From contig CP145415.1 in NCBI GenBank assembly GCA_036867785.1, positions 186,001 through 250,000 of the forward strand: a DNA stretch of 64,000 nucleotides, read 5' to 3'. Positions 1 to 64,000 of the stretch are shown one piece after another. The notes under the pieces are model-generated. The model searched no databases and was not told where the DNA came from. It saw only the letters and a list, made by a program, of their open reading frames with translations. The position numbers were made by a program, and so were the translations under genes. How positions within the stretch are numbered: position 1 is the stretch's first letter; every line of letters begins with the position of its first letter. The stretch comes from Plasmodiophora brassicae (lineage: Eukaryota).

Positions 1-174
1 CAATACCTGTACACGATCCCGGACTCGCAAGGGGCCTCGAAGAACATCGACCAGCTGATCATCAACAACCTCGAGTTCAAGCAGCGCCTCCGGGATGCGT
101 TCTCCCCGCAGATCCTCGCATCGAACATCCCGCTGCCCACCGGCAACCTTCAGCACAAACAATCGGTACGCTGA
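1..174 (+). CDS. 3' end of an unidentified protein-coding gene (truncated by window edge)
   Basis: Open frame from base 1 (QYLYTIPDSQGASKNIDQLIINNLEFKQRLRDAF...SVR*) with strong C/G third-position bias, ending at TGA 172-174. Confidence 0.55.
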   Translation, partial: QYLYTIPDSQGASKNIDQLIINNLEFKQRLRDAFSPQILASNIPLPTGNLQHKQSVR

Positions 175-529
175 CCGGCGGCATGCCTCGCAATCGTCAG
201 TGGCAGATGAATGATTCGACCGACCACAGCGCCAGTTCTAGGCAAGCGCCCGCACGTTCCACCAGCCCTACAGAATAGGTTTGCACACACTGGACAACAG
301 AAGGTGATGTGCAAGCCGACGCCAAGCCTGAGGACAGACCACCCCTGATACGAGACGTGTTGCCATAAACTGTTTCTCGCAGTTCGACGACGATGTCGAC
401 CTGGCTGAATAAGAAAGTGTAGACGATGGAGGCGGACGACTTTGCCCAGTTGACTTCACCGGGGTCGCCGATCCCGAATAGCCATGCTACTCCCACGAGT
501 GCGATCGTGTTGGCGTTTTACTTAGAAGG

Positions 530-2221
530 TCAGTGTGCAATAACATTGAGCGGTACGTCGAATTCGCCTTCCTTGCTGTTCAGCGGGTACGACAAGGACT
601 GATCCAGGCTGAGGGACATGAGGAACAGGACGGTGGCCGCGGCGCAGAGGAAGACGAACGCCAGGTAGGACTGGCCCTGGTCAGCCATGAACGTCCAGAC
701 GACGCCGATGAAGACGGGGCCGACCGCCCGAGCACCACTGCCCAGCGTCTGCCCGAGCCCATTGACCTGGCCGCGAATCTCATCGCTGGACGCGTTGTTC
801 ACCATCAGGATCGATGACGTGAACGACATGCTCTGCGGGGCCATGACGATGACCATGACGGGGATCAGGAACGCGAACCGCGCAAGGCCCGCCGGGATGA
901 ACGACGCCAGCACGGGCATGCCCACGAGGATGATGGCGAACCCGGTGCCGATCTTCATCAGCGTCACAGCACCGTAGGCTCGGGCCAGCCTCGGGTAGCA
1001 GACCAGCTGGAACAGGAACAGGCCGGCTCCCTGGACGGAGAAGCAGATGCCGATCACGGTGGACGAGAAGTCCAGGCCGCCGATGACGCCCGTCGCCCCG
1101 AAGAAGATCGGCAGAAGCTCGATGTAGCAGATGTTGACGAAGCAGAGCGCGCCATACAGCCCCGTCGTCTTCAGGACGTTCGGGTGCTTCCAGAACTTTG
1201 CCGTTGACGACGACGACGACGACGCCACCTCCACAGGCGCCGCCTTCGCCGCCTGACGCCTCCTGCGGAACGACGCCGTTTCAGGCAACCAGAAGTAGGC
1301 GATCACGGTGATGGCGAACGCGATCGCTGCGCTAAACGAGAACCGTTAGACTAACGACGAGTACGTGTCGGTGAATCGCCGGCCGACCTGGTTACGGCGG
1401 GCAGGAACGCGTAGGGCATCGACGTCATTCGTCCGCCGAGGAGCCCGCCGAGCGACGGGGCGAACGAACTCGCTGCACAGTAGACCAGGGACAGCATGCT
1501 GTACGCCCAGGCCTGGTTCTCCCGTGTCGTCACCTCGCCGAGGTACGTCTTGAGGATCCCGAGCTGGGAACAGCAGGCAGGGTTAGTACCTAAAGCGACA
1601 CCGCAGATGGGCGGCGACTGACGTTTCCGGACAGGAACCCGGTCAGGAAGCGCCAGAAGACGGCGGAATAGAACGATCGGGCGATGCCGAACATGGCAAC
1701 GCTGCAGGCGGACAGCGCCAGCCCGAGCAACAGGACGGGGCGACGACCTGTTGCGTTCACGGTTGTCAGGCGGAACCGTCCGCCGCGACCGCAACGACAA
1801 TTGTACCTAATCGGTCGCCGAGGTATCCCCATGCCCACGAGGACACAAATGATGCCAGGAAGAACGACGACGCGAGAATGCCGACGTACGTGCCTTCCGA
1901 TGCCTCGCCGCGCGCCCCTGCAACAGCCTCTTCCCTGACGGAACTTTCAGGTCAGCCAACGACGACGACGACGACGATGCACGATGCCAACGTTGGGAAG
2001 AACTCGCGGACCTGGAACAGAAAGATGGGGAACATCATGGTGATGACGATGCCCTCATGGAGCTGCACGAGCGATAGGATGATGTACAGCTTCAGCGTCA
2101 TCGACGACACGCCGTCGACGGCATTGTCGTCGCGTTTCGCGGGCGAACCGGGGGGCGATCCAACGCGATCCTGGCCGTCAACTTCATCGAGCGTGACGTT
2201 GCGCACCTCCTCCTGACGCAT
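530..2221 (-). CDS. Major facilitator superfamily transporter (ZIFL/TetA-like), multi-exon
   Basis: Exons give MFS motif A (WGYLGD..GRRPVLLLG), WRFLTGFLSGN, KTYLGEVT and RGQVNGLGQTLGSGARAVGP, with many hydrophobic helices. ATG taken at 2221. Confidence 0.88.
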
Positions 2222-2454
2222 CGGCACGCGGGCCGGCCTCCCCCCGTGCGATGCGATCACACGCACCGGGCACGCAACTGTGGACGGGTGCCAATGAAGG
2301 AAGGCACTCAACTGCGCGCGCGCGGGGCCGGCGCCGGCGGCGGCCCAAGTCCGTAAACTGCGTCACGGACTCCGCGGCGCCGTCGCCCGGGGGCCTGGCG
2401 CCATTCACTCATTCGATCATCGCCGGGCAGCGTTGCCACATTCCTGTCGGTGTA

Positions 2455-3631
2455 TCATTGTGGCAGGCATTCCGGTGGTTGCGGGCCGGCGTCGGACGCG
2501 TCCTTGTAGAGCGGGCGGTGCTCTTTGCAGGCGCGAATGCTCTGGACGCAGGCGCCCACGTCGCGGTACGCGTACGAGCAACGCGTGCGTAGCGCGATGG
2601 TGTCTGGCGCCGTCGGGTTCCTGTACGAGAAGTACTTTTTTCTGGGCGTGCCCCAGACGTCCAGGGATAGGTCGAGGTGGATCGCCCCTTTGTTGCGCAG
2701 GCAGGTCGCGATGGGCTCGGGAACGTACGCCGATATCAGCGTGGGTTCGAGCTCGTCTTTCAGGTACCAGTAGCTGGCGTCGTAGTTCACCGGGGAATCG
2801 TGGCCGCCGTTGTGAACGCGAAGGCCCCGGTACTCGAGGATGTGGTCGACGTAGGCCGCCGCCTTGTAGATGTTGATCAGCGCCGACGCGTGCCACGACT
2901 TGTTGTCGAACGTCTCGATCAAGGGCGTCAGGTAGTCAAGCGTTTCGCGATGCTGGGCGTTGAACAGGGCGTCGAACGAGAACACGGACCATACCGGCGG
3001 GTCGTTGCCCCGAACGCTCTCCACGGCCGGGGTCCGCATCACGTAATAGACATCGGTGAGGCCAATGGCCGGCTGCCACTCCAGCAGGAAGTCCTCCCAC
3101 TTGTGCAACGCGTCCCGCTCCGGTTTCGTCTCGAACACGATGTCGTCGTCCATCCAGATCCAGTACATGAACCGGTGCTGGAGTTTCGCCTCGAGCTCGC
3201 GCCCGTACTGCCCGAGTCGATTCCGGCAGGTCGTCATGGTCGAATCGGGGAAGTAAATGTCAGCCGTCGGATCGTTATCCTTCCAGTTCAGGACGACGAC
3301 GCGCGACCGCTCCGACGTCAGGATCGCTTCCAGCGCCGCGGGACGGCCCGTCCTAGCCGTCATCAGGTATAGAAAGTACGGCGACGTGTACGTGTACGCG
3401 TCAGGCTGTGCGTTGGTGGCAGGGGGCGACGCCGTCGATTGAGTTTCAAGTTGTTCAGACGACCCGGCTGTTGCGAGCTCCAGCGAGACGGACCTGCATG
3501 CGCCGTGATTTCAGGGCGCCTCACGTCGACAATGGCGGTTCGCATGCGTGCACCGACAGATACAGAATGCCGGTCACCAGGCTGACGACGACAATGACCC
3601 AACGCAGGCGGCCCAGCGTCGACGATGACAT
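2455..3631 (-). CDS. Type II membrane protein, probable glycosyltransferase (DxD motif)
   Basis: ORF 2455-3363 contains YWIWMDDDIVF. An upstream exon (ATG 3631, MSSSTLGRLRWVIVVVSLVTGIL) supplies a signal anchor through a plausible phase-2 GT-AG intron. Confidence 0.55.
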
Positions 3632-3768
3632 TGGCGGTTGCGACCTGATGTGGACGCAATAAGGGGGCCGCGTTGCCAGTCAGGCCCAGCGAACCGCGTT
3701 TGGGAGGACGCATTCGAAAGGGTTTGTGCTATTTCTGGGGTTTTATGTGGATTAATGAAATCGCTCGC

Positions 3769-5293
3769 CTAATTGATGGTCTGGGAACTCGGTTTCTTTG
3801 ACGTGTGTTTCGACGCTCCGAAGAGGTCGATATGGGAGAACCGGCACTCGTTCGACTCGTTCATGAATTCGTCCCAGATATCCGGGTTGTCGCGCTGGAA
3901 CCTGCCCAGGGAATTGTCGCACATCAGCATGAGGACCTGTGTGCACGCCGGGCGAAACACGTCGCCTCGCAGCAGATGCGCCGGCCAGGCGTGAACGGCC
4001 GATATCGGGGCGACCGCCCGACGGCTCTGGTTGCGGATGGCCGCCTTGGCCAACGTGCCCACTACGTCGAACGCCTGCCGGATGCTGGCGCTGATATTGA
4101 TCTCGAGCGGGCTCCCGCGGCAGATGTAGGTCTTCCAGATCAGGAACGCCTTGTCGGGCGAGTCTGGCGATGGGTACCGTTGACGGTAGGCCTCGGCATC
4201 CCTCCAGAACAGGAGATTTTCTACACAGATCTCGTCTTCCAGTTGCTTTCTGATTGCCACGCCGTCCAGTTAGAATACATTCTCGTATAGGCATCCGTAC
4301 CGAATACAATACCGAAACGCGCTGTAACGACGGTCGGATGACTGCAGGAATCGTTCCAGAGTGCCCGCGAGTGACACCTGGTTCGCTGGCAGTAGAACCT
4401 CATTGGAATGCGGCAGATACGTCTGATAGATGGGCACCGCTAGACACCTAACGTTAATCGAGGATATGAGCTGGCCAATCGTACGTCACTGTTCGGGACA
4501 GGTACCGAAAAAGAACATAGTCAACGGCAACGACGACAAATAACATGGACAAGAGCATGTGCGGCTGGAACGTGTTCAGGAGCCGGTTCAGAAACGCAAT
4601 GTAGGCCAGCATCCCGAGTGACGACGGTATCGCGATCGCCACCAGGATGGACTTGACGCCGAACTTGTCGACGATCAAACGCAGGCGGACAGACAGGACG
4701 GCCATGGATACGGACTGGACCATAAACTTGCCAAAGTAAACCAAGGAGAGCCGTGTGAAGCCGGTCATCGACAGGTACGCGTCGAGGAACGGAGTCGTCA
4801 GCAGATCCGGGCATGCCGCGAATACGTACACTATCGCACAGCATAGCATTACGAGGCAGCTCATCGCCATCAAGCTGCCGATGCCCAGCGGGGAGAGCAA
4901 CCATGACAGGCGACGAATCCTCGCCAGGCGACGATGGAACTTCTCCGAATCATGAACGGTAGTACTGATGTCGTCGGCCAGGCAGACTTGCGCGTGTGTT
5001 CGCTGATACGCAAAGTACAGGGACGCGGCGAACATCGTAAAGCTGTCGAACACCGCGTTCTGAAACGCGAACATGATCAGCGTTGGCGCCAAGGCCATCA
5101 TGCGTTGCCGGCCAGCAAGACTGGCCACAGCGCACATCGACAAGGAGTGCAGGCACAGGCAGCAATTGCAGGTGAATAGCAACCACGGCCGAATATTTCT
5201 AATCGGTTGCAGGTGACGTCGCCGCCAGAACAGCACCAGGCCCGTTGTGTACGCCATCACGTGACAGACGGTGACGGGAACCCACAGCAACAT
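3769..5293 (-). CDS. 7TM-RGS protein (seven-transmembrane domain plus C-terminal RGS domain)
   Basis: Hydrophobic multi-pass ORF (LFWRRRHLQPIRNIRPWLL...) joined by two GT-AG introns to an RGS signature: AFRKQLEDEICVENLLFW...IWKTYICRGSPLEINIS. Confidence 0.8.
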
Positions 5294-5679
5294 GCCTGCT
5301 CCGGCACCATCGTCCACCATCACTACTAGTACGCTTTCGGTGACCCCTAACCCGTCTGGCACCATATCTCCGCCTGGGTACTCGTTTGGGCATTGGCGAA
5401 GTCGAGGGTGCCGCACAGCAGGGCATCTGAGCTGACCCAGAACACCGGTCTACAGCGATTCACAGAAACCGTTGCCACTGATCTACCTACATTGTTCCTT
5501 CAGCGGAATCTGTCGTAGTGACGCATCAGGCCCTTTTACGTACAGGCAGGTTGGCCAGCAATGGAAGTTCCCTGCCAGACGCCGTTAGCGCCTGGCGTGC
5601 GCTTCCCGACGGGTCGAATTCGATGGCCCGACAACGCCCCACAGACGTCGGAGTACGATACGGTTAAGGGAGAACGACG

Positions 5680-8123
5680 TCAGTGGACGAGCTGGGTGGC
5701 GATCGTCACCTGCGGGCGATGGGAACGGGGCCGCGAGTGCCCCGTTTGCGCCCCAGTACCGTCAACGCGGACGGCAACCCGTTCGCCGTTCCGCCCGGCC
5801 ACGACGAACACCTTCTCGTCGGGGTCGTCCAGCGACTGGAACGCCGGGTGCAGGCCGCCGATGAGCTTCCTGCGATCGCTGTCGTCATGCAGCTGAGCGC
5901 GGCCGTTATGTACCAACGCGTCGACAGCATGCGGGTCGAGCAACGCCTGGGGCAGACCATGCGCCAGACAGGCACGTTGCTCCGCGTCGGCGACCAGGTC
6001 GGGGTCGGCGTGTTTCATCAAGGATTCCAGCATGGCTCTCGTGCGAGGGGCTCCGGCGATGACGTCCGGGAACACGTTGGCAATGACATGCGCTGCGTTG
6101 GAGACGGCGATGGCCGCCAGCTGGCCCATCAGCCGACCGGGACTGATCGTCCTCAGGTAATCGAGGATGAGTTCGCCCTGCGCGACGGCGTCGAACAACG
6201 GCTTCTGCTTCGCCGCCGGGCAGGGGACCGCCCGTGCCCAGAGCTTTCGCCATGGATTGTGGTGCTGGTCGCCATCGCTCATGCGCTGCGACAGGCGCCC
6301 GTCGACGAAATCGTTCGGGCTATACCAGCGCACGAAGTCGACGAGGCGAGCGCCCGGGTTCGCCGCCTTGAACGCCGACATGTCGGACGCCAACGACGCC
6401 GACTGCAACTCGGCGCGAACCTTGCTGGATTCCGGGTCGGTGCCCAGCCCCGCCAGCATCTCGTGCTGCGCCTCGACCTGGTCCTCGGTCAGCAGCGGCT
6501 GCTCCAGCGTGATCGGCACGTGCATGGGCCGCTGCGTGCCCAGCAGCGTCGTGCCCGGCGGCATGTGCACATCGCGGTTGACCCCGACCGGCTGCTCCAT
6601 TGGTGCCTCCTGGACGGCATCGTCCTCGGTCACCTGGGCGTCGTCGTCGTCACCGCTGCTGCCACTGCTGAAATCCAGCATCTGGCACAGACGCATCAGG
6701 AATGCGCCCAGCAATGCGATCGGTCCCAGGTGTACCTTTCGGGAAGCGGCGGGGGACACGACCTGCGGCCGCTGGTCGACAGACACCCGTCGTATCTCAA
6801 TGCAGCGGGCAAGGACCTGAAGCTTCTGGTGGACGATGCAGGACGACATGTCAGGGACAGTGCCGTCGTCGGGGAGCGGGATCGGCAGGCACCGATCCCA
6901 GAGCTGCTGAAGCTCGGTGACGAACGCCAGGTAGATCTGCGCCAGGCGGTGCGGTTCGCCGCCGTACCGCTGCATGACGAAGACGAGGTTGGACAGGATC
7001 GACCGGAATGGGCACGCCTTCGTCGGGTTGTTGCTGCTCGAGAAGCGCGACGCGCTCAGCGCCGGGTCGGTGAACACGGCCTTCACCTCGTGCTCGACGA
7101 CGTACAACGGCGTGAATGACCGGTCCAGGTTCGCGATATCCTGCAACGTCTCGCACGATTCGCATTTGCGACACGTTGCCACGAACGTGGCCAGCTTCCG
7201 CGACAGGCGAAGCGCCGGGCCCGGTCGCAGGCGGGCATGAACTATGAAGCTGGTTAGCACGCCCGCCAGCAGCAGAGCAAACGTCATCGTTCACCTTCCC
7301 AGACCGGGGCACTGAGCGGTTGCAGGTCGCTGAAGATGGCGCTGTCAACGAATGTGCCCTCCCTATGCGATCACGTTGTCAGCGACAGTGATGTGGGCTG
7401 GCGACGACGTGTACGGGAAGGGAGTCCAGTGGACGTTCAGGTGGAAGACGATCGGGTGCGGAGGCATGATGCCCCAGTGCTCGCCGACGTCGTTGCAGAA
7501 GCCTCCGGTGCGGCACTGTGGCACTGGTACGAACATGCCCTGCCCGTACCGGTACGTGACGGACACCAGCGCCTTGCCGGGCGTCTTGGTGCATTCGTGG
7601 AACAATTCCGTGACGCCGCTGAGCGTGCTCAGCGACGGGGGACCGGGGTCCAGCGTCTCGACCTGCAGCAGATGAACAGGGTCGATGCAGTGCCCGATCA
7701 GCATGTTGTCAGCGGGTGCCGCTAGGATCGGCACCGGGAAACCCACGTTGCAGGCCGCCATACAGGCCGCCGACAGGACGTACCGGGCGTGATCGGCCGA
7801 TCGAGGAACGACGAGGACGTACTTGCCGATATCGAACATCGACACCAGATCGTCGTCATCGTCATGATTGTCTGCATCGTCGGACGCGATATGGAACTCA
7901 ACGTCAGCATCGACGCCCGACTGGGTCAGGAACTGGGACGCGCGCCCCGCCGGCGTCGACGCCCAATCCTTGAACAGGCCTTCGAACAGCGCGACCCAGC
8001 TGTGCCACACGACGGGCGTTACCAGCGGCAGCGTCGTGGGGCGCGCGACGCTCACCGCTCGAGGTCGGACGCGACAAAGAAATCGTCAATCTCGAACACG
8101 TCGTCTTCGTCGACGACGATCAT
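5680..8123 (-). CDS. RAB3GAP1: Rab3 GTPase-activating protein catalytic subunit
   Basis: N-terminal FEIDDFFVASDLER/W; core SDMSAFKAANPG..LVDFVRWYSP, RLSQRM, W.KLW..A.P.PA.KQKPLFD. Confidence 0.88.
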
Positions 8124-8318
8124 GCCGGAGTGTGACAGGCGCCGCGCTTGCGCCAATCGGCCACTGACGCACTTTCCGACCTGCAGTCGCGCATCGCGCA
8201 CTACGTTCCGTTTTGCGCGACGCTGCGGCCAGACTGGCTTGAGTGGCTTCGTCGATCCCGTCTCTGTATTGAAACGCGCGCACGTTGGACAGGCGCAAAG
8301 GGACGAAACCGTTCCGAT

Positions 8319-11149
8319 TCAGCAGCGGATTGCAGCGCCCGCGGGCAGTCCCCATAAACGGCCGCAGGCCAGCAGGGTCGGCGTCCTCATCGCCGCCGGG
8401 GAATCACAGATCGGGTTCCCCGTGAGCACACTGCGAAACGCGTGAGCGAAAGGCTGCAGGGCCCGGCGGCCACAGCGACGACGAAGCATACAGTGTTCTT
8501 AGCGACGCGAGCCCGTTGAACGCGCCGCCGTCAACCCGTGTGATTCGATTCCTGCTCAGATCGCTGCCCACAGAGCATGCGCCAGTCAGTGCTCGACAAC
8601 GGGGCGCAGGCGACAACCGTTCGTACAGGAAGGTCAGGGACGTCATGCCGCTGAATGAGTCCTGCGCGATGACCTCTAGTTCGTTCATCCACAGAGTACT
8701 AGCGGAACGGCAATGATAAGCGTGTGCGGGCCGGGACGACCAGGTTCTGTTCGATGATACGTACAGTTTGGTTAACGACGACAGGCCGTCGAACGCGCCT
8801 TCCTCGATTGTCCGGATACGATTTCGAGACAATACGCTGCGAAACGTTGCATTGGCGGGTGGCACTCCACAGACGTGAACACAGCATACGTACAGATGCG
8901 CCAGGGACCGCAGGCCACGGAAACGGCCTCCCTGGACCACCTGAATCCGATTGCTCTCCAGATCACTGCGAAACATCGCGATCGGGTCAGCACATTCGTT
9001 TGGCAGTTACTCAGGTGATGGCGTACGTACAGGTACTGCAGCATCGGCAGGCCAGAGAGCGCGCCGATCTCGATCGAACCAATGCTATTGCTCGTTAACT
9101 TGCTGTGCGACGCTCATTAGTATACGGGTGTTGATTGAAGCGGCCTAGCAGGAGAACCCCGGCTGACACGTACAGAAATTTTAGAGATGACACCCCGCGG
9201 AACGCGTCCTTGCCGATTGACGGGAACCGATTATTCTCCAAGTACCTTTCCTCAACATCAAACAGTCAGACGGTCGGCTTTCGTGTGCCGCGTGGTCGGA
9301 GGAGCAAGTCCCGAAGTGGGTCCTCCACTCAATCCTCGAAATGAATTTCGCTACATACAGGAAGTCCAGCGAAGGCGCTCCCTCCAAGGCACCGGACTCG
9401 ATCGACTGGATTTGGTTCCCGTCCAACCATCTGCCCGAATCGTAAGTGACCGCTTTCGGCACCACACTAGTTCATACAGAGTCTTTAGCGCCAGCAGTCC
9501 ATCGAACACACCCTTTTCGATCGTCTGGATACGATTGCCAGACAATGATCTGTGCACAGAGGTCAGCTGACATCTGCGTGTATCGCCCCGGTCAACAGGA
9601 CACGCAAACAGTTTGGTCAGGCGCGCCAGGTCGTTAAACGCGCTCTTGGCAATGGAGTGAATGCGATTGTTCTGCAGCCGACTGGACAATGGTCAAATGG
9701 TCAGTTCGTTGTGGTTTGACGTGGTATATCGGGCTGCGGCAGTACGTACAGCAGAGTCAGGGCCGCCATACCGTCCAGAACGCCCTTCTCGATTAGCTCC
9801 AGACGGTTACCCTGCAGGTACCTTTGCATTGTGTTGAGTCGTTGACATATTTCGCAAGCGCTGCGTGGTTCATGTTGCACATACAGATGCTGCAGCGATG
9901 GCATGCCTTCGAAAGCGTTCTTCTCGATAGACTGGATTCGGTTGCCGTCGATCGATCTGGACAAAATCCGATGAACGTCGTTGCCACGAGCGTTAACTCG
10001 GCGATACGTACAGCGTGGCTAGGGACGGCATCGCATTGAACAGGCCCTTTCCGATGGATGGAACCAGATTGCTGGAAAGTTCTCTGCGCAGCGTTTCAGC
10101 TCTTGGCATTGGATAGACGCGTGTCAACAACAATCGAGAGACGATACGTACAGGTATGTCAGCGATGTCAGCCCACGGAAAGCGTCTTTGTGTATACAGT
10201 GGATCTTGTTGTCCTGCAGATACCTATGGACAGGCCAGCCCACAATTGTCACCGCCTGGGACACGCGACGGAGTCGATGACGTACAATGTGGCCAGGTTT
10301 GCGAACCCGGTAAAGGCCCACTCCTTAACAGACTCGATGTTGTTGCCACGAAGGTCTCTAAAAGCACGCGCCTCTCAGCCGTTGTAGAATAATCATGGAG
10401 CAGCCCAAAGCTGGTGCCATACACTGATCGCGAAGACGGCACTGAGCTGTTCGAAAACCATTCGCTCGACAGATGGCCCCAAAGGGCTTTCGACACGCAC
10501 GGGTTACCCCTGACGAGACTCTCGATGCACTTGCTTTGAAAGTCTCTCTTGGCCATTCGGGTTGCGATATCACAGGCGACGTGGACTGGGAGCGGTACGC
10601 CAACGCTGCGCTGAACAGTTAGTCGAAACCAAACATGGTATTGCCGCCGGGTTCAACGAGTACCTTGCGGAAGAGTTCTTTATAAACTCGACAACTCGAG
10701 AAGACGAGCACGTGCCGGGTTTCGATGGGTCCGCATTAATGGCATCAGCCAAGCGATCCATCAGCTCTTGAACGTCCAAGTAATCGGCGAGCATTACCAT
10801 AGCGTACAGCTTCCACCGGGCATTACTGGATGGCAGACGGCCGTGTTGCAGATACCGTGATATCTGCAGACGCGACAACAATTGATATATTCGCCATGAC
10901 GGCATCTCAGTACGGACGTCGTACCATCCCAAATTCCTCCATGCTGACATGTGGCATTGGGATGATCCCGGCACTGCCTGCAGGGTTGTCGAACAGACTT
11001 CGAAGCAACCCTGAAGTTTCCATGGCAGCTGACACGTTCATGCGCGCAACTGCACCACCGACCAGTTCGAAACGAACAGACGCGGCCGCGCTCACCATCA
11101 ACGGCCGCATGAAGAGACCGAGAAGACTCAGAAGGAGCGGGAACAGCAT
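8319..11149 (-). CDS. Secreted Skp1/BTB-like + LRR protein, paralog A (14 single-LRR exons)
   Basis: Signal peptide MLFPLLLSLLGLFMRPLMVSAAA. Skp1-like SGLLRSLFD...IIPMPHVSMEEF..ISRYL...LYAMVMLADYLDVQELMDRLADAI. Fourteen 72-nt phase-2 exons each encode xLxxNxIxxIxxxAFxGLxxLxxL. Last exon LTGNPICDS...IRC*. Confidence 0.8.
8492..10357 (-). repeat. Array of 14 LRR-encoding 72-nt exons (paralog A)
   Basis: Exons at approximately 8492, 8627, 8765, 8895, 9030, 9174, 9358, 9478, 9610, 9750, 9885, 10012, 10152 and 10286, each bounded by ag| and |gt. Confidence 0.85.
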
Positions 11150-11836
11150 TCGTGGTGCCCCACCCGAATGTGAACAGCCGTCAGGGGTTAAGAACGAGCA
11201 GCTGGCCTTGGGACGTACTTCGTCCGACAATCTCTACGGTTCATTCGACGACCGCATGACCCGACCGCGGACCGCGGAAGAGGTCACTCGGTCTGGCCAG
11301 AAATAGTTCACGAAACTGCGGGTTCTGCGCAGAAACACCGACCTGCTGATGGGACACCGTTGTCGACCCCTATGGCAGCACCCGCTGCAAGCGTACCCGT
11401 TATCATGCCGCGTACTGGAAGCAAGCGTTTCCCATAAATGTCACCAATAGATGCGCAACTTCTACCAGCGGCTGTTGCCCAATTATGCTGTAAACATCGG
11501 AAGCCACATTGCAGTAGAAATGACGAAAAGGCAAGTCGACTGAGAGAATAGGCTCGACGAGCGTGGATGAGAGGAAATGACGAGAACCTGAATGTTCATA
11601 AACCTCGTACGGGGGCGAACAAAGAAACAACCGTGCTAGCTTGATGCCAGATCAGGTTGCCGTCTGATACTCTAGTGGGAGTAATTCGTGCTAGATTACA
11701 CATGATGAGCTGCGCGGCTGTTGCCCCCAAGCCTATGATTACGCAGGGATATATTCCTGCGTCATTGGCTGTTTATTCTGCGTGCAACTCTATGGCATAT
11801 ATAACGCTGTGGTCTCGCCGTTGACAATGGCCAACA

Positions 11837-23030: not shown

Positions 23031-25101
23031 TTAGGTCGTATTTGGCTGGCGTTCCCGCACGCGCCCTTCGACAACGAGCCGCAGCGGCCTGTTCTGATCG
23101 CGGTACCGCTCCAGCATCCAGATGACCAGGTCCGGGATGCGCCGATCCAGGACCGATTCGACAATGCGGCCGTCCTTGTAGGCCGTGCAACCATCGCCAC
23201 AGTTGGCGATGAACAGCGACGTGGCCACCCGGTACCTGCGTCGTCCATCCCAGTCAGCTACCGATGTAGGCCGTCGACGGGCGTCCACTGCCTACATACG
23301 TTCGGTTCGGGTCGATTGGTTCGCCATGCAGCGTGAACTTGGTGATCCGGGACCCGACAGGGAGGTCCCGGTCGAACTCGATTGCAACGCTCCGGGAGAA
23401 GTGGGGGAACGACCCGGCCGGACTCGGGAACTGGGACAGGTGTTGCTCGATGGCCGCCGTATACGATGCTTTGAAACGCGCTCAGACACACGCGGCACAG
23501 GACGAACGCCACGTGTTACCTCCCGCGATGTCGATGCAGCAGGCGTGCTTGCTGCCAGAGATCAGGGGCGCGTGTCAGTACATTGCCGCAGCGAGGAAAC
23601 GAACGATCCGGCCCGTACGGGAACGGCATCTCCTCGTAGAGCAGACGGCGCGTGATGTCGACACCATCCTCGGGGTACAGACGGTCACCGCGAATGAACC
23701 CACCATTGATGCAGGCGAGATCCGGTTCGGCACCGTGTGCCATGAAGAACGAGTACTGCACAGAGACGAGACTCAGAGAACGTCCAAAGCGCGACGGCGA
23801 CGACTACCATTGCGTCGGCGACCAGGTTGCCGCTGGACGCCTCGCAGACGCGAACCGTACTGGTTCGCGTGTCGAGCTGCGCCCCTGTGCAACGCACGAG
23901 AACCTCGTCCAGGTCGACTTCCGGGTCGACAGGCTCGAACTATGGCACGATCATCTATCAGTCGACGGGCGGTGCCGGGCAACGCAGCACGACCACACCT
24001 TCTCCTGACAGCGACGAACAATGTCGATACAGGCGGGGTCCTCATCGGTGTTGCAGGTCGAGTGCATCGAGTACGACAGGAAGAATTCGACGCCATCGGC
24101 GCCGTCCTTCCTGCGCCAGTGAATGTCGACGACGCCGACCCAGTACGCGTTCTGCCCACACTTCAGCACGAGTTGCCCGTTCTGGAGCTGAGAGAACGGG
24201 TCACTGCGAGTGCGCCATCAGCGCGTCGCCCCCACATCGGTGTGGACGGGACGTACTGGTCGTGCCCGCCGAGCACAATGTGAACCTCGGGGCACTCCTT
24301 GGCCAGGTCGACATCGGCAGCGAGGCGCAGGTGCGTCAGTGCAATAATCAGGTCGGCGCCCTCCTGTTGCAGAGCGGCGACGGCCTGCTTCGCGGTGGCA
24401 ATCACGTCGTGGAAACGCGTCAGATCGCAGGGGTACGACCTGTGCGCAGGGAGGAATCGTCGGTCATTAGCAAGCGACAGACACAGCAGCAGCAGCAACG
24501 AACGAACAGTTTCGGTGTGGCCGGCGTGCAGACGCCAAAGACGCCCAGGCGCAACCCGGACCGGGTCACGACGACCTTGCGGTCGATGCACCCGGGCAGC
24601 ATCCTGTTCTCCGGCAGCTTGGTGACGTTGGCGCCGTACCAGTCGAACTTCGACTCGCCGATGCGCCTCTCCAGGACGCTCGTCGAGAAATCAAACTGAG
24701 GGAGTTCGCGTTCGCGTGTCAGGAAGAGCACATGCGCGATGGGGCGGGCAGGGCTCCCACCTCGTGGTTGCCGAGGACGCACGCGTCAATGCCAATGTGG
24801 TTGAGGATCTCGATGACCACTTCGCCTTTGCTCTGTTCGGCCAGCAGGGACCCGCCCAGGAAGTCGCCGTTGACGGTGACCAGGCAGTCTACGTGGAACA
24901 CACGGGTTGGGGCATTGCCAAGAACAGCAACGTACGCGTCTGGGGGCGCGTACCGCCTTGATGGCCCCGGCGCAACTCGTTGATCAGGGTGCTGGCGGCG
25001 GCGAACCCGCCATGCCCGGACGCCTTCTCGAACGTGTACACGTCGTTGATGGTGACCAGGCGGGACGTGCGCCAGCTCCTGTCGACATCTCCGACGGTCA
25101 T
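23031..25101 (-). CDS. 5'-nucleotidase/apyrase-family metallophosphoesterase, multi-exon
   Basis: Motifs TINDVY, NGDFLGGS, LGNHE/FD, IALTH, LGGHD, KCGQNA, INGGFIRGDR and FPHFS. Confidence 0.88.
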
Positions 25102-25609
25102 GGCGCCAGACGGTACCCCTTGGCCCCACAGACGCCGGTCGAGGATCGCGGCAGGCACGCAGAAGACGACCCCGCCCGCCCGAGTGAGGCCTGGCCAGAG
25201 TGGCCCGCCTAAAAATACCTTCGGTGGGGTCGCTCCAACGCGTGCCCAGCACTGCCTGGAGGAGTCGGGAACAGGTCGTCAGTCACGATTCACGAATTCG
25301 CCGAGACGACGACGCTCTGGCGGGATGCTGCAACGGCGCAGCTGGGTGCGAACAATGGAAACAGACTCGGGATCATCACGGGTTGTGCACACGAGCTGCG
25401 CATGTGAGCTCAAGCGTCCACAGACGAATGAACTGACCAGGCGGCCAGCCGCTGAAACGATGCCTAACAGGCGACAACAACACGTTCAGGTTCCGGCGCT
25501 TATCTCCAGTGCTTTCCTGATTTGGCGGCGATGGATATCCCCGCTGCGGAGTCCGTGGCGGACTGCGCGGCTGTTCGATTTGTTTGTTCGAGAAAAGGGG
25601 AAGAGGCGG

Positions 25610-25830
25610 CCTGTCAGAATGGCGCGCCCGCAACTGCGAGCCGGAATGAGAGCAAGCAGTACGGTCATCGTGGGAGCCCGGGTGCGATACGAATGAGCGC
25701 ACCCGGGTCCCTGCCTCACGCTCAGCGAGCGCGCCTGTGTATCATCGTCCAGGTCGGTTGATCTGTCATTTTTGGGAATGACAAGACAGGGGAATTCACT
25801 ATAGAAGTGATCCTGTACAAGTATGATCTT
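25610..25830 (-). ncRNA. U3: U3 snoRNA, copy 1
   Basis: Same box A'/A/C'/B/C/D order and terminal stem as copy 2. Its 5' end lies about 125 nt downstream of the CCA-adding enzyme stop codon. Confidence 0.94.
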
Positions 25831-25855
25831 GAAGATTCGCCGCCGGCCGCCAGCC

Positions 25856-25898
25856 CTACAAATAGCACCATGCCGGGCTACCACGTCCAATGGGTCCG
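25856..25898 (-). promoter_or_regulatory. Candidate U3 promoter elements (TATA-like CTATTTGTAG near -30; CCCATTGGACGTGG near -60)
   Basis: Both motifs are unchanged between the two U3 copies while neighbouring bases differ. Function is inferred from position only. Confidence 0.4.
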
Positions 25899-25954
25899 CC
25901 GCGCAGCAACCGAACGTACTACGCCCATAACGGCAAGAGATGGCTTAAACAATT

Positions 25955-27909
25955 TTACACTTGCATTGCATCGCAGGAGGACCCGGGTGACACCGGCGGG
26001 TTGTTCTGGACGTATCTGGTGAGGAACTCGGTGACCTCGTCGACGTTGCTGAGCGGGTAGAGGACGCGCCACTCGAACTGGCGCTCGAGCAGTTCGCCGA
26101 CCTGTGGCCCGGTGACGCCGAACTTTTCCTTGATGTCGTTGCCGTTCAGCAGCGGCGTCCACTTGTGCAACTTCTTGATCTCGGACGAGTCGATCCAGTT
26201 CTTGAGGCAGCGCAGCGCGCTGGCCGATTCCGGGTACAGGATGTGGCACATGGCGAACACGTGGCGCCAGTCCGGGCCCATCTGGCGCAACAGCTTCCCG
26301 ATCGAGATCACTGGACCCAGGTTCAGGGGATGGAAACGAACAGTCACCAGGCGGATGACCAACCATGATGGGCGGTGGGTCGGCCTGGACGATAATGGGC
26401 AGTGGCCAGCATTCGCAGCTGCGGCGCATTCGACAGCAGATGGAAGACGCGCTTGAACAGGTCGTTGGGAAGCTGACCGGACGATTAGGTCGGCCGCGCA
26501 GGACAGCGCACAACATTGGAACGCACCTTGAGCCCTTCCATGATGATGTACCGGATGACGGGGACGTCCTTGCCCTTCTCGACATACGTCATGTCGGCGA
26601 ACGGCGACAGGAACGACGAGAACAGGAGCAGTCGTCGCGCGGGAATGTCGAGCGAGACGTTCGGCTCCTTGAAATGCCTGTGCAGTGCGAGTCAGTCGAG
26701 GCGTCGTCGCTGACGTTTGCCCAGGCGTACTTCGCGGCAAGCGCCATGGTATCAAGGGCCTGTTGGGCGCACTTGTCCAGGTCGGGTGGCGAGACGGCGG
26801 GCAGGCGCAGGCAGATGGGCGAGTAGAACTTGTACTGCACGATGGCCCTGGCGCACTCCTCCGCGTCCGAGTGCTCGTCGAAGAACATCTTATGCAGCTC
26901 GATGCCGACCCGCTCGCGGCTGACCTTCTCGGCCAGGTGCATCCGCGTCGACGAATTCAGCATGGCCTCGTGCAATTTCGGTGCGAACCTGAATCGCAGT
27001 CGGCCCATGAACCGAATCGCCCGAAGCGCGCGCAACGGGTCGTCCAGGAGCGTCTGCAGCGGCTCCACTGGCGTTCGGAGCGTCCTTGTGTGCAAATCCT
27101 CCAAGCCCTGGACACTGCATTAGCTGCGAACCGGTGGAGCGCACCCGGATCCGACGCACCTGACAGGTCAGGTCCTCGACGTCACCCGTGTTGATGTTGT
27201 AGAACAACGAGTTGATGGTGAAGTCACGACGCAGCGCATCGTCCAGTGCAGTGCCCTGCGTCTTCGGCAGCGTCAGTACTGAATATTGGTATAGCGGGCG
27301 CGAAATAGCGACGACAACGTACGATGCTGGGGATGCGACTGTTCGCTTCGTACACCTCCGTGCGCAGGCTGTTCACGTCGAGATCGATCCCGAACAGCTT
27401 CAGCGTTGCCGTTTCGAGATGTTTCGACTGATCAGGGTTCGCCTTGATGACGCCCACGTTGCTGCAGCGTTGATCTGCGGGCCCGCATCAGCGAACGGCA
27501 GCGAGGCAGTAGGCATTGCGTCTGATTACGCTTCTGTTGGCGAGCGAAGCTCTGCAGCTTCCTGGCAAATGCGACCCCGTTCATGTCGTCGACGGTGAGG
27601 TCGATGTCCTTGGTTTCTTTGCCTAACAGCTGAAAGAATGCGCGCCGCCGGTCAGTGGGGGGGCGCGAATACAGATTCGACAGGGCGTGGACGAACCTTA
27701 TCGCGGACCCAGCCGCCGGCGGCACGCACGGTCGTCCCCAGTTTGTAATGGTCGAGCGCGTCGCGTATGGTGCCGAAGAGCGTAATCTCGACGGGCGTCA
27801 ACCGGACCAGCATCTTCTTGGTCACCTCGGCGGCTGTCCTGGCCCGCTTCGTTGGCGACATGTCGGCGTCCGCGTCAGCCGTCGAGCTGCTGGAATGCTT
27901 CCCGGACAT
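25955..27909 (-). CDS. CCA1: CCA tRNA nucleotidyltransferase (class II), multi-exon
   Basis: VRAAGGWVRDK/LLG..KDIDL, ANPDQSKHLETAT, DALRRDFTINSLFYNIN, DDPLRALRAIRF, KVSRERVGIE. Start codon is uncertain. Confidence 0.93.
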
Positions 27910-28161
27910 GGGCCGCCCCGCGCAGTCCGCCGCGCTTTGTGAGCAACGCCAGCCCCAGGCAGCATAGGCGCTTGCTGCGATGGTGCCCGGCCCCACTGTG
28001 GGAACTGCAACAGTGGCCCCGTGGTGGCTGTGAGCTGCAATACGCCAGTGGCAGCTGCAGCGCACGTGCGACTGCTGTGAGCTGCAATACGCCCGTGGCA
28101 ACTGCAACGCTCTCCGTGGCCGTGAACTGCAACTGCCCCCCGTTAACAAGGAGCTGCACCA

Positions 28162-29442
28162 TCAGGCGGGCTGCTTTTTATTGAGGACGGTGCAGGACGT
28201 TCTCCAGATGAAGGCGTCCTTGACGGTGGCGGCGCGGACGGTGAAGATGGGGTCGGGGGCGGCCGCCGTCCGGAACTGCAGCTGGAGTGGGTCGTTGCCG
28301 ACCGGGTCCAGGCCGGTCACCACCACCGATTTCCATTTCGGGCCGTTCTCCTCATCGCTCCACTGCAGCAACCCGCCCTGGCCCGATTTTGCCTAAGGAA
28401 GTCGCAACGCCGATCTCAGACTCGCGAATCACGCTGCGCGCAACAGGCCTGGTACCTGATGCAACCGGAACCACCGACGGTGCTCTTTCTGCAGCGGCAA
28501 CTCGTCAGATCACAGACGGAGACAGCCTTCGGGTGAATCGACCGTGGAGAATGCTTTGGCGAAAAAACTTTTCGACCGGATGGGCTTCTCGAGGTACCCC
28601 TGGACGATGATGACGACCTGTTTGCCGAGTTGTGTCAGAGGGACACCACATGACACGCCCAGCGACGTTACGTTGTTGTTGGCGTCGCGGACCAGGTCGA
28701 TGTCGGGCGTATCCTTGTACGGGGCGGATGGTGATGACAAGGGCGTCGCTACCGGAGGTTCGGCCCTTGTCGTCAGCCTTGGTGACGTCCCTGGAGACGC
28801 CTTCGACGGCACATCTTCTGCGGTGGTGATGGACAGCAACTGCTTCCGCGACTCCTCCTTCTTCATCGTATGCTCGCGGATCTGTGCCATCAGCTGAAAC
28901 GGGGCAGTCAGTAGTCTGGAAGGCGGCACCGATCAGTGTGGGCCCTGCCGGGGAGAGGCTGAGCGTCCTCCGCGCCAGGTACTCGCGAGTCAGTTTGCGC
29001 TCCTTGATGGCCATGGCCTGGATCAGGCGCTCGCGTTCCTCGGTAAAGTAGATGGGGATCGCCATGAAGTCCAGCGGGTCCGACTCGAACTGAACCTAAC
29101 GGCCCAGCATGAGTCCCCAGCCCGCGCGTCGATCGTTCGCATCGCATGCGTTACGCGCAGCAGGCTCGGCGAGTTCCTGTCCACCCAGACGTCGACAATC
29201 GACGACAGGAACCTGGTGGTCGACAGGCTCCTGTCGGACGGGTCGTCCATCGTGACCGACCGGTCGGGGTTGATGGTCCACAGGCACGGTCGCAGGCGCC
29301 CGGCGCATCGCACAGGCGATTCGGTGAGAAACGGCGGCTCGTACCGGTAGACGGTGAACCGCTGGCAGGCGACCTCCTTGGCGCCAACCGGCGCGTTCCG
29401 CAGCACAACGCCTTCGTTGTCCCCGGTTCTGCCATCCGCCAT
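28162..29442 (-). CDS. Multi-exon protein with probable PH domain(s)
   Basis: Chain of minus-strand exons. C-terminal IVQGYLEK...LLQWSDE...FTVRAATVKDAFIW resembles a PH fold. Confidence 0.5.
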
Positions 29443-29573
29443 ACCGCTAATGGGCGGCGACCCGTCGTACCGTCCGCGATCGTGCCGGACAACGTGGGCA
29501 CGGGACGACGAACCAACGAAGACGACGTTCGGTACGTATAAACAACGGTGCATATAATAGGTGCCGGGGGCGA

Positions 29574-32500
29574 TCAGGGCCGACGTTGCCGCAACGATCG
29601 GGGCGTTGCGGCTGGCAGTGGGGTCTGCAGGCGCGACTGACTTCGCGTTGTACGCGGCGTGATCAGCGGGTTCGAAGGCGTTGCCGGTGCTTCGTCCAGC
29701 GGGCGTCGCACTCGACGCGGGGTCTTCGCCGCCGACGCGGGCGCGTCCCGCCGGCGAGGCTTTCCAGGCGTTGTCGTCGGCTTTGCATCGGATGGCGGTT
29801 CGTTCTCGGAAACCATAACGAGCCGTCGACGTGGTCTGGCGGGAGTCGCTGCTGCTGTAGGCTCAGTGGGCGCCACCAGCGGAATGGCAAACGCTTTGGC
29901 GGCGGGATGTCGCGCTGAGGAAGCGCCTGGAAGTGGGGACGGCACAAGACCGTCGATCTGGCGCGGCGGTGGCGTCAGTGGAATCGACAGGGACATTGGG
30001 AGTTTCGATGGCGAGCAGGGCGCAGGTCGCGCTGGCGCGTTCCGCGTTCGAACAGGGATGCCATAGCAGACGGGGGACGCGCCGACCAGGCTCTTCAGCT
30101 TGCAGACGCGCCGGGCGCTGGACACGGAGGCACACAGATCTGACACAGGCGGACAGTCAGCACGGCGGGTGACGCGTTCAGGACAACGCGACAGGCGACC
30201 TCTGTCGGCGGCGGGTTCGTCGAGCCAGCTATGCAGCAGGGCCTGGCTGAACCGGTCAATGTCGACGTCGGTGACATCCCACAGGTTGCCGAGGACGACA
30301 GGGCACCCAGCTTGCAGGTACGCGAGGCACATGCCGCGAGGTTCGTATTCGCCAGCGCCACGAAGCAAGCCGCTACTACAGCCGAGCAGCAGCGACGCCG
30401 AACGCACCTGTCAACCTATTTGTCAGGTGTCGGTACCAGCAGCGTGACGACACGCCCCGACCTGGTGCTTGCGAATCTGTGCGGCAGGAAGGTACTGCTC
30501 CCCCGCTGAATGGCCACAGTACAGGAACAAATCGTAGGTGGACAGCGCGTCACGAAGCTGGTCCGGGGTAGGAGGGACGCCAACCAGACCTTGCCACCCG
30601 GGGCGTTGTTTGAATTCGGGCTCCAAGCGGGCCTGGGTCTGCGGCAGGTTGCTGGACGGGTTCAGGACGTAGAACGACAGTGAGGAGTCGACCGTGAAGT
30701 CGCTTCGTCCGAGGCGCTGGACCAGCAGCGACAGACACGGGAGGCGGGCGACGGGCCGGTCAGCCAGCATCGGGAGGCTCTCCCAGGGAAGATGCTGAAC
30801 GGACGAGTCAAGTATCAGGACAGTCGGTGCGAGATTATCGGTGCCAAACTGGAGCCCCCTGATGACTGAGACGAGCGATTCGTCCACGCCCAGGTACGCA
30901 ACAGCCTCCTCAAGCTGCTTGGATGTTAAAAGCCGAGAGCCGCGAATCACGACATGGAGCAACGCGATGTCGCGCTGATCGACGATCGAGAATCGCTCAG
31001 CGATACCAGAGACAACGTGGTCGTCGACAGCGTCGAGGAAGCATCCCTTCAAGAAGGATATCCAATCGCGTTCCAGGTCGACGAGCAGATCGTTGAGTTG
31101 CCGGTCGAGGCGAATGCGAGCTGACCACCACCCACGACGCTGTTCAGCTGTCTCGGCGGATGCCTTCATCGATTCGTGGCTCTCCGAGATGATCTCGTCG
31201 AAACGCGAAAGCAGGTCGCGGGCGCTGCCGACGTCTCTGCGAACGATGAGCGGCGTTTGCTTGCGTCGCATCGTGCACAGGACCAGATGGTCGCCGTCGA
31301 GTTTGACCATGACGACGGTCCACTGGGCCGGCAGCCGATCGATGCAAGACGACTGCAGCTTGGCTGCTTGCGAACGCAGGGTGGTCGGTGCAAGAGCGAG
31401 CCGAGCGAACTGGGTCTCCAAGGCGTTGTCCTCGAACGATCGGCCATCCAGCACCACCTCGGTCTGAGCAGTAACCGCCATCCCTGCGAGAACCAGTCGG
31501 CAACTACAAGGATGACAACAACCCACAGGTACCTGATGACAATGCGAACGCTGCCACGATGGGATCGGTGATACCATACGCGTTCGTCGTCAGCGACGAC
31601 AGCGTCCTTCTGAGGTCGGGAACCTATACGCCCAGAAATGTCAGTCATACGTTGCGTTCGCAGAGAGGGGCACGCGTTGTCACGAACAGGAGCGTTCCAG
31701 CTCAGTTGCCACGCCTGGCCAAGGTACAGCCGGGCTTCTTGAAGCGCTTTAGAAGGTTGTTCAGCACGCGTCCAAGTGGTCGTGTCCGTCTTCAGCAAAG
31801 CAACCTTGGCGAGCAGCGTGAAAGCCCAGCAACGGGCAATGGCACTAAGCTGGTCGTCGTAGGCCAACCCGCGAAGCTCATCGATACCAGACTGGGGAGC
31901 GCCCTGACACGTGTCGCAGAGCCGATGGAACATGCACGATATCAGGAACGCGGGACCTGCAGTGGACTCTGTGAGCGACCAGCATTTGCAGGAATCGTTG
32001 GACATACCTTTACGTAGCGAGTCCCGTGAAGGAACAGAGAAGGTCGCCGGCGAATCCACACACTCCAAGCAACGAAGGTATTCAGCAGCGAAACCTAAAT
32101 CCAACGTGCTGGACGTTTCTGACAACTGAGCCAGCAGGTCAGATGCTTCGGCGGCGTTCTTGCGACGCTGGGCAATTCGAGCCAGGCCCCATCGGCCCAG
32201 GAACCGACAATCGTGTGCGGATAAGGAATCGGCAGATTCGACACACTGCCTGAGGTAGTAATGGGCCTGCACGTGGAACCCGGCCATTTCGAGAAGCATG
32301 CCATGATGGAACAGCCTCTGTGGCAGTCGGGAGATGGGCGGTTCGCCCGAAGCCCGGTATTCGAACCTCACAGCGGCTTCAGACGCAACCAGGGCGTCAA
32401 TGAGATCACCATTGAAACAGTGTACCTCGGCGATGGAGGACGCACGTTGAGCGCGATCGGCGTCGGTTTCGCACACAGCCGATGTCAGCCCCGATATATT

Positions 32501-35303
32501 CCTCGAACAGCATAGCTGGCGCAAACGTATGGCTGTAAGCGTCGAGTCGGTACATGGAAGACTGGCAATGGGCAGCAGGCCACATAGATCCCGGACAACG
32601 TCGATGACAAGCGGTGAGACAATTGGGCGTTGACGTAGGAGAAGCAGGCATGTCTGAGCTAGCGGGACATAGGCTTTACGTGTGCATTGCGCTTCAAGCG
32701 CCAGTGCAACGTCCAGATCGTTCATGGGCACCGTCAGTTCGATGGGCAATGACGACGATTGCAACGACCGGGCGATCTCAGAGACCAGAGACCGGAGACA
32801 GGTTGGCACAGGCGGGATCGCTTCACACACACGTAGGTTCAGCGCTTTATCTGCGCATAGTCACCATCATCAGCAAACAACGCCTGCGAGCACTCGTTAA
32901 AAACACATACCCAGTAGCTCTTGAGAACGCGCTACCGACAGCAGGTCGTGCGACTGGTCGACTTCAAGCTGGGCCAGCCACACATAACACTGTGCTTGCG
33001 TGTCCTTGTCCCGACACGTGTCAAGCACGCTCATCACGTGGCGCTTGGCGTCATCGAAACGCTGCACGTTTCGTAAAAGGGCAACCAGGTCGAAGCGTTT
33101 CCCTCTGCATAGACATATTCATCAGCGATGTCAATGGAATTTGCATACCAGAGTGGACCTTCCAGGTCTAAGCTGCACGAACCGCTCCAGTGTGCAGATC
33201 TTTGCATGCTTGAGACTGCCAGAAGGGTACGACCCGTACACGTCCAGCTCCAGCTCCAGGACCAGCAGGCGCAGGTCGTCTGCTGTTTCTTCCGAGTCGA
33301 GCAAATCAGCCGCGGTCCCCTGAGGGGTCGTTAGTTGTTAAACGTGTGCCAACACGACCCACCAACGACATACCGTCGCGTTGTGGTCCGAGCCCAGCCG
33401 ATGCTGGTGTTTAACGTAGGAGTGAATGGCGGATTCGAGGAAGGTTTGCCTGCGATCCTGATCGCCAACCGCGGCACACTGACGGAAATACCCACGGAAA
33501 TGCACGAAGGGATCGGGGGCACCTGCAATGCATGTCAGAGCAGCGCGTACGACGAGCAATTGCCGCTGGGGGACCTTGGCGAACATGGATCGTCGTCAGC
33601 ATGTCAAGGCATTTCCCGAATCGGACAGGGTCATCGTCGTGCAGAACGAGGAACGACAACGTGTTCTCCAGTAGCTACAGGGAGCAGTATCAGACCGCGA
33701 CTGCCAACAAAGCGTTGACCAGGCGACACTACCACGCGGGCCCTCGGCAAGTGCTCGGCCTGATTGTAAATCAGCACGCACGCGTTGTACAGGGTCCCGA
33801 TCAGAATGCCCCGACTTGCTGTGGAGCATGCTGTCCGTTGCAGAAGGGTTTGACCAAGGCGAACGAGGGACACAATCCTGTACCAACGCTGCGTCAGTGC
33901 AGGTGAAGCGAGAGATGTGGGCGCACACCTGCCTTTCAATTGCACACGTGGCAACATGAAACGAGCACTGAAAGCATCGAATCAAATATTCCAGGTTGGA
34001 CAGAGCGTCGGAGCTCTTCTCAAACAGGATGGAGAAGTGCGACGCCAAATCAGGGTTCTGGTCGACCAGAGAAATCAGGGCCATTCCAGTAGAGCAGTCG
34101 CCCGCGTTGACAGCAAGGAATTGTCGACGAACAATGTCCATTCCTAGTCGGAACGACTCGAGCGCGACACTGTCCGATTCGTGGGACATCGATAGAGCAC
34201 GGGATGATGCCGCAAGCGCGGCCGACACGCCTTCCCGGGCCAGAATTCGCCACCAGGACGCGAGCTCCTGCAGGGTCGGGTCTCGCCTGGAAATCGAATC
34301 GATGACGCCGAGCAACCGTCGTAGAGTGTTTCGATCGGATCGGATGCAGGCGAGTCGTACGGCGCGGTACAACCATTTCAGGGACGACGTGACACACTGA
34401 TCATGCCCGATCTGGTCGACCACATTCAACAGAGCAACGAACACTTCGTTCTGACGACCGTCATCCTGGCCCTCCAATGCCTTGAACAGGCATCGCGTGA
34501 AGCGCTCGGATTCGTCGTCCTGGTTGCAGCGTACCAGCAGTCTCAGCGAGCACAACCGCCACTGCCAACGCCGGTCGCCAGTACAGACGGACGCGGCACT
34601 ATACGCCGAGCTGTGCAGCGCAAGCAAGGAACGATCTGTGTTAGCAACCCATGTCAGCACCCAGTTAACGTGCTGCTTAACAGGGGGTTCGTCACCGGAA
34701 TCACCCGCTGGAAGCCGTGATGCCCAACGCAGGCCGCCGGACTCGAACTCGTCGACATCGACCGATTCGGGCGCAGCGTTCACCAGCGAGCAACGCGCGC
34801 GGATGTGCAATTTCGCCTACAACGCAACGACACATTACTGGCATGCGCTGAACACATAAACGAGGTGGCACCCGACCAGAAGTAGTAGATCGGCATCGCG
34901 TGCGTTCACCGGCAGCAGGCCCAGCAGATCACGGGCCTGTTCGGCCTCCAGCGCCTTGTCCGATGCGGCCCTCGACAATCGGCTCAGCATCTGCCCGTGC
35001 AGTTGGAATAGCGCCAACGGGCCGCCGTTTAGCCGGTCGCGAACTGAGTACAATTCCGACAGCGCCCTGAATCCCGCCCTAAATCGAACGCTGCGCCCAT
35101 CTGCATACACGTTGACCACTGCCGACCCGTCGACGGGCGGGGCACCTACCGGCCACGACCTTGGCGCAGGCCAACAGCAGCGACGCGTCGCCGGCGCAGG
35201 CGGCGACCGCATCGGCGGCATCCGACTCGGGTACGCCCGCGCGGGTCAGCAGCCCCAGCAGGACGGCGCGCGACGGCGGCTTCCTCGTGCATGTTGTGAC
35301 CAT
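29574..35303 (-). CDS. ESP1: Separase (peptidase C50), multi-exon
   Basis: LPWESLP, FYVLNPS.NL..TQ, LFLYCGHSAGEQY (catalytic His), LLGCSSG (catalytic Cys) and GNLWDVTD.DIDRF, preceded by a long helical N-terminal region. 5' end is approximate. Confidence 0.92.
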
Positions 35304-35370
35304 GCCCCGACCGAAACCAACAATGGCGCGCAACGTCACGCAGCGCGGCGCCCCACTTCCAGCAGGCGCA

Positions 35371-35479
35371 ACATAAATAGTGGGATATGACCCCAGCACG
35401 AACGGATACCCTACTGGATACGTAAAGGTCACGGTGAAGCGCCGATGGCCGATTCGCCGAGCACCCAGAGCGGGCGGAG
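35371..35479. repeat. ~108-bp non-coding element, copy 1 (copy 2 at 36841-36948)
   Basis: ACATAAATAGTGGGAT...CCCCAGCACGAACGG...GATACGTAAAGG...GGTGAAGCGCCGATGGCCGATTCGCCGAGC occurs twice with unrelated flanks. Confidence 0.85.
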
Positions 35480-36840
35480 CTCTTTCTGCGTTGCCGCGCG
35501 ACCTCGTCCAGCTTTTCCTGCCGAACGCCGACCCGACCGGACCTCCCGCGGTCTCACCCGAGACGTTGCCGATGTTCTCGACGAGGCAGGGTCGTCGTCG
35601 CGCGCCACCGCTCCTATTCCTGGCATTCACGATGAGTGAGAGCGGCCCTGGACGAGACGACGTCCAGAGGTGATGACAATGACCACCGCGCGCTACGGGA
35701 TCCCGCTCGTGCTCGGTGCCTTCCTCGCCATCCTGACCGGGGCCGGTATCAATCGTGTCCAGAAACGCCTGCACGACCCGCCGCGCGCGTTGTGATCGCA
35801 TCCATGAAGCATGTAAATTGCCTTGGCCGCCGCCGACGACCACACTGTCAGCACGCTGTCGCCTGATCAATGCCGCCAACGTGACAACGCTCTGCTTTGA
35901 CGTCTCGTGCACGGCCGAACGCAAACATGAAGCGCTCCACGTTGCAGGCACGGGCATGATCTATTGCCGCCACGTACTAGGCAGCGACCTGCGACGAAGT
36001 CTACGTACACGTCCTGACCGACGCGGTCCACGTGTATTCCTGGGTGTAATTACGCCAGCTGGAAAGCAACAAGCTGGCACAACAGCACCTGCAAGAGAAC
36101 AAACAAAATGGAGTCCATGCGGATTGCGGCCCATTCCCCAGCAAGACCTGTGTGTGCACGCCGTGCGGCGTGTACGGAGCAAGACGACGTCACGATTCCA
36201 ACTGTCGGCGTCGTTCGTCGCAGTGCCCCGGGCTGCGACGACGAGGATCCAGGATATGGATCAAGCACAGCTCCACGCCTATGCCGCGCAGCGCATGATG
36301 CGTGCGCTGCGTAGGGCACGACAAGAGACTTCCGCGGTAGAAATCGGACATGTCATATCAGGCGATATGCTGATGATGTGATGATCAGAATCGCTATCAA
36401 GCAGCTCTTAGGGTTGGCGAGCAGGTCCTGCGGGCCGCCATCAACGCAGGGCACCCGATTGATAATCCGCGTGCGTTGGCGCAACGGATGCTTGACGCAG
36501 CTATTCAAGGCTATAATGTTTCAAGTGATTCGCCGTCGCCTCCCGAGTACGACTCAGGAAGTGGCAAAGATGATGCCGACCCTCCACCACCTCCGTACCA
36601 GCAGGCCCCTACCTAGCATCGCTCGTACGTACTGATATACAACCTGGCAACGCCGGCCCGGCAACAGCCCGACGTCATGAGGTGCATTTACAGTTCGTTG
36701 CGTGCGGATTGGGAGTCGGAACTCCCAGCCAGCGCTCCAATGCGGTCTGTAGGTGGGGTGCACCCGCCAGGCAACACACACACCACCGCGAGCCGTGACC
36801 AGCCAGTCATGTGACGCGATGAGCCAACCGCGCACGTCGC

Positions 36841-36948
36841 ACATAAATAGTGGGATAGACCCCAGCACGAACGGGTACCCTACTTGATACGTAAAGGCCA
36901 GGGTGAAGCGCCGATGGCCGATTCGCCGAGCGGCCGGAGCAGGCGGAG
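36841..36948. repeat. ~108-bp non-coding element, copy 2
   Basis: Direct repeat of 35371-35479. Confidence 0.85.
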
Positions 36949-37441
36949 AGGCAGAGGGGTGGCTGACGTTGAGCAAGTGATATCAGTATAGTACGGGTCG
37001 GCGGTGTCGCGCGTCTGGCCGTGCACTGACGAACGGTGATATTGTAGTGTCGTCGACGACGACGTGCACCTGCACGAGTGAGTGCCGCCAGGGGCCGTCG
37101 CTGTCGTCGATTGCAACCTGACGCACGGCGCAGGTGGTGGGCCGTGCGTATGCGGCACGTCGTGCCAGTGCCCAGGCTGTCCCGCGAAACCAAAGGCTTC
37201 GTCGTCGACATGCGATTGCACCGGCATGCCCTGTCATTGTACGGCGGAACGGATTGGTCACTAACCACCGAAGCCAGGCCCCGCTGATTGCACATGTGGG
37301 CCGTCGTGCCAGTGCGACAAGTGTCACGGTGGCAGGAAGGGCGTCCGGGCGGCATCGTCGACGGCGAAGAAACCGTGACCGTGCGCTGCATTTCGAGGAA
37401 TACAATACGTCGTGCGACTGGGGCGTCCTCGTGTATTCGGC

Positions 37442-37981
37442 TCAGGCCTCCGGGTTGGTCTCCAGGTTGATGCTGTTGCCGAACTTGGCATACAGGATCG
37501 CCTTCAGCTTCATCATCTCGTCGGTGATGGCCGCCATCGCCAACTCGGAGTCGGCGATTTCGGCGCGCGACTTGCCCTGCAGGCGTTCGACGAACGCGTT
37601 GCCGGCGTCCTCGCTGCCTTGGACATACACCGACCCGTACCGCAGGAGGACGTCGTTGTCGTCCATCACCATCTCCAGTGCCGACGCTGCGTCGTTCAGG
37701 TTCTCCAGATTCTCCTGCGAGTTGACGGTCAGCGCTGGGTGACGTGTCAGACCAGACCGCGGGCGGCAACCTTCTGCTTCTTCAGCTGGTCCTTCAGCTC
37801 GTCCATCTTCAGATTGAGCTGCCCGAACCGGTTAATGCGCTTCTGGTCATCCCACGTCACATCCGGGTTGGTCGGCTCGGCGCCGCCGCGACCCAGCCCC
37901 TGCACACATCGCGCCACCGTCAAACCCGCGCAAACCAATCACCTGCGCTGCGCCAGTCCGACATACCGCCTTCGTCGCCAT
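37442..37981 (-). CDS. PFDN4: Prefoldin subunit 4
   Basis: DVTWDDQKRINRF...ENLENLNDA...LKAILYAKFGNSINLE, with short introns. Confidence 0.92.
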
Positions 37982-38258
37982 CACGGACCTGTTCGGCAAC
38001 TCCGCCGCATTCGCGCTCAGCCCGATGTGAGGTAGAACCTATTTCGGTCAGAGTGCGACCTGCTGTTGCCTCCCCAACGGACACTGCAGAACGACGACCC
38101 CACTTAACGGTTAACGACCGGCAGAGAGTACGAGTTCCGAATACGCCTGTTGCCTTAATATTCGTCGTCGATCTAATGCGGGGAAGTACGCAATCTAAGA
38201 TAACTAGTGCATTCGTCAACCATTTGGGACAGCGTTGAAGGCCGGTCCAGCGCGCCGC

Positions 38259-39766
38259 ATGGCGGCCCTGATGCTGTCGATTGGCGCCATAGTTGTGGGG
38301 GTCGACGTCACATTCGGATCGATGACCTTCCCAGGAACATCGAATTCGCTCCTGCGTGGCGTGTCGTTGGACACGCCCGCGATGAGCCTGTTCATGGGTC
38401 CCCAACCGCAGGACAATATCGATCCTGTTACACGACCACTGGCCGTCGACTCTGGGGATATGTGCAACCCAGGCCCTGTCGACGATGCGACCCTTGTAGA
38501 CGGCAAGGTCGTTCTATTGGCCAACAGTGCCAGCCTGACATGCTCGTCCGAAACCGTCTACCTCAAGTACCTATCGTTGGGCGCCGCGGCTATCATTTTC
38601 CGTAAGATCGATGCCCTCTGGTCGAAGCCACGACGCTCGCTTACGCTTGCTGTGTTCCTGCTGTAGAAAACACACTTGGGACCCCGGGCCTGCACGCTTA
38701 CATGCAGGATGGAACACATGGGGCGCGAACTCGTTCGCATGCTATGATGTACCTGGATTTCAGCCCCGCATCGCAGGCAGTGTTCGATGCCATTCAGGGC
38801 AGCGCCGGCGCGAACGTCACCGTGTATCCGGACCCGAACGCATGGATTGACGCGTATAACTCCTGGTACTACCAAGTGTTCGTTCGATTCATTCCCAGTA
38901 TAACGCTGATAGCGTCGGGGCTGACTGCCGCCTATTTCTTCGTCATTCACATGCAGATTATGTTTGATGATGCCTCCTCTGTCGGCAACGTTGCACGATA
39001 TTTGCGTGCCCGACAACGGCTATGCCGAGCGTTGCGTCAAATTGCTACGCCACACGTCGTTCTGGTGTTAGAGGTGCTAACTGCCACCAGCGTCGGGATC
39101 ATGAACGCCGTCGGCGGCTTCTTCAGTAACAGCGTTCTGCCGGATCGCCTCTCAATGTTCATGATGACGCAATTCACCGGCTGGAGCTTTGTCTGTTCGA
39201 TCCTGTCTGCGCGCGTCTGGTACAGTCACCTGCAAGAGGTCAATGGACGCGCCACGGACGCGTTCATCGTGACGCGCGTGCTTCGCGGCGACTTTGTCTG
39301 GGTGACCGGATTCGTTTGTGCTTCGTCCATCATCGGTGACGTGTTCGGCTGCGTATACTATGCGACCTATCACCTTACCAGCACGTTGGCTGCTCCTGTC
39401 GGTGTCATCGCCCTGATTTTACAAATTGCGGTGGGCACCAACCTGGTAGTCGCCACCCTCCGCTTCTTCCGCACGGCACGTGCTACCACGACGAAGGTCG
39501 CCGCCGTTGTTGATGACAACAGCCGTGCCGCAATGCAGCGGATACTGAGCCGCTTGGCCGCATGCACATTGGGGATGGCGCTGTCAATGTTGTTATACTG
39601 TGTCGGGCTGATGATCATTTCCGGGCCGCAATCGTTCTTTATCACTCCTTCTGGGTGGACATTGGCGTGGTCACTTGGCATGACCGGTCGCGCCCTTGAC
39701 AGCGCATTTCGAGTCGCCATGTTCAAACCTCGTCAGCGCAACGCCCGCCACATCATCACCGTCTGA
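38259..39766 (+). CDS. Signal peptide + PA-like domain + 7TM membrane protein, paralog 1
   Basis: C....GKVVLL.....CSSETVY...GAAAII (PA-domain pattern), one intron at about 38602-38666, then seven hydrophobic segments ending GRALDSAFRVAMFKP. Confidence 0.75.
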
Positions 39767-40514
39767 GCGTCGAACGATACGTTCGACGTATCGCGCGCGC
39801 GATTTTGTTCAACTGTAGTGATGTTCCATGGGAATACAAACGTGCCAAACTGTAATACGTGTGGCTACTGTCACCTGGGTCCAAGTGGTAGCATGGGAAA
39901 AGGCCCCTGGCATGAAGGCTGCTGCTGGCGCGTGGGTGCCAGGCGACAGGGAAGACCACGGCGTGGCACAGGCCATGTCACGTGCAGCAACCTTCCTGCC
40001 ACGAGGTTTCCCGTGGCAGCAGCGTACGAGACTAGCTAGAGGCGACACGCATGCAGCGACTGGGTTCCAGAACGTACGCTGCCATGCCTGGCGACGTTCT
40101 TGACGTCCAAGATGGCGTCGCCGCGCACAGGCCCGAGTAGTGCTGTTAGTTCATCCCACTGGAGGCGGTTTCGCCAGGCACGTGCACGTACGCGTGTCCT
40201 TCCCCAAGTGGCCAGGATCAGCGCCCTGCCGCAACCGGATACCCACCAACGTGTTGCACACTGTCAGAGGCAGGCGCAGGCACGCTGTGACCATGTGGGC
40301 GGCGACGTTCATGGAGGCGCTATGGCGAACAAGATGGCATCATGACGTGTAAACACCTGCCTGATCAAAGTCTGCCCAAGGCGGACTTGCTCCACACGCA
40401 GGAACGACTATCTGCTTCGAACGATGGTACGACAGCATTTCCGTTCCGCGTACAACAAGAACATGTCCGGCCCGGTTTGTATTGCCTGGGGCAATGCACG
40501 CGGGAACGGAGGTT

Positions 40515-42776
40515 TCATTTCCGCGAAGACTGACCAGCTGCCGCGTTGGAATGGGTGTTTGCCATGTTTGTGGTGAACGTGTCTTTCGTGGCCCTCTGCT
40601 TCGTCAGCTTGTCGACGTCGTCTGGCGTGTAGAATGCAATGATCCAGAACTTCTGCGCGAACAACGACACAACCGACCCCAGGACGACGATGACCGTCGC
40701 CACGACGCGGATGACGAGCTGGGTCGTTGCATTCCCGGACGTCAGTGCCAGGACGGGGATTGTCAGCGTGGTGACCAGCATGATGTTGTACGTGCACATT
40801 GCCATGTGCGCGCTCTCATTGTACATAAGCATGGCGATATGGCGCGACCTGATCGCTAATGCCGTCGCGGTCGCCACCAACGCCAGGCTTCCGATACCCA
40901 GCAGCCACAGGCCTGGCGCGTTGTACGCGCAGACGAATGAGAACTGGCGCAGGTCCTGGTCGGTCGCGGCACACGGCGATGGCACGAAGACGCGGGCGCT
41001 GACGGGCGCGCTGCCCTGCAGGGCCATCCAGACGCCCATGGCAGTCGCGACGACGGCCAGCATGACGGACAGGTACCGGGCGAGCATCACGTTCGTCATC
41101 TTGACAACGCGAAACCCGGTGGACGACGACGATTTGAATATGCGATACACACGCCAGTGCTTGAAGATCAGCGCGCCCATCATCAGCGCGAACCCGACCG
41201 CGAACAGCCAGGCGCTGACCCAGCAGGATCCGGGCCAGTTCGGTGGGTAGACGGCAGCGGCGTAGTTCGACGAGAGCAGTATGGCACCACCGGTGAGGAT
41301 GGCGACGCAGAACGAAGGCGACGCCGCTTTCATCACCGGGTGCGCTGCCTGGACCATGACGGCAACGATGCACAGGACGACAATGACGATGCTGACCGAG
41401 GTGATCGCCGTGACCAGCGACGTGGCCCAGTTCGCCACCCGTACCTCAAACAGGCAGTGGCCGGGCAGAGCGTCGCGCCCGTGCAGAAGCGCCACCATCG
41501 AACATTCGGCCTGGTTCAGGGCGCCCTGCGGGGACAAGCGCCCGACGAGCACATCGTTGACCGCCTTGTACAGGAACGACGACGCCTTCACGTAGTTTGA
41601 CGTGGTCTGCACGCTGAACCGGTTGACGATGTAGTCGTCGGGCAGCGGTGTCACGTCGCAGATCTGCGCGTGCGACAGATTGAACGGTTGGCACAGGCCG
41701 CTGCCGAAGTACATGTCGGAGCGTGTGGGCAGGCGCCCGAAGTTGCGGAAGTTGGCGACCTGCGTCTTTGGCGAGACCAGCGCCAGGAGGATGTCGACGG
41801 CCATACCGCGCATGGCGACCGCTTTGTTGATGCCGACCATCCACCCGCCCAGGGTCCCGTGCGATCGTGTCCCCGGTCCGTCGTTGGGCAGCAGGGCGAC
41901 GCCGACAAGATGCTGCAAAGGTGTGCCCTGAAGTGCACCGAGCGTGGCAGGCCAGTTACGGTGGAAGACCGAGTTGCCGGCGAGGAAGTCTGCTTGGCTG
42001 TCGGGCTCGATGTACCCGGCACAGGCCGGCGAGCTGATCCACCCGATCCAACGCTGCATACGGGTTAGCGCCTTCAGACCGGCAGCATTGTTGAAGGACA
42101 CGTGGCCATCGGCGTCAACGATGGTGCCGGCGCCGTGCGAGGCGAACAGCTCCAGGGCGTTGCAGGTGAGGCCCTCGTAGGCCGACCCTTGCCAGGAGTA
42201 CCCCCAGAAGTTCGGGTTCGTCGCCGTTTCGTTCGCCATGATAACGGCGGCCTGGTGTTCGAGTTCGTCCCAGGTGGCTGGCGGCCCAGTGAAACCGTAC
42301 TTGGCGAGGAGGTCCTTGCGGTAGTACAGGAACCCTGCGTTGACGTAATACGGGTCAGCAATGCGGGCGCCGTTGATCGTCGTGAATTGCAGAAGCTGTG
42401 GCGCAACAAGGTCCAGCTCGTCTTGCGTCAGCGCCAAGTTCAGGTCGAGCAAGTACGGAGCGAACGCGCCCGCCCAGATGAAGTCGGCAAACAAGACGGC
42501 CAGGGTTGGGTCCGCGTTCGTCAACGCGTTGAACAGCATCGAATACTTATCGTCCGATGCAGGCGGCAGGGCGACAAGGCGGATGGGGTTGTCGCCGGGC
42601 GTCAGCTGCACGAAGACGGCGGAGCTGGGCGTTTCGCACGGCTTCCCGCACGTCGACCAATTCGTGATCGCAGCGCTGGTGCCGGCCAAGGCGGCCAGTA
42701 CGATTGCAATCATCCAGCCTGGTGCGCAGCAGGTGGAAGGCGTGATCACACGAGCGGACAGACAGCCGGCGTCCAT
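40515..42776 (-). CDS. Chimeric receptor: bacterial-type ABC sugar-binding domain + class C (GABA-B-like) GPCR 7TM; intronless
   Basis: SBP motifs DFIWAGAF, LYYRKDLLAKYG..PPATWDEL, WQGSAYEGLTCNALE, FHRNWP, TLGGW. 7tm_3 motifs VMKAASPSFC, C..W...GFALMMGALIFKHWRVYRIF, YNES. Confidence 0.88.
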   Translation of the reverse strand: MDAGCLSARVITPSTCCAPGWMIAIVLAALAGTSAAITNWSTCGKPCETPSSAVFVQLTPGDNPIRLVALPPASDDKYSMLFNALTNADPTLAVLFADFIWAGAFAPYLLDLNLALTQDELDLVAPQLLQFTTINGARIADPYYVNAGFLYYRKDLLAKYGFTGPPATWDELEHQAAVIMANETATNPNFWGYSWQGSAYEGLTCNALELFASHGAGTIVDADGHVSFNNAAGLKALTRMQRWIGWISSPACAGYIEPDSQADFLAGNSVFHRNWPATLGALQGTPLQHLVGVALLPNDGPGTRSHGTLGGWMVGINKAVAMRGMAVDILLALVSPKTQVANFRNFGRLPTRSDMYFGSGLCQPFNLSHAQICDVTPLPDDYIVNRFSVQTTSNYVKASSFLYKAVNDVLVGRLSPQGALNQAECSMVALLHGRDALPGHCLFEVRVANWATSLVTAITSVSIVIVVLCIVAVMVQAAHPVMKAASPSFCVAILTGGAILLSSNYAAAVYPPNWPGSCWVSAWLFAVGFALMMGALIFKHWRVYRIFKSSSSTGFRVVKMTNVMLARYLSVMLAVVATAMGVWMALQGSAPVSARVFVPSPCAATDQDLRQFSFVCAYNAPGLWLLGIGSLALVATATALAIRSRHIAMLMYNESAHMAMCTYNIMLVTTLTIPVLALTSGNATTQLVIRVVATVIVVLGSVVSLFAQKFWIIAFYTPDDVDKLTKQRATKDTFTTNMANTHSNAAAGQSSRK

Positions 42777-43189
42777 TCGTCCACGAGGTCAACTGTTCGG
42801 TCCTTTCCGAGCGCTGTCCTACGGGCCGGGAACCGAGGTGGCCACAGTCCTATGACTGGTTGCAGAGCTCGGTTTGCTGCTTCTGTAACGTTGTTGGCAC
42901 CTGGCAGTCACAGTTACCTAGATCAGTTTGTGGGCGGTGCGTGATGCTTGGCGTATCGCTTTGACGAAGCACATTGTGCGTATTGTTTATTCCACTGGAC
43001 TCTCGCCGAGGATGACGGCGGAGCACATCGCCAACTTATCGGGCAGCGTGGCCGCCAGCCGCGTACGTGGCACCCGTCACGAGTTGCAGCGACGACTCGT
43101 CCAGCAGCGACAGGAACGGGTTGCGGAAGATGACGACACCTCGAACGGACATTGGCACGACACGACCCAACACGACCTGTCGACACGGC

Positions 43190-44910
43190 AGCCTCCACAT
43201 CACGGACAGGTCCAGCTGGATCGTGAGGCCGTATGATGCGTCGTGCCGAACAAGCAGGTACAGCCGCTTGTTCGACAACACGCTGACGTCGAAGAGCATC
43301 CACATCGGGTTGCATCGTTTTAGCCGACGTAACACACGCGCCGATGACCTCGATATGGATACAACAGGCAGCTCAACAACGTCAACGTTGGAGATATGTG
43401 GATTACAAAGGCCATCACCACGGATGCGTCGGTGGGCACCGACCAGGATGAAGTCGCGTCACCGACGAACCCCACCGTTTGGCGAATGACTCCCCGTCGT
43501 TCGTCCGAGAACGAAGCTGGCTAAGCATTCGGTCGAGATGGCAGAACAACATTCAGAAGTGCCTGCTCAAGTTCTCTGGGTGCATGAGCAAGGCCTTGGC
43601 CGAATCGCACTCTGGCTGGTCGTTAGACGACTACACCAACCTTGCCAAGGAATGCTACCACAAAGATATGGAGAAAGAGTTCGGCAGGGAGCCCGTGTGG
43701 GCGGAGGGTAGAAACCTGCCGAAGTTCGCCGTCCCCCCGTACACGATCTCGGCGTTGGTGCAGCAGGCGCTCAACATCGACGTCATCAAAGTGCGGAAGC
43801 CGGTCATGACGCCGTCAGTGTTGCCGGCGATGCATCACAGATTCTCGCTACGCCCTTGGCGCTGAGCAATCGACCTGCAGTTGGAAAGTGAAAGTAAAAG
43901 GCGAAGCGATTGAAGGATGAGGAAGCCGGCTGCGATCACGACGCGGGTGGTGGATTTCTCCAAGAATTCCTCGCCAGGAACGTGGCGAAGAGCGAAATTG
44001 CCCGCAAGCGAGCGGAGGCGGCGCACGAGCTGGCGGCTGTCGCTCGTGATCGGTATAATCCCAGGATGTTCGCTGAAGGCCGTTGCAGTGAGTCGGTGGG
44101 GTACTTGAGCCTCAAGCGCCGCCAGCAACTGCTCGTCGAAGCGCGCGTTGAATTGCAGCAGAAACCGCAGGAGTCGCGTCGGTTGGCGATGATGCTGGAA
44201 GAGGCCACGAAGGGGCCGATAATGGCAGTGGCGCCTACCTCTGACCTCCGCCCACACGAGCTCCCTGCCGAACTCTTTCTCCATCTCCTTGTGGTAGCAT
44301 TCCTTGGCAAGGTTGGTGTAGTCGTCTAACGCCCAGCCAGAGTGCGATCCGGCCAAGGCCTTGCTCATGCACCCAGAGAACTTGAGCAGGCACTTCTGAA
44401 CGATCTCGGACGAACGACGGGGAGTCATTCACCAAACGGTGGGTTTCGTCGGTGACGCGACGCCATCCTGGTCGGTGCCTACCGATGCATCCGTGGTGCA
44501 GGCCTTGTAAGCTCTGGCGATGATGATGTCCTCGGAGGACGTGAAGTTGTTGTGCCCGGGTGCCTTCCCGCGTCGAGCAGGAGTCGACGACGACGACAAC
44601 CCCGGCGCGCTGTCCGCCATTTTGCTGTCTTCAAATCCGTTCCAGATCTGTTCAATTCTGGTAATGGCAATCCATATCCGTTTGTAGATATGGACAACGA
44701 GTGGGGTACAGATTCTCTATCGTTATCTTACGTTATAGAACGCCTACCCTCCCGGTAAGGGTTATAAAACAGAGCTATGTCATCACGTACCCGCACAGAC
44801 GAAGTAGCGCCGGGTGAGTCGTCACGCTCACGACGCACAGCATCTTGCTCATCGCCGGGTGTTAGACTGTTCGTCGCTATCGTCGTCGCTCGACACGGGG
44901 TCCAAATCCT
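43190..44910. mobile_element. Composite repeat block 1: decayed Myb/SANT (NAM-associated, PIF/Harbinger ORF1-like) gene in inverted pieces plus an unidentified gene fragment
   Basis: NNFTSSEDIIIARAY...DASVGTDQ, RSWLSIRSRWQNNIQK and SGWSLDDY occur on both strands. The block matches 50830-52310. Confidence 0.7.
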
Positions 44911-45925
44911 TTGTACTCAGTACAGACCGGCAGCGGATCGGGAGGATATTGCGAATTGGCCCGTTCGAATGACGGCAGTACCGCTAGCCTGGACAGGATC
45001 GCCATCTGCTTCTGAAGTTGTGCCGCGCGCCGAATATCTTCTGTCCGTCGTACGGGACCGTTATTGGCGTCGTCGTCGTCGGATGCGATACCATCAACGG
45101 CAAGATCGATGCGGTTTCGTCGCTTCCGCATAATCACGCCATTGCACAGTGGCACCAGCCGGTCAACGAGCGACGCGCTTCACTGGACTACGTCGTGAGC
45201 GTCCTGTCGTCTGGCCATCAGCACGACGGGCTCGATGGCCATTATGTCGACATCGTCTGCGTGCTTGTTGGTACACCCGTCTTCGCGCAGCGTGCCGCCG
45301 ACTGGCCTATATGTATTAGGAAAAGGTAATGGGCGAAGCCCTCCCATTCGACGACGCTTGCGTACAGCGGACAGCCTCGTCGACGTCGTTCGCCCTGTGG
45401 CTTCAGGAGGAATTTGCCGTCGCTGAAGGACATCGATGGCCTGATAGATCAGATGGCGTCGTGCCGCCGTCCAGCTGCCTTCAATGCGTCTGTCCTAGTG
45501 CTGAAAGAACGGTCGCTTTGGACGCAAAGCTTGGCGGCTTGCGTTTTACCCATCTCGTACCGGGCGATGTTGGGCGCAGATCGGGATCTGCGGGCGGAGA
45601 CACATTCAGCCATCGACTCGACGGAGTGCTGCGTAGTCATTTGCTCTTCGGTGGCCGCTGCAGCGCGGTGATGCACTTGATTGCTGCTTCCGTACGACAT
45701 TGGTAGAATAGCATGCTAGATGGGCGTTTTCTCTGCACTCTGTTCGTGCGCGTTATCGCAGTGCGTCCAACCAGATGCCAGATTTACCCAGACCACGTGA
45801 TGTCCAAGGTCCTGATATTATGGGTGATCCCTTGCACTCGTTAGTACCAGCCCACTTCAACTAGCCTACTGCGTCTCCATGGCTGTCCCATCCGTACCGA
45901 TGACTTTGCCGCAACCCATTAGGTA

Positions 45926-46081
45926 TATGTAGGCAGGCCAGTCGCACGGCCGTTATGTCCGTTGTATGTAGGCAGGCCAGTCGCACGGCCGTTATGTCCG
46001 TTGTATGTAGGCAGGCCAGTCGCACGGCCGTTATGTCCGTTGTATGTAGGCAGGCCAGTCGCACGGCCGTTATGTCCGTTG
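45926..46081. repeat. Perfect minisatellite, 4 x 39 bp
   Basis: Unit TATGTAGGCAGGCCAGTCGCACGGCCGTTATGTCCGTTG, four identical head-to-tail copies with no spacers. Confidence 0.97.
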
Positions 46082-46423
46082 TCAGCGCCCGCAGAGATGT
46101 GTAAGAATCGTAAATGCCGATACGGGGACAGCGGCGCCGACGTTTCTACAATACCTTGGTGGGTGTCCTTTGAGAAGCGCCACAACGGTAGTCATCGGAG
46201 ACGTTGCAGGAACACATGGCATTTAACGAACAAACCGCTGCAGGGTGATGAGCCTTCTGGTCAACGCCCGCTGTCGCAAACGCTTTCATCTTGATAGTGA
46301 CATCCCTACCCGTAACGGATTGGTTTTTCGGATTGGTTTTACACCGATATGACACCGTACGTAGCATTCATTACACATTCCGAAAGGGCAATTGCCGCCC
46401 AGGTTGGTTGCATCGACTGGCGA

Positions 46424-47053
46424 TCACTTGCGGAACAATGCAAGGACGTTGCTGCAATGTTTCGCGGCAACGGCAACGACAAAACTGGCCGAAGCTGCTA
46501 CGGCAGCACTTGCGGCAGCACTTGCGGACGACAGCCCGGGAGAGAGGCCGGCAGCCCCGGCCGACTGAAGTACTGCGCAGAGGCTGCCCGCGCTCACCGC
46601 GCCACCGTACGAACCCATGAAACCGGCAGCCGCGGACCCAGCGACGATGCCGCCTTGTCCGAATCCAGCAGCGGCGATACACGCGGCGGCTATGGTGGGT
46701 CCGGCAACCGCGCATGCGATGACGAAAACCAGCGCAAGGCCATGGCCACCAGTACTGAAGACCAGCTGTGTGTCCCGTGCTCCGTCCATGTCGCCCTGGA
46801 CAGCAAGGATGGGCGATTGAAGCTGGGAAAACAGAGGGAAATGCTTGGACAAGTCGACCAGGATCTTGAAGGTCGCGTCCAGGTCTCCGCAGGCAGCCTG
46901 CTGGATGACAGACTTCAGGTGGGACACCATAGGGCAATGCTTAGACAAGTCGACCAGGAACTTGAAGGCCGCGTCTAAGACATAGCTGTCGTCCTCGGAC
47001 GGTTGGATCCACGACATTATCTGCGAGACGATCATGCCACAGACGCCTTCCAT
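46424..47053 (-). CDS. Ifi-6-16 / ISG12 (IFI27-like) domain protein with a 32-aa internal duplication
   Basis: AGFGQGGIVAGSAAAGFMGSYGGAVSAGSLCAVLQSAGAAG matches the ISG12 motif. LDAxFKxLVDLSKH repeats at 96-bp spacing. 5' end is uncertain. Confidence 0.75.
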   Translation of the reverse strand: MEGVCGMIVSQIMSWIQPSEDDSYVLDAAFKFLVDLSKHCPMVSHLKSVIQQAACGDLDATFKILVDLSKHFPLFSQLQSPILAVQGDMDGARDTQLVFSTGGHGLALVFVIACAVAGPTIAAACIAAAGFGQGGIVAGSAAAGFMGSYGGAVSAGSLCAVLQSAGAAGLSPGLSSASAAASAAVAASASFVVAVAAKHCSNVLALFRK

Positions 47054-48037
47054 TTGGATGCAGCGGGACTTTGGACGGCCACGGGGGCCCTTCCTGATTC
47101 GCAGTCCGCTCCGTGGAGGTGCGACTTGGGCGAGGCCGCACCCCCCGTTATATCATTCTGGACCCTGAATTCCGTGTCGCCAGTCGCGGCGTTTAAACAA
47201 CGGTATCCCGTCAGCTACCAAAAATAACCATGTGCCAATGTGTCTTCGTCGCTCCCGGATCGCGCCATTGCACAGTGGCACCAGCCGGCGAACGAGCGAC
47301 GCGCTTCACTGGCCAACGTCGTGAGCGCCCTGTCATCTGAATATCAGCACGACGGGCTCGATGGCCATTATGTCGACATCGTTTGCGTGCTTGTTGGCGC
47401 ATCCGTCTTCGCGCAGCGTGCAGCGGAAGGGCCCATCAGGAAAAGGTCATGAGCGAAGCCCTCCCATTCGACGACGCTTACGTACAGCGGACCGCCTCCG
47501 CGACGTCGTTCGCCCTGTAGTGCCGTCGAATCCATGCTCTTCTTCAACGTTCATCGCCGATCGGTACGTACCCTCAAGTACTGTCAGGGGCAACCGGCAG
47601 GAACGATGCCCGATGGTCTCATCAACGTAACGACGCCTGCGCGGTCTACGCGTGCTTCTCATGATTGTGGGTTCGGTTTCGAATCGAAGCTGCAGCCACC
47701 GATCTGTTTCGGTTCTCGAGTACTACTTGATAACGCGACCGCTGGACACAGGGCAGCGCTTCGGGTTTTGATCAAACGCCGAAGAACTTTAGCTGCGAGG
47801 CAGAATTTGATCTTTTATGAACAGAACATTACTGCTTCAGTCCCGACCCGACGCCGGCAGTCGGATTGATCCGATCAGTCTGTCCCTGCGGTGTCCAATC
47901 CACACGTGTTGACCACAGGGGCGTCAGTCGCAAATCCGGCTGTTTGGGCCCCCTTTTTATGACCCGGGTCCGCCGTCGTCAACCGACGACCGTTCGCACG
48001 TCGCCTCGGTCGGCATTTCCTTAATCGTATCGAGTTC

Positions 48038-49717
48038 ATGATGTTGTTTCGTGCTGCTTGTGCTGTTGCCGCCCTGTGCTGGATCGTGTCGATGGCCGGC
48101 CCCAGTGGAGACGACGTCCATATCTCGGCCGGTTCGCAACTCGCCTCCATTATTGACCAATTTGACACACACCTCGCCCCGCGCATCAACATCACAGTGG
48201 CACGTGCGCTCTTCCGGGCGTCGAAACGTTTCCGGCCGCTTGCAAGCAAGATCATGGCATTCCGGAGCCTGTTCGATCCACTTACGCCAAATGGAACGTT
48301 TCCCGACCTATTCGCCCAATGCCGAACGATGGATGTGCCCGCGATCGACGCCATCGACGCTGGAGAGTTCCTGCTCCACCGCCAGATCGTCTTCATCAAT
48401 CGCCTGCTGGACCATCACGACGCGATTCGCAACCTGAATAGGGCTCTGGAACGCGCAGTTGTCAACTGGGGGATCCCAGGAGGCGTCGTTCTCGGTACGG
48501 TTCTGCGTCACGTCACCGATTCGTTCCACTTCACTGCCGGACACCGTCAGGCCGCTGCTGATGCCCTAGAACATCTTCTACGTTGCAACGTCCGCTTCTC
48601 CGACTACGGCGATGACCGCGATGTTGTTGACAAGGGTCTCGAACATCTCGACCGTGCGGATCCCTCCAACGAAGAGTTCGGCGGCGAACGCTATGACGAC
48701 GACCGCTATGATGACGACGATGACATAACCAAGCGAGCGCTTCATCTGGTCGAAGAAAACGCTCCCGAGCACGCCCGGTTCGTACGCCTAGCTGTGTCTC
48801 GGCGTGTCTGGAAAGTGGTCGACGCGCTCGGCGTCCGCTTCCTCAGGTTCTTCGTCGAGCACGGTGGCGACATCAATGCCGTCCGCCAATTCTGGGACAA
48901 CCGTTCACGTATCAATGTTTTACTCGACGTGCTTCAGGATCGCAACTCGCTAGTCTATGTCGTCAACCTCGGCGTAGATGCCCTACGTTGGTTCCAGGAT
49001 CATTGGGAGGGGGCGTATGAGCGTTGTCCAGACCCGAAGCCGACCCTGGCTTCGGTAGTTGCGCAGCTGATGCACGAATTCGACGCGATGGCACTGACGA
49101 GGATTATTTACACCCAAAGCGTCCAACACTGGAGGGGCCCGGATACCCAAGATATCGGATGGTTGGAATCGATTTTCAACACCGTCATATCGTCAACGAT
49201 GTCAGCGGCGACGTTCTCGCGGCGTGCCTCCCGTTGGATTGCACTCGAGCAGATGCCGATTGCGGACGTCATCTTCCTGATCAAGCATCGCGGAGCTGAA
49301 ATCGTGGACGACGTGAACGTGAAATGGGTGAAACATCCACTTCTGTTGGATAAGTCTAATTTCGTCTTGCATGTCGTTATGTCGCGTGAGTCTCATCCTA
49401 TACTTGATGCCCTTATTGCGAACGCCGGGCGCCCTGCCGTGTCCCGCTTACAGAAGAACCACTCCGGCAAGAAAGTACGCCACCACGACCCCGACGCTCT
49501 CAGGGACGTCGACAACAGCCCGCGACGAGTGAGAGCAGCTCCACCGCAGAGCCGTTTTCGGTACTTGCCCCCGCTCTACACTGCCTTTCTTCGAACTCGT
49601 GCCCGGAACCAGCAACATCATCATCGTGCCCGGCGAGAGAAGACGGCGAACGTTATCGTCACATCTGACGATTCAGGTTGCAGTCAGTCACACCAACCGA
49701 ATGTACTACAAAAGTAG
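48038..49717 (+). CDS. Secreted protein, 559 aa, intronless; weak ankyrin-like segment; candidate effector
   Basis: Signal peptide MMLFRAACAVAALCWIVSMA; acidic YDDDRYDDDDD tract; FFVEHGGDINA resembles the end of an ankyrin repeat; basic C-terminus. Confidence 0.7.
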   Translation: MMLFRAACAVAALCWIVSMAGPSGDDVHISAGSQLASIIDQFDTHLAPRINITVARALFRASKRFRPLASKIMAFRSLFDPLTPNGTFPDLFAQCRTMDVPAIDAIDAGEFLLHRQIVFINRLLDHHDAIRNLNRALERAVVNWGIPGGVVLGTVLRHVTDSFHFTAGHRQAAADALEHLLRCNVRFSDYGDDRDVVDKGLEHLDRADPSNEEFGGERYDDDRYDDDDDITKRALHLVEENAPEHARFVRLAVSRRVWKVVDALGVRFLRFFVEHGGDINAVRQFWDNRSRINVLLDVLQDRNSLVYVVNLGVDALRWFQDHWEGAYERCPDPKPTLASVVAQLMHEFDAMALTRIIYTQSVQHWRGPDTQDIGWLESIFNTVISSTMSAATFSRRASRWIALEQMPIADVIFLIKHRGAEIVDDVNVKWVKHPLLLDKSNFVLHVVMSRESHPILDALIANAGRPAVSRLQKNHSGKKVRHHDPDALRDVDNSPRRVRAAPPQSRFRYLPPLYTAFLRTRARNQQHHHRARREKTANVIVTSDDSGCSQSHQPNVLQK

Positions 49718-49936
49718 TACCTCTGACCGTATGCATGGGATCGTCCCACTGTACCTTTGAATAAACAGTTCTCGCGTCTAGAGTGCGTCCTGCTTGTCGG
49801 CAGTCGTGTGGACCGCTGACGGCGCACCGAAAGCACCAAAAAGGTTTTTGTGTCGTGGAGAATTCACCTGAACCTGATCGCGTGAGCCGATCGCCCTGAA
49901 CACAAGTGAACCTGAACCTGAATCCTGACCGCGACG

Positions 49937-50827
49937 ATGAGTGGGGCGGGACGTAGACGGGCGCCTGCTGCAGAGCCGGCCGACCCAGTCGCTATGGAAG
50001 AAGTACATGAACAGCCTGAAGAACAATTACCTGCTCGGCATGACAACATCAACGGAGCCGCCGGAAACATGCTGAAGGGGCAAACTCCGATCTTTACACC
50101 TGTGACACCCCCGCAATTGAACAGCAGTACTGACTACAAATGTGTGACAGAATTCTTGACGAAGTACAAGAAGTATGCGGCTCTGATTGAAGATCGACGA
50201 AATCGCCACAGCCAGGATATCTACCCGGAAGCGATGAAGAACTGTATGCCTGACAGGATCCTCAACAGCATTGCAAAATTTCGTATTCCGAAACCTGTTC
50301 AGAACATTACTGGTGACGACATCAAAGGATACCTCGTGAAGATTCAGCGAGAAGCATTGTGCGAGGACAATCCCTTAAATGCATCAAACAGCATGAAAAT
50401 CGTAGCTGAACGTAAATACATCAGAATACATCGATGTGAGGCATGGGCCAATTGATGCGGTCAATCTGCCTATTCCTGCGCGGTCATTCGATATCCACGG
50501 TTACCGAAGTCTTTCTTCTCATGGACATTTGCTCGTGAAGCGAAACGCGCATGTGGATTGCGATACACGAGACCGTTTTCCATATTGAGTGTCGTTGTGT
50601 GCTGGTGGAGAAACGCTTGGTGTGTCTCCGGGTACTTTGGTGGTTGACATACAGCCGGCCTAACATCTGCTTTAACATGCAGTTTCATCGATTGCGCTCT
50701 ATAGTGCACAAATACCCAATATGGCGAACGAAGATCGACAATATGCCACCTGCTAAGGTAACTCCGATGAAACTGCATGTTAAAGCAGATGTTAGGCCGG
50801 TTGTATGTCAACCACCAAAGTACCCGG
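49937..50827. mobile_element. Ty3/gypsy-like LTR retrotransposon remnant (gag-like on +, RT N-terminus on -)
   Basis: Minus-strand P.KY....AFL.....L..NGLVYRNP.ARFAS...KK...GYRMT is typical of the start of gypsy RT. The plus-strand 172-aa ORF is gag-like by resemblance only. Confidence 0.65.
50628..50827. repeat. 63-bp inverted repeat (1 mismatch), 74-bp spacer
   Basis: 50628-50690 is the reverse complement of 50765-50827. Confidence 0.95.
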
Positions 50828-50829
50828 CC

Positions 50830-52460
50830 GCCTCCACATCACGGACAGATCCAGCTGGATCGTGAGGCCGTATGATGAGTCGTGTCGAACAAGCAGGTAC
50901 AGCCGCTTGTTCGACAACACGCTGACGTCGAAGAGCATCCACAGCGGGTTGTATCGTCTCAGCCGACGTAACAGCGACACGCGCCGATGACCTCGATATG
51001 GATACAACAGGCAGCTCAACAACGTCAACGTTGGAAATATGTCCATTACAATGCCATCACCACGGATGCGTCGGTAGGCACCGAGCAGGATGGCGAGACG
51101 TTCTTCCGTCACGTCACCGACGAATCCCACCGTTTGGTGAAGGACTGCCTGAACGAAGCGGGCTACGCATTCGGTGGAGATGGCAGAACAACATCCAGAA
51201 GAGCCTGCTCAAGTTCTCTGGGTGCATGAGCAAGGCCTTGGGTGAATCCCACTCTGGCTGGTCGTTAGACGACTACACCAACCTTGCCAAGGAATACTGC
51301 CACAAGGAGACGGAGAAAGAGTTCGGCAGGGAGCTCGTGTGGGTGGAGCCGTGGAGGTCAGAGGTAGGCGCCACTGCTATTATCGGCCCCTTCGGCCTGT
51401 TCCAGCATCGTCGCCAACCACCTGTTCCTGACGCAATTCGATGCGCGCTTCGACGAGCGGTTCGCTTGAGGCTCAAGTACTCCACCGACTCATTGGAAGT
51501 ACTGTCTTCAGCGAACAGCCTCGGGATTATACCGGTCACGAGCGGCAGCGGCCAGCTCATGTGCCGCCTACGCTCGCTTGCGGGCAATTTCGCTCTTCGC
51601 ATGTCCCTGGCGAGGAACTCCTGGAGAAACCCACACACAGCGGCCTGCTTCTTCAAACTTCAATCGCTTGGCCTTGTTCTTGTGGTAGTAATCCTTGGCA
51701 AGGTTGGTGTGGTCGTGTACGCCCAGCCAGATTGCGATTCGGCCAAGGCCTTGCTCATGCACCCAGACAACTTGAGCAGCCTCTTCTGGATGTTGTTCTT
51801 CCATCTCCAACGAACGCTTAGCCAGCTTCGTGCTTGGAAGAACGACGGGGGAGCCCTTCCCCAAATGGTGGGATTCGTCGGTGACGCGACGGCAGAACGT
51901 CTCGCCCTCGTGGACGGTGCCTACCGGCGCATCCGTGGTGATGGCCTTGTGAGCTCTGACGATGGTGATGTCCTCGGAAGACGTGAAGTTCTGCTGCCCG
52001 GGTGCCTTCCCGCGACGAGCAGGAGTCGACGACGACGACAACCCCGGCGCGCGCGCTGTCCGCCATCAATGGATCTGACGACGGATTTACCAAACTGACA
52101 TATTCCCTATCATTATCTTTACGTTATAGAACGCCTACCCTCCCGGTAAGCGTTATAAAACAGAGCTGTAGTCCTCACGTACCCGCACAGACGAAGTAGC
52201 GCCGGGTGCGCTTCGTCACACTCAGGACGCACAGCATCTAATTGCTCATCGGCGGGTGTTAGACGGGTCGTTGCCACATCGTCGTCGCTCGACACGGGGT
52301 CCAAACCCTCTGTAGTCGGTACTGGCCGATGCGACCGCTGGGCACAGGGCAGTTTCGGGTTTTGACCAGATGCCGAAGAACATACTGCATCAAGCATCGA
52401 AAGGACGTACCTACTACCTATGTAGGAAGACAAGGTCGGCCCGACCCGATGTCGGCAGGC
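50830..52460. mobile_element. Composite repeat block 2 (paralog of 43190-44910 plus 47730-47870)
   Basis: Same unidentified fragment, Myb-like pieces and right flank (TTATAGAACGCCTACCCTCCCGGTAAG...). Confidence 0.72.
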
Positions 52461-52589
52461 CGGATTGAAAGACAGCTGGGGAGACGATGACGGATGCAGA
52501 GTTTGTCAAGGTGCTACGATGCCGGACCATGCAACAAGGCGGGCGACTCGGATCAATGCTTTGGTGCACTCGGACGTTATAATTTCGAC

Positions 52590-52740
52590 CACCGAGTCAA
52601 GTGTTTGCGAAGCGACAACGGGGGCGAGTTCACAAGCAAGGAATTCGAGGAAACACGAGATGAGCGACGTCCCGCACAGACAAGCGCAGAACGGCATCGC
52701 GGAACTCATGGAACGAACGCCGCTGGAGATGGCAAACCTG
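52590..52740 (+). mobile_element. Ty1/copia integrase fragment
   Basis: KCLRSDNGGEFTSKEF and, after a frameshift, QNGIAELMERTPLEMA. Confidence 0.85.
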
Positions 52741-53001
52741 GACGGTCGCAGCGATCGGCCGGCGTGTCGGGCCCCTCGTCGACGTCTGACAACTCGCGCT
52801 CAACACCGGTCATGGGAGTCGAAGGTCTGGACGAGGTCGGTTCTCAGGGGGATTCAATCTCAAACGCCAGGATGTTCTCGGTGATCATTCGGCTACAATG
52901 TCACGATACGACGAACGACGACAAGATAACGTTTGCCAGCGGGAGATATAAATAGATCGGTTGAGGATCGCGCAGTTTGTCCGCGGGCGCAACTTTGGGC
53001 A

Positions 53002-54454
53002 ATGCAGCAGCAGCAGCTCATGACGTTGCTCTGGGCGGTAGCCGTAGTTGTCGGTCCGGCGTCGGCAGCCTGGATTGAGGAATTGCCTGATGATGATACG
53101 CTTGTGCGCCGCGTGTCGGAGACATTGTCATGCGTGCTCTGCCCCAATGACGACCGTCATCAAGCTTACGCGTCTTGCCGCTTGCTGGCGTTCCAGCTGT
53201 CTTCCGCGTTGGTTCCTGTCCTCTGGGCGACGTTCGACATCGAAACGTATACAGTCGTCGATTGCATATCTGGTCAGCGACCCTGCACGGAGATGGTCGA
53301 CGGCATTGACTGGCGGCAAGTCGCCAAACTACACGACCATCCAGGTACTACAGTAAACCGCTTCGAGAGCGCGCTTCGCAACATATGCCGCGCCCTAGCG
53401 GCCTCCCTACGGATTCTGAACGATCCTGTTCTGATGAGGCACATTCTGCATCGCGTCCTCAGCTTTACTCATGTCAAGAATGTGTCGGACATCTTGAAGG
53501 ACGACGGCCAATGGGCAGAATTCAGTGCTCGTCTTTCTGGTCATCTCGTCAAGCATCGCAGAATAGCATTAGCGCCGTCCAGGATCTGTGGGCGTCCATC
53601 TCGTTCGATGCCATTGGTGGCGCCGTCAACGTCTCTGCTGTCGGGCATTCCCTGAGGGACTTGATGGCTTCGGCGCGACTCGGAATGCCTGCATTCCTAT
53701 CTCGACTTCGTGCCCTTGACGTTGGCGGCCTTGTTGAAGCGCTTACTCAGGTCCTGGGTTCCATTCGCCACCAGTCGCAGATCTGCTCGGAATGCCTACC
53801 GGCGATTTGATCGTCTCTCTCGCTTGCGATTGCGCATTTGCTAACCTTGACCACGTGTCCAAGTTCGTGCAGTCGCCCGGTTTCGCAGGTGCCACAGCCC
53901 ATATTGTCGTCCCAGTAATGGGCACAGCCATCGAGATCCTGCAGCAAGTGCTTGCGATCATTGATGGTATTCGGCGGGATTACATGGCCGCCGTCCCGGC
54001 GGCACTGGTGCGTCCACGTGAGACTCAACGGTCACAAAGCCTCCATGGCAATTCGGGATACTGGTGGCAGGAGAATACAGCCGCACACGCCCGGCCTGTG
54101 AAGACAGAACACCAAACGATATTGTTAAGGAGGACCACGATGGCGGTGTTAGTTCCTCTCGCATTGCTCGGAGGTTTCCTGCTGCGTCGTCAGGCTCCAA
54201 CGTTGTCGCAGGTTCCGTCACCGTTGCAACCGACGGCATCGCCGACCTCATCCCCACCCGCAACGAAACCGTTATGGCCGTCGGTTGGCGCCGGGATCGC
54301 AGCCGCTGTTGTCGCAGGTGTCTTCGCCAACCGATTGGCACCATCGTCGTCTTCTTCCGTTCACACGGCTTCCCCACCGTCTACAAGCTCAACAATGTCG
54401 TCGCACCGTATCCACGTCGCGACGATTGTCGCCGTTATTGTCGCCTTCTTTTAA
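53002..54454 (+). CDS. Secreted or membrane-anchored hypothetical protein spread over three frames (introns or frameshifts)
   Basis: Signal-like MTLLWAVAVVVGPASA; consecutive ORFs 52933-53655, 53385-53810 and 53792-54454; C-terminal hydrophobic segments separated by P/S/T-rich linkers. Confidence 0.5.
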
Positions 54455-55090
54455 TACACCATTGTTGCCTCTTATCGGTCATCCGGCCGGTCCTTGCTTA
54501 TCCTCTGCCCCATACTGGTCAAGTTGAGCGACGGTGAACGACGGTTCAGCGTTGGGCTAACATCATTCTGCCTAGTTAGTTCATTATGTTGTTCGTGATG
54601 CTCGTTGACATGATCTGCAATATGGCCGCTGCCACTGTCGAGTTCATCCCGGATGAAGGTAGACTTTGATCGCCAGCTGTGTTTGGCATTACTTATCTTA
54701 CATGCTCTGCCCGGAGTGGTCTAGGTAGGTAGTTGCCGAAGCGCCTCCACCCATCTTCAGTACCGTGTTCAGCAGATATGGTATGCATCTCCCTATGTAG
54801 GTCCGCCATCAACTGGCAGCAAGTCGGCGAGTTGTAAGCCGACGCTGAGACCGGGACAAGTCGTTTCGAGACATTTTCAACTCATAGAGTTGGCCACTCA
54901 CGAAAGACATGTCCAGGTGCACGCGCCCCGAGATCCCTACGTACAACTCTATTCCAGATTTCGCTCTAAAGCGCGACCTATACACAGAGGCCTCACTTCT
55001 TTAATACCGTGGATCGCTGATGCGTACAGGGGACAATGCTTTAGGAGGCGTTGACGAAGGCACATTTCAGTGAACGGCATATCGCTCACC

Positions 55091-56597
55091 ATGTGGGCCA
55101 TGACGTTGAAGTGCATGACGGCCTCCCTTGCTGCTTCGGTTGCATGGGGATCGATGACATTCCCAGGGACATCCAATCCACTTCTGGCCGGACTTTCGCT
55201 GTATACTCCTTCAATGAGTTTGTTCGTGGGACCGCAGCCGCAGGACAACATTGGCCCTGTTACGCGCCCTTTGGCCATTACCTTCGGTGATATATGCGAT
55301 GCGCGCACTGCAGGCGAGAATATCGTTCGAGACAAAGTGGTCTTGTTAGCTTCTGGCATCAGCCAGACGTGTTCGTTCGAAACAGTCTACCTCAACTATA
55401 TATCATCGGGCGCCGCTGCCATCATTCACCGTAAGAACACATTTTCTTTCGGCATGGCCGCCTAGGTAGCTCATCATGATGCCAGAGAGCACGAAATTCG
55501 GCGTCCCGGGAGTATACTGGTATATTCAGGACGGCTCGCATGGAGCACGAACCCGCTGGCATGCCATGATGTACCTGGACTTCATCCCGCCTTCGCAGGC
55601 GATAATGGACGCGATGCTGGACAGTGCCGGGACGAATGTAACCGTTTATCCGGATCCGAACGCATGGGTCGACACGTACCAATCCTGGTACTACCAGACT
55701 TTCGTTCGCTTCATCCCCAGCTTGATCTTCATTGCCTCCGGATTGGTTGCCGCCTATTTCTTCGCCATCCACATGGTGCTTGTGCGGGACGATGCTGACT
55801 CCCGGAACAATTACAAGAGCTTGCCTGCTCGGGTAGGCACCATTGCCCGGAAAATCTCATCAGCGCACACAGTCTTGGCGATTGAGATGGTGACCTCCAC
55901 GACGATTGGTGTCGTCGACGCCGCCAGCGGGTTCTTCAGCAACAGCACACTGCCGGATCGCCTTGTCCTGTATATGTTTATGCACTTCAACGGCTGGGGC
56001 TTGGCCTGTTCGGTCCTGTCGGCGCGTGTCTGGTACCGTCACCTGCATGCGGTCATGGAGCCTGTCGGCAACGTCTCCATCGTCACACGCGTGCTTCGCG
56101 GTGACTATGTATGGGTGACATGCTTCCTGTGTGCCGCATCCATCATCGCTGACACCGCCGGCAGCGTGTACTTCGCAACGTTCCATCTCACCTCAGGAGT
56201 AGCGATCGTCACCGGCGCCTTCATCCTGACGATGCAGCTCGTCCTGGGCACCAACCTGCTGATCGCCACCGTCCGGTTCTTCCTCACGGCGCGCGAGACG
56301 ACGTCGACGGTGTCCGGTGCTGTTGTTCCCAACAGCCGAGTCCCCATGCAACGCGTCCTGCGTCGTTTGGCCGCTTGCGCGTTGGGGCTGGCGCTCTCCA
56401 TGCTCCTCTACTGCAGCGGGCTGTTGATCATCGCTGGGCAGCAAGATTACTTCGATACGCCACCCGGTTGGACACTGGCGTGGTCGCTTGGGATTACCGG
56501 CCGTGCTCTTGACAGCGCGTTCCGCGTCGCCATGTTTCGACCTCGCCGGCGCAGCAACCGCTGTGGGGTCACCTCGGCTGACCCAGGGCATACGTAG
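55091..56597 (+). CDS. Signal peptide + PA-like domain + 7TM membrane protein, paralog 2
   Basis: DKVVLL....TCSFETVY...GAAAII, intron at about 55430-55485, then seven TM segments. Clearly homologous to paralog 1. Confidence 0.78.
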
Positions 56598-56819
56598 TCG
56601 TTGCGAGCGAACACCACCGGTGCCATGTGCTGCTCCGGCTGTCTGAACACACACCAGTGCGCCTCCCATGAACAATCAATACTATTTCGATGTACGGGTC
56701 GGGAGATGTGCACACTGGAGCAACTGTCGCCCTCTGGAATCAGGGCACCGTTCTCCAAACAAAGGAGGTGTTGACGTGAGGCACCTGTATTGCTAGCTGT
56801 TGCCAGGCTGGAGAAGACG

Positions 56820-57498
56820 TCAGCCAGTGCTGTCCCGCTTCTTCCTGTAGTCCTGGACGGCCGACTTGATGGCGTCCTCCGCCAGCATGGAGCAATGAAG
56901 CTTCACGGGCGGCAGGCTCAAGTGTTTGGCGATATCGCTGTTCCGGATTTTCAGGACCTCATCGAGCTTCTTGCCTGCACCACAGTATTCGTGTTCAATC
57001 GGCGAGGTTGACCCGATCATCGTATACCATGGGCGAGCGCCACCTCTGATCCATTCGGTAGCTAGAGAAGATGCCGCGATGGCCGAGCCGCACCCAAACG
57101 TCTTGAATTTGGCATCCTCGACGACGCCGTCTTTGTCAACCTGTCAGCCCGACGTCAGATAGATCAGTAGATTTCATCAAGCGGTTCTCTCGCAACCTTG
57201 ATTTGAAGGCGCAACACGTCGCCGCAGGCAGGAGCCCCTATGGCGCCGTCAGTTACAACAACCGTCCCGTGGGCACACACCTAGGGAACGCAGGCGCCTA
57301 CCGACAAGACCGGTGCCAACGCTGGGATCCTGCCTGTCCAACGTGCCCGCATTGCGCGGGTTCTCGTAGTGATCGCTGACCCAGACCAATCAGCAAGGCC
57401 ACGCAACACCGTCCGGCCACCGCACCGTACATGACGCGTTTGTGATACGCACGGACGGCTCGACGCGCCACCCAGGCCCGTCGCGACAACCGCTGCAT
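56820..57498 (-). CDS. ISCU: Mitochondrial iron-sulfur cluster scaffold IscU/ISU1
   Basis: Arg-rich presequence, DHYENPRN, GAPACGDV.RLQIK, FKTFGCGSAIA and LPPVKLHCSMLAEDAIK; several short introns. Confidence 0.93.
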
Positions 57499-58151
57499 CA
57501 CCCGCGAACAGCCGGAACGGTCACGAGGCCGCACGCGGTCGGCGTTCCAGAAGGGTACGGCCACGCGACGACGCGGCGATCGCGCGACCCGATCCGGTCC
57601 TCGTCGCTCCCGGCGACCGAGCATAGTAGTAAAAGAACGAGCGCGCACGCGCGCGCCGCCGCTTCCAGCCTCGGCGGACTGGTGCACGTCCGGGACGCGC
57701 GTTGTCGCACGTGCTCTGTCCGGAATGCTCTAGTTGCCGGCCAAGGGCCTCCTAGTTACGTAACACGTGGCGTCTGATATGACGTCGGTTTCGCTGTAAT
57801 TCCCATCTTCAGTATACCGTGTTCAGCAGGTATGCCGTTCCCGAATGCATCTCACGGCCGCTACTCTATGTAGGTCAGCCATCAACTGGCGGCATAGCGG
57901 CGAGTTGTAAGTCTACGCTGAGGCCGAGACAAATCGTTTCGAGACATTCCTATCCAGATTTCGCTCAGGCTCATGCAGACAATAGGGACGTCGTTTGGGA
58001 AACAAGACGATTAAAATGCTCTTTGTTAAAATGCGACCTATATATACACGACGCCTCTTTTCTTTAATATCGTGGATCGCTGATGCGTACAGGGGACAAG
58101 GTTTTAGGGTGGTGACGAAGGCACATTTCAGTGAACGGCATATCGATCCGC

Positions 58152-59645
58152 ATGTGGGCCATGACGTTGAAGTGTCTGACAGCCTTCCTTGCTGCTTCGG
58201 CTGCATGGGGATCGATGACATTCCCAGGGACATCCAATCCACTTCTGGCAGGACTTTCGCTGTATACGCCTTCAATGAGTTTGTTCGTGGGGCCGCAGCC
58301 GCAGGACAACATTGATTCTGTTACGCGCCCTTTGGTCATTACCTTCGGTGATATATGCGACGCAAGCAATGCAGGCGGGAATTTCATCCGGGACAAAGTC
58401 GTCTTGTTAGCGTCTGGCATCAGCCAGACGTGTTCGTTCGAAACAGTCTACCTCAACTATATATCATCCGGCGCCGCTGCCATCATTCACCGTAAGAACA
58501 CATTTTCTTTCCGCATGGCCGCCTAGCTCATCATGATTGCAGAGAACACGGAATTCGGCGTTCCAGGCGTACACTGGTATGCTCAGGACGGCTCGCATGG
58601 AGCACGAACCCGCTGGCATGCCATGATGTACCTGGACTTCATCCCGCCTTCGCAGGCAATAATGGACGCGATGTTGGACAGTGCCGGGACGAATGTAACC
58701 GTTTATCCGGATAAGAACGTGTGGGTCGACACGTACCAATCCTGGTACTACCAGACCTTCGTTCGCTTCATCCCCAGCTTGATCTTCGTTGCCTCGGGAT
58801 TGATTGCTGCCTATTTCTTCGCCATCCACATGGTGCTTGTGCGGGACGATGCTGGCACCCGGAGGAGTTTGCCTGCTCGGGTAGGCACCATTGCCCGGAG
58901 GATCTCATCGGCGCACATAGTCTTGGCGATTGAGATGGTGACCTCCACGACGATTGGTATCGTGGACGCCGCCAGCGGGTTCTTCAGCGGCAGCACACTG
59001 CCGGATCGTCTTGTCCTGTATATGATGATGCACTTCAACGGCTGGGGCCTGGTCTGTTCGGTTCTGTCGGCGCGTGTCTGGTACCGTCACCTGCATGCCG
59101 TCATCGAACCTGTCGACGACGTCTCCATCGTCACACGCGTGCTTCGCGGTGACTATGCATGGGTGACATGCTTGCTGTGTGTCGCATCCATCATCGCCGA
59201 CACCGCCGGCAGCGTGTATTTCGCAACGTCCTCTCTCAACTCAGGAGTAGCGACCGTCAGCGGCGCCTTCATCCTGACCATGCAGCTCACCCTGGGCACC
59301 AACCTGCTGATCGCCACCGTCCGGTTCTTCCTCACGGCGCGCAAGACGACGTCGACGGTGGCCGGTGCTGTTGTTCCCAGCAGCCAAGTCCCCATGCAAC
59401 GCGTCCTACGTCGTTTGGCCGCTTGCGCATTGGGACTAGCGCTCTCCATGCTCCTCTACTGCAGTGGGCTGCTGATCATCGCTGGACCGCAAGATTTCTT
59501 CGATACGCCACCCGGTTGGACACTGGCGTGGTCGCTTGGGATTACCGGCCGTGCTCTTGACAGCGCGTTCCGCGTCGCCATGTTCCGACCTCGTCGGCGC
59601 AGCAAACGCTGTGGCGTCACGCCGGCTGACCCAGGGCATACGTAG
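58152..59645 (+). CDS. Signal peptide + PA-like domain + 7TM membrane protein, paralog 3
   Basis: Close, intact duplicate of paralog 2 with the same intron position. Confidence 0.78.
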
Positions 59646-59878
59646 TCGTTGCGAGCGAACACCACCCGGGCCATGTGCTGCTCCGGCCGTCTGAACGCAC
59701 ACCAGTGCGCCACCCATGAAGAATCAATACAATGAACGGGCCGGGAGATGTGCAGGCCCACAGGAGTCATACACAGGAGCGACTGTCGCCCTGTCGAATC
59801 ATGTCACTGTGCTCCAAACAAGAGAGGCGTTGACGTGAGGCACCTGAATTACTAGCTGTTGCCCGGCTGGAGAAGACG

Positions 59879-60150
59879 TCAGCCGTCCCGCTTCTTCCTG
59901 TAGTCCTGGACGGCCGACTTGATGGCGTCCTCTGCCAGCATGGAGCAGTGAAGCTTCACGGGCGGCAGGCTCAAGTGTTTGGCGATACCGCTGTTCCGGA
60001 TGTTCAGCACCTCATCGAGTTTCTTCCCTGGATCACCGAGTTCGTGTTCAATCGGTGAGGTTGACCAGATCATCGTATACCATGGCCGAGCGCCACCTCC
60101 GCACGGACGGCTCGACGCGCCACCCAGGCCCGTCGCGACAACGGCTGCAT
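59879..60150 (-). pseudogene. ISCU: IscU pseudogene with ~400-bp internal deletion
   Basis: Presequence and last exon are retained. The junction CACCTC|CGCACGG near 60100 skips the equivalent of 57047-57447, which holds two of the three conserved Cys motifs. Confidence 0.9.

Positions 60151-64000: not shown

What the first reader, a model, noticed from the sequence alone, without database searches (positions are those of the whole stretch)
40515..42776. Bacterial trehalose/maltose-type sugar-binding protein fused to a class C GPCR 7TM: candidate sugar-sensing receptor
Seen: an intronless 753-aa ORF in an intron-rich region, with signal peptide, a ~380-aa domain carrying ABC sugar-binding motifs (DxIW, YRKDLL, WQG.AYEGLTC, RNWP, TLGGW), and a GABA-B-like 7TM. 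Known: class C GPCRs normally use a type I Venus-flytrap domain, whereas these motifs belong to type II (MalE/ThuE-like) binding proteins. Inference: a domain swap, possibly from a horizontally acquired bacterial gene, gives a receptor for host or exudate sugars. Related SBP-7tm_3 fusions may exist in other protists or zoosporic fungi, so novelty needs a search.
Basis: partly seen in the sequence, partly recalled or inferred. Interest (0 to 1): 0.8.

Follow-up and report, generated by a model that had tools for sequence, protein, structure and literature searches.

The report
Known sugar-binding-domain GPCR fusion gene
A gene of the clubroot pathogen lineage joins a bacterial-type sugar-binding domain to a GABA-B-like seven-helix receptor; the gene is real, but this kind of fusion is already in print for this organism and for zoosporic fungi, and its ligand is still untested.

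Summary
The 753-aa ORF at 40515-42776 (minus strand) is real. It carries SBP_bac_1 and 7tm_3. Its ectodomain folds like the Thermus alpha-glycoside (trehalose/maltose) binding protein, and its 7TM is closest to GABA-B.

It is not new. The exact protein is already in NCBI/UniRef. Rolfe et al. 2016 (PMC4815078) described these Plasmodiophora brassicae 7tm3+SBP fusions, calling them transporters unique to that species. Krishnan 2012 (PMC3251606) and Seppala 2016 (PMC5168858) reported type II sugar-SBP class C GPCRs in Allomyces and anaerobic gut fungi.

- 22 of 29 looked-up relatives come from Chytridiomycota or Blastocladiomycota.
- All 32 eukaryotic SBP domains sit on one side of a 100/99 branch against 44 bacterial ones.
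- They share a Cys-pair loop that the bacterial proteins lack.
- The sugar pocket is kept except Asp->Asn at position 146, and class C switch residues are kept, which favours a receptor over a transporter.

A 58-nt GT..AG joint inside the ORF lies on the opposite strand. Ligand and G-protein coupling remain inferred.

The parts
40515..42776 (-). Complete CDS of the SBP-7TM receptor (753 codons plus stop at 40515-40517); alternative start at Met22 (42713)
   Evidence: the exact protein is in public collections, and P0286 is the same protein from Met22
42669..42776 (-). N-terminal leader, residues 1-36, with a signal-like hydrophobic core at about 22-36 (…GTSA/AI…)
   Evidence: hydropathy; low model confidence for 1-18 and 33-52; inferred, no predictor run
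41481..42617 (-). Type II (cluster B, trehalose/maltose-type) solute-binding ectodomain, residues about 54-432. Pocket residues D98, Y144, N146, E257, W275, G310, G311, W312, R386. Eukaryote-specific Cys pair C362/C373.
41424..41480 (-). Short stalk between the SBP domain and TM1 (residues 433-451), no cysteine-rich domain. C441 and C425 form a conserved Cys pair limited to the Plasmodiophora clade and two metagenome sisters.
40629..41423 (-). Class C (7tm_3, GABA-B-like) seven-helix domain, residues 452-716. Holds TM3 C518 and ECL2 C616, K539 (KHWRV), E654 (NES) and K709.
40518..40628 (-). Cytoplasmic tail, residues 717-753; helix modelled to 743, last residues of low confidence
42505..42562 (+). 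58-nt GT..AG intron of a plus-strand (antisense) transcript that overlaps the 5' third of the CDS. It is not part of the coding mRNA.
   Evidence: joint in contigs of 4 of 4 laid runs; sequence; removal gives a stop at codon 93, and the longest ATG ORF of the spliced plus-strand RNA is 119 aa

Best explanation
The gene encodes a class C (GABA-B-like) G-protein-coupled receptor. Its usual type I flytrap is replaced by a bacterial-type, type II ABC solute-binding domain of the trehalose/maltose (alpha-glucoside) kind. Shown here: the architecture, the fold, retention of most sugar-pocket residues, and retention of class C 7TM hallmark residues. Inferred: (1) after signal-peptide cleavage the SBP domain faces outward; (2) an alpha-glucoside-type sugar (trehalose, maltose or sucrose are the candidates) closes the two lobes, as in free SBPs; (3) the movement passes through a roughly 20-residue Cys-stapled stalk to the 7TM; (4) the 7TM activates a heterotrimeric G protein. 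The protein is therefore a nutrient or host-sugar sensor, not a transporter. The family arose from one bacterial SBP lineage and is shared with zoosporic fungi. In Plasmodiophora it has diversified into at least four types whose pockets differ.
For: Domains: SBP_bac_1 and 7tm_3 are both above Pfam cut-offs. All 33 fusion proteins in alignment A1 carry both domains (33 of 61 members have 7tm_3, 61 of 61 have SBP_bac_1).

Fold: the AF2 model has pLDDT 87.1 and pTM 0.76. The best Foldseek PDB matches are the Thermus alpha-glycoside-binding protein with trehalose, maltose or glucose (E about 1e-28, target TM 0.82-0.83, rmsd 2.5-2.7 A, 34-35% identity), then T. litoralis TMBP and T. maritima MalE3. 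By sequence, 6j9w_A scores E 1.2e-66 over residues 70-429.

Pocket: four Thermus residues are named as mutants in the PDB titles (R49, D118, W287, R356). By the alignment they map to K77, N146, W312 and R386. D98, E201, W275, G310 and R386 are kept in 7 of 7 Plasmodiophora fusions, in 25-26 of 26 other fusions and in 28 of 28 bacterial SBPs.

7TM: the best solved relatives are GABA-B subunits. TM3 Cys518 and ECL2 Cys616 occur in 33 of 33 fusions, K539 in 27 of 33, E654 in 29 of 33 (plus 2 Asp) and K709 in 26 of 33. In the alignment these align with the K..WRV and N-D-S positions of GABA-B2.

Coding: GC3 is 0.836. Paralogues at 41-45% identity keep the frame over the whole length.

Literature: passages read in PMC5168858 interpret type II sugar-SBP class C GPCRs of gut fungi as carbohydrate-sensing receptors. 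[quoted passage not shown]
Against: No ligand-binding or signalling data exist for any member of the family in the papers found.

Asp118 of the Thermus protein is a probed sugar-contact residue. Here it is Asn146, whereas it is Asp in 24 of 26 other fusions and 22 of 28 bacterial SBPs, so specificity may have shifted.

Heterotrimeric G proteins in this organism were not checked here. No genome is held and Bi et al. 2019 is not held.

The only authors who described these very genes called them transporters (PMC4815078).

In the laid contigs the 5' third of the CDS is seen only in a form spliced on the opposite strand. Sense transcription of that part therefore rests on Rolfe's statement and on sequence conservation.
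Confidence: 0.6

Rival explanations
1. It is a new kind of eukaryotic solute transporter: the SBP captures trehalose, maltose or oligosaccharide and the seven helices carry it across the membrane (the reading of Rolfe et al. 2016).
For: Stated in PMC4815078 (section 13 and conclusion passages read). The closest free relatives of the ectodomain serve ABC importers.
Against: The membrane part matches 7tm_3 at 108.5 bits and solved GABA-B and mGlu receptors, and no transporter family. No ABC permease or ATPase domain is present in the protein. Class C hallmark residues (TM3-ECL2 Cys pair, K539, E654, K709) are kept. To my knowledge no 7tm_3 protein is known to transport solutes (recalled).
Confidence: 0.05
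2. It is a class C receptor, but its ligand is not an alpha-glucoside disaccharide. The pocket has drifted to another small molecule, such as another plant or microbial glycoside or a sulfosugar.
For: Asp->Asn at 146 and Arg->Lys at 77, relative to the Thermus contact residues. Pockets vary strongly among paralogues: P0005/P0270 change R153, D155, Q196, Y200, E257, G311 and W312. Sulfoquinovosyl-glycerol binding proteins are the next structural neighbours (E about 1e-19 to 3e-20).
Against: In this copy most of the conserved pocket is intact: D98, Y144, E257, W275, G310, G311, W312 and R386. The best matches by far are trehalose/maltose binders.
Confidence: 0.22
3. The ectodomain senses a sugar, but the 7TM signals without a heterotrimeric G protein (other effectors, or a scaffold or adhesion role), or the protein needs a paralogue as heterodimer partner, as GABA-B does.
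For: Near-identical paralogues exist (P0002 at 92% and P0284 at 93% identity), listed on a contig of the same length. GABA-B, the closest solved relative, is an obligate heterodimer (abstract of PMC5360267 in the listing).
Against: The K539/E654 pair and K709, positions used in class C G-protein activation (recalled role), are conserved.
Confidence: 0.1
4. The gene model is wrong: the mRNA starts near 42020 or is spliced at 42505-42562, so no full SBP-7TM protein is made.
For: Contigs of 4 of 4 laid runs break at 42019/42020 with loose ends. To the right of the break they carry only the form lacking 58 nt.
Against: The GT..AG lies on the plus strand. Removing the 58 nt from the minus CDS gives a stop at codon 93. 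Residues 72-91, encoded by that stretch, are conserved in frame in paralogues and align with the bacterial SBP. Rolfe et al. report single coding regions from their transcriptome. Contigs drop rarer variants (tool note).
Confidence: 0.03

Closest known systems
Plasmodiophora brassicae '7tm3 + SBP/PBP' fusion proteins of Rolfe et al. 2016 (BMC Genomics 17:272, PMC4815078, Fig. 3)
   Same: Same organism lineage and same architecture (SBP_bac_1 + 7tm3). Four sugar-type members are predicted there as trehalose/maltose/oligosaccharide binders; this protein is most probably one of them or a near copy. The exact sequence is in NCBI/UniRef, in a cluster with P. brassicae entries.
   Different: The authors call them transporters and state that no other eukaryote has such fusions. 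Here the membrane part is shown to be a GABA-B-like class C 7TM, and relatives are found in many zoosporic fungi. Which of their gene ids is this one could not be settled, because supplements are closed.
Type II SBP class C GPCRs of early-diverging fungi: Allomyces macrogynus SBP_bac_1 Glutamate-family receptors (Krishnan et al. 2012, PMC3251606) and anaerobic gut fungi (Seppala et al. 2016, PMC5168858)
   Same: A bacterial sugar-uptake-type type II SBP is fused N-terminally to 7tm_3, with no ANF domain and no nine-cysteine domain. It is read as a carbohydrate sensor and HGT is suggested. The fungal and plasmodiophorid SBP domains form one clan against bacteria (100/99) and share a Cys-pair loop (31 of 33 fusions against 0 of 28 bacterial).
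   Different: Different supergroup (Rhizaria, not Fungi). The Plasmodiophora clade is not nested inside the fungal clan. It also has its own stalk Cys pair (7 of 7, against 2 of 26 other fusions). Gut-fungal sequences were not sampled here.
Thermus thermophilus alpha-glycoside-binding protein (PDB 6J9W and mutants) and Thermococcus litoralis TMBP (1EU8)
   Same: Same fold (target TM 0.81-0.83), 32-35% identity, and most pocket residues shared.
   Different: Those are free or lipid-anchored partners of ABC importers. Here the domain is covalently joined to a 7TM, carries extra Cys pairs and N-glycosylation sequons, and has Asn in place of Asp118.
Metabotropic GABA-B receptor (GB1/GB2)
   Same: Closest solved 7TM. 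There is no cysteine-rich domain, only a short stalk between ectodomain and TM1. The TM3-ECL2 cysteines and the K(TM3)/acidic(TM6) pair are kept.
   Different: GABA-B uses a type I flytrap (ANF_receptor) and works as a heterodimer. Here the ectodomain is type II, and the oligomeric state is unknown.

Membership tests
Class C (family 3) GPCR | 7tm_3 seven-helix domain above Pfam's gathering score | tested here: met
   108.5 bits against a cut-off of 33.5, residues 453-709; seven hydrophobic segments; seven long helices in the model; GABA-B and mGlu are the best solved matches
Class C (family 3) GPCR | Conserved TM3-ECL2 cysteine pair and class C switch residues (Lys at the TM3 end, acidic residue at the TM6 start, Lys in TM7) | tested here: met
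   C518 and C616 in 33 of 33 fusions; K539 in 27 of 33; E654 in 29 of 33 (+2 D); K709 in 26 of 33. They align with GABA-B2 K..WRV and N-D-S. The functional role of these positions is recalled.
Class C (family 3) GPCR | Type I Venus-flytrap ectodomain (ANF_receptor / Peripla_BP_6) | tested here: not met
   No ANF_receptor match at E<=1; the ectodomain is SBP_bac_1, type II. This feature is typical of metazoan members but is not required by the 7tm_3 definition.
Class C (family 3) GPCR | Nine-cysteine domain (NCD3G) between ectodomain and 7TM | tested here: not met
   No match; the stalk is about 19 residues. GABA-B also lacks this domain (PMC5168858 passage).
Class C (family 3) GPCR | Constitutive dimer; coupling to a heterotrimeric G protein | not testable with these tools
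   Needs biochemistry. No genome of the organism is held in which to look for G-alpha.
Cluster B sugar solute-binding proteins (SBP_bac_1; trehalose/maltose, ThuE/TMBP-like) | SBP_bac_1 profile match and the bilobed type II fold | tested here: met
   47.8 bits against a cut-off of 26; 6j9w_A E 1.2e-66; Foldseek target TM 0.82-0.83
Cluster B sugar solute-binding proteins (SBP_bac_1; trehalose/maltose, ThuE/TMBP-like) | Sugar-contact residues of the solved trehalose/maltose binders | tested here: inconclusive
   W287->W312 and R356->R386 are kept, R49->K77 and D118->N146. D98, E257, W275, G310 and G311 are kept. Mapping the Athe_2310 pocket list (PMC12096829) onto these positions was done by motif only.
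Cluster B sugar solute-binding proteins (SBP_bac_1; trehalose/maltose, ThuE/TMBP-like) | Works with an ABC permease/ATPase | tested here: not met
   The domain is covalently fused to a 7tm_3 domain and the protein has no ABC domain. The rest of the genome could not be searched.
Solute transporter (Rolfe et al. reading) | A membrane domain of a known transporter family | tested here: not met
   Pfam and the PDB sequence search find only 7tm_3 and class C GPCRs for residues 437-753.

The most novel reading that the evidence does not exclude
The plasmodiophorid and zoosporic-fungal SBP-GPCRs descend from one capture of a bacterial trehalose/maltose-type binding protein. They survive, or were passed between eukaryotes, only in zoospore-forming, plant- or detritus-associated lineages. 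There they act as the sugar chemosensors that steer zoospores and intracellular plasmodia. The recently multiplied type found here, with its Asp->Asn pocket change, would be tuned to a particular host or self-made sugar such as trehalose.
Probability: 0.25. Interest if true: 0.65.

Novelty: already known. Interest (0 to 1): 0.3.

Why it matters
How zoospores and intracellular stages of the clubroot pathogen perceive host sugars is not known, and no member of this receptor family has a proven ligand. The gene is a reasonable candidate sugar sensor, and its ectodomain should be easy to test as a soluble protein. The useful corrections to the literature are modest. The membrane part is a GPCR module, not a transporter. 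The family is not unique to Plasmodiophora: it shares an origin with fusions in Chytridiomycota and Blastocladiomycota.

Tried and rejected
- Whole-genome search for paralogues and G proteins: no genome is held for this window. tblastn inside the window finds only this one locus.
- The search for homologous proteins on the 7TM part alone (residues 440-753) returned only P0002. The word candidates were swamped, so the nearest 7tm_3 relatives with other ectodomains were not obtained and no 7TM tree was made.
- Homodimer of the ectodomain (residues 37-450, two copies): complex prediction gave 'no answer', score 0.00, controls not folded. This is no evidence either way.
- Sequencing runs: 20 runs of 10 studies hold the stretch, but no RNA holder is on record; the four runs laid are only guessed to be RNA and are contigs.
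- The contig break at 42019/42020 in all four runs, with short unlike ends, is unexplained. The end sequences are not in the window (0 matches).
- Bi et al. 2019 (GPCR signalling in P. brassicae) is not held; only its citation was seen.
- A search for G-protein papers on P. brassicae listed none among its 12 rows.
- The NCBIfam scan gave only a sub-threshold UgpB match (16.4 bits against 411).
- Pfam found nothing in the plus-strand ORFs overlapping or right of the gene, nor in the 354-aa neighbour.
- Earlier findings of this scan: none for this place or sequence.
- P0122, the second-best hit, was first taken for a fusion but is a tandem double SBP without a 7TM.
- The first quick tree (LG+G4) gave only 91 SH-aLRT for the fusion group. 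It was replaced by a tree with bacterial neighbours of both the Plasmodiophora and a chytrid domain.
Full report
**Observation.** The window holds an uninterrupted ATG-to-stop ORF of 753 codons at 40515..42776 on the minus strand. Pfam finds SBP_bac_1 (residues 101-318, E 2.7e-12, 47.8 bits against a cut-off of 26). It also finds 7tm_3 (residues 453-709, E 5.7e-31, 108.5 bits against 33.5). It finds nothing else at E<=1, so there is no ANF_receptor and no NCD3G. Hydropathy shows a signal-like stretch at about 22-36 and seven hydrophobic segments after residue 447. GC3 of the frame is 0.836, against 0.565 for the longest antisense ORF.

**What the two halves are.**
- Against all PDB sequences, residues 70-429 match the Thermus 'ABC transporter periplasmic substrate-binding protein' 6J9W family at E 1.2e-66. 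The Thermococcus litoralis trehalose/maltose-binding protein 1EU8 scores 6.8e-47 and T. maritima MalE3 scores 1.3e-47.
- An AlphaFold2 model built on a 61-sequence alignment has mean pLDDT 87.1 and pTM 0.76.
- Its best Foldseek matches in the PDB are the same Thermus alpha-glycoside-binding protein, in complexes with trehalose, maltose and glucose (E about 1e-28, target TM 0.82-0.83, rmsd 2.5-2.7 A, 34-35% identity). Then come 1EU8 and MalE3, and more distantly the sulfoquinovosyl-glycerol binders.
- Residues 437-753 on their own match GABA-B subunits best (E 1.8e-13 to 2.8e-10), then mGlu4 (4.7e-8). Only about 19 residues lie between the last SBP helix (416-432) and TM1 (449-475 in the model), and there is no cysteine-rich domain.

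**Pocket and switch residues.**
- The PDB titles name the Thermus residues that were mutated: R49, D118, W287 and R356. In the residue-by-residue alignment they correspond to K77, N146, W312 and R386.
- In alignment A1 (7 Plasmodiophora fusions, 26 other fusions, 28 bacterial SBPs), D98 is kept in 7/7, 25/26 and 28/28. E201, W275 and G310 are invariant. R386 is kept in 7/7, 25/26 and 28/28.
- Position 146 is Asp in 24/26 other fusions and 22/28 bacterial proteins. It is Asn in this protein and its two near copies, Asp in P0003 and P0004, and Gln in P0005 and P0270.
- The P0005/P0270 type has also changed R153, D155, Q196, Y200, E257, G311 and W312, so the paralogues probably differ in ligand.
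- Passages of PMC12096829 list the pocket of a related maltose/trehalose binder as D69, F119, D121, E225, W243, G278, G279, W280 and R351. My matching of these to D98, Y144, N146, E257, W275, G310, G311, W312 and R386 is by motif only.
- On the 7TM side, the TM3 and ECL2 cysteines (C518, C616) are in 33/33 fusions, K539 in 27/33, E654 in 29/33 (plus two Asp) and K709 in 26/33. In one search these align with the K..WRV and N-D-S motifs of GABA-B2. That these positions act in class C activation is recalled, not tested.

**Who else has it.**
- The exact protein is already in NCBI, UniRef and nr. It sits in a 90% cluster with P. brassicae entries: P0002 (92% identical) and P0284 (93%). P0286 is the same protein annotated from Met22. 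More distant P. brassicae paralogues with the same two domains are 41-45% identical.
- An exhaustive HMMER search of 1.84 billion representatives gave 4494 hits at E<=0.001, of which the best 150 were listed.
- A local 7TM profile found 34 proteins with a 7TM among the 267 then held. Of these, 33 also had the SBP domain.
- Of the 29 relatives looked up by name, 22 are from Chytridiomycota or Blastocladiomycota: Fimicolochytrium, Irineochytrium, Lobulomyces/Clydaea, Chytriomyces, Entophlyctis, Phlyctochytrium, Borealophlyctis, Blastocladiella, Allomyces and Paraphysoderma. Spizellomyces appeared.
- All 33 fusions put into A1 carry both Pfam domains.

**Origin.**
- I built a tree of the SBP domain alone. 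It had 32 eukaryotic rows, 22 bacterial rows nearest to this protein and 22 nearest to a chytrid domain.
- Under LG+C20+F+G4 (PMSF), with 76 rows and 387 columns, the careful search puts all 44 bacterial rows on one side of a branch and all 32 eukaryotic rows on the other. Support is 100 (ultrafast bootstrap) and 99 (SH-aLRT). The fungal clan and the Plasmodiophora clan each get 100/99.
- The bootstrap had not fully settled (correlation 0.983). Two fungal rows are long branches, ten rows have deviant composition, and the root is not inferred.
- An independent character agrees. A loop between the positions of residues 355 and 380 holds two or more cysteines in 7/7 Plasmodiophora and exactly two in 24/26 other fusions, but none in 28 bacterial SBPs. 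A second Cys pair in the stalk (C425/C441) is limited to Plasmodiophora (7/7) and its two metagenome sisters (2/26).
- The simplest reading is one capture of a bacterial SBP lineage, followed either by vertical descent with many losses or by an early transfer between eukaryotes. The Plasmodiophora clade is not nested inside the fungal one, so the direction cannot be told.

**What is in print.**
- Rolfe et al. 2016 (PMC4815078; section 13 and passages read) describe 'novel putative transporters' of P. brassicae that fuse 7tm3 with SBP_bac_1 or PBP_like_2. Four are predicted to bind trehalose, maltose or oligosaccharide. They are said to be expressed early in infection and in galls and to be single coding regions by transcriptome. 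They are also said to be found in no other eukaryote, and HGT is suggested.
- Krishnan et al. 2012 (PMC3251606, passages read) had already listed SBP_bac_1 on eight Allomyces Glutamate-family receptors.
- Seppala et al. 2016 (PMC5168858, passages read) report that almost half of the class C GPCRs of anaerobic gut fungi carry a type II SBP domain. [quoted passage not shown]
- A full-text search for SBP_bac_1 together with 7tm_3 finds only the first two papers.
- No paper found reports a ligand or a signalling assay.
- The finding is therefore already known as a kind, and for this organism.

**Transcripts.**
- Twenty runs of ten studies hold the stretch. I laid four runs whose kind is only guessed to be RNA; all four are contigs.
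- In each of the four a contig crosses the SBP-7TM junction (about 41424-41480) without a joint. Examples are 40534-42018 in X9 and 40915-42020 in X4.
- In each, contigs to the right (42019 to beyond 43000) lack 58 nt, 42505-42562. The skipped piece begins GT and ends AG on the plus strand.
- Taken out of the minus-strand CDS it would give a stop at codon 93. The spliced plus-strand RNA has no ATG ORF longer than 119 aa in 1841 nt, and its ORFs have no Pfam match.
- Residues 72-91, encoded by those 58 nt, are conserved in frame in the paralogues and align with the bacterial protein.
- I therefore read the joint as the intron of an antisense, probably non-coding, transcript. Why all four assemblies break at 42019/42020 is unexplained.

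**Mechanism and verdict.** The most likely reading (0.6) is a class C receptor whose outward-facing SBP closes on an alpha-glucoside-type sugar and, through a short Cys-stapled stalk, switches a GABA-B-like 7TM that activates a G protein. The architecture, fold and residue conservation are shown. Topology, ligand, transmission and coupling are inferred. The rivals are:
- a receptor with a different ligand (0.22);
- G-protein-independent or heterodimer-dependent signalling (0.1);
- a transporter (0.05);
- a wrong gene model (0.03).

Novelty: already known. Interest: 0.3.

Noticed in passing
window 42019-43917 (+), intron 42505-42562: A spliced plus-strand transcript, antisense to the first roughly 750 nt of the receptor CDS, is seen in contigs of 4 of 4 laid runs. 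It has a 58-nt GT..AG intron and no ATG ORF over 119 aa, and is probably a non-coding antisense RNA.
   Followed up: partly
window 42019/42020: Contigs of all four laid runs end or begin exactly here, with short unlike ends that occur nowhere in the window. Depth is about 1.4- to 3-fold higher on the left side. This may reflect near-identical paralogues or a strain difference; it is unexplained.
   Followed up: partly
window 43408-43712 and 44240-44506: Inverted repeat with arms of 106 + 161 nt at 92-96% complementarity. ORFs on the two arms encode near-identical peptides (…QKCLLKFSGCMSKALA…) with no Pfam match. It is possibly a foldback or transposon-like element next to the receptor's 5' end.
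   Followed up: partly
window 45887-46081: Tandem array of a 39-nt unit; three overlapping 78-nt registers are 100% identical.
   Followed up: no
window 38702-39766 (+): Convergent neighbour: a 354-aa ORF with about five or six hydrophobic segments and no Pfam match. It is a multi-pass membrane protein of unknown family ending 750 nt from the receptor's stop.
   Followed up: partly
window 30423-31589 (-): An ORF piece with a strong Peptidase_C50 (separase) match (E 2.6e-55). Adjacent minus-strand ORF pieces suggest a multi-exon gene.
   Followed up: no
proteins P0002, P0284 (outside the window): Two 92-93% identical copies of this receptor carry separate accessions and are listed on a contig of the same length (1,368,189) as this protein's. 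This points to a recent local multiplication of the receptor type with Asn146.
   Followed up: partly
proteins P0288, P0297, P0299 (chytrids): Chytridium and Phlyctochytrium also have roughly 420-444-aa SBP-only gene models that fall inside the fungal fusion clan. They are either free or anchored SBPs, or truncated gene models.
   Followed up: no
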